NCBI RefSeq assembly: GCF_000315625.1
Contig: NW_005434626.1
Location: 445,448-509,447 of the forward strand
Source of the DNA: Guillardia theta CCMP2712
Lineage: Eukaryota > Protista > Cryptophyta
Length of the DNA stretch: 64,000 nucleotides
Direction: 5' to 3'
Made by a program: the position numbers and the translations under genes. The notes below the pieces were generated by a model that was not told the origin of the DNA, did not search any database, and was given only the letters and a program-made list of their open reading frames with translations. Of this stretch, positions 1 to 64,000 are shown in pieces. Within the stretch, counting starts at the first letter, position 1. Every line of letters starts with the position of its first letter.

Positions 1-1690
1 TGACAAGCTACATTTTAGAGGGTGGGGTTTATGAGAAAATACCTGGACCACCCCTCCTTGATTCCGTTCCATGACCCACCCTTCATCATAGAGAATAGCT
101 ACCCCTCACCAAGTACACCCTTTCCACACAGTGACCTACCCCTTGTGACCCAAAAAGATCCCCACCCTACCATGTCCGATTCCATGAATGTCCGGTAGGA
201 CCCTATCACCCACCATGGACCCCGTCAATTTACTCTGTGGTCCTTTTAAAAAGTGGGGTACAACACCGGTCACCACCCACTTTCACAGAATCTACTACCC
301 TACCCTCTAGAAATAATGCTCTCCACCCCCTACTTTACTACAAGTTTTCTCATTTTGGGTTGAGGGGTGGGTATGAGGCTTAGGAGTACCCCACCCGGTT
401 TCTAGGAGACATCACATGATCTATGGGTAGGTAGTGAGAGGGGGCGAGGCTGAGGCGGGTCCCCATGGGGGCGGGTTCCTTACAACCCTCGATGGGAAAA
501 GAGGGAGAATGGCATTGCAAGAACTAATAGAGGGTGGTGAAAGGAGGGGTGGTTGTTGGTGTCATGGGGGGTTAGCATTTCAGGTGGTGGGTACTAAGGT
601 AAAGGGGTGGTCTCAGTTCAGTCCATGATGGCCCCGGGGCGGCATCAAACGAGGGATCACATGAGCGGCTCACTTGGGAAGGTGAAGGGGCTGTAGACAG
701 CCGATCAGACCTGGAGACAGCGGGGGTTGTCCTGGGCCAACCGCAAGTAAGTTCCGAAGTTCGCGGGAAGGGGTAGGGTCTATCTGATCAAGGGGGTGGG
801 GGTGATTGGACAAGGGGTGAAGCAACAAAACGACGCCAGGGACGTGCTTAAATATCTATCACCGGTGTATTTATGGGATAAAATGGGGGTAGGGGTAAGA
901 ATCTCTCGGTTCTAAATGTCGCCCACCCCTCAGAACAAGAGTTGTAGCCGCTGCTGCTGCGGCAGCACAAGAATCACCTAGTTGGCGAAATCGATGCCCT
1001 CGGGCAGCACCAAAAGTCCGGGGCGGGCCACTAGTCATTGATCTCGGAATCCTACCGGGTAGGTAGTTTATTTACAATTCTTTTATAAAAACATACCTAC
1101 TGATGGTAATAATAGTTTTATATTTGTATGGCTTGCCAAATTCCAATAACTTTTAAAAAATTAGCGAGAAGCAGATGACTCAGTGAGTCACTGGCAGTCT
1201 AGCATCGGCATCATGGCATTGCCACCACAAGTTGATGACATCTCATTCCCTTCAACTTGAGTGACTTAGTGATCAGCTGCAGTCACTGGCACTAAGTTCT
1301 GAGAGTCGGTGAAAGAGACCGTCGGGCCCGGCGTCCAACTTTCATGCCACTGAGTGACCGTGTCACAGGCCGGGGCTCAGCGGGGGAGTCGGATGCCGGG
1401 TGGCCGCGCCACTGCCATGATCCGATGATCATTGACGCCGGGTCACTCCTGACTCGGGGTCACTGTTGTCAGAGCCGCTACCGGATCAGACGCGGCCCGC
1501 GGCCTCAGACTGTGAACGTCTGGGCCACGGCCGCCGGACCGTGCCGGGACTCCGGTTGATGATCCGATGATCGGCCCACCGGGCCGGGCCGGGCAGACTC
1601 CGGAGCCGGGAGTCAACGGTCCGGGATCCGATCATCGAGTACCTTACCCGAGTCAAGTCTTTCAAGGACGGTTTCACCAGCAGTTGAACC

Positions 1691-2614
1691 ATGTCCTGCC
1701 GGGCTTGCGGGGCAGCAGAGGCGAAGAAGCGATGCGGACGATGCCGAGCAGTTGCATATGTAAGATGATGACATGTAGACATGGAAATCTGTAGGATAGA
1801 TGAGCTGCATGAGGGAGGACAGTTGATGCACTAACAACTTCTGGTGCTTGTCTCACCTGTAGTTGTTAGGCTGAAATTTGTCTTTTCGCGTAACCAGTAC
1901 TCTTCATCTTAGTCCTTGCATGCCATGTCTCCCATTGTAATATTGCAGCTTGTGATTTCTCTCGTTCTCAACCTGAAACCTGCCGCTGTTCAGTGCTCGA
2001 AGGAATGCCAGAGGCTGCACTGGAAATCTCACAGAGCTGTTTGCGACTTTCTCGCTGCTCCTGTTCCTGACGACCTTGAGCGCGAGAATGAGCACTCCAA
2101 CGTTGTCGAGCATGAAGAAGAATCGAACATGGCGTTGACGAGCTCATTGCCAAGCACGAGTGCGGCGAGAACAAAGAAGTCGGTGAGGGTTACGCTTGAT
2201 CATCGTGGGTCGTGATGGTGTACTGGTTGATGCCAGGTAGCTTGCAGGACTTGCAAGGGAGAGGGCAAAGTTTCCCGAGAGAAACCAAACTTGCTGCCAT
2301 TCCCGAGGCTCGAGAGCCGCACAGCTTCTTTCGTACTACGTGAACTGACCTGCCCTGACTGCGGTGACGTTGCTTGTCGACCATGTCTTGCAAGCGTGAC
2401 ACACAGTAGATGGTTTTGGTACTACTGTGGCCAATGCAAACTTGTATGAATCGCACTCGCAAATGCCAAGTGAAAGTAATTCTCAACTGCCTTGCTATCG
2501 GTAAGCTTGTTGGCGCACTATCGGCCATGATTTATGTTTCTCGTTTTTAATGTCTTGTGCAGTTGTCAGGCACCCGATAGAGAATGTTGTACATGTAGCT
2601 TGCCGTCATCGTAA
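1691..2614 (+). CDS. Small (~175 aa) MYND zinc-finger protein with a DnaJ-type CxxCxGxG pair and a third Cys cluster; 5 exons
   Basis: Splicing 1691-1759, 1994-2182, 2237-2363, 2410-2500 and 2563-2614 (all GT-AG, phases consistent) gives MSCRACGAAEAKKRCGRCRAVAY|CSKECQRLHWKSHRAVC (complete MYND), then CRTCKGEG...CPDC|DGFG, and ends CYR|CQAPDRECCTCSLPSS*. Confidence 0.85.
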
Positions 2615-2696
2615 CGTGAATGTTCTAACGTAATTCTTCATTCTGATTCTGTAAATAAACGATAGATTTTGCGCCATCTTCCTTTCTCACGTTTGT

Positions 2697-5465
2697 TCAA
2701 GCCATTTCCTCGCGAACAGATGGGCCCAATCTTTCCGATTGATACTTTCTCCTGAACATCGCCAAGCACTCGCTAATCGACGTGACGAGCTGGTACATGC
2801 TCTGTCTCTTATTTGGTTCGTGACTCCAGCCCTGATCTATCATGGAGCAAAATCGTTCTCTCAGGTTGAAGGAAGAACCATCAGCAGCATTGAACACATC
2901 GGCGAGGTCCTCCAGCGACGGCCTCTGCATTCCCCAGCCAACAATCCCAGGGATGGAAGCGATGGGTCTACCGGAGAAAGGAGTCTTGACAGCAGCCACC
3001 TCCCACATCATCACGGTGAAGGAGTAAATGTCGCTGCGCTCGTCGAAATGTTCTCCACGGTGAACTTCCGGCGCGATGTAGAGCATGGTCCCTGCCGTCC
3101 GCATGGTGTTGACATGACTTGCTTCTTTGATCCGAGAGAGTCCGAAGTCGCAGACTTTCACGATCATATTCGAGTGGAGTCGCTGCAGCAGGAAATTCTC
3201 AGGTTTGATATCCCGATGCACCAACCGATTTTCATGAAGGTATCTGGAACAGTGTGAGTGCTTCTAGAAGCAAGGAAATTCGTATCCACCTTACACCGCA
3301 GGCAGCTTCTCGGAGAAGCTCTATTCGATGTTCTAAAGTATCGAACAAGGCTTCATTCTTGAGGTATTTCCTAAGATCACCTTCAAGAAGCTCTGTGACT
3401 ATGCAGAACGTGTTCGAATCCGTCAGGGTTCCTGTAGCGAACATCACACAGTGCTGGCAATCGAAGAAATACGAACCGAAAAATGAAATTACATTCGGAT
3501 GCCGCAGGTTCATCAGTCTCGAGACCTCACTCTTGAAGTCATAAATAATCTGATTGAATTCTTCTGAGTCCAAGCTGCTCGAGTTGCGAACTTGCTTCAC
3601 AGCTACCGTTGCAGACATCCATTCAGCCTTGTAGATGATACCGAAAGAGCCTTCTGCTATTCTCGATATGATCTTCAGGTCCTCCGATTTGATTTCTGTG
3701 TTGGGAAGTTCCACTTTGCTCGGCGTGAATTCTTTTGTCGGTGACGCATTGGTGTCTGCTCTTGAGTCTTCCTTGTCCGAACTCTTCTTGGTCCTGAGGA
3801 TTTTGATTCCTCCCCTTTGATAGCTCCAGCAAGCCGCTGAATGTGCATCAGTCACATAGATCGGTTCTTGTTTTGCATTCTTAGATCTCATGATTCCGTT
3901 GTTCAATTCTTCCATTTGAAACAATCTTGTCTGCAATTCATTTATTTGCTCATCACGTGCAACCATCAGTTTATCCTGCATGTGGGTTAGATTTCAGTTT
4001 CAAAACATCTGCTCCAGATTGCTTTACATGATCTCGCTTGTATTGCTTGAATTCTTCTTCAACTGATCTCAAACGTGCAATCTCATCATTCTGAGACTTA
4101 TATTTCTCATAGAAGCTATCATGCGTTTGACATATGCCTTGGATTCTGTTCTCGACGTCATGCATCTTAGAAAATAAATGTTGATGAGCTTCCACAATAG
4201 CACTTTGATTCTTAGAAAATTTGTCCTACAAAACAAGAGCAAACTCAGATCGAAGCCCGAACAATAATCAAAGTGAAAACCTCTCTTTTGTTCATGTTTG
4301 ATTCAGCTAAATTTTGTGAGGTCTGTGAAATAGAAATCTCCGCATCAAGCTCGTCATTCATCATTTTCATCATTTTTTCTGTCGCTTTTGAATATGACTT
4401 CAATTTTTCACTCTCAGCTTGAACGTCCTTGACCTTCTTCTCACTTGAAGCAAGAATCCTTTCGAGGTTTTTAATCTTCTCCTGCATCATCCAGTTGTGG
4501 CTCAGAATACTCTGTTTTTCCGTGTTGAGGGCGTCGATGCTATCCTTCAACCTCTTTTTGTCTTGAGACATTACTGACATAACATGCTGTATCGACGATT
4601 CCATTCTTATTTCAAGAGACTGCTTCTGCTCAGTTAACTCAACAACTGTATCTCTTTCAACTTGCAATCGCCTTTCCAAATCTTCTACTTTCTTTTTCTG
4701 CAAGGCAATTTCCTCCTTAGCGCTTGTATTCGCTGTTGTCGTCCCATTGGTCCCTTGCGGTTTTACTTGATCAAAATCTATATCAACGAACATGGTTTCG
4801 TTTGGATCGCCACTGTTGTAAACAAATCGTCAAACAACTGATGAATTGATAAGTTGTTGATTCACCCGGCTATTTCCTTGTCATTTGCCTCATCATCGCT
4901 ATCCCCCTGTCATGGACAGTAAATGGTAAGAAATGTGAGGCCAAAGCATCACGAGAGCGATAAGATGACTTACCAGTGACGGGGCATAATGTGCAGACTG
5001 TCTACTTCTCTGGGAATTAAAGATTGTAGATTTGGAACTCTGTAACTCCACAGGTTCCTGCAGTCTCGTATTAGTGTGCGATATTTGAATATGATTTGAA
5101 TCGTCACGAAAGTTTCCAACCTGATGCTCCTTCTCTGCGAGTCCACACACACAAGAAGATGATAAAGTTTTTTTCTTGAAAACCCCTTTGCACTTTTTCC
5201 ATTTTCGTTCTTTACATGATGCGCATGCGTCGCTGAGCAAATACATTACGTAAGAGGAGGCTTCTACATCTAAGAAGAACCAACACCTTGCAAAGTTCCA
5301 GCTTTCGGACCAGCTAGAGAGCCTGACCTGTCCTTTGCGTATTGCGTTTCGCACACAACAGCAGCAGAGAGGAGAGAATCTGGACTTGAGCTCGCTGAAG
5401 CTCAAAGTTACATGAAGAATGATCGAGATGTTGGTTTTATCCACCATCTTGTTATCGATGAGCAT
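2697..5465 (-). CDS. Tyrosine-kinase-like (TKL/MAP3K-type) protein kinase with long N-terminal coiled coil; multi-exon, 5' end uncertain
   Basis: Motifs IAEGSFGIIYKAEW, VAVKQ, HPNVISFFG, HRDIKPEN, DFGLSR, GTMLYIAPE and SDIYSF in ORFs 2697-3224 and 3232-3981. Heptad E/K/Q-rich exons at 3971-4793. Confidence 0.88.
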
Positions 5466-6678
5466 CCCTCCAAGTGCTCGCCTGCTTGCCGGGAGCATTC
5501 GGCGCATTCAGCGTATGGCATATCTGCTGTGGGCAGTCAATCTTTCTTTCTCTGGTCCTGATGATTGATCTTGATTAACAATCGCCCTTGCGTGTGCTTT
5601 GCCTGACCAACTTTGTTATCTTCCTATAAGAGTGATATTCTTCACAATCAAAACAACAAGTTGACTTGAATCATGCGGAGACATAATGATCAAACGGAAA
5701 TGTTTTACGCTACCGCAGAGTCGGTATAATGTGGCAAATCAGTGGATGCTCCTTACCCGCTGGTGATCTTGATCGTATTCGCCCTGCTGGTCTTCCGTTG
5801 TTTGCTTCACCTCCTCCTCTTCGCACCCACTTCAGCATTTATCTGCCACCATTCTTGCCGCTCTGCCCTGCTCTTGCTGCCGGGTGTAGCCATGGGAGCC
5901 TGATGAGGTTTAGAGCTGGTGGCTCTGGGTGGGGGGTGGGGGGGAAGGCTCCAGGGGTGGGGAGGCGTGGTGTAGCCAAGGCTACCTGTGGAGCCCTGGA
6001 TTACATGGGGGGGTAGTCAGAGGCCCGCCATGTGGGACGGTTGTCTCCCTGGGGACGTATGCCAACAAGCTAAAACAGAGGGGTGGGGGTCACTACCCCA
6101 CCCCAACTTAAGTCCCGGATTTGGCGTCAAGTTTTTGAAAACCGGGGACTGCGATACGGCACCTGACCGGGCCTACCCCCCCCGCCGCTCAAACTTCCCC
6201 AAGTAACTACGGCGGTCGACTCCCGGGGACAACCAGAGCCCCAAGGATGATGCAAGAGCCAGGCTGTGAGGAGCTCAGACCGTACTCGGACCAGAGAAAA
6301 GAGACCCGATGCAGCCTTATGCGGCAATCGGTTTCTTGTCCGAGTCCGGATGACAGGTCTTCCCGATCACTGGGGCGGCACGATGAGCAACAAGATTAAA
6401 GGCACGATACTGAGAGTGAAGGAACTCCGTAAGTATGGCGATAGAAGGAGCTCCGTAAGGTATGCGGCCCTAGTAGACCACTTGTGCACGCCGGGGCCCT
6501 TCTTGAGTTGAGCGGGAGATCGCTCTGTAGCTCGTAGGAGTGTGTTGTGATCTCTATGGAGGTCAGAGGAAACAAGACGAGCGACTGCTGACTGGCAAAA
6601 GTTGTTGAGATCACAAACAAGACAACTTTACGCTTCGCCATTCCCAGTTTGTCTCGAAGCACTCCAGCGCTGTCAACC

Positions 6679-6717
<39 letters not shown>

Positions 6718-8232
6718 CGCCACCTTCAACATCTTCTTTCGACTCACTTTCACGTATTTGCTATCCTGCGCAAGAAGATCGGTTGAATAGTCAAACACGC
6801 CAAAACTGCACACATTCAAGTTGCATTCTGCACGACGTAGCTGCTGAGCAAGCTGTTGGGAATAAGCAAGACCCGGTCCTAGGAGTGGATCACAGCGCCA
6901 TGGTGACCACAGTTGTCCTGTCCAAAGAGGAGGAGGCAGGATCGCAACTATCAGGCATGCTGGAGAAGCCCCGCGATAGATTTGATCAGGCTTGTCTGGG
7001 TGACATGGGAAGCGGAAGACGGGGAGGACAAGGCTTGTATAAGGCTGCAGGAGGAGCAGGACGAGTCGAGCATTCTAAAATGGAAGTAGTCAGTAAGTGC
7101 TGTCATGTCATCGCATCGATTGAAAGAAGACACGGTATCAAAGAGGCATGTTGTTGTGCACATGACCCAGAGCGAGGTGGTGGTGGGAGCTTACAAAACT
7201 TGAATGAATATCTCGGACCCGTGCAGAGCAACTTCATGTAAACAATCTCAACTCTGTTTTCTGAAGTCTCTTCCCCCTTTTTTTGTTCAAATTTACCTTC
7301 AGTTTTCCCTTACTTTCCCCCTCCTCCTCCCTTCCTTGCGAGCTGCTTCCTCCCCCCCCTCCCCCTCCCCCTCCCCCTCCCTTCTGCTGCGACCATCCCG
7401 CCATCTCTTCCTCTCCTTCTCTCTTCCTCTCTTCCTCCCTTCCCCCTTATTTCCTCCTCTTCCTCTCCCTCTCTCCATCACTCTCTTCTTTGGCTCACGA
7501 CCTACCCCCTCCCCCGCCACGGCCCCCCTATTCCATCCTCCCTCTCCTTTCGCCTTCTTCCTCCCTCGCTCATCTTCTCTCAGAGTCGAGAAGTTCACGT
7601 ACAAGACGTACGCTTCAGCTCGTCCTTTATCGACCTCGATCACAAGTTGTCAATGTCTGATCGGTAATTTTCTTTCTCGATGTCGGATGAGGCTGATGAT
7701 GTTGTCATGTATTGGAAGTCGTTGAATTGGATGCAGGATAACTCTTGTTCTGCCCGATCGCAGAGTGATGCTGCTGAGCTCTTGACGACAGTGAGTTGTT
7801 TGACAGAGTGAAGGGCTTTCGCTTCAAGGAGCCGAACATTGCAAAACCAGGACAAGGAGGAGGAGGACGAGCTTCGACGATTATGTCATGAGCAACGACA
7901 GAAATAGCAGAAGCACCAGCAGGAGCAAGAAAATGATTCGCTAATTCACAAGTTGAGCAATGAGGAGCAAGAAAGACACGATATAGGGTATGGCAGTCAG
8001 GGAGGGACCCGGCAACTGGAACAGTAGGAGGAGGAGGACGAGGAGGAGGAGGAGGAGCAGCAGCAGCAGCAATTCAAGCCAAAGCAAAAGCAGAAGCTTT
8101 GACAGGATATCGTAGGCGGCACTGAGCAAATGCACGTGCATGAGGAGGGAAAATCAACAAGGAGACGCAGGAGACGGAAGGCCTTCTCGCAGCCCCATGA
8201 GGAGAGTGCGATAGAGGAGGAAGAGGAGGAGG

Positions 8233-8621
8233 AGAGGTCGTGAGAGAGGAAGCGGGAGAGTGCCAAAAAGTATCCAAGAAACAGCCAAGACTAGAGGAGG
8301 AGGATGAAGGGAGGATGAGAAGGTTGCAAGGAGAGAGTCCAGCAGGAAAATGAACCTGGTTTAGGGTTTAGGGTTTCCATTGGAGGGCTCGACAAGGGCC
8401 GAGGACGAGGAGGGCAGGAAGCAGGAAAGAGAATTCTCGAGCGTTTCACACGTAGGGCGAGCATGGGGCTGCGAGAAGGCTGGGGACGTAACAGCAAAGA
8501 AGAGAGGTCGTGAGAGAGGAAGCGGGAGAGTGCCAAAAAGTATCCAAGAAACAGCCAAGACTAGAGGAGGAGGATGAAGGGAGGATGAGAAGGTTGCAAG
8601 GAGAGAGTCCAGCAGGAAAAT
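8233..8621 (+). repeat. ~119-bp direct duplication (8233-8351 and 8503-8621) with a telomere-like insert and a nearby 19-bp inverted repeat
   Basis: Identical agaggtcgtgagagaggaagc...ccagcaggaaaat at 270-bp offset. ggtttagggtttagggtttc at ~8358-8377. 8181-8199 is the reverse complement of 8462-8480. Confidence 0.85.
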
Positions 8622-9744
8622 CAGCAGCAGCGGTCAAAGTGGAAGCAGCAGCGGTCAAAGTTGGGCCGATCAATCAGAGCAGATGCGACGGCTACGGCAG
8701 CGATGGCGATGGCGATGGCGATGGCGGGAGGAGGAGGAGGAGGAGGAGGAGTACAAGACCAGCAACAGGAGCATCAATATCAACAGAAACATCAAGAAAT
8801 GTCTGTCCCTTCAATGAATAGACCTGCACCCCGAAGTCAAATGGAAGATTCAATGAGTGCAGAATTCCAAGCTTCGCATGGGAAGTGCAACATTAGGACA
8901 AGTCAATGTCTCGATGGCATGACAAGCATCAGAAACAAGGATCTGTGTGCTGTGCTATGTATGGTACCAACACAGCAGGAAACATGCTTGAAAGATGCGA
9001 TAACACGGGAAAGCGTCGACTGAGCGACAAGGGGAACAAGGAGGAGGGTTTGTCATGTCAGGAACAATGTTGGCTGCAAAGAAGACAGGGACGATCAGAA
9101 GGGGAGGATGAGACTTGAGAGCCGGGGAGCGAGGGAGGAGGCGAGGGAGAGTCTACCCGCCGGAAAGTTCGGGGAGCAGCAGCAGCAGCAGCAGCAGCAG
9201 CGGGAAATGTGGAACAAAACGCTATTCCAGGCTGGAGAGACAGAGGAGGGGCTGGAGAGACAGAGGAGGAAAGTAGTCTCCCACATCTGGTTAAGATACA
9301 CACTTCGTCCTCTTCTCCGTTGCAAGTTATTGAATTCTTCATTCGATCTCTTCCTCTTGTCCCTCGTGCTGCTCCTGCTCCTGCTGCCGGCGCCGTCGCT
9401 GCTCCGTGCCGCCTCTCCTCTTCTTACATCTTCATCAGACTGGATACGGCAGCCAAAGTTTTCTCTCTCCGTCGTTTCTCTCCGCAAGGGCGTCGGGATA
9501 CAGCGTCGCCAGCTGGGCACTTTGACGCTACTCATTCCGAGCTAAGAAAGTCTTTTTTTGGCGTCACAAGGACTACCACAGGCCGGGCCTAGCTGAGGAA
9601 GGTAACATAAGCCTTGAAGTAGCATGATGTGTGGAACCAAGGGAGGGGTGTGGGGAAGGCTCGGGAACCGGGTGCTACCGTCACGATACTGGCAATGGAC
9701 TCCCCGCGTCCGGCGAGTCAGCCTGGGGTTGTGGCAGGTTTCAG

Positions 9745-9941
9745 TCATGGTGACTTGTTTCGCATCTCATTAGCAATCTCTGTGAGCTGACGATCTTAGT
9801 AGATTGCATTGCCGCCATGCCGGATTTGTCAGCTATACTACACTACTACGCTTTCAACTCAGTCCAATTTCACTCTCCAGACCCCTGCAGCATCGTCAGC
9901 TCACAGAAATTGTTAAGGAGATGCAAAACAAGTCACCATGA
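9745..9941. repeat. 50-bp inverted repeat (9745-9794 / 9892-9941, 4 mismatches) with 97-bp spacer
   Basis: tcatggtgacttgtttcgcatctcattagcaatctctgtgagctgacgat versus the reverse complement of atcgtcagctcacagaaattgttaaggagatgcaaaacaagtcaccatga. Confidence 0.9.
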
Positions 9942-12431
9942 GATAAAGAGCCTGTGTTGCTCGTCGAACACGTAGCAAAAGGGATCCTTCGGCATGGCAC
10001 AATTGTCCTGATAAGAGCACACCCATACCTCGAAGTGTGTTCGAGTCATAAGCTTTCCAAGCCCGCCTGACTTGAAAGTCTGATTGTTCGCCAACAACCC
10101 ATTAATTATTTCTTTCCACGTAAAATCCATTCGACAATTGAGATAGCCCGGATGAACAGCCCAACTTTGAAGCTTATTGTTTGTTGAATTCAATATAGCA
10201 GAGCTATAGTTACGTCTATTGGCTGGACAAATAGTTTCTTTGGGACACGGTTTGAGGTTGCTATCCCATTGAGCAATACTAGGCCAAGACCTTTGATAAC
10301 ATGTGAGGTTGTTATCGGTGAGATCCAATTCTTGGAGATATGCCATGCTATTGAAAGCATCCGAAGAAATACAGGCAAGATTGTTGCTATGGAGATCTAA
10401 ACTTGACAGATACAAAAGCTTGTCAAATGCAGGTAAACTCTTCAACTTGTTTCTGTGAAGGTCTAGAGTCCCCAATCTGAAAGGGCCGTCAAAAATTCCC
10501 GAAGGAAGATTTTCTAGATTGTTATTATCAAGGAATAGATTTCCCAAGTACGGCACGCTGTCAAAAGCTCCAGCAGGAAGAGTTGAGAGTGAGTTATTGT
10601 TGAGGTACAGAAACCAAATATTCAAGATATCATCGAATATTCCTGCAGGTAAGCTCTGCAGCTCGTTGTTTTGAAGATCAAGATACCACAGCCTCGACAG
10701 GCCGTTAAAGATTCCTGCAGGTAGACTCTTTAGAGTGTTGCCGTCAAGATAAAGCCGCCCCAAGCTTGAGAGCCCGTCGAATATCCCTGTAGGCAGCCTT
10801 TCTAACATGTTTTGCCCAAGATCTATGGACCACAGTGAAGAGAGCCCGTTGAATACTCCCGTAGGCAAGCTTGCTGCCGAGCTGTTGAGCTTGTTGTAAC
10901 CCAAATGCACATTCCGCAAGCTTGAGAGTTCCTGGAATATTCCTGTAGGCAAGCTTTCTAGATTGTTGTTGCCAAGATCAAGCTCCTGCAAACTTGAGAG
11001 CCCGTTGAAGATTCCGGTAGGAAGACTCCATAGCTCGTTACCCTTGAGACCAAGGTACTGCACGCTTGTAACGTTGAATATTCCAGTCGGCAAACTTGCT
11101 TGCGAGCTGTTGAGCTTGTTATATCCCAGACGCACGTACTCCAAGCTTGAGAGTCCATTGAAGATCCCCGCAGGTAAGCTCTGCAGCTCGTTGTTTTGAA
11201 GATCCAGCTCATGCAAGCTATAGAGTCCCTGGAAAAGTTTTGTTTGCAAGCTTTCAAGCTTGTTGTAGTTAAGATAAAGCCGCCCCAAGCTTGAGAGCCC
11301 GTCGAATATCCCTGTAGGCAGCCTTTCTAACATGTTTTGCCCAAGATCTATGGACCACAGTGAAGAGAGCCCGTTGAATACTCCCTTAGGCAAGCTTGCT
11401 GCCGAGCTGTTGAGCTTGTTGTAACCCAAATGCACATTCCGCAAGCTTGAGAGTTCCTGGAATATTCCTGTAGGCAAGCTTTCTAGATTGTTGTTGCCAA
11501 GATCAAGCTCCTGCAAACTTGAGAGCCCGTTGAAGATTCCGGTAGGAAGACTTGTTATTGAGCCGTTCAGATAGTTACTGTCAAGGTTTAGGTACCACAA
11601 GCCTGAGGGTCCGTTGAATATTCCTTGAGGAAGGCACTCAAGATGATTGTTCTGTAAGTAGAGGTAATGCAAGTTTGAGAGTCCATTGAATATTCCTGCA
11701 GAAAGGCTCGTCTGCGAGCAAGTGAGCGAATTATGTCCCAGCAGCAGAATCTGGACACCCATAATCCCATTAAAGATTCCCGCAGGAAGACTCTGTAGAA
11801 GATTTTGTTCGAGGTTCAAATACCTTAACCACGAGACCCCGCTGAAGATTCCTGCTGGAAGGCTTTTCAGCTGGTTGTTGTTGAGATAGAGATATTGCAG
11901 AGTCCCGAGCCCATTGAATAAACCTGCTGGTAGACTTTCCAGCTCGTTGTCGTGCAAACGCAGAATGGCCAATCTTCCAAGCCCATTGAAGATTCCTTCA
12001 GGTAACCTCGATATTCTGGTGTTGTACAAATAAATGTATTGCAGATTTGAGAGCCCGTTGAAGATTGCTGCAGGTAGACTCGATAGTTCATTGTTGTAAA
12101 GATTGAGTTGTCCCAACCTTGAGAGTCCATTAAAGATTCCCTCAGGAAGGCTCTCCAAGTTGTTGTTCTCAAGCAAGAGGTATTCTAAGTTCGAGAGCCC
12201 GTCAAAAGTCCCCATGGTTATGTTTCGAATACCAAAACCACTGAATTCAAGTTTAGTGCAGCTACTCCCACAGCTCACCTGCGGGTTTCTGGATAACACA
12301 CCCGCGTCCGATACATTGAACACGCAGTCTCCACAGATGATACTGCTGGAGCCTCCAGCCTGATGCAGACAACACCCTAGCACAATCCCAAGCACGTACA
12401 CACTGTGAGTAAAGTACTGTGGCCTGTGCAT
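9854..12431 (-). CDS. Secreted leucine-rich-repeat protein (~26-27 typical 24-aa LRRs, Cys caps, Cys-containing C-terminal domain)
   Basis: 832-aa ORF 9933-12431 with a signal peptide and repeats LxxLxLxxNxLxxLPxGIFxGL. A probable terminal intron 9885-9936 (GT...CTGAC...CAG) adds GLESEIGLS* ending at 9854. Confidence 0.92.
10746..11552. repeat. Recent in-frame intragenic duplication in the LRR gene: 10746-11027 and 11271-11552
   Basis: ~282 bp nearly identical at a 525-bp (175-codon) offset. One visible substitution (T vs K codon). Confidence 0.9.
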
Positions 12432-13465
12432 CGTCTCGTTGCTCTCTCGCCTAGCCTACGTGCTGGGCTTTGGACCCACCCTACTCAAAACAATCAAACT
12501 TGTCCTGAGGCGGGCCCGTATTATAAAGCGGTATCGGAAGCTTTGAGTGATGGCTCGGCCCGGACGGGTCACCAAGTTTCAGAAGATGGCTCGGACGGGT
12601 TTCAGTGGGGGACAGCAGTCGGCAGGATTAGGTTTGGTTCTCGCTGTCTTTCTCTTCTCGCCGTTTGGCCTGTGCGACAGTGTACGGTCAGGGTCAAGCC
12701 TCCTCGACTCTCCTGATCATCCCGGATTGTCCTCGTACTGATTTTTAACTTAACTTTGAGTAAAGAGGAGAGTCAGACCGGGCTCGAACGGGAAGGTACC
12801 GGCGGCAACTCGGACTCCGACCGTGACTCAACCTTTGAGTAAACATCCGAGTCAACTCAACTCACCGGGCAAAGCGGCCGCCGGCCCTCAGCTACAGTAT
12901 TGGTACCGTCGTTACTCCGTGCGCGGCTATAGCAGCCTAGTACCCCCCAATCTCCCCTCGAGATACGGTCGAACCACCCGGTTATCATCACATCATTCCC
13001 CGCATTTCCAGAACTCCAATTTCCCCTCATTCTTCTATCATCACCTACCCCCTGTACATGACAACCCCAGCTTTTTAATCGCCCTCCCGCTGTGAAGCTT
13101 CTCCACCCCTATCCTCTAGACCTTTTTCTCTTTGAAACTAGGGGTTATTTTGAAGTTTTCTACCACCCACCCCACTCCAATGAGTCCAAATTCTTTCGAT
13201 GCGCCTGGTCGAGTCACCAGGCTCAACTTTCTCCCCCACCGAAACCCCCTACCCTCCTCCTCTCCTCCCCCTCCCCTCCCCCGCTACCCCTCCCCCTCCC
13301 CTCCTCTCCCCCCTCTTGCCACCCCCTCCTTCCTCCTGTCATCACCACCCAACCTCCTTCCGACGCCTCCTTCGTCGCACCGACACATCTTGTTCCCCCA
13401 ACTTCACCCCTCCTATTCCTCCCCACCTCGCGGCCTCCGCCCCCCCTTTGCCCCTCCCCTTTCCC

Positions 13466-13500
13466 TATATAAGGGAGAAGGCTTTGCTCTGCTCTCACTC
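13466..13500 (+). promoter_or_regulatory. TATA box and initiator-like element of micro-gene copy A
   Basis: TATATAA at 13466-13472. TCACTC centred ~31 nt downstream. ATG 21 nt further on. Same layout in copy B (TATATAA 15549-15555). Confidence 0.6.
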
Positions 13501-13517
13501 ACACAAGAGAACACAGC

Positions 13518-13628
13518 ATGCCACTTCCAAGAGAGTATCCCCCCAAGGACACCGGAGCCAAGGACAAGAAGGAGAAGAAGGAGGAGAAGCAGGAGGAGAA
13601 GAAGGGAGGAAAGAAGGGAGGAAAGTAA
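13518..13628 (+). CDS. 36-aa Lys/Glu-rich micropeptide, copy A
   Basis: MPLPREYPPKDTGAKDKKEKKEEKQEEKKGGKKGGK*. TATA upstream, TGTAATAAA at ~13713-13721. Below the ORF-track cutoff. Confidence 0.6.
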   Translation: MPLPREYPPKDTGAKDKKEKKEEKQEEKKGGKKGGK

Positions 13629-14219
13629 ACACTGCTGCCGGCCCAGGTCGAGATGAGACAGCGATGTACGTAGGTCAGGTTTTGACGCAGTTTGTTTTTC
13701 CGCACTTTGAGATGTAATAAAGAACGAACGAAACAAGCAAGCAATTGGCTGATCTGCGCTTGCAAGGAGCGCAACGGGGTCAAGGGATTGTGTTCAGGAC
13801 TTTCGTTTCAATGCAATCTTCGAACTGGAGGAAGATTCAGTTTTATCTGTTGACAGACTTGTCCTTGAGTCGGCTGCCTGACAGCCCTTCACTGTCTCCT
13901 GCAGCAGCAAGAGATGCTGCTCTGCATGTCTTGTAAGAATCATCGGCGCTTCCGAACATAGACCTGTGTCATTCGCATTAGAGATGTCTGGCAATCGGAC
14001 CAGTTGACACCTTCACCGAGCCAGCTGTAGAGCGATCGACCGAAGGTCCAGTCGGACGGTAACAGTGGGTGGTGAGGGGACTCTCCAGTGTGCCGTTGTG
14101 CTGTTCCAATATGTCAGAGCGCGTAGGTGCAGCGAAGTTGGGAAGCGCTGATCCTGTGCTGATCAGTCATCATTTCTGCCAAGTTTCTCGTAGGTCACTA
14201 TGCTCATACATATCTCACG

Positions 14220-14790
14220 TTGCCATGTTGCTGTTTTTGTTCTTTCTTCATTACATCTCAAGCGCGGAAAAACAAACTGCGTCAAAACCTGACCTAATCG
14301 TACATCGCCGTCTCATCTCGACCGCAACGCAACATGGAATGGACTTTTCCCCGTGAGGTTGCGATCCTCTCTCTGTCCAACCGTGCGCAGGCGCCCTTGG
14401 AGAGAGGTCCCGTATATAGCCTATGGCAGTCACGGTTTACTTTCCTCCCTTCTTTCCTCCCGAAGTTCTTCTCTTTCTTCTCCTTCTACTCCGAGGCTTC
14501 TTGTCCTTGGCTCCGGGTGTCCTGAACTCCGCTTTCCTTAGGGGAGGGGCAAGGGGGGGGCCGGGGGGCGGAGCGGCCGCGAGGCGGCGGGAATGCAGAA
14601 GCAGGGTCCCCGGGAACTGAGAGGTTGGGTGGTGACTGAATCAGTGACAGGACTCCCGGAGGAACTCGGAAGGACTCCGGGACTGAGGGGGTGGCAAGAG
14701 GCGAGGGACTCGGGAGGAGAGGCCCTGAGCCTGAGCCTCCCCGAGGGAAGGAGCCTGAGGGGCCGGGGGGTAGCGCCGGACTCTCAGATG
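14220..14790 (-). pseudogene. Inverted, disrupted copy C of the micro-gene cassette
   Basis: 3' region near-identical to copy B. ATG/TATA segment is deleted. ORF and promoter are interrupted by many short insertions. Confidence 0.8.
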
Positions 14791-15276
14791 TGGGCGAGGG
14801 GTGCCAGTGTTGAGTCACTGAGTCACAACGGTTGAACTGTGATCGGACCGTCCGAGTGTGACCGGGCCGTGGCACCCGGTGGCACCGTGCCACCGGGCCT
14901 GGCCCGGCCGCCCGGACTCCGACCCGGCCCGGCCCGGAATTCCGCGGCGGGTCCCGCGGGCTCACCTCGGTACCAACCAGGCCCTGACAAACTTCGAACT
15001 TCTCACAAGTCATCAATCCCCATGACGGAGGCGATAGTACCAATAACTTTACTCAATGTCATCCGTCATCGTACCCTTCTTCCCCAGTTTCCTCCCCAGC
15101 CCCACCCCTACCATACTCAGGTTCACTACCCCACCCCCAAATTCCTTATAGATGAATCCAATCCTTCTCTTACCCCTCTCAAATAAAAGTTTGCTCTGGT
15201 TGAAAATAGGGTACTTCAAGCCACCGTACCCATTATCACCAAGATCCGCCCCACCCCACCCCCTGGGATTAATGTC

Positions 15277-15905
15277 CTCGATGCGCCTGGCCGAGTCACC
15301 AGGCTCAACTTCTCCCCACCGAAACCCCTACCCTCCTCCTCTCCTCCCCTCTCCTCCCCGCTACCTAACCCCCTCCCCCTCCCCCTCCTCTCCCCCCTCT
15401 TGCCACCCCTCCTTCCTCCTGTCATCACCACCCAACCTCCTTCCGACGCCTCCTTCGTCGCACCGACACATCTTGTTCCCCCAACTTCACCCCTCCTACT
15501 CCTCCCCACCTCGCGGCCTCCGCCCCCCCTTTGCCCCTCCCCTTTCCCTATATAAGGGAGGAGGCTTTGCTCTGCTCTCACTCACACAAGAGAACACAGC
15601 ATGCCACTTCCAAGAGAGTATCCCCCCAAGGACACCGGAGCCAAGGACAAGAAGGAGAAGAAGGAGGAGAAGAAGGAGGAGAAGAAGGGAGGAAAGAAGG
15701 GAGGAAAGTAAACACTGCCATAGGCTATATACGGGACCTCTCTCCAAGGGCGCCTGCGCACGGTTGGATAGAGAGAGGATCGCAACCTCACGGGAAAAAG
15801 TCTTGCGGTCGAGATGAGACGGCGATGTACAAGTAGGTCAGGTTTTGACGCAGTTTGTTTTTCCGCGCTTGAGATGTAATAAAGAAAGAACAAAAACAGC
15901 AACAT
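15277..15905 (+). repeat. Copy B of the triplicated cassette
   Basis: Matches copy A. Carries an extra ~90 bp 3' segment shared with copy C. AATAAA at 15878-15883. Confidence 0.9.
15601..15711 (+). CDS. 36-aa Lys/Glu-rich micropeptide, copy B
   Basis: MPLPREYPPKDTGAKDKKEKKEEKKEEKKGGKKGGK*. Differs from copy A by one codon (Q/K). Confidence 0.6.
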   Translation: MPLPREYPPKDTGAKDKKEKKEEKKEEKKGGKKGGK

Positions 15906-16196
15906 GGTATTGTGGTATGAGATGTGGTAGTGGGCATGATAACCTGTGAGAAGCACTGGCAGGAATGATATTTGATCCGGAGCACAAGTTTTAACCTGTT
16001 TCAGCTCAGCCTTTCCACACGCCCTCCGCTGATCGTCGGTAGAGCTGAAATCTTGACTAGAATGAGATGTTTGTTTCATGTACATGCTGTGGTCATCAGC
16101 ATGCAGCTGTCAGTGCGTCAAGTCAGCTGGAAGACATCTCCTCCCTGCTCTCCCTCCTTGCAGGTCTCGGTCTTGGAAGATGCTCCCACTTCATTT

Positions 16197-17097
16197 TTAG
16201 TCGTGCAACTCAAAACAGGGAGAGAAAACGATGATGTGTGCCTCCATAGATATCATCGGAGGATAGACGGAGGAGGAGGACAAAGGAAGGCGGTCCAAGG
16301 GGTCAGTATTCTCAGACGGTGGAGCGAAGAATGCAAGCATGCTCAGGTAGGATGATGGTAAGACAGTTTTGAGGAACGGAAGGGGAAGGGAGTACTCGAG
16401 GCAGGAGGATGGGCAAAGAGGCAGATCTTTGCTTCTCATCTTGTCATCATCGAACTTCGGTCGGAGAAGGAACATCTGCTCGAAGGTCCACGTCCTCCCT
16501 TGCGGGGTTGTAGCACTCGAGATGCTCGCTCCTCCTGCTCGCAGGGTCAGGGACAAGGAGAACGAGCTGGTCGACGTTCAGGGTAGAGAGAAGATTCGAC
16601 ATGGGCAATGAGTACCGATGATGCAGAAAGAGGAGGAGAGGGAGGGAGGGAGGGAGGGAGGGAGGGAGGGAGGGAGGGAGGGAGGGAGGGAGGGAGGGAG
16701 GGAGGGAGGAGGAGGAGGAGGAGGAGGAGAGAAGAGGAGGAGGAGGAGGAGGGAGGAGGAGGAGGGAGGAGGAGGAGGANNNNNNNNNNNNNNNNNNNNN
16801 NNNNNNNNNNNNNNNNNNNNNNNNNNNNNNNNNNNNNNNNNNNNNNNNNNNNNNNNNNNNNNNNNNNNNNNNNNNNNNNGGAGGAGGAGGAGGAGGAGGA
16901 GGGGGGAGGGTGGGGGAGGGGGTTCGAGGCGAATGGCAAAGATGGGATGAATGGTGGAAAGAAAGGAGGCAGAGGAGACTTCACCGGCACATGTCCAAGA
17001 AGAAATCCCACCAGAGGGCCCATAGACGAGGAACGACTCGTTCAGGGAATCCTCCGCAGTCCCTGAAAGAAGCGAATAAATGAAGAAGTAATGCACA

Positions 17098-17169
<72 letters not shown>

Positions 17170-17790
17170 CCCCCTCCCACTGCTCCCCTCCATTACCGGA
17201 ATCGCGTGCACCGCCAAGGTTTGACCCCAACCATGTGAAAAACCTTAGGAAGCAGAAATGAGCAGAAAATATAAACAGACATTCCATTCCCTTCCTGGAA
17301 TCGAGAAGAGATGTGAAGGTGAAAGAGTGTAGCGATGGGGCTATTCCAGGGGAGAGGAGAGGGGAAATGGTGAAGGGAAGACACGAAAATGCAAGAGTTG
17401 TGGAGAGGAAAGTGAAGGGTTGAGGAGAAGCGGGCGCCCCTCTCCCCTCAAGGGTTTGGGGGACGAGAGGAGAGGACAGGAGAGGAGAAGAGAGGAGAGG
17501 AGAGGAGAGGAGAGGGGAAGAGTGGAGAGGACAGGACAGGACAGGACAGGAGAGTGAAGGAGAGGAGAGGGGAGGACAGGAGAGTGAAGGAGAGGAGAGG
17601 AGAGGGGAGGGGAGGGGAGGGGAAGATGTGAGGAAAAGCACCACAGATGTTTTACCTTTATGCTCCACCATTGGAAGTCAAGGAGCCAGTAAAAGGCTTC
17701 GGGATTTCCTGTCTTGCTTTTGACGAAATTGTAGATGTAAGGGAGACGATCCCATCGCTGAAACAGAACTCAGAATCTCCCCGTCCCCGT

Positions 17791-17857
<67 letters not shown>

Positions 17858-19519
17858 TAACCCTATTGCTCACATCTGTCTCACTTTCTGTCTTCTGTCA
17901 ATGATCATTAGCGCCTCGCATGTCTGTCCACTTTATCCTTCTCCTCCTTCTCCTCCTTCTCCTTCTCCTCCTTCTCCTCCTGCTCCTCCTTCTCCTCCTT
18001 CTCCTCCTTCTCCTCCCGCTCTTCCCTTCTGCCCCCCTCTCCAACCATAGTTTCTTTCTACCTGTCCGAAGTACGCATTGAGAAAGCCTTGATCTCCGTC
18101 GTCGTAAGAGGGAAGTTTGTGCATCTTCTCCTGCATGTCTTTGAAAGTCTCCAAGTTTGGCTCGAGCAGCATGAAGCCGCTGCAAGTTACAATCAAGTCA
18201 GACGCTCCTCCTGCTCCTGCCCCTATCCTCCTCCTCCTTTACTTCCTGCTCCTCCTTTTGTATCTCCCGCTCCTCCACAACCTGACTGGACCTCCTCTCC
18301 CTGTCCCAGTCACTTTCCGCCCGAGTTCCGCCTCCCATCCCTTCCTGCCTCCCCAACCTGTTAAAGAAAATAGGAGGGGCAACATCTGGAATGGCAGCGA
18401 AATTCTGAGTGAGAGGCCACTGCATGAGCTCGTCAATGTTTTGGACGACCTGAAGGAAATTCAAACGTAAGAAGAGAGGAGGAGAAAATGGGAGAGAGAA
18501 GGAATGGGTGGATGGAGAAGGGGGGAAGAGAGGAGGAGCAAGAGACTGCGAATAAGATTATGATGAGTGGAAATCGAGTAGGAAGAGAGGATGAAAAGAA
18601 TGAAGGAGGAAGAGGAGGAGGAGGAGGAGGGGGGGGGATTTAGGTGGAAGAAATCGATGAAAGGGACAAAGCGAACAAAGGAGGAGAAGGAGAAAGAACA
18701 AGAGAGAGAAACGAACGAGCAGGGGCTATGAACAGGAAAGGAGGAGGGGGAAGAAGTACCAGTTGATCAGCATCAAGGAACACAACCCTCTCATACTCCA
18801 CAAGGGTCCAAGCTTGCATCTTCGTGTACACCTGAGAGAAGTTGAGGAAGTTGTGAGGGAGTCACGATCGCTCTACCTGCTCCCATGACTTCTCCTCCAA
18901 CTTCTGCTTGAAGGAGGCGAACGGGTTCGAGACGGCATCAACGTCCTTGACGACAATCTTGACGAGCAGGAGTGACAAGTGAGGAGGTGAGAAGTTGCAG
19001 TTGATGTCACCCCAGCATGGCGGAACATGGAGTGAACGTGTTTAGAGACCTGTGAGAAGCGATGAACAACAATGATGCGAAGATGGAGAGGGGAGGGAGA
19101 GGGAAACAGAGGGAAGCAGCGATGCAAGAAGAGGAGAGGGGAAAGGAGGACACGGAAGCAGAGGAGAGGAGAGGAGAGGAGAGGAGAGGAGAGGAGAGGA
19201 GAGGAGAGGAGAGAGGAGAGGAGAGAGGAGAGGAGAGGAGAGGAGAGAGGAGAGGAGAGGAGAGAGGATGCGATGATTTGGATGTCACCTTGCTCGTTAT
19301 CATGGCAATGAATGGAAACTTTGAGCCAACTTTCGTCAAAGAGTACGCGAGGACCTGCAAACTCCATAACTCATCATCAAGATTATCTTCACCTCATTCT
19401 CTGTTCTCCACCACCGCCACCGCCGCCGCCGCAGCCGCCGCCGCCGCCGCCGCCACCACCACCACCACCACCACCTCCTCCTCCTCCTCCTCCTCCTCCT
19501 CCTCCTCACCACCACCACC

Positions 19520-19564
<45 letters not shown>

Positions 19565-20680
19565 TACCAATGTTCCCAGTGCAAACTCGTCTGTTGCCAC
19601 AAGGGTAACGAAGGCCCCAGGAAGTTTCCTACGAGCGATGAGACACGGAGCCGACCCGAAACAGCAGAACCTGACGCTGTCCGTTGATTTGCCTTCAGCT
19701 CTTTCTCCTTCGTTCCTTTCCCTTACATCACCAGGGTTTGACTCGAGTTCTCTTGCTCACCGTTTCTCGGTCGCACCCAAAACTGGTGTTGAGTTCCATA
19801 CACGAAGGGACTGAGGTGATGTCAGAATACATGCATGTTGTGTTGAGGACAACAGCACCTTCCTCCGACGTGTCTTCCATCCAACAACACGGACACGTTT
19901 GTGAGGCCGTGCTGTTGGGCATGTCAAGGCAGGCCATCAACTCCCTTGCTCTCACCTCAGGAGCAGATATGGTGACCCATTCATGCACAATCATGACATG
20001 AAAGCTGGAGAAACATGTTGAGAACCGACAAACATGCACGCATCTTGCCGAACCATCCGCCTCCTCGGTCCTGGCGTACCTTCATCTCAGATTTCTACAT
20101 CCTCAGCATCGCAAGAGTGTACCTCAATGGTCCCGGAGAGAGGGGCAGGAGCCGTTGACACGACCAAACGTTTCAAGATGTCTTTGGAGGAAGACACATT
20201 CCGTCCTCTGTCACTTCTGATCAGACCAGCAAGAATTTCACATTGCGACTAGTCAGACTTGCTGTCGATCAGCTGGATGGTCAGAGTAGAAGGCCGCCCC
20301 TGACAACTGATCAGCCTTGCCGCATGGCTGTAGCTTGCCTCACCACTGAGGCTGTCCTGGTAGCATCGCCTTTCACGATCACATCTGCAACTTCCTGCTC
20401 ACACGTTCCTTCTGAAACATGGAATCAGTTATCCTTGGGGATGCTTGCAGAAGCTGCGTGCCTGTAAGAAAGCAGAAGACGACGACAAGTGCGATGACTG
20501 CAGAATGTTCGAGCATCTCATCACGTGTGAGAATCTTCTAAGACCATTTTTGTTCAGGGCTGTCTGAATGGAGAAGATCGTGAGTTCCCGAGAAATGGAG
20601 ATAAACTGTGCTCTATATCTCCATCCTTCAAGGCACTGGAATGTAATCCGCAACTATCGCAAGACATGATCTCTTCATGC
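16197..20680 (-). CDS. Glycosyltransferase family 8 (glycogenin/PGSIP-like) with N- and C-terminal extensions; many introns; both ends uncertain (core ~17000-19630)
   Basis: Exons give AFVTLVATDEFALGTL|VLAYSL, YTKMQAWTLVEYERVVFLDADQL|VVQNIDELM (DxD), FFN|SGFMLLEP, DGDQGFLNAYF, RLPYIYN and VFHMVGVKPW. Confidence 0.88.
16780..16879. other. Assembly gap (100 N) inside a GGA/GGGA microsatellite
   Basis: Run of N flanked by GGAG repeats (~16631-16910). Confidence 1.
17098..17169. repeat. (CCTGCT)n hexamer microsatellite; the same motif occurs at ~6679-6717, ~53220-53265 and 56838-56983
   Basis: Direct reading. Confidence 0.95.
17779..17857. repeat. (CCCCGT)n/(CCTCGT)n intronic microsatellite
   Basis: Direct reading. 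Confidence 0.95.
19409..19564. repeat. Compound trinucleotide tract CCG-CCA-CCT-CCA-TCA in a GT8 intron
   Basis: Direct reading. A (GAGAG)n tract also lies at ~19160-19267. Confidence 0.95.
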
Positions 20681-20800
20681 ATCTTTCCTCCCGCTCTACC
20701 TCTCCTCCCCTCCCCTCCCTCCCCCCCCCTCCTCTCCCCTCTCTCCCCCCTACCCTCTGCATCAATCCAGAGTCGGGCGTATGTTAACCGCAACAGCTGG

Positions 20801-22220
20801 ATGACCACAGGTTTATATTCCATGTCCTGTGCGCCTGGACCTTGGGGAGGCGCCTTCATGCGCCCCGCCTTCGCTCCTTCCCCGGTGCTGGCAGGAGGAT
20901 CTTCTCTCAAGTTAGCTGGAGGAAGACGAGGGCTGAACTCCCTGAGCATGACGAACAAGGTGAGGGCTGTGGTCGGGGTCTTGTCCATGGGTAAGGTTTT
21001 ACGTACAGGTGTTCGTGGCTGGAGGGACGGGTAAAGTTGGTCGTATTGTTGTGAAGAGACTTCTGGAAGAAGACTGGAAGTATGTTTGACATATTACATT
21101 ATACTCGTTGTTGTCGTCTTGTTTTCTCATCTATCTCTCTTTGTTCAGGGTTGTCGCCATCGCAAGGAACGAAACATCAGACATAGCTCGCGAGCTGGCC
21201 AGCATGGGCGCAGAAGTTCGCAAGGTCAGACGTGGCATGTGATGATGGTGTTTGACATCTCTTCCTCTCAACCTCTTCTCTCCTGTCTCGTTGATACATG
21301 TCGACGCTCGCTGAGACGAAAACCTGACGCTAGTATCAGGGGGACGTTTGTGATCTTGAAGGACTGAAGGAGTGCATGAAGGGCTGCGAGTACGTCGTTT
21401 CTCTTGTTGGCTGCAGCCCTCCTCGATTTGTCAAGATCTCTGATCTATGGAGCGATCCTCGCAAAGACGCGAATCATCCAGCAAACGTTCAGTACCAGGG
21501 GGTGAAAAACCTGTTGGAAGCGTCAAAGACCGAGAATGTAAAGAAGTTCGTGCGGCTGACAGGGCTAGCAGTGGGAGCAAGCCCTTGGAACCCCGTCTCT
21601 ATCCTCTTTAGCCTTCTCCTTAGCTTCTCTACCTACTGGAACCGCAAGGGAGAGATGCTGCTGCGGGAAAGCGGAGTCGACTACAGTATCATACGCCCAG
21701 GAGGCTTGAAAGACGTCCCTCGGGCCAGGGAGGGGACAGACAAGCTCTTCCTGGCCAGCGAGGCCTGGGGAGACAAAACTCCTCCCTTCACTACCGGCAT
21801 CTCGCGCGCTGACGTGGCAGATCTCTGCTGCCTCTCCTTGACCGACAAGCGACTCTCGCGTGCGACCCTGCGGGTGAACAGGATGCGTCCTCCCACAGCG
21901 GACAACAACTACTTCGAAGACCCGCAGGCAAAGAGCACGTGGGAGGAGCTCCTGGATACGGTGAGGCGGCTCTTACAACGTTTCTTTACCTGTAAGTCTC
22001 ACACATCCCTTGTACCTCCTCCTCTCCCTCCCACCAGGTCGAGCCAGACAAGAAACCTCTCGAGGAAGTCGACTACACCCTCCCTGTCGGCCTCGCAGCC
22101 ACAGCAGGTTTGCTTCTTCCCTTCCCATCGTCTTCTTCTCTTCATGATGCTGCAGTTGCCGGGGTGCTCGGCATCGTCGTGGGCTGGGTCGCGAAGCTGG
22201 CTCTATCCTTGTTCGGATGA
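20801..22220 (+). CDS. Atypical SDR / NAD(P)-binding (NmrA/Tic62-like) protein with probable organellar presequence and C-terminal TM anchor
   Basis: Spliced NK|VFVAGGTGKVGRIVVKRLL, VVAIARN, GDVCDLEGL, VQYQGVKNLLEA, GEMLLRESGVDYSIIRPGGL, ISRADVA. Ends VAGVLGIVVGWVAKLALSLFG*. Start codon uncertain. Confidence 0.85.
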
Positions 22221-22271
22221 AGCTCCGTTGGAAAATCGCTCTTGGCGTTCATGATGAAAATTCTCTCCCTC

Positions 22272-24296
22272 TCAGCGTCCGATGAGGTTGCGAACTTTGA
22301 TGTACCGCATGTGCGACTGCGTGTTCTCCAGCGCCGCCATGGACATGAGGGTGAGGCGGACTTCGGAGATGTGGCCTTGTACGCCCAGCAGGACCGCCTC
22401 CTTGGTGCGCAGCCGGACGTTGACCGTGACATCTCTCCTGCCGAAGTAGTCGGAGAAGCTATCTGTCCCTGACATCTTGTCCGTGATCCTCACGATCTCC
22501 GTGTCGACGTCGTTCTTGATGATGTCAAGACACTTGCACACGCTTGCGATGTCGTCGAAGACCAGAGTCTGCCGGCAGATGTCACGAAGCCGCGAGACGT
22601 CGCCGCCGTAACATCGCACTGCCTTCTCGATCGCTCGAGTCTCGCTCTTTGTGTCCGCCCACTTGACAGACGATAGCATATCCTGGTACTTGCAAGCCTC
22701 CTCCCACAGCACGAAGGTGTCCTTTTCCGAGTTCCCAGCCAACGAGACGTATCCTCGTGACAGCATCGCCCATCGCTGAACCTTGGCAAGGAGGATGTAC
22801 TGCATGCTTGCTGCCTGCGCAAACAGCCGGTCGAGAGACAGCACGGCATTGCCAAATAGCGAGGAGTGCCATGCTTGCTTCCTCCAAACAGGAGGGGCGA
22901 CAGGGACTTCGATCTCCGACTCTACTGAGGTGTAGGACACCGACGTCCGAACCCGCTTTATCGAGTCCTCCTGCCGCGCACTCTTGTTCTGGCAGCTCTT
23001 GCTGATCTCCTTGGACATTTCCCGCAGCGAGTCGAGCTGCTCGTCCTGCCCAAGGTACTCCAACACGATCTTCCAACCGGCATCGTAACGAGCCTTGTCT
23101 TGCATCACGAGGTTCAGGCTGGTGTAGGTCACGTGAAATCTGTAGAGGAGGATGAACAAGCTTGCAAGCGAGACTATCAAACCGACTTTCACAAAATTGG
23201 GGTAAGACATCAGGAGCCCCAGCACCAGCCACCCGAAGAAGGTGAGGAGCGAAGCCGTCCAGTAGTACATCTCATTCTCGAAGAAGAAGATGATAACGAA
23301 CACGCTGAACGAAGAGAAGGCGAGCAGAAGCGTACTCGTCCGATTATCACGATCCATGTAGGCAATGAGACAGAGAGTAACCACAATAATCAAGATACCA
23401 TATTGCATCCAAATCTTGCCAATGTGCTCTCGCCTCAACAAGCCCAGCACAGCAGGTACACCGAGTGACAGAGTCCTCATCAACGCCATGAGAAGGATGA
23501 GAAGCATCTCTACACTCGGAGCGCTGAGATCGAAGCTTTCCACATAGTTCCTTGCCATGGAAGTGTTGTAGTCACCTTGGCCGAACTTGAAGATGGCAAG
23601 GTCGCCAGTGTTGACTGCCAGCAGATCCACCTGGTATTGCGAAGCCCCGATGATCGTCCATTCTTGTCTGTCGTGAGATCCAGAGACAGTGAAGGATGTG
23701 GGATCGCGTTCTGTCATGTTGTCAGATGTTATGAAATAGAAGCCGTTGCTCTGCACTGGGAATTCGTAGTCGAGGTTGATGGTACCGTTCTTGTGAACCT
23801 GATACTGACCGATCAAGCCGGGCTGTCTCAAGTCATGGACTACATCTCCTCCATCTCTCATCATTCCAAAGTGTTTGACGTTCGGGCTCCCGACTGACTT
23901 GTTCTCTCTCTCTCTCAGTACTGCAAACTTGAAATGGCGATATGTGGTGTAACCATTGTTGAAATACTTTCTTGTCCAAACTGTCGTCAACGAAAGATAC
24001 ATACTTGAGATGGCAAGCAGGATTAGGAGAAATCCTTTTCTGCTAAGCGCCGCTTGCATAGGCCGCGCACAGAAGAAAACACTTGCATCCGGCCCACGAT
24101 GCATGTTTTCTATGTAATATATCAATTTTGTGTCCAAGCTTACTCTCTGCTCCACAAGTTTGCGAAAGTACTTCCGCATAGCCAGACATCTTTTAGACCA
24201 GCATCTGTGAAGACTTTCGATAGTTGACAGCCTCTTTGACTGAAATGGATAGCGAAATCCGTGCAGAAAATCAACAAGTTCATGCTCGCCCGACAT
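22272..24296 (-). CDS. Intronless 674-aa multipass membrane protein: TM1, extracellular discoidin/galactose-binding-like domain, 5 TM helices, cytosolic RelA/SpoT-type nucleotidyltransferase domain
   Basis: Hydrophobic helices at aa ~89-107 and ~262-385. The loop has ERDPTSFTVSGSHDRQEWT and four N-glycosylation sequons. C-terminus has KSETRAIEKAVRCYGGDVSRLRDICR...GRRDVTVN...HISEVRL...HMRYIKVR. Confidence 0.8.
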   Translation of the reverse strand: MSGEHELVDFLHGFRYPFQSKRLSTIESLHRCWSKRCLAMRKYFRKLVEQRVSLDTKLIYYIENMHRGPDASVFFCARPMQAALSRKGFLLILLAISSMYLSLTTVWTRKYFNNGYTTYRHFKFAVLRERENKSVGSPNVKHFGMMRDGGDVVHDLRQPGLIGQYQVHKNGTINLDYEFPVQSNGFYFITSDNMTERDPTSFTVSGSHDRQEWTIIGASQYQVDLLAVNTGDLAIFKFGQGDYNTSMARNYVESFDLSAPSVEMLLILLMALMRTLSLGVPAVLGLLRREHIGKIWMQYGILIIVVTLCLIAYMDRDNRTSTLLLAFSSFSVFVIIFFFENEMYYWTASLLTFFGWLVLGLLMSYPNFVKVGLIVSLASLFILLYRFHVTYTSLNLVMQDKARYDAGWKIVLEYLGQDEQLDSLREMSKEISKSCQNKSARQEDSIKRVRTSVSYTSVESEIEVPVAPPVWRKQAWHSSLFGNAVLSLDRLFAQAASMQYILLAKVQRWAMLSRGYVSLAGNSEKDTFVLWEEACKYQDMLSSVKWADTKSETRAIEKAVRCYGGDVSRLRDICRQTLVFDDIASVCKCLDIIKNDVDTEIVRITDKMSGTDSFSDYFGRRDVTVNVRLRTKEAVLLGVQGHISEVRLTLMSMAALENTQSHMRYIKVRNLIGR

Positions 24297-26003
24297 TGAT
24301 CCGCAGTTCCCAGGGTGGGTCTGCTATCCCTTGTACAAAAATTGTCCAGAATGACTTGGTAGTTAATATATCCAGACTATGCTGCCCTCAAGAGAAAGGA
24401 AAAGGAGCTTCCCACCAACCCCTGCTTTTCTGTCATCAACATCCACTTAAGAAGCTCTCTAGACTGTTGTTGCGCAACTACCCTTCCTCTTGCTCGTTCT
24501 GATTGTTGTTTCTTCTCATTTCAAGCACAAATCCGATCGTCCTCATTGTTTGTTCGAACCGCGCTTGCTCTTTACTACAAAACGCAGGCTCTCCTCACCA
24601 CTCCATTTTGCCAGCAGCACCGCACCCACCCATACCCTCTGAACTAGAACACCCTACCCCGCCCCACCATGAAGATTTTAGTCCCCGATACTACTACACC
24701 CCCTTTCTCATGTCAGTACCCCTTCCTATTCCATACTACCCACCCCATAGTCATAACTTCTTGCGAGGGATTCATCAGAGACCCCCTGTTTTCCTATCCA
24801 AAAGGTAGGTCAGTTGAGACCCTACCACGGGACTCAGCTGTTATGTGAGGAAAACCACCCCAGTACCCCTCTTTCACCACACCCACCCTATGATACTACC
24901 CCCTCGACCAGACCCTCTAGGAAGAGGACCCAATAATGTCCTACAATGGTTAACATAGCCCTCATCCCCCCTCGTGAATTATCCATCCCCCAACCCCCAC
25001 CCCCATTTCTATCCCCAATCCTGGTACTGTAACCACCCACCCGACATGCTTACGGAGGTTTCAACCGACGCGGTTCGCGCTATCCCAGTGGTAAAAACTC
25101 TCAATATTAACTAAAACCTTGGGCATGTCTGCGACCCTTTGAAGTTTGCCAACTTGCCAATCGTTTCCAGTTCAGTCACTGCCGCGGAGCCCGCCGCCCG
25201 GCCGGGCACTGGCGGGCCGGTGACAGCCCGGCGGGCTTTCCGGGCCCGGGACGCCATCCCAGGAGTCGGCGGCTCCGGGGGTCCATCACGGCCGCCCGCC
25301 GCGGCGGCGCGGGAGGCTCGGCGTCACCGTGCGCGGCGCGGCGCCGCGGCACCGGCCGCAGCCCGGCCCGGCACCGCGCACCGTACTGTAGCACAGGCTG
25401 TGACTCAGCGGCGCCGCCGGGCGTTGCCGGCGCCGGGCTGGCACCGTCCGCACTGCACGGCCCGGCCGCGGTACGGTCAGTGATTCCGAGGCAGTGCGGC
25501 AACGGTCTGCCACCGGCGGTAACGGAGGCCGCGCTTCAGTTGGTAACTTTCAAGCGGCGGCGCCGGGCCGCGGTACGGTCACGCCGGCGGTCCGCCGGGG
25601 CAACCGTCCAACCGTTCGGATGCCATCAACTTGGCAAGTTGGCAACTTGATGCCGCGGACTCGGACGCGGCGGGTGACTGACCGTCAGTCACGAGTCGGA
25701 GCCAGCGACCGTGACCGTCCGACTCTGGCAAACGTTGCTGCCGCAGACCGGGTGCGGACAGAAGTTTGTGGTCAGCCTTCCGAAGCCACGGTGTATGTCA
25801 ATAAGTCATATCTGAGTGCGAGTCAACGACCGCTACAATGAAACAAGACAATAGCCTGTGTTGTTGACTGAGAGTGCAATCAGCCGCTGAGCTGCAGATT
25901 TAGTACAACTTGACTGAAGCAGATTACGGTGTCAGACAGGAAGGGAGCACTGTGAGCTTTTATATACTTCAAGGAAAGTATCGTAAGTTTATTTCCAAGA
26001 ATC

Positions 26004-26834
26004 TCAACTGTGAGTGCGCATAAGATTGAATTGCTCGCTCATTGCTGTTGCCCCGAAGCTTTGCGTCCGGGAAATATCAAACTCACGGGGAGCATCCACA
26101 GACCCTGAGACACCCGAATCGATCATGTCGAAGCATTCTGCCCACGAGACTTTGAAAGTTTCACCCCATGAGTAGTTTTGCCCAGAACATGATGAAGTTC
26201 TGTATGATTTCGGTGTGCTAACCTTCTTCTTGCCGATCGATCCAGAGCTATTTCGTCGTACAGCATACCCAGCTTCAGATGACTTGCTAATGGGGCGTCG
26301 TGAACTGGGAGTCGAGACCTCTTCCACATATTCGGCGCTGTCTTTTGGAATTTCGTACATGACAACATTCTCAGGGCTTGGAGAAAGCTCATAGATAGTG
26401 TCGATCTTGTGAGGGATATCGATGCTGATCTTTGAGAAACTTGGCTGTCGACGCATTGAAGAAGATGCTACTCTGCTCACCCCATCTTGAGTTGCGCTCG
26501 ATCGCGATCTTGTGATAGGGCCAGTATAACATTGTGCAGATGGAGAACGCTGGATGGGATCTATAGATCTTTTCCTGTTGTCTGAAAGCATCTTGTGTGC
26601 TACGACATGCCTGGCACTATGAGCGTCTGCAAAATGCTCGTGACTTGGATCTGTCTCATTCTGATAGCAGCTTTTCAAGGATTGTGCTATAACATTTGCA
26701 TAGAATCTGCTTGAAGATGAAATTTTCTTGGAATTGCCTCGCCCATCAACTGACCGTTCATTGCGTCTCTTCTGAGGAACTAGTCTTGAAGCCAGCCCGT
26801 TTGAGGGAGACGGCAAAGCGACCATGGTGGACAT
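26004..26834 (-). CDS. Hypothetical Ser/Arg-rich, probably disordered protein (~276 aa, intronless)
   Basis: Long open frame from MSTMVALP. No recognisable domain. Confidence 0.6.
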   Translation of the reverse strand: MSTMVALPSPSNGLASRLVPQKRRNERSVDGRGNSKKISSSSRFYANVIAQSLKSCYQNETDPSHEHFADAHSARHVVAHKMLSDNRKRSIDPIQRSPSAQCYTGPITRSRSSATQDGVSRVASSSMRRQPSFSKISIDIPHKIDTIYELSPSPENVVMYEIPKDSAEYVEEVSTPSSRRPISKSSEAGYAVRRNSSGSIGKKKVSTPKSYRTSSCSGQNYSWGETFKVSWAECFDMIDSGVSGSVDAPREFDISRTQSFGATAMSEQFNLMRTHS

Positions 26835-28192
26835 TATTGGATTATGGTAGAATAGCAGTAGGGTATCGGATGGGAAACAATACAAAGAGGAGTGAAAGAG
26901 GGGCAAACAGGCAGAGAGAGCGTGGCGGAGGGCGTGGAGAGGTCGGATTTGGATCTTGAAAGGGTAAGGGAGTCAATTGATGTGTGTGGAATCGGGGATG
27001 GGGTGGGGTGAGGAAATGTGGTGAAAGGCAAATGATGGGGTGGGGTACGGTCCTCCGAGCCGAACAAAAACAATCATGACGAAAGGGGTTCATGGGGTGG
27101 TCATGATCACGGTACTTTCACTATGCAGCTACGGGTACAAATTCCAGATCTGCTCTCAGATTAGGGGTGGGGTCATACTCAAAGTCAAATTTCGTGTTGG
27201 GGGTCCACACTGCTTTCTATATTCAGAAATTACACAATACAGGGTAGGGTACAGTAAGATATGGGGTGGGGTATGTTTCGATGATACTGAAAACGAAACT
27301 TTTTGGTTTGCGTGTGGTAACTATGGTACTACACGGATGTTCCGTCGTTGTTAGGAGGAAAACAGGGTGGGTAGAACCTCCCCGTGAATGAGAAGGGGTG
27401 GACGGTCTACTTCAACATGGTGGTGTAGTAAAGAATGCTGCTGAAAGAGGCAGGGGTGAGGGAAAGGGTCGAACGATCATATGTCAGCTTGAGAAAAGGC
27501 TAAGGTACAGGGCCTCACAAGGGCACAACTGGGGTAAAAGCCGATTATGACCGGTGGTGAGTGAAGGGGACGGGTGCTGAAAGTTGGCGGGATGATCACA
27601 TGAAAAGAAAGGGGCGACAGGGGTACCAAAATGGAAAAAATATGGTCAGCGCTCTGAGTAAGAGAGGTGGACCATTCCACCGGTCCTTTTAACCTAATTA
27701 GGACGGGATAAATTTGAAATTTTGTGGAAGTCGCAAGAGTGGAAAGGGTAGGGTTATCCAGGCAGAAAACTTACTTTATAATGGTTTTATGGTGTCGTAA
27801 AACTTGGTCATCATTCAGAAACCGAGATTTTTTGATACGTGAGGGTTGAAAACAGCTACCGGTCCATTTAATGGGGATTTGGGGGTGATGAGAATACCTC
27901 CTGGAAGTACCCATCAAGAAGTACTCCAAAAGAGGGGTAGCTTCATACAGTTACGCATTGGAGTAAATTACCTATCACGTTACCAATCTATTTACTACAT
28001 GGATCTTGCAGTGTGACCATAGGTTTATGAGCATTTCTGGGGATCTGCTATATATCTGCAATAAAAGATTCGAGTGCTACACCAATAAATTTATGTAATG
28101 CTCTCAAAATTCCGCGATTTGCTATTTCCTAGGACCTTTCAGAAGTCTAGAACCAAGAAACATATAGCTGCCTTATAGATAATCAGCACCTT

Positions 28193-28321
28193 GGGGGCTC
28201 AAGCTTTAACCCCCTAGAGCGTTGAACAGTGTTCAATAAAATTCAATAGATTCGGAGGGGTTTAATAGAGCCCCCTCATCACCCAACGTTGCACCTTCCA
28301 ATAATTATTTTGCAACGTTGG
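28193..28321. repeat. Cluster of hairpins (possible MITE/non-autonomous element remnant)
   Basis: gggggctc (28193) ... gagccccc (28275) with an inner ttgaaca-g-tgttcaa. Perfect 11-bp stem ccaacgttgca (28283-28293) / tgcaacgttgg (28311-28321). Confidence 0.55.
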
Positions 28322-30354
28322 ATCTTTTTTAGGTACAAATAATTGTATGATGAGAAGGGGACAACCGATACCACGGTACAATATTCAGTAACGATATGTA
28401 GAATTACAGGTACCAGGGTACAGTTCACAAAACTACTTTTACGCCAGGGTCATGGCATGAAGGCTGTTTACTCCAACTCAGGCATGACAGCGGCCTGCAG
28501 GAAAGAGGCCACGGTTGTCTCTCACTTACGCCGGTCCGATTGCACAGGCAGCCCAGCCGACACCGGGTCACGTCCCACGCCGGTGGATGCCTCCGACGAG
28601 CCTCCGAGAGCGGCCACGCCCGGCGGCTCGCCGCCGCCCGCGGCTGCCAGGCTGGCCGGCACCGCGTGCCATGCACGCGGCACCCCGGCTACAGTGAAGG
28701 TGACTCAGGACTCGGGAGTAAAGGGCGTGACTCGGTACGGTCCGACCGTACCAGGCCCACGGTGACCGGACAGGCTCAGCGGCTTGAAGTCGAGCCTTCG
28801 GAGGCTGTCCCTTTACTCAAAGCTTGACTTTGTGAAGCGGCTTGCCTTGCACTGGGGGAACTTAGTTGAGAAGGCCATGAGACGGCGCGGTCCGACCGGA
28901 CGAACTTCAAGTTAGCACGGGCTGTAAACAGACTCCCGAAACCGCTTTACTACCACGGTTACTACACCGTACGGCTACCGTAGTCACCGTACCGTACTCA
29001 GTGCCCCCCGGGCCCGCCAGCCGGCCCGGCCCGGGCCACGGCTGCGGCACACCGGGCGTCACGTGGTGTGGGCCCGGCAGTCCGTCACCCGGGGCCGCGT
29101 GGCATAGTTTCAAGTCCGCCGGGTCAGTTTACTAAGTTACTAGCGGCTTCACTTAACCAGTAACGGAACCGTGACGACGGTTTGGCAAGCTTGAAGTTGA
29201 GTAAAAGAAACCAGCGGCTACTCAGACGCCGGGGCCGCACTGCACAGCGGCACTGTCAGGTAGCCGCCCGGTACGGTAGACCCGGTTCAAAGTTTCAAGT
29301 TCATCATTCCTGAGCCGGGCCGCCCGGCCCCGGCCGCGGCCCGGCGGCGGCCGGGGCTACCGGCGTACTAACTTATAGTAAGTTGCCAAGCCTAGTTGCC
29401 AAGTTGCCTTCTTTACTCAAAGTTAAGTTAAAAATCAGTACGAGGACAATGCCACCGTGACTCGGAGCCTCGGACTCCGGGAGTGCTGACTCACTGTCAG
29501 CGGCGCCGCGGCGGCCAAGGCCCTGAGGCCCGGCCTGATCCGGCCTGAGGTTAGCTCGTAAGTTTTTATATTGAGTAAATGTTTCACATGACGAAGAGAC
29601 GTCTGGCATGGAGGGAGTTACGCAGGTAATGACGAGCAGGAGAAGGGGAAGGGAAGGGAAGGGAAGGGAAGACAGGAGGAGACGAGAGGGAAGAGGAAAG
29701 AAGGAAGAGGAGAACTCGAAAGGAGAGCAGAGCAGAGTGCAGAGAAAGAGAAGTTGAGAATAATGGTGAGAAGATAACATGGTGACCAATGCAGATAGGA
29801 AACAGGAACGTGAGGCAAGGGAGAAAGGGAAGGGGTGCATAGGAGAGGAAGGGTGAACAAAGTATGATTGAATGGGGAGGGTGCGATGAGGAGTTACCTT
29901 GCGAGGGAGAATAGCGGGGAGAACGTTGTCAGAGTATCTAGTAAATGGCTTGAGTATCAGAGGAGAGCAGGAAATAAGAAAGGATGAGTCAGGCTTCATC
30001 AAATCTAGCTCAGGATCGAGCAGTGCGATTATTTTCCAAGAGTTGTAGCTGTAGTGGAGGAAAGTTGCAAGACGTTTTGCATTGAAGAGAGCTCTTAACA
30101 GTAATACAGAACCACGAACCGCCATTTTAATTGTCATTGTGTTGATACCATGTTTAGTGAATGCTCAGACGCACTCGAATACAAACTTGAGAAGATGATA
30201 GGAATAGATGCATTGAAGGGTCTAAAGTCATTGTCTTGTACATATCGGTCACAACATGAACTACATTTGACCATCATTTCATTCGGATGATCCTTGTGTT
30301 TTATAGATCGCTGCGGAGCGGAGGCCTCCTGTAGACAGTCGTCCTGCTAAGGAG

Positions 30355-32453
30355 ATGAGATATGGGTAAGAGCACATCCCACCTCGTGTTTTAAGTTCAT
30401 TTTCTCACCATTGCACTTGTCGCGCACAGATTCATTGGTCTTGTTGTATTTGTAGCCTTGGCCGCTACAGGTGGGCAATTCAATCTCGTGCCAATGCTGA
30501 AAGCGTTGACTTTTCTTTAGTTTTTTTAGTGGATAGGGCGGATCTTAACATCGGTCCCAGCGCTGATTTGTCAGCATGTTTCCTCACCCTGCTACAGGTC
30601 CGAGCGTCCTTGTGGATAGCAGGAAGGGAGAACTAGTTCGAATTCAGAGCGGCACTCCTATCGTCCTTAACAGAGGGAGGAAGGTAGAAGAGAAGAAAGT
30701 TCTAGGGGCGATGGGGACGCTAGAGAGCAAGTTGAGGTTTGCCATGCCCTCGTTGACAGCCCGGTGGCTCTGAGGAGGAGTACAGGAACTTGGAACAGTC
30801 AACTTCCTTCAAGATGCCCCGGAATTCGGATCTCAAGGTGGCGATACACTTTTGACTTGAGCTGCACGTTCCCTAGCTCATGATGGTACAGGTTGCCAAG
30901 GGCGAAGTGCTCAAGTTGTATCCGATTTCTGGGACTGGTTGGAGGAGTTTGTGGTTGGTATGCAAGTTTGATGGTTTGTAGGGGCCCAACATGTCAACCC
31001 GATCAATGGAAGGTGCTTGTATGGGAAGGACAAAAGTACTCTCAACATCTCCGAGCTCTTGTCATCCCTCACTTGCGCGCTCGTACAGGGACGGGAGAGT
31101 GCAGATTGTATCCGTATCCACGATACACCATGGAAGGGAAACTGAATCTACCTCCTCCTCGTGGACCTCCAGACGATAACGGCTACAGGTAGTCGATCGC
31201 CGCGGAGCTCTTTGGTCCTGACTGTCATTGTCCTGCGTTGAACAGGTCGAGCCCTCCTGTCAAGTTTCCGAAGGCGTTGATGTCAGTAGCGGGGGAGATT
31301 GAAAGGAAGTCAGGGGACTTGGACTTTCAAGAGAAGGTTGGCAGGATGACGGGCCGAATTCCGACTGAATGGCCCCGGCAGGTGAAACAGGAGATGCAGC
31401 AGAACGAGGCCATCATGGAGGCGCTTCAGAAACATGTGAGATGGCAGTTGAGAGTGTGAAGGTGCTCAGGCCTCTTGCAGATTCTCAAGCAGGAATCCAC
31501 CATCTCAGAACAGGAGGCAGATCTTCAGGTTTCCGTTGAGCTTAATCATTTCCGTTTCTGAAGAGAAGTTGAAGATGTTACAAGATGAAGTCAAGCTAGC
31601 TAAGGACAGGTACTTCTCTTGCTCGACTGGAGCATACGGAGGGGACTAACTGCAACATGACAGGGTCAGCACTGAGCTTGAGAACTTCAAAGACGACATC
31701 AAGGACAAGATCAAGAAGAAGGCAAGCCAGGTCCTCTTACCTCATCTCTTCTCTTCCTTCTTGACGTTTCTTGTAGGTTGGCCCTGAAGGCCCTGAGGGT
31801 CTTCGCGGTCCTCCAGGCATGGATGGCTTCCCAGGAAGGTTGGTCTCCTCTCAGTCTACCGCCCTCTCCCTTCCTCTTCTCTACTCATGACTTCCGCCCT
31901 CTCCCTTCCACTTTCTCTCTCCCTTTCATTGCTCCATCCTGTGCCATCTCATCGCTCTCGGCTTCTTCTCTGTCACCGGGGCTGCTCTCGTCCCCCTTAT
32001 CGCGTGGAGCAGGCCAGGTGATGCTGGTGATCCTGGCCCTACTGGTCGTCCAGGCATTCCAGGCCCTCCAGGACCACCAGGTAGGATGCAGCAAACCCCT
32101 TCTCCCTCCTTCCTCCCCCCCTTTCTCCCTTCCCCACCCCATGCTTGCTGCCCATCCTTCTCCCTTGCTCACCCCTTCTTTCTTCCCCCTCCTCCCTCCC
32201 CTTCATTCTACTCTCCCTCCTTCCTCTCTCCTCTTCGACCAATTTCCTGTTCCTTCTCAACTTTCTGCTCTAGGGCCTCAGGGAGAGATGGGAGGCAACG
32301 GAGATCGCGGGACACCAGGACGACAAGGCAGGGAGGGTCCTCCGGGTCCTCCGGGTGAGCCTTTCCGCCATCGTACCAACTGAACTGACGACATTTGCAG
32401 GCCCCCAGGGCTACAGGGCGGTGGATCCGGCTTGTCGCTTCGGTGGATGCTAA
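30355..32453 (+). CDS. Collagen-like secreted or type II membrane protein (signal/anchor, coiled coil, 25 Gly-X-Y triplets, C-terminal CRFGGC); ~13 exons
   Basis: MRYG|FIGLVVFVALAATG. Coiled coil QEMQQNEAIMEALQKH...ELENFKDDIKDKIKK. The Gly-X-Y register is preserved across three introns (31778-32453). Confidence 0.8.
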
Positions 32454-32489
32454 GAAGAATTAAACTCCTTGTGCTCCTTCACTCCCTCG

Positions 32490-35365
32490 CTATCTCGTTA
32501 CTATCCCTCGTGCCAGAGGAAAGTCCTCTTCCCCCCCGTTGTTGTTCCCCGCCTCCTGCTCCGCCTTGTGCCGATGCGACTTGCGAGAGCTGCATGCTGT
32601 ACATCACCAAGAGCAAAAGGAGTCGGGGAAGTAGAAGCAGGAGCAGGAAGGGTGTGGGGTCAGGAAAGGTAGGGCGGGGAGACCTGGAAGGACGTCGACC
32701 CAAGGATGACTTGGCGCGAGACTGTGGGCGCTGGGGCTGATCGACCTCGTCCTGACAGACAGACGTCATGGCAGCCTCGGGTCCTCTGCTCACCTCAACC
32801 AAGGCTGAGCCGCCTGAAGTAGGGTAGGAGAAGTACACGTTGGGCATGTTGGGGACTTGCATGCTCGCAGAGTCGTCGTCGTCCTACGATTTGATTAGGA
32901 TTTCCCGTCGGATACGAGGAGGGGGCAATGCAGACCTCTGCTAACTTCTTGCTCTTCTTCTTCTTCTTCTCCTGCAGAGATCGTATCGTGTGCTTCACGT
33001 TGGACCCTGTCAGCTCAGGGAATGGAATCTGCCATGCGTTCTCCTCATCGTCCCTGGGGAGAAGTCAGAAGGTTCCAGGATCGTCGTCAGGAGACCATTC
33101 GCAGAGCGACTCGATCCGCATCCTCTCCTCGTCAGGAATGAAATTTTGAACGATCAAGCTCAGCAGCTGGCATTGGCACCAACTCTCTCAGCTGCTGTTG
33201 ATCTCACACGAACATCTCCTCACCTTGATACTCTGATCGCTCTCCCGGATGGTTTGCAGCAGGTCTTCTCTTTCTATCTGATTTTCTCGTCGCAAGTCTT
33301 CGGCTTCTGCCCTCGCCTGTCCAGCAGTTAGCCCAGCACAGCCTCAGCTCGGGCCCACCTGTTCGTATCTCGTCCAGATCTTCTTGAGCTTCTTGGTTTT
33401 CGCCTGCACCTCCTCTTGGATCGAGGCGTACTTCTCCTCCATCGCCAACGTCTCTTCTTCCTGTCTCAACCTTTACCCACCACCAGCTGCTCCCTCCACC
33501 TCCAACCTGCTCTCGCAGCTGCTCGCTCAACCGCTGCTGCTCCTCTCGCCTCCTTTCCAGTTCCATCTGAGCTCTCGCCAGCTCCTCCTCTCGTCGTCTA
33601 GCTTCCTCGGCGTTGGCAGACCCAACCACCACCTTCTCTTGCATCGCTTGGAGCTTCTCGCACGTCAGGTCAATTGAGCACGAGATGCGACACTCGCCTG
33701 TGCAGCCAGAACTTCTCGCGCATGTCGCTCCTTCGCCAGAGCTTGCTCCTGCCATGGAGAGTCAGAGGGACGAGACGGACATGTCGGTAGGGACGGACCT
33801 TCTTGCGGATCTCTTCTTCCGCTCTGTCTCTTTCCTCTTCGCGAATATCTTCGGCCTGACATCATCTAACGTTTCATTTCTCCTTGACTTCTCTCGTGGC
33901 TCGCGAACCGCTTGCAGAGCAAGTTTCTGCTCCTCGAGCTCGTGATGGATGTTTTCCAGCTGCTTGTTCGACATCTGCTTCACCATCTCCTGTCCAGTGA
34001 ACTGAGGGGCAGGGTCAGGCCTCTAGCTCCCTCCTCCGACTCATCCAGCACCCCCTGCACTCCTCGGACTTCCGGGTCGTTCTGTTGCGACTCAAGCATG
34101 GACTTGAGTCTTGCGATCTCTTCCTGCAAGCGTGCGTCATCCCTCGCTGCCCCCTGCTTGCTCGGAGAGTCGAACCTGAAACTCGCGCAGCATCGTGTCC
34201 TTGGGGTCTTCGTTGATCTTGGGCTTGTTCTTGATGTTCTTGGCTCTGTTGGCGTACCTGTAGGAGAAGCAGCAGCATCAGGACGGCGAGCAGGAGGAGC
34301 CTCGCGCATCGACCGCAATGTCGAGATGGTCTCGTCGTAGTTGTAGTCCGCAGGGCCGATGTTTGCCACCATGACGGTCTTGGTGTTGCCCCCCAGCGAG
34401 TCTTGGAGCAGGCGAGTGAGCTTCGAGTCGCGGTATGGGATGTGATGAGATTTCGAGTCGACAAGCGCTGAGATGACGTTGCCAAGAGCGGACAGTGACA
34501 GGTTGATCTTGGTCGCCTTGATATGACTGTCAAGAGACTGCAAGACCGAGCAAGATAAACGTACCTCCTTCAGTCGGTCTCCAGTCGCTCCCGTCTTGCT
34601 CTGTCGCTCACTTCCTGCCAAGTCCACCAAGTTTAACTTCCCAGCTCGGATGTGCCGGGACCCATCCGAGCCTTCAGCTGAGCTTTCAATAACAATGGTG
34701 AAGATGGAGTGAGAGCGAGAGGAGTCTTGGTTCATCAGCGTCGCTCCCACACTTCTGTTCTTCTTCCCCGCCAGCAGCACATTCTCCATCTCTGTCGCTC
34801 CCTTCACCACGTACGACGTCAAGTCCTTCACGTACACGCCCCTGTCGTTGTCTTCCTTGAGGTCGAGCTTGTTCTTGGGATCCTTCGCCAGCAGGTCTCG
34901 CACCTCCTCGTTGTAGATCTCCAGGAATGATGCGCGCACGAGGAAGTTCTGATCATGAGTATCATCGATCTCCGAGAAGATCCGAGCGAACGATCGTGGG
35001 ATGATTCCTCGCTGCTCCGGCGGGTCCCACAACCCTTCCATCGTGTGCGTCTTTCCCGTCCCGGTCTGCCCGTAGGCGAAGACGGTCCCATTGTATCCTT
35101 GCAGGACCGAGTCGACGATGGGCTGAGCGGTGGTTTGAAACACATGCTCTTGCTCACAGTTGGAGTCGAACACCTGATCGAACGTGAAGGGTTTCGGGGC
35201 TTCTTTGATGTCTGACTCGGGATTCCTGACTGAAACCTCACCAGTGTCGATGTTGATCGACACGATCTGCTGTCTGGTGTCCTCTACCTCTCGCCTCGAC
35301 ATCGGCCTGCATCTTACAACCACCTTAACGCACTCGGGATCCTTCTTGCCTTTCGCGCTGATCAT
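32490..35365 (-). CDS. KIF3B: Kinesin-2 (heterotrimeric kinesin-II) motor subunit, KIF3B/FLA8-like
   Basis: [17 protein letters not shown] (P-loop), [35 protein letters not shown], coiled-coil stalk. Tail PNVYFSY and terminal [12 protein letters not shown] typical of kinesin-2. Confidence 0.92.
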
Positions 35366-36746
35366 CCTTCAAACATTAGACGTCAGAAGCGGCTCATCAA
35401 GCACACAGACTGTGATGTCAACCCTGAAGTTCACTCCTCTCAAACGTTCCCATCATCTTCATCGCACCCTACGAGCTTATCACCTTCTTCCACATACATA
35501 TATGCACAAATTGAAATTCAGACATGTTTGCTGCTCCTGCAGTCAGTTGTAGAAAATCATTCTGATCCTCAACACTTATCCTCCACTCATGATCGCACAC
35601 AAGAAACCCCTATGATTCGCCTCTTATCTAGATCATGATTCGAATTCCGTTTACTTGACAAATAGATTCCACTTTCTCGGAGCTCCCTCCCTCCCTCCCT
35701 CCCTCCCTCAGTATCATGTCCCCTTCACTATTCCCTCCTTCTTTTCTGCCTCCAGGCCCTCCCCATTGATCTGTACCTCTTAACCTCCCTGTTGTTTCCG
35801 CTCTCCCTGCCTCCATCCATCATACCTTTTCTCCTGACGAGTCTACCTTGGACTCTCGACCTCTCCCTCACTCTACTGCTCTCTGCTGCTCCTCTCTGCT
35901 CTCTTCTGCTCCTAGTGCCTCTGCTCTCTCAGGCTGCTCCTCGCCTCTGCTCTCAATCTCTTCTTCTTTCCCTCTTCGCTCGCTTCCTTCATCTTCCATA
36001 CTCTCCCGCCATGTCAGGGTCGTTCAAAGTTTTACTGCCGGCTGCGGGCCTACTCCTCCTCCTCTCCTAGTCTTATACTTCTGTCCCTCTTATTGCGGGG
36101 GCCTAGTCCCGAGGCGGGCCTAGTCACTCCCGGGGGGGCCGGGTCACTGCAGTGCCGGACTCGGACGGTAGAACTTCGAAAAGTCACCACGGCTCGGTCA
36201 CGTTCAAGAAGTTCCCAAGTTCCCGGCCGTCAGAACGTACAATTCAACAGCACTGCCCCGCCTGGGGGTCACTGGGTCCGACTGGAGTCCCAGCTCCGGC
36301 GAGGGCCCGGCCGCCGGCGCGGCGCGGCGCCGCCGCCGGGAGTGACTCACAGGCCGCGACCTGGCCACTGGCATCTGATCATCGGGGGCCGTACCCGGTC
36401 GGACAAGTTGCAAGTTGCCGCCATGCGGCCGTTTTACCGTCAAAGTTAGTACCTGGCCCGTCCGATCGGTCGGACCGGCTAGTACTTGCGGCCCACGGTG
36501 CCGCCTCCGAACAGCTGCCCCCCGCGTGCCGCAGTGCTGGCCCCGGACGGGCTGACTCGCCGCCGTGACGGTCCAGGCGGCAGTGTCCCGAGCCGCCGCC
36601 CGGGGGCCCTCTCAGCCTCGGCAGAGTCTAGACACTGCCGGGTCTGAGACAGAAGAGTCACGGTCGGCGAGGCTCGATCTAGACAGCCTCGGAGTCTAGA
36701 GTGGCGACTGGGAGTGAGCGGGGAGGAGGAGGCAAGGGACACAGAT

Positions 36747-39700
36747 ATGGCAGGAAGTGGAGGAGGGATATGGGCGGGGGTGGAGGTGGGGGACGCGATA
36801 TGGCTGGGACGAAGGCGACGATGGGGAAAAGCGCAGTGGAGCAAGGGAGGGAACCTGCTGTTTGTGAATGCTACTGGAAGGGTGGGGGAGCTTTCTTGCT
36901 CCGAAGGATCGCCCGAGGGGAGGGGTGCTAACAACAAGACTGAGGAGCAATGGATGTTTGCAGGAGAGCGAGGGAGCAGGATAAAGTTTGTAAAGGATGT
37001 GATGCCAGGAGTCGGTGTCAGGAGACTTGGAAGGAAATTGAAGAAATCGATTGCTATCGGGTTCTCACGGGATGGAAATTTTGTTTGTGCTGTGCTAGAA
37101 AATTTGCGACTGGTGCTTTGGGAACGGGAAACGGGAGAGAGATTCCTCCTCACTCCCCCTCTTGCAGGAGGACGAGATGGTCCCCTCCTTGACATAAGAG
37201 TCAGTGTATCCAACGATGGAAGAAGTGTGGCACTGCACGCATGCCCACACGGCAGCGACAGGTTGCGGAGGAGGAGTTCCCCGCCAGTTTGGATCTTCGT
37301 GAGAGATGAGAAGCAACGAGACTCGACCCATGTCAAAGAAGAGCAGCAAGACGATGAAAACTTGTTGCATGAGCCCTCGTGCAAGCCCGGGCGACTGCTG
37401 GGATCTTGGGTCATGTTGAGCACTGACAGTTTTAAAGATCAGATCGAGCATGTTCTCTTCGACTTGTTCGACTTGAGCTCCTTCGATGCGGAGAGCCTCG
37501 TGCGAGGCTGGAACGTCTGTCAAGTCTCCTTGACCTGCCATCGATTTGAGTTCGTTCGCAACATGGTCGAACAGGAGGATGCTCTCAGGGATTCGCCGAC
37601 TCAGAGGGAATGCGCTGATGAAATGTTGTGCAAGCTGAGATTGAAGGGCTCGAGGTTTGTGTGGATGGACTGGAGTCTTGTTGATGGTTCAGAGATAGAT
37701 GAGGTGAGACAAATCTTGTGTCTTGTAGATGTTTCTGACTTTGAGCTGTCAGAGCAAACGAGAGGATTTCAACCTGGAGTTGGATGTCTTGCTCAATCGC
37801 TCCAATGTGATCAAGCAACATTTGCAACACAGACACGATCGCGGCAAACACTCGCCCTGGGGGCAGAAGAGCATGCAGGAGGTTGTAAAGGTCATGACAG
37901 GGGGGGAGGATAGCCATGAGGGAGGTCACAAGAAGGATGATGCTCAAGCAGGTCCAGCGCATGTCAGGCCCCTCATCCTCCGATGGGACCCTACGGGGTG
38001 GAGGGCAGCGATAGTGATGAACATGTACAGTGATGGAGAAGCAGACCCTCTGATCCTCTTGGTCTCTCGTGCCGGCAGAAAGTTGAAGCTCGACCGGTCG
38101 ATCCCACCAGACTCTCTGTTGGAACCGAACCGATCGGCCATCGCCGATGTTGCATGGAGCAAGAGTGGGATATTTCTCCTCCTCATCACGGTAGACGCCA
38201 GGATCTTTGTTCTCTCTAGAGATGGTCAGCCTGTGCAGATCGTCTGTCAAAGGCATCCTGCCCTACATCCCTCCGCGCGCAACCGCATGGAGAGCTGCAA
38301 TGCCCTGATGGAGAGGAGGGCGATGAATGTGAACTCTCCCTGGGGAACTATGGCGAAGGATCATCACAGGGAGCGGCAAGGGACTTACATTCTTGATCTT
38401 TCCTCCTCCTTCAAGAGCAGCTCCTTCTGGGGTTCGCACCTGGCTGCCATGATCTATTCGCATCCACAGGATACTGGCCTTTCCCTGTGCTCGCACAGCT
38501 CTCTCCCGTACCTTTGCATCACAGACGGGTTTCAGCTGATCGTTGTAAAGCTCTCTGAGTCTTCTACTGAGACGATCTTGTCAGGGATCTTGGAAGAAAG
38601 CGTCTTCCTCGAGAGGATGTTCGCTCACGACGCCTCCCTCTCAGCCCTCTCCTTCTTCCTCAGTTTTCCTAGGTCTCATCTCCGACCCGGAGATTTTATG
38701 CAGATGCGCAAGTGTATCCGATTACTCGCATCGAACTTGAAGAATTCGAGTGAAAGTCTTGACGAGGAATCCCTCGCGTACGCTGGCAAGTTGCTCTTCT
38801 CAGCTGTCGATCTCATCCTGCGCAGTCTGAGAGAGAGCAAGCAAGTTCTGTCTGGTTCCAACGTGCCTCAAGGTTGCTGCGTTGAGCCGCCGAAGGAGGT
38901 GGTAGGCAGCGATGCTGAGCTGTTAGAGAAGAAGATCAAACCTTGTGTCTCCTCCACCAACTCCTTCCATGTTGTCACCATCCCGCCGTCGGACGAGGAC
39001 ACTGAGACGCAGGACAGTAACACAGAGAGCCCTATCAACGTCCTCAAGCCTGCCGCTGATGTTGGAGAAGACAACTTGCAGACGGGCCAGCAGCATGAGA
39101 GTGAAAGCTCGTCCCTCCTCCAGTCAGAGACCAGGAGGCTGCAGCACACGACAGCTGGACAAGCGCGTATTGCCTTGTTCCAACAACTCCTCGTCGTCGG
39201 CAAGTTCCGGGAGGCCATGATCATGTTGGTCCTGCTGGGGAAGTTCTGTGTGGTGAGAGCACACAAGCAGGTGAGGTTTGCTGTTCCTCAAGCGTCCTTG
39301 ACTTGTTGCTAGGCGGCTCTCTGGTTGCGGTTGGCGGCTGCGGTCCATCGCGTCTTGGCAGTCGAGGAGCAGACGAACCAGCACGAGGCTACAGACGAGC
39401 GCCAAGTGCTGAGGAGCATCTGCCTTGTTGCCATGGCGAAAGCTTCGAAGATGGAGGAAGGAGGTCTCGCTCGGGAGGCTGGTGGGGGACAGAACCAGCT
39501 GACTCCGTCGATCAACCATGCGGGTAAGAGGATCGAGCGACTGGTCCATGGCGGCGGCACCAAGATGAAGAAGGTGGCGAGTAGCGACGCACAGACTTCA
39601 TGCCTGGAGCGGATGCTCTCTCCTTCCCGCAGGAATAACCGCTTCTCTTCTCGACGTGGGGGAGATCCCAGCAACGTGCGGAGCAGCTCAGAGCCTCCGC

Positions 39701-40191
39701 GGAGGGCCGTGCTGGGAGGAAGCGAATACTCTGTACGAGGACACGGACTCAGCAGCCTCACGCCCCAAGTCAGCAGGAACAGAGCAGGTGGAGATCATCT
39801 CGATGGCGGGGAAGAGACGTACCGCAGTCGCTCCATCGATGTCAGTCGGATGTGCTGCAGGAGGAAGAGTGAGGAAGTACCGGAAGCAACCAACGAGCCA
39901 TCGGACACGAGCTGCTTGGACGTGGACGGCACCTCTCCGCAGGTCGGGGTCAGTCCGTCTCATCAGCAGCAGTCAGCGTCTCCGAGCTGGCGAACTCCGA
40001 GCCGAGACGCTTCACTCCAGGAGAAAAAGGATAGCCTTGCAGCTCGCCGGCCTCTGTTTGCCTTCGACACAGAGTCAGCGCTACTGGTGGGACGAGCTTC
40101 TCAGCTATTAGACGAAAGCTGCACGTCGGAAGAGAACATGACGCCAGCCAAGAGCTCGACACATGCTGAGTACGATAGTCCTTGGACGTGA
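36747..40191 (+). CDS. CPLANE1: CPLANE1/JBTS17(C5orf42)-like beta-propeller ciliogenesis protein; introns near 37703 and 39271; 3' end uncertain
   Basis: Segments IGFSRDGNFVCAVLENLRLVLWERE, DVAWSKSGIFLLLITVDARIFVLSRDGQ and LSLCSHSSLPYLCITDGFQLIVVKL resemble, in order, remembered conserved blocks of the CPLANE1 N-terminus (e.g. ..H..LPYL.I.DG). Confidence 0.6.
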
Positions 40192-42785
40192 GCCTGCCTG
40201 TCTTGTTGGCAGGGGCACCATCGCCGCGCCAAACCCCGCCAGTTTCAGACATTTATTGATCTCAAATTCCATGGGGAAAAATTCCACATTCTTACGAGAT
40301 GACGTAGATAGGAACGGCAGAGTCGATGGTGACAGGGGTGTACTGCATTGAACAGCATCAAGACAAGTGATAGGAATGGCGAAAACAAAGACAGAAAGAA
40401 GGTACCGTGTCAACGTAGTAGACAGGAGAGACGTAGTAGACTGGGACGGCCTCGACCTCCGGCACTACCACCTGATCGAGGTGGTGGGAAAGTGAAAGGA
40501 AGATCAAAGAAATTCGGGCAAAGCAAGAAAGCAAAAACAGAAGTGGAAGGCTGGGGAGGACGACAAAGAAGGGTACGGCATGCTTACCTCGCTGCTTGAT
40601 GGGTAAGTGATAGTGATGGTAGTCTCAGTGTCAACTGTATAGCGAGTCAATGTCAAATTTGGTAATAGATTGAAGTGTTCAATATAATCGATATGATTCA
40701 AATATGAATGAAATTGACTATGAAAAGGAACGAAGTAAACAGAGTGAGGGATGGAGATAGTTCATGGCATATAACCCCATCAAAAATCTCATTAAAAAAT
40801 TCTGCGAGCCCCATACGAACAAAAACACAACTGAACTGATCGCAATAAATCTAACATTTTTTTTCAACTGCTGGCCAGTCCTCTGATGATATGAAATCGC
40901 AGTTTCTGCCAACGGATAGATCTGTCTTGTTCGAGTTCCACTGATATATCGAAAACATGAACGTACAATGCTGATAAGCGATACATGATGACGATAGCAC
41001 ACTTAGTATGAAGGTATGCAACGTCTTTCTACATGTCTCACAAAAGTTGACAACACAAGATAACCATTCCAACCTGAAATATTTCACCTCTCCTGTTTCA
41101 GCCATTGCCTCCATTTCTCGTCACATTATTCTTGCATTCAGTTCACCTCTATCAACCCGCACGACAAGCAATCGCTTGCAAGCACTAACATCCAAAGATC
41201 ACATGTGAACTAGTCTTTGCCCTTCACGTCGCTTCCCCTCTCGCCCGTTCTGCTTGCCCCCTCCTGTCCTTCCCTCTAGCAAATGCATCTAACGTCTGAT
41301 TTCTTCTCGCTTCTGCTCTTTCTCCTCTCCTCTCTCCTTCACTCACGTGATGTAAGCGCATGAGCGCGGCGGATGTCGGCGAACATTGTCCGTGGGCAAA
41401 GCTATCCACCGGCCGCTACAGGGTAGGGGTAATGGACGGTGGGGTAAGGGGTGGAAACAAGATTTTTTTATGGTTGCAGCGAGGATTTTTAATAGTATTG
41501 CTTCAATAAAAATTACATTACATCAGTACCATGACTAATGCTCTCGAACAAAGTACGGTAGGGGTAGTATCAAGTGGAACCGAGTGGTGGGGGTGATCTA
41601 TTTTCGGGCTCGGGAGCATAGGTATCATAGACCATTCCGAAGTGAGCTTTCGAGTTGATTGATGGTCATTTGAGTAGGGTGGGGGTATATACCCCTACCC
41701 CTTCATTGTTGTAATTATGGTAGGAAAATAGTAGGTATCAGTTGTAATAAACCCCGTGTTGTACGTTTCTGCCATTGCAAGCCGGAACTTGGGAACGCAA
41801 GGAAAGAGGAGGAGCAAGAATCAGTAGAAGCAAGACCACAACAGAGTATCATCGACAGCAAGCACAAGAGCATCCATCAGTGCTGAAAGGAACACAGCTA
41901 GGAAGGATTCTCCCGTCCGCATTGAGGCCATACGAAATAAAGCGAGAAGGGTGGACTGTGACGATTCAAGCGATATCTCTAGAGCATCTCAGTTCACAGA
42001 GAGCTTGAAATCTTCCTGAAACAATACAGTGTGCAAACTGAAGTTGAAGTTGAGGGATCGCCAGGCCTTGCCTTGCTCTCCAACTGCTCGTCGAGAAAGG
42101 CATAGAACCTTAGCTGAAAAAGTTGATTTGATTGGCATCGCTGGCTTGATCTTGTGAAATGTTTTCTGATCTCCTGAATTTCCATGGGGAGAGCAAATCT
42201 CTGCGTACATATTCCATCCTTGCACAGAGTGGCATGAGTCTGAGTGACAAGTCTCTGGACAACAGGCAAGTTTTTTATTTGAGCTTGTCATGTTTCATTG
42301 GGTATATCTGATTCTTCTTGCACATCAGTGGGGCGAGCGCGAACATAGATGGATCCCATCCTTGTCAATGCAGCAGAACATGTGATTCCTTGGGGCGGTG
42401 TCATGCCATTTGCGCTTGTTCAGTTCTGAAATCATCAAAGGCTTTTTTGCCTTAGTGGAACATGTTGAACTGTATATCTGTTCGTAACGTCAAAATTGAT
42501 GACTGTGTTCAAGAGACTCGTTAAGTTAGGGGAAATTGTTAAGAATAATTAATGAAGCTTACAGGAGAAAAGACAATGTTTTTGGAATGCCGAGTGAAAC
42601 TCAAAAATTATTACGTTGTTGTAAAAATTCTTCCTTCATAGTTGAAAGCACACTCTTAGAAGAACATCGGAATAGGCATCGTGTACTGATTCGATGAGCA
42701 AGACAATAGGGAAATCGCTTGTTCTGCCGTCAAGTGGCAATACAACAACTTTGGAGGAACTGACAAGTTGTCATACTTCATATAT

Positions 42786-43451
42786 TCAAAGAAATCGATA
42801 GTTGTCCGTCACAATGTAGTACGACCCACTCGCAGTGTCTTTTCCAAGGATCTGTTTGCATTCACGTCAAACAATCCACCGAACAGCAGAAGCAGAACAC
42901 TCACAAAGGACTGACAGAAAGTTTTCGAATCGGGCGGCTGATTGCACTTGTTAGGAGGAAATATGTCAAGGGGGAAGAGAATATTACAGGCTTTGCTTCC
43001 AAGTGTCCATATCGCACAAACCCCATTACCGACACAAGGATCATGGGGTCAGGCGGTTCTTGCCCTGGGATAGTCACTGCAAGCTCATCAGGATTGGATC
43101 GATCCAAACAACACAAGATAGCATACGACAGTATATCAAAGTCATTAGAACCTGGAGATGCGATCGGTTGACAATCGAGGGAGAATGGCTCGTGCTTACT
43201 GGCTGGCAGGTCGCTGAAAAAGCGATCTACCGCCATCTTTCCATTCAGCGTATTGCCATTCCAAACAACCTGGAAATCATTTGCGTCCGCGTCAAGATCA
43301 TCACAGGATTTCATTTTTCAGCTTAGAGTTTTACCTTCGAAGCTTCATGATACAAATGCTTCAGATTCTGACGGGCAGTATCAAGATAAGAGTAATAGTG
43401 CTTGAAGAACTGCTCTCCTCCTTCCGTCGTGATCTGAACGGTGTCGCCCAT
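42786..43451 (-). CDS. NXT1: NTF2-related export protein (NXT1/p15)
   Basis: GEQFFKHYYSYLDTARQNLKHLY, VVWNGN, LPASKHEPFSLDCQPI, ILVSVMGFVRY. Terminal YYIVTDNYRFL*. Confidence 0.8.
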
Positions 43452-43830
43452 GGCTTCAAGTCCTCTGATCAGCCTTGAGGAGCGAGTATCCTCCCTCCAA
43501 TTCTCTCTTCTCTCTCTCTCTTCTCTCTTCTCTCTTCTCTTCTTTCTTCTCCGCCTCCTCAATGCTTCTTCATGCACGCGCCATAATTGCCATGATGAAA
43601 ATTTGCCCCCCTCATCCCCACCACAACCTGATCTGAGGCGGATTCACTTCTGGTTAGGTTGGCTCATAACCTGATGAAAGAGGGTGCACGTGAAATGGCG
43701 AACGGGAAGGCGCCGGCTTGAGGGAGGAGGAGGAGGAGGAAGCTTGGGTTGAAAGCACAGCCTAAGTTCACGCGCTGACACGGTTGTGAGAGTAGATGTG
43801 GTGAAGGGGAGGAGCCAAAGAGCGTGCAGG

Positions 43831-45677
43831 ATGACGCACAGGAATTCTATGTTTGACTTGCTCCGAGGAGGATTAAAATTCGACAGGAAGCTTAACAAAG
43901 ATGCATCAAGGCTTGACAAGGACAGGAATAGCAGAAGCGACACAAACGCAAAGCTCCCTCACACAATCTCGTTTTTCTCCAATCAAGGGAGCGCTCTGCC
44001 CTCCAAAAGGAAGGAGCGTGATGACGACGAAGAAGAGGCAGATGAAGACGAACTAGAAACAGGAGCGCAAGACTTGAGCTCTATGAGGCATTCGGATGAA
44101 GAGGACAGCCAGATATCAGAGGAGGAAGGAGACGATGATAGTGGAACTGGCGAGGGAGTGAAGCTGTTCGCCGGGGCAGCGAATCCTGTCAGGGAAGCGA
44201 AGAAACATAAGCCGCATGCGAGAGGGAAGATGACGGAGGAGAAAGACAATCAGGTAGCAGACGAGATCAAAACTTTTCGTAGGCAGATGGGAATCACCGT
44301 GAGTGGCGATGAGATCGCTCCTCCTATCGGCACCTTCAGTGAGATCAAACTGAGCAAGGAGCAGAAATGGCTCCTCCATGGCATTGAGACGGCAGGGTGG
44401 AAGGAGCCGACGCCGATCCAGATGCAGGCGATCCCCATCCTCCTCGAGAGACGCGACCTGGTTGCCTGTGCTCCAACTGGGTCCGGCAAGACAGGAGCCT
44501 TTGTCATCCCGCTCTTTGCGCTGCTTCAGGCGCCCAAGAAGGAGGGGATCCGAGGGCTAATCGTCTCCCCTACCAGGGAGCTCGCGACTCAGATCTTCAA
44601 CCAGTGCAAGCTGCTCAAGGCTTTCTCCAAGCTCCAAGTCAAGCTTCTCACCAAAGCAACCGCTGCTTCCGTGGCAGCCCTTCAGATGGACCCGCAGGCG
44701 CGCAACCATGACGTGGTCGTCTCAACCCCCGCACGCCTTGTCTCTCTGCTCCAGCAGAAGTCCCTTGACCTCAGCTCGGTCGAGCTCCTGATAGTCGACG
44801 AGGCCGACAAGCTCTTCGAGGAAGGCTTCATCACCCAGCTCGACGAGATCCTGGCGGCATGCAGCAACCGCAAGCTGCAGAAGTCTCTCTTCAGCGCCAC
44901 CATCCCCCCGCAGATCGAGGAGCTCGCTCGCAGCATCATGCCTCATCCGACCTTTGTCACGGTTGGCAGCAAGGTGGGAGCAAACTCGAAGATCAAGCAG
45001 AAGCTCGTCTTCGTAGGCTCGGAGGAGGGGAAGCTCATCGCCATCCGTCAGCTCATCCAAACAGGCTTGAAGCCTCCCGTCCTCATGTTCGTGCAGTCCA
45101 TCGATCGAGCGAAGCAGCTCTTCCGCGAGCTGGTGTACGACGGGATCAACGTAGACGTCATGCATGCTGAGCGAACGCAAGCGCAGCGTGACAACATCAT
45201 CTCTCAGTTCCGGTCGGGGGCCATCTGGGTGCTCATCTGCACAGACCTGATGGCGAGAGGCATCGACTTCAAGGGCGTGAACCTCGTCATCAACTACGAC
45301 TTCCCTCAGAGCACCATCAGCTACATCCACAGGATTGGACGAACAGGTCGTGGCGGACGAGAAGGCGAGGCTGTAACGTTCTTCACTGGGGAAGATGTCT
45401 TGTACCTCCGGAGCATCGCGAACGTTATGAAGCAGTCAGGATGCGACGTTGCTGACTGGATGCTCCAGCTCAAGAAGCCGGGCAAGAAGGTCTTGTCTAC
45501 TTGCTGTCTCTCTCCGTCCTCACTGACATGCTTCTATCACAGAAAGCAAAGATGCTCAAGAAGAAGGCTCCTGAGCGCAAGGACATTGTTGAGGTCCCGC
45601 GGTGCTTCAAGCAGCAAAGAAAGAAGAAACAGCAGATGATTGAAGGGACGAAGAAGAAGAAACAGGATCAGGACTAG
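43831..45677 (+). CDS. DDX52: DEAD-box RNA helicase DDX52/ROK1
   Basis: PTPIQMQAIP, APTGSGKT, PTRELA, DEADKLFE, SAT, KPPVLMFVQSIDRAKQLFRELVYDGINVDVMH, WVLICTDLMARGIDFKGV, HRIGRTGR. Last intron ~45490-45542. Confidence 0.93.
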
Positions 45678-45817
45678 CATCGGTACATTTCCTGTAATAA
45701 ATTCACTGAGAAGCAGCATGCTTGTCGTTGTCGAGTGTGCATTGGCCAAAGTCAAGATTGAAAGTGTGTACGTTCATGTGATAGGCCTATAGAAGGGAGA
45801 TAATTGTTACATGTCCA

Positions 45818-47769
45818 TTAGACATGGCTGTTGGAGCAGATGTCGGGGAGGACGCACAATTGTGAACTGGCTGGGATCATTGTCGTTTTCCTGTCCAGGC
45901 TCGGGTTGGCCAGGAAAAGAGTCGTGTTGCTCATCTGCAACACGATCATGTTTGACAAGCACGTGCGATGATACTGACCTGGAAGTTCCAGAGCAACCAA
46001 CTGAGAGCAGTGTCAACCGATGGAGTGAAGACTGGACCAAGACGGATCGCCACGTTTGACGGCATGTCGTCAAGATTTTCTGCTCACGCATCACTTGAAA
46101 CCTCTTGAAATGTCAGGAAGTCACCGGGAGTTTGCCAGGTGCTGATGCCATTCAATGAGATTGGCAACCTTGTTGCAACATTTGCAGACCAAATTTGCGC
46201 CCTGACAATCATCACAAGACGACAAGGGCAGGTAAATATGTACCAGTCTGTTTGAAACAATCGAGCTATGGTCAGGAGCGTCTCCTTTGGACTCGTGCAG
46301 TAAAAACACGGCAGAACCTCAACAAGAATGCATCTGAGTGACACAGTTATCATCTTGAAAGCCTTGCTCTTGATGACCTTTGGTTCGATGCATATCTATC
46401 ATGCACTTCAATGCAGATGTCCACCACTGATCCCATGTGCTTGGTCTGCATGTACTTGTGATCAGGATGGCGACAACTACCTGGCGTCATTAGACCTCTG
46501 GCAGCCACGAGACGTTGGCATAGATGAGATATGTTTGTCGGCCATCAGCGTACATCACTGCAAGTTGTCTTAGATAGAAGGCTTCTGTTTGCTCAGCGCA
46601 AATCAAGTACCATCGTTAGGTATGTTTGCACTTGCTGTCACATTCCTTTCCTTCAAAGTCAAGCAGACAACACACGCACAACACGTTCTTACCGCACGAA
46701 TAGAGGCTGCGACAACCTCGCTTGTCCAATTACAGCATTTGTTTGAACATTCCATAGGAAATTTGTGAAATTCACCTGGAGGGATACAAGTCAAGCCTTG
46801 CTTTGCAGTCGATGGCACTTCACGTTGAAGATCGAGTCTAAAGATTGCACAACCACCGCAAAGGGCGGCATTTCACAGTTTGAAACCGCAGCGTTGACCC
46901 TACTGATGCATGGGGTCGGGGAGTTGGAAGCAGCAACGCATTTCTGCGCTCACACAGTCAAGTGGGCGCATGCACATCCGACGACTCACAGCCCATGGAA
47001 TGATGGAAGGAGTCTCATCCTGCTGGGGCTGCAGCGACCCGTTGACCAGCTTGTAAACGGAAGCATTGAACCATGCTTGATATGTCACCGTCACCCTCTA
47101 ACACAAATGATTCTACAGTCTCACCATCCACAAATGCTGGCCGATATTCATACACGTAGAGCTGGAAGGTGTATGTCGTCCATGTTGATTGTTGTTGGTT
47201 CTTCGCAGATATGTTCAAATCAATTGTGAAATCCTACAGATCATCATGAGATATGGGCAAAACGGAAACGCGTTAACGTACGTGATTCACATGACTCTTG
47301 TATGGTGTATATACAAGGGTTCGAGTCCAAATACCGTTCTGCTCCTGAACAATTCCACTCCACTGCATCCCTGGGATTTGCTTGGAAAGGAACTGGAGAG
47401 AGTTTCCGAATTCAATATTTGCACTCGTCCAAGGCTGCTGCTGCAATGAAATATTCACTTGTAACTTGAACTCTATCCCTCCTGATCTGCAAACAGACAT
47501 AATTTAGAAACAATTGTCGCTTCTTGATGCTCAACTTACTTCATGCCCCAATATGCAATGTAGCTTTTGTTGTATTGGATGGACAAAGGCTCGAAAATCT
47601 CTGAAATGACTCCCGCATTGTACTGTATTGAACCATCTGCTGTGCATGGCGCTAGTCAGCCAGTAAATGCATGGACAACGGTCGACAACAAACCTGATGA
47701 GCTCGTCCCATGCAACAGCAGGAGGAAGCAGCCCAAGCACAATGCTCTTCTGCATTGCCTCACTCCCAT
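45818..47769 (-). CDS. Secreted protein with two C-terminal LysM-like domains; many short introns
   Basis: Signal peptide MGVRQCRRALCLGCFLLLLHGTSS. LysM1 CFYCTSPKETLLTIARLFQTDW|..QIWSAN. LysM2 LGPVFTPSVDTALSWLLWNFQ|MSNTTLFLANPSL...IPASSQLCVLPDIC. Confidence 0.72.
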
Positions 47770-49458
47770 GCTGAATCGTTAAGTCCACCCAGTTGATTCG
47801 AGTCTGCGGCGTTCCTGGCTACGGTTTCTCGCTCTGAAGGTCGTCTGACCCCGCGGTTGTCACCTTGCCGTGTTGGAGCTCACTGACAGAACGATCTCGC
47901 AGGGCACAGCTCAAGCCTCTACCGTACCGAACTGATGCGGCATTTCACCCTACCGTGAACTGACTGAGCTAAGTTAGTATGCCCTCTGAGTATGTCCGAC
48001 GGTTCAACATTGTGACTGCCGTGGCATTAGTGGCATCCTCTACACAGCGGCAACTTCTATCGGGAGCTCATCCCTTCCTCGCTGCTTCGCTCACCCCCGC
48101 CATCGCTGCCGCCATCTCCCATTGAAGCGTCAAGCGAACCAGGCAGATGGGTGTAGGCCGGTGCTGGACGGGGTGGGTGGGCTGAGGTGGGGATGAGGGC
48201 GAGCAAACATGAGACTGAGGGGGATGAGGCCAATGAAGCAAGAGCTGAGGCGGACTTACAACATGCTTGTAAGGCCACCTACCCCATCTACTTCAAAAGA
48301 TTGCAATCATACCCCTACCCCCTTAATTCCCAGCAACTTGAAGATAAAGACTACGAAGGACCGGGTGAAGTTTACTAAGTACCCCCACCCACTTCATCGT
48401 AGTCCCCTCCTCTAGCCCAGGAGAGCTCATTCTAGCAAAAGTTGGCGTGATTGAATTGTTAATCAAAACTTGTATACAAATAAAGGTACCAGTATCTTGC
48501 AAAACTTATATCAAATATTTAGCTATCAAATAGTTTGGTACAAATTATACATTGTCTCATTTAAACAATAGGCCACTCTGTTGCTGCAAGTGGGATGCCA
48601 CATGAGCTACTCCATGAGGGAAGGTTGAGCTCAACGAGGGGACGCGGAGGACAGTCGAGGGGAGGAGAACGATGGCAGGAGAGGAGGAGGAAGAGGAGGG
48701 CAGAGAGACTGGTAAGGCAGAGAGTAGAGCTAGCAACAGAGGCGAGGGCATGTACCTCTGCAAGCGGAACAAAAGAAGTTGACTAGCGTAAAGGTATGGA
48801 GATGTGGGGGAATGCGACAACGAGCTGTGATTGGAACCTTCATTCCTGAAGTGTTGTAATGGGTTCAACCAAGATGCGAAGGGAACATCGAAAGAAGCGG
48901 GAAGATGCTTGATTCGAATAGTGAATTGGAATTAACCGTTGACATGAACATGGTGGGTAGAAGTTTTCAATCTTGAAATAGAAGTGAATTGGAGCTGAAG
49001 TCATATTTTCTCGACTTGATAAATCTTTTGTAGATGAACGTATACAATGCTAGAGGGTAAATGAGATTTCGAGAAGGATTTTAGCCAGGAGAGACACTTT
49101 GTAATAGCGAAGTTGTTTATAGAACCTCTTGGTATAAGTTTATGTAATCGTTGATAACGAAACATCAAAGAGAATAGAACGAATCGGTATAACATGAACC
49201 ATCATCATATAATGACCGTGAGACAGTTAGCTCTGTCAGTCCTCGCTTTAGCCTGTGCATTCATCCAACTGTGTTCTTCATCTCCTTCATCCAGAGAACT
49301 GACCTAGTATGAGATAGCGTTTCTGTTCTCATGTGTGCTTATTGACGTTCATCTTGCAAGGTTGACGTTGGATACGTGGACTGTGAAGAGCAGCAACATA
49401 CTTTCATGCAACCTGGGAAGTGAATTTCGTACCGAGATTCAACTTCCCCTCCATTTGT

Positions 49459-50596
49459 ATGGGTGTGAGCAGCCAGCACGCCGAGTTTCAGCCTTCAAAG
49501 TCTGACAGGCAGGAGGCAGAGCTTCTTGTTCGGATAGACGCGCAGTCCCGGGAATCAAACGGCTCCACGACAGGTCAATCCAGTCAGAGTGGTGACAAAG
49601 CACCACCTGCATACATGGACAGGTTTCTCGATGCCCTCCCTGGACCCATCCAGTTCACAGTCCTTGCTTCTGCCGTCTTCATATTCTTCGGAGCGCACAA
49701 CTACCTGCAGGAAGCGATCTCGAGGATGCAGGGGTTCGAGGGGTTGGGAAGCATCTTGGGCTATCTGGAGGTGATGGGCGTGATGGTTTGCTCCTTCTTC
49801 GAGCGGATGATGGTGGGAGAGAAGGGCAGGACAGTGAAGGCGATGAACTACATGAAGTTAACCATGTGCTTGCTGGGCACAAGCTACCTCAGCACTGTTG
49901 GCCTCAATTACATCAACTATCCCACCAAGGTGGTCTTTCGAAGCTGCAAGCTGATCCCAACCATGGGGGTTGCGCTCGTCATGCACCACGAGAGGTTTAG
50001 CATGGTCGAGGTGCTCTCAGCAGTGTGCGTGTGTGCCGGGCTCGCTATGTTCGCGTTTGCAGACATGTCGGGGGAGCAGAAGGTCTCTACAGTTTACGGG
50101 ATGTCCTTGCAGGCGCTGAGCGTCATAGCCGACTCCTTCCTGCCCAACTTCCAGCAAGCCTTGTTTCGCCAGGGAGCGTCGACCTTGGAAGTGACGTACT
50201 ACACCAACTTGTACGTCTTCGTCATCATGACCTTCCTGGGTGGAGGCACCGGCCACCTCTTGGGCGCGTACAACTTCATCCTCAGCAATGCATGGGCGGT
50301 GATGTACTTGACCATCTACACCATCGTCGCGTACGTTGCTATCAGCTTCCACATGCGAGTTGTCTCCCGGTATGGAAGCGTGATCGCTGTTCTCGTGGGC
50401 AACATTCGAAAGGTACCTTGTTGTTTCTTCCGCCTCGGTCTCTCACGCTTGTTCTCAGGCTGGCACCATAGCGCTCTCCTTTCTGCTCTTTCCCAAGCCA
50501 TTCTCATGGTTCTACGTTTACGGAACGCTCCTCGTGTTCGGGGGTCTCACTGCCACCGCTTACGTCAAGGATAGACGTAGGAGGAGTCAGAAGTAG
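49459..50596 (+). CDS. SLC35B3: UAA-family nucleotide-sugar/PAPS transporter (SLC35B3-like)
   Basis: HNYLQEAI, LNYINYPTKVVFRSCKLIPTM, ADSFLPNFQ, VGNIRK|AGTIALSFLLFPKPF. About 10 TM helices. Confidence 0.85.
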
Positions 50597-50966
50597 TGCG
50601 TGCTAGGTCGTCTCGGAGTTGCGACAGCTTCAGGTCCTTAGCGTCGGTTGCGCTCGTGTGTCAAGACGGCACTTGCCAACCTGACTTGTGATAGTGTGAA
50701 AGTTGAAGTCGAGCAAGAGTTTATCACCATGGTCGGATGCAAAAGGAGGAACATTTAGCATTTTGAAATACCAGGATTAAATTCGTTTGCCGACTTGCAA
50801 CTTGCATCTGACATCTCTGCTTGCTTCTAACCTGACAGAGCTCATTATAGGAGTACTACTAGGCTATCAGTACCAGCGCCCCTCTACCCTGGTACTGGGC
50901 TAGAGGCGCTTTACTGTTACAGCCCTAGTACTGTACGTTAGGCCCTTCCATGGCGTCGGGTGGCCG

Positions 50967-53219
50967 ATGAGAAGGCGAGAAGAAGAAGGCGCGCGAGGGG
51001 TGACGAGGATGGCGATGAGGAGGAGCATGGTGGAGCCAACGATTGAGGACGCCAGGAGGATGCAGATGCTCTCCGCAGCCGCTCGATCCTATCGTCCTGC
51101 GTCCGCGCCCTCGTCCGCTGCGAGGCCCAAGGACAGGCGGGTGACGGGGAAGCAGGTGGAAGCGACGGGGAAGAAGAAGGGGACGACCTCCTCGCAGAGA
51201 GAGAAGAAGGTCTTAGCTGTCAAGGACACGAGCCGTCATGGGCAGCAGCGAGTGGAGGAGAGGAGCAGCGCGTCTCGGCATCCTCCCCATCCCTCCTCCT
51301 TCCAAAGCCTGTCCCGCTCCATGCCCGCCAAGTCTCCGTGGTCCCTGCATGAGAAAGAGAAGCTGTGGAGACAGTCTGTGCCCTTGTCAGAGGACGCGAA
51401 GGCGCAGGATGGAGGGCGGAGGAGCAACCAGACGCCATGGCTGGATTCAACCTCTGCCGACGAGGAGTTCCTTCATAGAGCGTCAGGGTCCTTCATGCAA
51501 CGTGAAGCAGCATGCAGCTCCTGCCGCGCTCTGACGCTGCTTGGCTAGGATCCTTCGATTCTTACTTCCCTAACTTGTCTCCTCCTACTCTCGTCCAGGT
51601 TCGTCTCTGACGTCTGACCTGCGCTGAGCATGCGGACAGCAGGGAGGGGGGATGGACGACTCGCAGTCAGAGCAGTAGCTTTCGAGCTCCTGCGTCTCTC
51701 TCTGACCTTGTCTAGGTTGCGCCAAGAGCACATGATGAGCCACACGCTCAACGACGAGCTTGACAAGCTGAAGCGAGAGTTTGATGACGTCGCCGCGCGC
51801 AACAGAGCTCTTCAAGACAGCATCTGCGTGCACATCGCCGGTGACAATAGCTCACCTCTCCTACAGGCAGTGACAGTCAGCAGAGAAGGAAGAAGCCGTC
51901 AACAAGTTCAGAGACACCCAGCAGAAGCTCAGCAGCGTGAGAGCTCGTTGTGAGTCAAGAGGAAGCTGATGTGCTGCAGGAGCTCGAGAAGATGCAGAGG
52001 CAGGAGCAACGATCGAAGCAACACGAGCAGGAGATGCTTGAAGTCACTCGCATGCTGCGAGAGGAGCAGGAGAAGGTAACATACTTCGAGATCCCGCTCC
52101 CATCAACCCGTGAGGATACAGGTGCTACGATTGAAGACGACGATCGAAACTCTTGAACATGATCTGCAAGAGGTTGTGAATGCAAACTGTGGCTCATCCA
52201 AGCTCATATCTAAGTATTTGCATTGGAAGGTTTTGAAGGAGAAAGACAATAACATACATTCCTTGGAAAAGTCTCTTGCGAAGGAGAGAGGAGAGAACTC
52301 GTATCTCAAGAGCAACCTGCATGAAGTACACTCCTGCCCTTGTTTCGACTAGTCCTGAAGGATATGTCAGACTGAACTCGCTCTGGGAGAAGAGAGGATG
52401 AAAATCTTTCACTTTGAGCACAAGATTATGGAGCAGGGGCAGCAGATCGAATACCTCAAGAGAGTTCGAGAGGAGCATCACAAAACCGAGAAGCAATTTC
52501 AAACACGAGAAACAGAATGGAACCAGAAGATGCAGGTGGGGCGAGAGAAAAGTTTACAACATGTTTGCAACATTTTCATTGCTGTCCAAACTAGACCTGA
52601 GAGGTTTTGTCAGCACATGGAGGAGAAGATATCAGAATACAACCTTGTGATCAGTCAGGTTGCTCTCTCCCGCCTCTTGCTCGCTGGTGCTGATGGATGG
52701 AACAGCTGAGGGAGACGATCGAGAGTCATAAGGATCAGGCGGCGGAGAAGAAGATACAGATTGCTCTCTTGCAGGTATCGCACACGTCATCGACGAGGAC
52801 GTGACGTGTGTTCAAAGGAAAGAATCAGTTACGCTGACAAGACCATCGAAGATCTGCAGAACAAGCTCACCCTAGCGGAGACATCAGCCAAGGAGCAAGG
52901 TACCATGACACTTGAGCTCACCATTGCGCTGACAGACTGAATGACAGCACAGAAGGCAGAGAGGTTCTCACAGAGCGAACATTCGACCATGTATCAGATA
53001 CGTGAGCTTCAGGACAAGCTCAAGGCACGCGAGACCTCTCGCAGCCGTTACTGACGAGGAGGCTGCTAGGACGCTCTGTTTGACGTCAAGTCAAACCATG
53101 AGGCCAAGGTCGTGCTGGAGGAGCACTCTCAGAACCTGCAGAGCGAAGTCGACGAGCTGCGACATCTGTACGAACGCGAAGTGAAGAAAACCCGAGGTGA
53201 CCATGCTGTTACTGCTGTT

Positions 53220-53255
<36 letters not shown>

Positions 53256-54302
53256 CCTCCTGCTCTCCCTCTTCCTCCACCTCCTCCTCCTCTCCTCCTC
53301 CTCCTCCTCCTCCTCCTCCTCCTCCTCCTCTTGATAATATCCAACGTGTTTCATGTAGATGCGCAGCAAGATTCCGATGAGAAGACGAGAAAGATAGAGG
53401 AGATGAAATCAGCTCTTGCTTCCCAAGAGTCCCTTGTTCATTCTCTCCGATCAGAGCTCGTACGAGCCTTTGGCTTGAGCTCCCCCTCCCCCTCCCCCTC
53501 CCCCTCCCCCTCCTTCTCCTTCCCCCCTCTATCCTCCTCCTCCTCCTCCGCCCCTTCACTATCGCCTCCAATGTGCCTGACCTGAAAGTATTTTTGCACT
53601 CCAGGACGAGCTAAGAAGCAGCAAGAAGAGCTTGGAGGATGAAAACAAGAGCCTGAGCCACCTCAAGCAGAACTTCCAAGACGTGCAGACGAAGCATGAG
53701 GTGCTTTCCTCTACCGCTGGGCCATGCGCGGAGACGTCTTGACTTTCTACTGTCCTTGTCTACAAGGTGACGGAGACAAAGTATCGAGCCCAGCAAGAGC
53801 TCTTGCAGAAGCAGTCGCAAGTACTTAGAGCACTGCAGGTCGTGCTGTTGTTTCCCAGCTCATGCACCTGATGAGAGGCCTCTGTTGCAGGAACGAGCGT
53901 CGTCGACAGAGCTCCAGCTGTCGTCCTTGAAGGTACAAGCCCCGTGGAGACGCTGCCGATGACGTCAAAGGCCTGCAGGGCGAGTACGATCAGTCGCGGG
54001 GGGAGTGCGAGAGCTTGCAGGAGCGGAGCAAGCGGATGGAGGAGGAGATGGCGCATGAGATCAGAGACTTGAAGGTGCTGCGAGTGAGAGCAGGACGAGC
54101 GTAACGCCATCCTGACAGAAGCAGCTTATGCTGCACAAGCGACGAGCCAACAAGGGCGCAGAGCTGAACAACCAGCTGCTGGGGCTGGTGACGAAGGTGC
54201 CTGACCTGAATCTCTTCGCCATGTCAAACTTGTCAGGCGATGGACGGCGACATGGATCAGGAGACGCTGGAGGAGCAGCTGCAGCCACTGAAACTAAAAT
54301 GA
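50967..54302 (+). CDS. Large coiled-coil protein of unknown function; many exons; ends approximate
   Basis: Successive short exons rich in E/Q/K/L heptads, bounded by GT-AG introns. Likely terminal exon AMDGDMDQETLEEQLQPLKLK*. Confidence 0.65.
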
Positions 54303-54403
54303 ATCAACTGATACTCCACGTCGTTGACGCGAAACACCGGGAGGTTGTCAAAAAGTTCATTTGTTCGAAAAGATGGCGGGATGCGTGAGCTAGCTTACAA
54401 GGA

Positions 54404-56367
54404 TTAGACATCCTTGGCACAATAGTAGGGCTTGGGTTGCGAGCAGTCAGCATCTCCGATCTTTCCACGGAGAGCTCCAACTCCAAACACTTGCACGCAG
54501 TTCTCGCCCCCATCGCTCTTAGGATATCCCGCTCCCCACTGAGAGATGAGGAACATGATGTTCGACTTGTCGACGTTGTACCACTCGTTTCCTCCGTCAG
54601 GCGATCTCTTCAAGCCGATCCAGAAGTCTTGCATGCGCATGCGATCGGAAACGGACTTGAGGTCAGACTGGCTGGCAGGGGAGTACACATGTCCTCCCCA
54701 GGCGTGGCACTTCATCTCGGCGATGTCGAACTTGTCAGGCTCAGTGTTGATCTGCAAGCAGAGCGTGTCGCCGATGGTCAACCATCCTCCAGCCCTGTCG
54801 CAGCGCACTTGGACAGACTCGGGGCCGAGTGGGCCGACTGAGCCTTCGGGTCCGGGCTTGCCCTCGTCACCCTGAGGGCCCACAGGCCCTTCAGGTCCAC
54901 GGGGACCCTGAGGCCCTGGAGGTCCGTAGAGACCACGAGGACCCTCGACGCCAGGAGGACCAGGATCACCCTCGGGGCCGGTGGGGCCAGGCTTGCCTGG
55001 AAGTCCGTCCTTGCCATCCTCTCCAGGAGCTCCGGGAGGTCCCTGCTCACCACGAGGACCATGGCTGTGCTCCTTAGTGACGATCTTCTTGCGAAGATTC
55101 TCGTCGTTCCACTTGAGCAGCTGCTTCATCTTGGAGTAGGCGTTGTCCTCCATAGTCTTCAGCCTGTCAACCCACATTCAATGATCTCACATCACTCGCA
55201 CATTGACCACCTTTCGATTCTAGCCTCTGAGGCTTCGATTCTCTTATGATTCTCCTTCATGAAGTACTCCAACTTCTTGATTCTCTCGGCGTTACTATCA
55301 TACCTGAAGAGAAGACGAAAGTCAACTCGTGCAAGACTATCACAAGATCTCACATTTTCTTGAAGATTTCCTTCAACAACATCTTGTTGCAAGCCTTTGT
55401 GCAGACGCCACCGGGGCACTTCAAGCAGCACGATGGGCAGGGGCTGGGCCTCTGCACGGAGATCGGGCCAGTGAAGCGAACAACAGTGGGTGGCTGCGCT
55501 GGAGGAGGAGGAACTGCCTTGATCTCAAGGTTCTTGATTGGGACTGGGGCAGGAGGAGGCAAGTTCAGGCTTCCACCGATCTGTTCGCGTCATGTCAGCT
55601 TCAACTCATCATCTCCTCGTGACTCACAGCAAACGCATTCGCTGGCTCGGCATCAAGCTGCTGAGCCTGTGCAGGAGAGATGGGGCTCAGCTGCTGCCAG
55701 TTCGCTGGAATCCCCTGAGTGGCTGTTTGATACTCGACAAGCTCTGAGGTCTGCAAGGACAAGAAGAGATCAGCTGATTTGAATTGCTTCTTAACAGAGA
55801 ACAGATGGTGTATCGACGTCTAACAATGAAACGAACTTGCAGGCACAGAGCTGGGCTGGACGAACAGTCGGGATGATTCAAGTATACATAAACTATACAC
55901 CCTCCGAGACATCAAACATAACGAGGAAAAACAAAACATGCAGCAATGACAATTATCTTTTGACAAACAGCAGTGTTGAGGTATACAAAGATCGCAACTT
56001 CAACATACCCACTACCTCTATCCACCCATGTCCCCCCGACATTCACAAAACTCACTCTTGAGGCCAAAAACAGCCAACCACACTCTAACGTGACTAATGA
56101 CATCATGGTTATCATCAAGATCAAAACCCTTGTCAATCAACATCAACACGTCCGTGCTCCCACTATAATAGCATACTGCTCCACCTAACTCCATTTCTTC
56201 CATATCGTCGAAACATCATCAACGGCAGATCAAACATTCATCCTAGTCATCCTAGTCATCGTCAAGGTTTTCCGCACCTTTGGGGTCGTCCTATTCATCG
56301 TGATGATCATCGCCATCACCAGCAGCGTCCCCGCGGCTCCCGCCGCCTTCGCCGCCATGCCAGCCAT
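54404..56367 (-). CDS. Collectin-like protein: N-terminal hydrophobic anchor, Pro/Cys-rich segment, coiled coil, 27 Gly-X-Y triplets, C-type lectin-like domain
   Basis: [17 protein letters not shown]; [17 protein letters not shown]; uninterrupted (GXY)27; CTLD with C..WGG, FWIGL, W..GYP, ENCV, DADC...YYC. Confidence 0.85.
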
Positions 56368-56835
56368 GGCTCTTCGCGAGACACCTCTTCCCGCGGGAAC
56401 CCTCATCCCCACTAAGTTCGATCCCTCATCCCCCCAACCTGTGCAACCACCCCCACCCCTTCTATGACCCTCTACTTGAGGGAATTATGACCCCTACTTT
56501 GACTTCGCCCCTCATCTCCCCTAAGTCCCGAATGTATGTCTTTGGCCTGGTCTTTGGCCAGGTCTTTGCAGAGGTCTTTGGCCCTCATCCAGGCCCTCAT
56601 CCCCACATTACCTTTGTCCCTCATCCCCTCCTACTCCCCTCCTCGGAAAGGGGTCCAGACTACAGGAAAATAAGGGGTAGCACTTGGGTAAAGAGGGGGT
56701 GGTGGTCGACAGATTAGAGATAAAGGGGTAGTGAGAAGAGAAATCGGGGGTAGGGGTGGATATAGGCAGCCCCTGTAGAACCTAAGTGAAAATGTTCATC
56801 GGAGAAGATTAATGGAGGCCAACGAGTGATGGCGC

Positions 56836-56871
<36 letters not shown>

Positions 56872-56888
56872 TGAGCAGCATGGGGAGA

Positions 56889-56985
<97 letters not shown>

Positions 56986-57099
56986 TCACTGTGCTGGACA
57001 ATAAGGGAGATGACGAGATGGCGATGGCGACGGTAATATCGATGAATAAGTGTATGGTAAGGGAGAGGGGAAGGGAAAGGCACTGAGGCCATCATGATA

Positions 57100-59650
57100 G
57101 AAACATGCAAGGGGATTCAAGCACTTGTGGAGGGGAGGTTGAAGAGCGGTCGCGAGCTGAAGTATAGGAGGGAGATCAAGGCGATATGAGATGAAGGCAA
57201 CATTCGAAATATTTGAATAGGAGACGTTTACATAGCCTTCCAGACATGATGGTGACAGACAGGCTAAACGAGTTGACATGGTGACAGACAGGCTAAACGA
57301 GTTGACATGGCAGGTGTAGCGCTGAGAGGTGTTTCCTGTTGGATTCCAGAGATCGCTTGCAAGGTCGAACAACAAGGGAGACATGAAGAGATGACAGCAA
57401 GCATCATGAACCAACATCTGCGTGCATGCACGTGTGCGGAGAGAATTGAGAAAGAGTGATGGAGGCGGGAGAAAGTTGTACATCAAACAGCCATGTTGCA
57501 GACAGCAAGACAGTGCATTCTCCTTCTGCTCCTTACGATGTTGAACTGCTCGAACGTGCACACTGAGCTCGCAGACACTATGTTCGAGACCAGGTGCTAC
57601 AGTTGTTGAGTTGCGTTGAGGAGGAGGTTTTACTGAGCTGGTTCCTGTCAGGATGTGGGGCAGTTTCGAGCATCGCAACCCGCACAACGTAGGAGATGTG
57701 TCTTCATTCTTTCGAATGAGGGACGAGGAGCTGGTGGATCTGCTTCAAAGAGATTCAGGATCGTGTGACTCCCTGTGAGTTCTCTATTGAGATGTTCATT
57801 CAAGTCTCATGTATGTCACCAGAGATCAGTCGCAAGATTGCTTCTCGTCGCAAAGTGCTCAGAGCGGGAGACCGAAAAATCGTTGCCATCACATCGGAGG
57901 TTGCAACAAGCGAGCCATCTTTGGCGATGTTCGAGGGAAAGGACTGTTCTGCGCGGAGCACAGACACGAGTGAGACGATCGACCTCTGCTGGGCTTCACG
58001 TGAACCTGACATGACTGTAGGTCACACGTGGACTTGAACAGGAAGAGATGCAGGTCTTGTATTCCTCCTCCTCTACCTCTCTCCTTCCCTCCTTCCCTCC
58101 CTCCTCCCTCCCTCCTTGCTTCCTTTCCTCTTCCTCCTCTCTCCCCCTTGCTCACTCTTTCCCTTCTTGCTCCTCATTCACGTAGACGTCACGTTCACAT
58201 TCAGAACAGGCATGCAGAAGGCTGCAACGAGTTTGCCAACTATGGTGACCAGCTACGAAACTCCAAACATGTTCAGTTCTGCAAGAGGCACAAGGAGATG
58301 GATCACAGCTCGACAAAGAGCTACTTGTGTAATTCACCAGGTTCTTGTTACCTTACAAACATTCCCCTCCCCTTCACCCACTGCCTCCTCAGCGTGTCCT
58401 TCTCCTTTCATCTCTCGTCACTCGCTTTCCTCCCTCACTCCTGGTTGTTTCCTCGTCCTCCCTCTCTGCCCTCTGAATCGTTTTATCCTGCTCCCATCTC
58501 GCTCTCCCCCATCCCCATGGTTGTCTCTTTGTTCTTCTCCCTCCCTCTTCTCCCTCTCTCTTCTCCTCCCTCCTCCCTCAGACTCCTTCTATCGCCTCCC
58601 TCTCTCTCTCTTCTCAATCCTCTGAACAAGGAGCTTCTAGGTTGCTGTCTTTCAGCAAGCTTCGGCCCGAAAGACACGAGAAGGCCCGTCACCTGCAAGA
58701 AACATTCGCAAACAAGTTTCGTGGACCTCCGACATGCATCATGCATCCATCACAACTGCACGAGGTGGGGGAGAGGAGGGGAGGAAGAGAGGGGGGAGGG
58801 AGGGAGAGGGAGGGAGAGGGAGAGGGAGAGGGAGAGGGAGTGAAGCAGCAGCAGCAGCAGCAGCATGCTGCCGGGTTAGAGCTGACAGGCTCATGTAACG
58901 CAGGAGGGCATACTATGGGGAGCTCGGCAAGAGCGCGCAGACTTGCTTGCTGCATCGGCGGGAAAACTTCGTAGACCTGACATCGAAACTTTGTGAGCAT
59001 GCGCGAGACGGATTGAGATGCGTGAAGCAAGCAAACTTCGGATGTCTCAGTGAACGAAAGAAGGTGAAGGAGGAGAGAGGAAAGATCTGCTGAGCTGACG
59101 GCCTGCTTGCTCGCAGCGGTTTTGCTCGAGGCACAAGAGGGTGGGGGATGTCGACCTACGGCTGCGCAATAGAACGGCAGTTGAAGTTCTGCTGGAAAAG
59201 GGGAGGGGACGAGGAGAGGAGGGGAGGGGACGAGGAGGGGAGGGGACGAGGAGGGGAGGGGACGAGGAGAGGAGGGGAGGGGACGAGGAGGGGAGGGGAC
59301 GAGGAGAGGAGGGGAGGGGAGGGGAGGGGGTGAGATTGGAAGGGAGCGACGGAAAGAGCCCGAGGACAAGAAGCCACGAAATTTTGTACTCGAGATATAG
59401 TTGATTGACTGCAGAAACTCCAATAATGAGATGATAGAGAAAAAGGAGAGGGAGAGGGCGGAGAACAGGACGCTGAACAATGAAGCACAAAGGAGGAGAA
59501 GAAAAGGATTGAGACGATTACACTCTTGAGTTTGTTTCTTCCAACATCTTGTTTTCTCAACATCTTTGTTAACTTACATACTCGCTCACATTCATATGGA
59601 AGCATCAAGCTGACATCCTTGCATACAATGAAGTTGAGATTCCTTCTGAT
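57100..59650 (-). pseudogene. Probable decayed alpha-helical (HEAT/ARM-like) gene
   Basis: Coding-like helical stretches (QVYEVFPPMQQASLRALAELPI; ITQVALCRAVIHLLVPLAELNMFGVS*LVTIVGKL) are broken by in-frame stops and by a 29-bp tandem duplication at 57249-57306. Confidence 0.35.
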
Positions 59651-59741
59651 CAAGATCTTTGCTTGTCGTTAAGGCTCACAAACCTTTTCCTCTACCGTCT
59701 CCTGTCCTGTCATAGGCTTCCCCTTCCCTTTCCCTCCCCTC

Positions 59742-59912
59742 CCCTCCTCTTCTCCCATCCCCTCCTCTTCTCCTTCCCCCTCCTCTTCTCCTTCCCCCTC
59801 CTCTTCTCCTGCCCCCTCCTCTTCTCCTGCCCCCTCCTCTTCTCCTGCCCCCTCCTCTTCTCCTGCCCCCTCCTCTTCTCCTGCCCCCTCCTCTTCTCCT
59901 GCCCCCTCCTCT
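59742..59912. repeat. 18-bp minisatellite (CCCCTCCTCTTCTCCTGC) x ~9
   Basis: Direct reading. Confidence 0.9.
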
Positions 59913-59986
59913 CTTTCGTCTCTCTCTCCTCGTCTCTCTCTCCTCGTCTCTCTCTCATGGCCGCCTTCTCTCGTCTTTCTGACGGT

Positions 59987-62310
59987 CTAGTCGGTGCCTC
60001 CGACTGACCGGCTCCGCTTGTACTCCGATGCTCGTCGTATGCATTCTTCCGCCAGGTCCTTGGAGAAGGATGAACTCCGAGGGAGTGGTGATGACGTTCC
60101 AGCCGTGCCTCCCTCGCCTTCTCCTCCTCCTCCTCCTCCTCCTCCTCCTCCTCCTCCTTCAGCGGCGGCGGCGGCGGCAGCAGCAGCAGCAAGGAGGAGC
60201 TCGGGAGTGACGATGTCAGCGCCCTGGCTCGACGTCTCCCACACTCTCACGACGTCGTCGATGGTGGGTCTTCTTCTCATCTTGGCGATGACATCTGTGA
60301 AGCTCAGGTACATCTCCTTGCTCCACCTCGTGCTGCCGTCCTTGGCGATCACTTCATGTCGCGTGCTGTATGTATCCATGACGATCGCCAGCAGCATGTT
60401 GAGGATCACTAGCGAGACGAGGCAGATGTATCCAGACACCCACGCAAAGCCCAACGCGACCGTCTGAGGGTCAAGACTCTTGAGCTCCTGCCAGGTGGTC
60501 ATGTCGGAGACGAGCAGCTCGAAGCACGTCATGAAGGAGACGCCGACGGAGGAGAAGCCGGTCACTTCATGCCCGAAGAGGAGGGTGCCGCTGCTGGCGA
60601 AGCAAAAGACGATGGTGAGGAAGACAAGGACGAAGTGGAAGATGTCGTTGGCGGCGGCAGCGAAAGTTTCCACGATGAGGGCGAGTCTTGGTTGTACTCG
60701 GATGACGTCGAGGAAGAGGAGGAGGAAGAGGAAGAGGTTGATAGAGCAGCAGATGCGATAGGACGAGAGATCTTTGGTCACCTTGCTGATCCGGTCCTGC
60801 CATGCCACAAGCTCAGCGTCAGCAACACACACACAGAATCATGCTGGCTGCTCCTCCCCTGACCTGCTCTCACCCTTGCCTGCCCTGCCCCGCACGTCCT
60901 CCTTCTTACCTGCACCTCCACCTCGTGTAGCAGGAAGTCTTCGGCGATGTTTGCGATGATCCCGTACGTCTCCTTCATCATCATCAAGTGCCACCAGACC
61001 GTGAGGGAGATGGAGAAGCCAGCGGTCATGTAGGAGATGACCTCCCAGAAGGTCGGCAAGCGGCGGTACAGCACGTCAGGGACGGATGACAACGTGATGA
61101 GCGTGAAGATGAGCAGGCAGACGAGCCAACCGGCGTCGCTCAGGTAAGCAGGAGCAGGGCTCAGCTTGTAAGGGTCGAGCACGATGGAGGAGATGGAGAA
61201 CTCGTTGTCGATGAAGCCTCCCCTCTCGATCTGCAGCGTCAGCACGGCCTCTGTGAAGACGCTCAGCTCTCCGTTGTACAAGCTGATGACAAGCTCCACA
61301 AAGTCTGTCTGTCTGTCGATCCAATGCCTCGCTTCCAGGTACCGCACGCGTTGTGCCAGCAGCCTTGACTCCATCGTGTCGTTGAGCCAGAACCTGTACA
61401 CCCCTGGCTCCCCCTCCTCCTCCGTGAAGCCCTCGCCTGCCGTCTTGGCGTCGACCAGATCTACTCCCTCTGCGAAGGGAGCAGCATCTACACACCCCAC
61501 CCCCTCCTCGTGACGGGCCGGAACCTGGTCGTAGGGCGAGCACAGCGGGAGGCCGAAGGGCTCCACGTCGGGCTTGCCGCCCTTGGGGTGACAGCTGGAG
61601 CCGTAGAAGCTGTCGAGCATGTGTACGGCGCACGACGTCGGTCTGGATCGTGTCTGCTGCATCCTGACGCTCCCTAGGATCCTGTTGTACCTGGCGATCT
61701 TCCCCCAGTCGGACTTGTCGAGCTTGTCGCCTGCCTCGTCCGTCTGGACGAAGGTGATGGGGATGAAGACGTGCTCCATCCAGTCCCAGAACTCACTCAC
61801 AGAGTGAACGTCTTGGAAGTGCGAGATCGAAAGATCCTTCCTCTCCGAGAACAGGTACAGGTGCTCGATCGATTTCTCCACTTCATCAACCCTCCCGACG
61901 TCGACATGGAGCATGACGGACGAGAAGAACGTCACGGCAAGTAGCACTATCAGCGGTAGCTTCACGAAGCTGCTCCTCGTCCGCCTGATGTTGGAGATAT
62001 ACTCCATCAGCTCGTCGTGTCTGATCGCCAGCTGATCGCGAAGGTTCCGGTGGCGGGAGCTTGCTGCCGTCCGGGCGGTGTTGGGGACACTGCTGGTCGA
62101 CTCGTATACTGGGATGGTGCATTCGTCGCTCCTGCCATGCTGACGTGTCTCGCTCTCTCCGGCTGGAAGACCGGTGGGCTCCGCAAGGTCGGAGATAGAG
62201 ATCTCCTCCTCATACTGCAACGGATAGACTTTGTTGGAGTGCGCAGAGGGTCTGCGCGAGGCGGGGGTGGCATTGTTCTGTGCTTCCTCTGACGGTGCAT
62301 GCGATACCAT
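59987..62310 (-). CDS. PKD2: Polycystin-2 (TRPP/PKD2)-like cation channel
   Basis: FQDVHSVSEFWDWME, YNRILGSVRMQQTR, WIDRQTDFVELVISLYN, IERGGFI (TOP domain). QPRLALIVETF, LLFG..V.GFSS, LVILNMLLAIVMDTY (S5-pore-S6). One intron ~60800-60910. Confidence 0.88.
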
Positions 62311-63760
62311 CCGCCTGTCAAACGCTGTCAATCACATGGGGAGCAAGCAAGCATCTTGCAGTGATCGTAATCTACCCTCTTCCTATCATTCTTCCGCTCA
62401 TGGGGGTCGCTGGCGTCAGCATGCTCTCAGCGACATGATGGCATGCTGTCTGAGGGCTGGGAGGAGGATTGTATCAGCTACGTGCTCGACTGAAGGCTGT
62501 TTGCACGTCAGTCACTACCTCGCTCCTATCCTCCGCTTCCCTCCCCTCCTGTCCGGCCTCTGCCATTATTACGCCGAATTCGGAAAAGTAAAAACATTAT
62601 TACACAAGATAGGGGTGGGTGGGGTACTGCGGTGGTATGTATGACAAAATCTTTTAGGTACGGGGGTGGTATAACAGTCATTTTGGGGGGTGGAACCTAG
62701 AAGGGGTCCGTTGATCTTTCAAGGGCACTTTTAGCGACTCTGCTCATTTCTTTCTTTTTCAGTCAATGTAAGAGTGGTGCATGATCACTACTCGAGGCCC
62801 GCCCGGTCCGAGTCCGGCCGCCGCCCGGCCGGCCGGCCGTCCGTCCGTCACATGCCGAGTCCGACTCGGTAGGTGACGGTCCGGAAACTCAGTGACCCGG
62901 CTTCTCGAGGCTCCCGGTCCCGAGTCGGCGTCCGATCCGATCATCGGGCTCGGAGTCCTTCGGAACGGTACGGGGGGGCTTGCCAACACAGTGCCACGGT
63001 GTACTCAGTACGGCATCGCCAACTTGCCACACGCGGCAAGATGAGAAGAAGACCCACCTTTGCATCTATCGGAGCCACACCGTGTCCGTAGACTTCGCCG
63101 GAGCCAGGGCGCTGTGACCGTTTAGGCTTCCGATCGATGATCGTCACTCCCCGGAGCTCCGAGTTACCGTAGTTAGGCCGGGCTGCTGAACGCCCGGCCC
63201 CGGTCATCAGTCGCGGCACTGCGCGGGCGGAGACTCGTGACCCGGTAGCGCCGGGCGGCTGCTGCCGCCCGGGGCCCGCCGCCCGGCCCGGGGCCACGCC
63301 GGCCCGCCGGGCTGAGCCCCGTGGGCCGGCTCACCGTCACGGTGACGGTGGCACGGTCGTACTACGGTAGTCACTGAGTGTCGGACCGTCGCCCGCGGCG
63401 GCCGGCCCGCCGCCGCCGAGGCCCGGGCCGCCGCACAGCGGCAAGTTTTACGTGACCGTAGTCCTAGCCAAGCCGCTACTATCATGATCGGATCATCGCG
63501 GCCCGGCCGCCGGTGTGTGACAGTGGGCCCGGCCCCATCAAACCAACCTGGCACAGTGCGGCAAACTAGTTAACTGATTCACCGTGTGCCGGGCCCGTGG
63601 GCCGCACTGCATGACGGCCGCGGGCCCAGTCAGTCACTACCGTTTGCCCTAGTACCGGTAGAGCATCAGGGGGAGGGGTAGGCTTGAGGCTGTTTGCTGT
63701 GACGAAAAGAGGGTGGGTCCGAGGGTGGGTGCGGGGATGGGGGATAAACAAACGGGCGAC

Positions 63761-64000
63761 ATGCCGAGCTATGGCAGCGGCCGAGGGGGAGACGCGAGAG
63801 GGGCAGAGATGGAGGAGGAGGTGGAAGGGGAAGAGGAGTTGAAGGAGGAGGTGGCTTCGTCTGTCTCCTTCGTGTCGGAGGCCTCCGACAAGTTTGAAGA
63901 GCCTATCGAGGACGAAGGGGATAGAGAGAGTAGCGATGGATCAGTTGTGGACGTAACTGCTCTGAGAGAGCAGTACATGAGTCGCGTCATGGGAGCGGAA
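63761..64000 (+). CDS. Partial CDS with acidic N-terminus, runs off the window
   Basis: ATG 63761 is open to the end: MPSYGSGRGGDARGAEMEEEVEGEEELKEE... Confidence 0.5.
   Translation, partial: MPSYGSGRGGDARGAEMEEEVEGEEELKEEVASSVSFVSEASDKFEEPIEDEGDRESSDGSVVDVTALREQYMSRVMGAE

Follow-up and report, generated by a model that had tools for sequence, protein, structure and literature searches.

Within the window analyzed here, a 64,000-nucleotide stretch of the Guillardia theta genome, the minus strand carries an intact open reading frame (ORF) that starts with ATG and encodes a 674-amino-acid protein (Table 1). The ORF is far longer than expected by chance, and Hanusia phi encodes a full-length ortholog with 82% identity. 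The original prediction had described this gene as intronless, and transcriptome contigs of three studies agree, being continuous between 22037 and approximately 24615. Because the same RNA-derived contigs have the introns of the neighboring gene spliced out and are continuous across the ORF, the gene is both transcribed and without introns. Raw RNA reads of X20 cover the ORF too thinly for the ends of the transcript to be placed. The neighbor itself is an unrelated NAD_binding_10 gene.

Table 1. Features of the 674-aa gene and its product, in window coordinates.
Feature	Position	Strand	Basis or remark
Complete intronless ORF	22272..24296	-	Stop codon 22272-22274 within span
Approximate 5' leader, ~320 nt	24297..24615	-	RNA-derived contigs end at 24581-24617
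N-terminal region, predicted cytosolic, aa 1-86; 15 K/R versus 8 D/E	24039..24296	-	Lacks a signal peptide and any Pfam match
TM1 / signal anchor, aa 87-113	23958..24038	-	Hydropathy, AF2 model
Ectodomain, aa 114-260, beta-sandwich, 4 N-glycosylation sequons	23517..23957	-	AF2 model, profiles, sequon counts
Five-helix TM cluster TM2-TM6, aa 261-399	23100..23516	-	Hydropathy, AF2 model
Linker, predicted cytosolic, aa 400-483	22848..23099	-	87% identity versus Hanusia ortholog
RelA/SpoT-synthetase-fold (Tas1-like) domain, aa 484-674	22275..22847	-	Fold, profile, motif conservation
Predicted ATP-phosphate-binding basic motif K550-x3-R554-x3-K558-x2-R561	22614..22649	-	Family conservation, FaRel2 spacing
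Asp572, predicted Mg2+-binding catalytic Asp	22581..22583	-	209/209 family domains
Arg620, G-loop position otherwise Tyr	22437..22439	-	Tyr in 171/209 family domains and in characterized RSH synthetases
Glu645, predicted catalytic Glu of EVQL/EIQI motif	22362..22364	-	203/204 aligned

The layout first proposed for this protein, one transmembrane (TM) helix, a loop of about 150 residues and five more TM helices, is recovered by both hydropathy and AF2, with a loop of about 147 residues. AF2 models (pLDDT 88-89) comprise TM1, a beta-sandwich, five TM helices (aa 261-286, 290-314, 319-338, 342-363, and 366-399), a linker, and a C-terminal domain. The linker contains a juxtamembrane D..RYD..W motif that is kept across the protein family described below, with a Ser/Glu-rich stretch after it. 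The C-terminal domain exists as anticipated, but it is wider than the claimed aa 545-674 and starts near aa 484 (window 22847). Neither a signal peptide, a plastid presequence nor a hydrolase domain occurs in the 674-aa protein, as the original prediction had stated for the latter two, and a plastid-targeted RelA/SpoT homolog (RSH) was rejected for want of a signal or transit peptide and an HD domain. Foldseek and VIA searches with a model of aa 60-400 were swamped by generic helical bundles (TMEM45A at Z 9.2; rhodopsins and GPCRs at Z 7-8), and all of these values lie below the meaningful level for helical proteins; the TM block is given no assignment.

The prediction also placed the enzyme-like domain in the cytosol. 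This orientation, with the ectodomain on the extracellular or lumenal side, is supported by sequence patterns and models, namely the six AF2 helices, the tandem relatives, and a sequon excess limited to the ectodomain. In relatives with two consecutive units ([TM-ECTO-TMs-RSH]x2, where ECTO denotes the ectodomain), a single TM helix joins the first RSH domain to the second ectodomain, so the two domains must lie on opposite sides of the membrane. Across the family, ectodomains contain 175 N-glycosylation sequons against 95.6 +- 8.7 (z 9.1), an excess that still stands at z 5.9 once the set is thinned to <40% identity; the RSH domain is depleted in them. Located opposite a sequon-rich ectodomain, the RSH domain is thus predicted to be cytosolic. 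The reverse arrangement, with the beta-sandwich in the cytosol and an outward or lumenal RSH-like domain acting as an exported alarmone synthetase like bacterial EAS, has precedent in exported RSH enzymes (8vx3 among the structural matches; PMC12691689), and the positive-inside rule is uninformative at TM1, where K+R averages 1.84 for the N-side flank and 1.81 for the C-side flank and leaves orientation undecided. We rejected this arrangement on the distribution of sequons, and it is further disfavored by the lack of a signal peptide, an 86-residue basic N-terminus ahead of TM1, and the availability of ATP in the cytosol; we regard it as highly improbable.

By structural modeling, the C-terminal domain has a RelA/SpoT synthetase fold (SAS-type alpha/beta nucleotidyltransferase) over its whole length, in keeping with the claim first made from motif order. 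Its AF2 model (pLDDT 89.3, pTM 0.85) aligns in VIA-align with RelP (6fgk, Z 13.1 over 150 aa at 3.0 A; 6ewz, Z 12.8), RelQ (5dec, Z 12.3), Tas1 (6ox6, Z 11.9, 21% identity), and CapRel (Z 11.0). RSH synthetases fill the best 11 rows (Z 13.1-7.8), ahead of the first non-RSH fold at Z 6.8; likewise, the best 50 Foldseek matches are all RSH synthetases, headed by Tas1 (E 2e-5). This signal is visible only through family profiles and models. When the protein and its parts were searched as single sequences, Pfam, NCBIfam, and PDB returned nothing meaningful; PF04607 does not match the 674-aa protein, and although 16 of 40 family members give weak matches, none reaches the gathering score of 27 bits (best, 25.4). 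A family profile, in turn, matches Tas1 (E 4.9e-4) and YwaC (E 0.03) and reaches PF04607-annotated proteins at E 1.7e-32, which supports RSH homology in place of a Pfam match above cut-off. The likeness to RelP and RelQ that had been proposed therefore stands for fold and motif order, but the nearest characterized kin is the (p)ppApp synthetase toxin Tas1. Of the two outcomes named at the outset as fatal to the original prediction, a missing RelA/SpoT fold and a lumenal or outside enzyme domain, neither was seen.

All five motif assignments made in the original prediction fall on family-invariant columns (K550/R554/K558/R561, D572, G619-R621, E645, and H662/Y665). The predicted ATP, Mg2+, and catalytic residues K550, R554, K558, R561, D572, and E645 are all present, each kept in 175-209 of 209 family domains (K550 in 208, R554 in 203, K558 and D572 in all 209); R575 and R621 are retained in 208 and 202, respectively. 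The spacing of the four basic residues and the Mg ligand is identical to that of FaRel2, whose ATP ligands are K66/S70/K74/R77 (PMC11782079), and the alignment to YwaC agrees. The equation of GRRD with GYRS holds for the invariant G619 and R621 but fails between them, where the acceptor-base Tyr is Arg620. In RSH synthetases this G-loop Tyr holds the acceptor base, and its replacement by Phe, a standard mutation, impairs catalysis in FaRel2, PhRel2, and FaRel (PMC11782079). The position is Tyr in 171 family domains, Phe in 21, and Arg in 6, the last being the clade of the 674-aa protein; this protein departs further from the family consensus at K605T, N606D, and Q647R.

These substitutions, together with the toxSAS enzymes impaired by a Y-to-F change alone and the Tyr-less N-terminal copies described below, are what one would expect if the RSH-like domain of this protein and its clade were a pseudoenzyme, which would catalyze no transfer but bind ATP or an alarmone-like ligand, or dock or dimerize, perhaps with Tyr-bearing paralogs. 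We consider this unlikely, as every residue for phosphate binding, Mg binding, and base catalysis is kept and no part of the protein is better conserved than the RSH domain (90% versus the Hanusia ortholog, compared with 76% for the ectodomain). Moreover, the Arg620 state belongs to one clade (SH-aLRT 92) with two Guillardia-Hanusia ortholog pairs and is thus old and maintained rather than a product of decay. Replacement of the acceptor-stacking Tyr by Arg changes the acceptor pocket and probably means that acceptor specificity is altered, or catalysis reduced, in the Arg clade. Among two-unit relatives, the G-loop Tyr is often missing from the N-terminal copy but present in the C-terminal one, a pattern that suggests regulatory, non-catalytic RSH copies elsewhere in the family.

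On the other side of the membrane, the ectodomain had been described as discoidin-like, with four sequons and a DP..F.V.GS.D...W motif. The sequons NKS, NGT, NMT, and NTS (aa 132, 170, 193, and 244) and the motif (aa 198-213) are present, and the AF2 model is a 10-strand sandwich for which most of the named matches in the Atlas carry F5_F8_type_C or galactose-binding-like labels (TM 0.54-0.67 over this part of the protein). The ectodomain profile aligns to CBM32/F5-8-type modules in the region of the motif and, in PDB, matches accessory modules of GH92 at E 0.006 at a DP..W.L.GS.DG..W motif; one VIA row, obtained with the aa 60-400 model, is 6eon (Z 7.2). Pfam gives less: the ectodomain of the 674-aa protein has no match to PF00754 or PF22633 at gathering score, and among 18 homologs sub-threshold matches occur in three for PF00754 (best E 0.008) and one for PF22633. 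Eukaryotic discoidin domains have a flanking disulfide-bonded Cys pair, which is missing here since aa 107-260 contain no cysteine. The ectodomain is probably galactose-binding-domain-like (F5/8 type C / CBM32-like) and probably carbohydrate- or ligand-binding; membership among discoidin domains in particular is weakly supported.

The protein belongs to a large, lineage-specific expansion that includes tandem arrays. A genome-wide count, as the original prediction had suggested, gives at least 84 copies of the RSH-like domain in G. theta; 20 further paralogous loci all have the TM-ECTO-TMs-RSH unit and none shows a sensor of Venus-flytrap or periplasmic-binding type, and every named carrier of the family is a cryptophyte. 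We found no published description of this family in the literature, although some paralogs bear the automatic UniRef label "RelA/SpoT domain-containing". In 98.8% of 4272 unit pairs the ectodomain is more diverged than the RSH domain (median 22% versus 38.5%). In two relatives, P0051 and P0122, the module is found together with LRR_6 repeats and a toxin-type ADP-ribosyltransferase domain in one fused protein. Canonical long RSHs are represented by two HD_4 + RelA_SpoT genes, on C47 and C24. PF13328 matches only these two genes and no stand-alone HD-type alarmone hydrolase was found, so an off-switch for a messenger is not evident.

Based on these features, we propose a six-pass, receptor-like protein in which a ligand-bound ectodomain would switch a cytosolic Tas1-like RSH synthetase domain that transfers pyrophosphate to a 3'-OH, a reading toward which we lean with modest confidence. 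A short cytosolic N-terminus and TM1 would place the glycosylated beta-sandwich on the extracellular or lumenal face, and five further helices would return the chain to the cytosol, where a juxtamembrane linker bears the synthetase domain. We infer that ligand binding to the fast-evolving ectodomain would be relayed through the helix bundle and linker to the RSH-like domain, which may bind ATP-Mg via K550/R554/K558/R561/D572 and use E645 for transfer of the beta-gamma pyrophosphate to the 3'-OH acceptor. Family-wide, a purine nucleotide is the likeliest acceptor, which would give a product of (p)ppApp or (p)ppGpp type, with adenine nucleotides favored by the kinship to Tas1. The fuller reading, that these are cryptophyte cell-surface receptors with an alarmone-synthetase output that turn extracellular cues into (p)ppApp/(p)ppGpp-type nucleotides in the cytosol, or into 3'-pyrophosphorylation of RNA, is offered tentatively.

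Alternatively, the same architecture and chemistry could have as output an effector of defense or self/non-self responses instead of a reversible messenger. Here the ectodomain would recognize a foreign glycan or surface and trigger a toxSAS/Tas1-like activity that arrests or kills the infected cell, either by ATP depletion through (p)ppApp or by pyrophosphorylation of the tRNA CCA end. Such an output would fit a family whose nearest characterized kin is a toxin, with CapRel and FaRel2 among the structural matches; RelA_SpoT is also reported as an N-terminal domain of fungal NLRs, and both CapRel and the effector domains of fungal NLRs are thought to arrest or kill the infected cell. The fusions in P0051 and P0122 and the failure to find a stand-alone hydrolase point the same way, as do the expansion with its tandem arrays and the fast divergence of the ectodomain; ordinary sensory receptors, however, just as typically form large, fast-evolving families. 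The gene is moreover transcribed in ordinary cultures, as seen in all three studies, and has no recognizable immunity partner. We therefore hold a defensive output to be a serious but less than probable alternative to the receptor-enzyme reading set out above.

RSH enzymes are the core of bacterial stress signaling and of several toxin systems. To our knowledge, only plastid RSHs and the hydrolase Mesh1 have been characterized in eukaryotes, and a few divergent eukaryotic synthetase-only proteins have stayed unexplained since 2011. Here, a eukaryote maintains under selection dozens of expressed genes that combine a Tas1-like domain, a six-helix block, and a glycosylated, fast-evolving ectodomain. 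They make two questions testable: whether 3'-pyrophosphorylated nucleotides are used in eukaryotic cytosols, and whether the RSH fold, like cyclase and kinase domains, can act as the output of a receptor. If the receptor-alarmone reading is true, these proteins would form a new class of receptor-enzyme in eukaryotes and would be the first case of alarmone-type signaling outside the organelles of a eukaryote; if the output is toxic, the family would represent a novel kind of surface immune receptor in eukaryotes, derived from a bacterial toxin domain. Either result, messenger or toxin, would carry alarmone biology far past bacteria and plastids.

Among known systems, Tas1/Apk1, the (p)ppApp synthetase toxin of Pseudomonas aeruginosa type VI secretion (PDB 6OX6), is closest, being the best profile and Foldseek match and the structural match of highest identity. 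It shares with the cryptophyte family the signature K-x3-R-A-x-E-K ... Y-x-G-D ... D-x-x-R, which is absent from canonical SAS enzymes, and metagenomic PF04607-annotated proteins (P0204, P0246, and P0249) combine this signature with family-like GYRD and EVQ motifs; the 674-aa protein differs from the family and from these three proteins in having Arg for the G-loop Tyr. Tas1 is a soluble bacterial toxin domain that is secreted and paired with an immunity protein, whereas the 674-aa protein is an integral membrane protein with an ectodomain, encoded by a eukaryotic nuclear gene beside NAD_binding_10.

RelP and RelQ (SAS2/SAS1; PDB 6FGK, 6EWZ, and 5DEC) share the fold over ~150 residues (Z 12.3-13.1) and the motif order of basic ATP motif, Mg-Asp, G-loop GYR, catalytic Glu, and H..Y. 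They are, however, soluble bacterial homotetramers that make (p)ppGpp without membrane or sensor modules, identity to the C-terminal domain is 15-17%, and their first motif is R-x-K-x3-S-x3-K rather than the family's K-x3-R-x3-K. The tRNA-pyrophosphorylating toxSAS enzymes are structural matches too (FaRel at Z 5.9, below CapRel) with identical spacing of ATP and Mg ligands, and CapRel and FaRel2 offer an alternative acceptor, the RNA 3' end, which the original prediction had also raised; these bacterial and phage toxin-antitoxin effectors are controlled by a pseudo-ZFD or an antitoxin, neither of which is an element of the 674-aa protein.

The cryptophyte family falls in one superfamily with the plastid RSH1-4 of plants and algae and with the two long RSH genes found in G. 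theta. The long RSHs have a hydrolase domain and exceed the PF04607 cut-off, whereas the family has no hydrolase domain, signal peptide, or plastid presequence and is invisible to PF04607 in a six-frame search. Non-plastid eukaryotic proteins that, as in the cryptophyte family, have a synthetase-like domain only include divRel[S], a divergent SAS known from fungi, Dictyostelium, and diatoms (Atkinson et al. 2011, PMC3153485), and the RelA_SpoT N-terminal domains of fungal NLRs. Both are uncharacterized and sporadic in distribution, and for neither is a transmembrane receptor layout or a large expansion on record. Finally, receptor nucleotide cyclases, which have an unrelated catalytic fold and chemistry and no homology to this family, provide an analogy of design: in trypanosome receptor adenylate cyclases and 6TM-C1-6TM-C2 enzymes, a variable ectodomain or TM block is joined to a cytosolic nucleotide-converting domain, and the tandem [6TM-catalytic]x2 adenylyl cyclases, in which one copy is often degenerate, parallel the two-unit relatives of the 674-aa protein.

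The 674-aa protein encoded in the window is a eukaryotic member of the RelA/SpoT (RSH) synthetases in a new, membrane-anchored and receptor-type form. Support for its architecture is good; its function is one that we infer. The ORF was found as originally predicted and is a real gene; its product shares 82% identity over the whole length with a protein of Hanusia phi, a cryptophyte. Contigs of three independent transcriptome studies (X1, X2, and X5) include the introns of the neighboring convergent gene, spliced GT..AG, and are therefore RNA-derived. They continue from 22037 to about 24615 with no joint, which shows that the ORF is transcribed, lacks introns, and has a leader of ~320 nt. Dataset X20 had too few raw RNA reads over the ORF to be informative. 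The product of the neighbor is an NAD(P)H-binding protein (PF13460, E 2e-15). Transcriptome assemblers fused the two genes in a single contig; their 3' ends therefore meet or overlap no more than a few bases from the stop at 22272.

Coordinates of the receptor-type gene, its protein layout, its neighbor, and the canonical RSH genes of the genome
Feature	Position	Strand	Remark
Receptor-type RSH gene	22272-24296	-	674-aa ORF
NAD(P)H-binding protein gene	21007-22250	+	convergent; overlaps 3' end of ORF
GT..AG introns of neighbor	21079-21149, 21222-21338, 21959-22037	+	
Alternative intron of neighbor	22103-22152	+	one run only
Basic N-terminal region	aa 1-86		no signal peptide
TM1	aa 87-113		
Beta-sandwich (ectodomain)	aa 117-256		
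Five helices after beta-sandwich	aa 261-286, 290-314, 319-338, 342-363, 366-399		
Linker	aa 400-483		after helix cluster
Juxtamembrane motif D-x-x-R-Y-D-x-x-W	23040-23099, aa 400-419	-	directly after TM6; conserved in distant paralogs (homolog alignment A2)
C-terminal RSH domain	aa ~484-674		homolog alignments
Canonical long RSH gene	G000:C47:131263-132737		HD_4 + RelA_SpoT, above Pfam cut-offs
Canonical long RSH gene	G000:C24:131220-132315		HD_4 + RelA_SpoT, above Pfam cut-offs

As a single sequence, the protein had no match in Pfam, NCBIfam, or the PDB. An exhaustive search recovered 1172 representative relatives at E <= 1e-3, and a 40-sequence alignment of the RSH-like domain (A1) gave the consensus K...RAIEK..R / D.CRQ.IVF / GYRD / H.CEVQL / GH.RY. 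Against the PDB, its profile matched Tas1 (6OX6; E 4.9e-4) and YwaC/RelP (6FGK; E 0.03) in alignments that pair the basic motif, the Asp, and GYR. The RelA_SpoT model PF04607 matched 16 of the 40 members below threshold, with a best score of 25.4 bits in one paralog vs a cut-off of 27; the family profile reached PF04607-annotated proteins, which carry the Tas1-type signature, at E 1.7e-32. With an AlphaFold2 model of aa 480-674 (pLDDT 89.3, pTM 0.85), the top 50 Foldseek matches were RSH synthetases only (best Tas1, E 2e-5), and an independent aligner ranked RelP (Z 13.1), RelQ (12.3), Tas1 (11.9; 21% identity), and CapRel (11.0) ahead of the next unrelated fold (Z 6.8). Atlas clusters are consistent with this assignment. 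The structural match is thus specific to RSH synthetases rather than nucleotidyltransferases in general, and the original prediction of a RelA/SpoT fold survives this check; its domain boundaries (aa 545-674) were too narrow, the true domain being ~60 residues longer.

The nearest PF04607-labeled relatives of the algal family are two short metagenomic proteins with the Tas1 signature, P0249, with an apparent N-terminal signal peptide, and P0246, with a low-complexity Lys/Thr/Pro-rich leader; both may be bacterial synthetases that are exported or secreted. Structural neighbors of the domain in the Atlas include unnamed eukaryotic clusters with some Bacillariophyta and Ciliophora records, as well as clusters fused to TPR or ankyrin repeats, which hints at soluble, repeat-linked forms outside cryptophytes.

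In FaRel2, R64, K66, S70, K74, and R77 bind the ATP phosphates and D90 binds Mg2+ (PMC11782079). The window protein features K550-x3-R554-x3-K558-x2-R561, followed eleven residues on by D572, with the spacing of these ligands. Across 209 unique family domains, K558 and D572 occur in all, K550 and R575 in 208, R554 in 203, R621 in 202, and H642 in 190, and E645 is present in 203 of 204 aligned domains; these near-invariant active-site positions argue for enzymatic activity in the family. The G-loop is the point of departure. Tyr128 of FaRel2 holds the acceptor base, and Y-to-F is a routine catalysis-impairing substitution (PMC11782079); of the family domains, 171 have Y here, 21 have F, and six, the window protein among them, have R. 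The window protein is further off consensus at K605T, N606D, and Q647R. In a quick tree, the sequences with Arg group together in one clade (SH-aLRT 92) with two separate Guillardia-Hanusia ortholog pairs inside it, and identity to the Hanusia ortholog is highest in the RSH domain (90%, vs 76% for the ectodomain and 67% for TM1), so the Arg is old and maintained. In our reading it reflects a change in acceptor recognition and not decay, with catalysis possibly reduced or absent; an outright pseudoenzyme in this clade is improbable.

Hydropathy and an AlphaFold2 model of aa 60-400 (18 homologs, pLDDT 87.8) are consistent with the tabulated layout, and three independent lines support placement of the ectodomain and RSH domain on opposite sides of the membrane. 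First, the model features six helices. Second, many long relatives carry the whole unit in tandem, [TM-ectodomain-TM cluster-RSH]x2, with exactly one hydrophobic segment between the first RSH domain and the second ectodomain (e.g., relatives P0007, P0010, P0011, P0022, and P0023), which sets the two domains on opposite faces. Third, N-glycosylation sequons are enriched in 101 ectodomains (175 observed vs 95.6+-8.7 in shuffles; z 9.1) and depleted in RSH domains (120 vs 152+-11.5; z -2.8). The excess persists among ectodomains thinned to <40% identity (102 vs 61.3; z 5.9; 0/500 shuffles) and <30% identity (z 4.4), and the window protein alone has 4 sequons vs 1.39 expected (P 0.037). Together with the lack of a signal peptide and the ATP requirement, these lines place the RSH domain, by prediction, in the cytosol, on the side first proposed for it; the membrane itself may be plasma membrane or endomembrane. 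An outward-facing enzyme is very unlikely. The juxtamembrane motif is a candidate coupling element between helix bundle and enzyme domain.

The proposed discoidin-like nature of the sensor fared less well. Atlas feature scores of 0.87-0.89 and a structural TM of 0.54-0.67 link the ectodomain to clusters rich in F5_F8_type_C, and named Atlas matches of its model are mostly F5_F8_type_C, NedA-like, or Sad1_UNC. PF00754 matched 3 of 18 homologs (best E 0.008), the profile matched GH92 mannosidase accessory modules (E 0.006) at a DP..W.L.GS.DG..W motif, and one VIA row was a glycosidase accessory domain (Z 7.2); the window ectodomain has no cysteine. These signals are consistent but weak, and the ectodomain is probably a distant sandwich of the galactose-binding-like group, whose discoidin identity we do not treat as established. 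Its sequence changes far more quickly than that of the RSH domain (median identity 22% vs 38.5%; lower in 98.8% of 4272 pairs).

In the Guillardia theta CCMP2712 genome (G000), of which the window is C48:445448-509447, the RSH-like domain has at least 84 six-frame matches and the ectodomain-TM module, from a single query, at least 19; the full unit, single or tandem, is present in all inspected paralogous loci (32 + 20), and none of the latter 20 showed a Venus-flytrap or PBP sensor. Named carriers are all cryptophytes (Guillardia, Hanusia, Hemiselmis, Chroomonas, and Cryptomonas paramecium), and many other relatives are metagenomic or Logan contigs. We propose, with slightly better than even confidence, that the window protein would couple a glycosylated sensor to a ligand-regulated, cytosolic, ATP-dependent pyrophosphokinase of the Tas1 type. 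Two outputs are close to equally likely. Messenger-type, regulated signaling would fit routine expression without a partner and a tandem layout that recalls cyclases, with one copy degenerate: in two-unit proteins (including loci L036, L034, L038, L044, and L047 on contigs C206, C30, C5, C49, and C67, respectively), whose genes often lie in pairs, either head-to-tail or inverted, the G-loop Tyr is retained in the C-terminal RSH copy but frequently replaced in the N-terminal one (by F, H, M, C, or K), resembling the C1/C2 asymmetry of adenylyl cyclases. Alternatively, a defense or suicide effector is favored by Tas1 kinship, family expansion, and conflict- or immune-style fusions, in which P0051 and P0122 (metagenomic/MMETSP, ~1960 aa) carry an ADP-ribosyltransferase toxin-type domain (PF01129/PF03496) and LRR_6 repeats before the receptor module. 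It is likewise favored by the lack of a stand-alone small alarmone hydrolase of the HD type among the genome's matches. A six-frame PF04607 search of the genome recovered two canonical long RSH genes and nothing else; these are presumably the plastid enzymes and hold its sole HD_4 domains.

Finally, full-text searches for RelA/SpoT with Guillardia or cryptophytes returned no description of this family. UniRef automatically labels several paralogs (GUITHDRAFT_121009, 121010, and 113149) and Hemiselmis proteins as "RelA/SpoT domain-containing protein"; domain-level recognition is therefore not new. Among known systems, unplaced synthetase-only "divRel" proteins occur in fungi, Dictyostelium, and diatoms, with membrane forms not mentioned (Atkinson et al. 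2011, PMC3153485), and RelA_SpoT is reported as an N-terminal domain of fungal NLRs. Exported bacterial synthetases are a recent addition, all other characterized RSHs being stated to act in the bacterial cytoplasm (PMC12691689).
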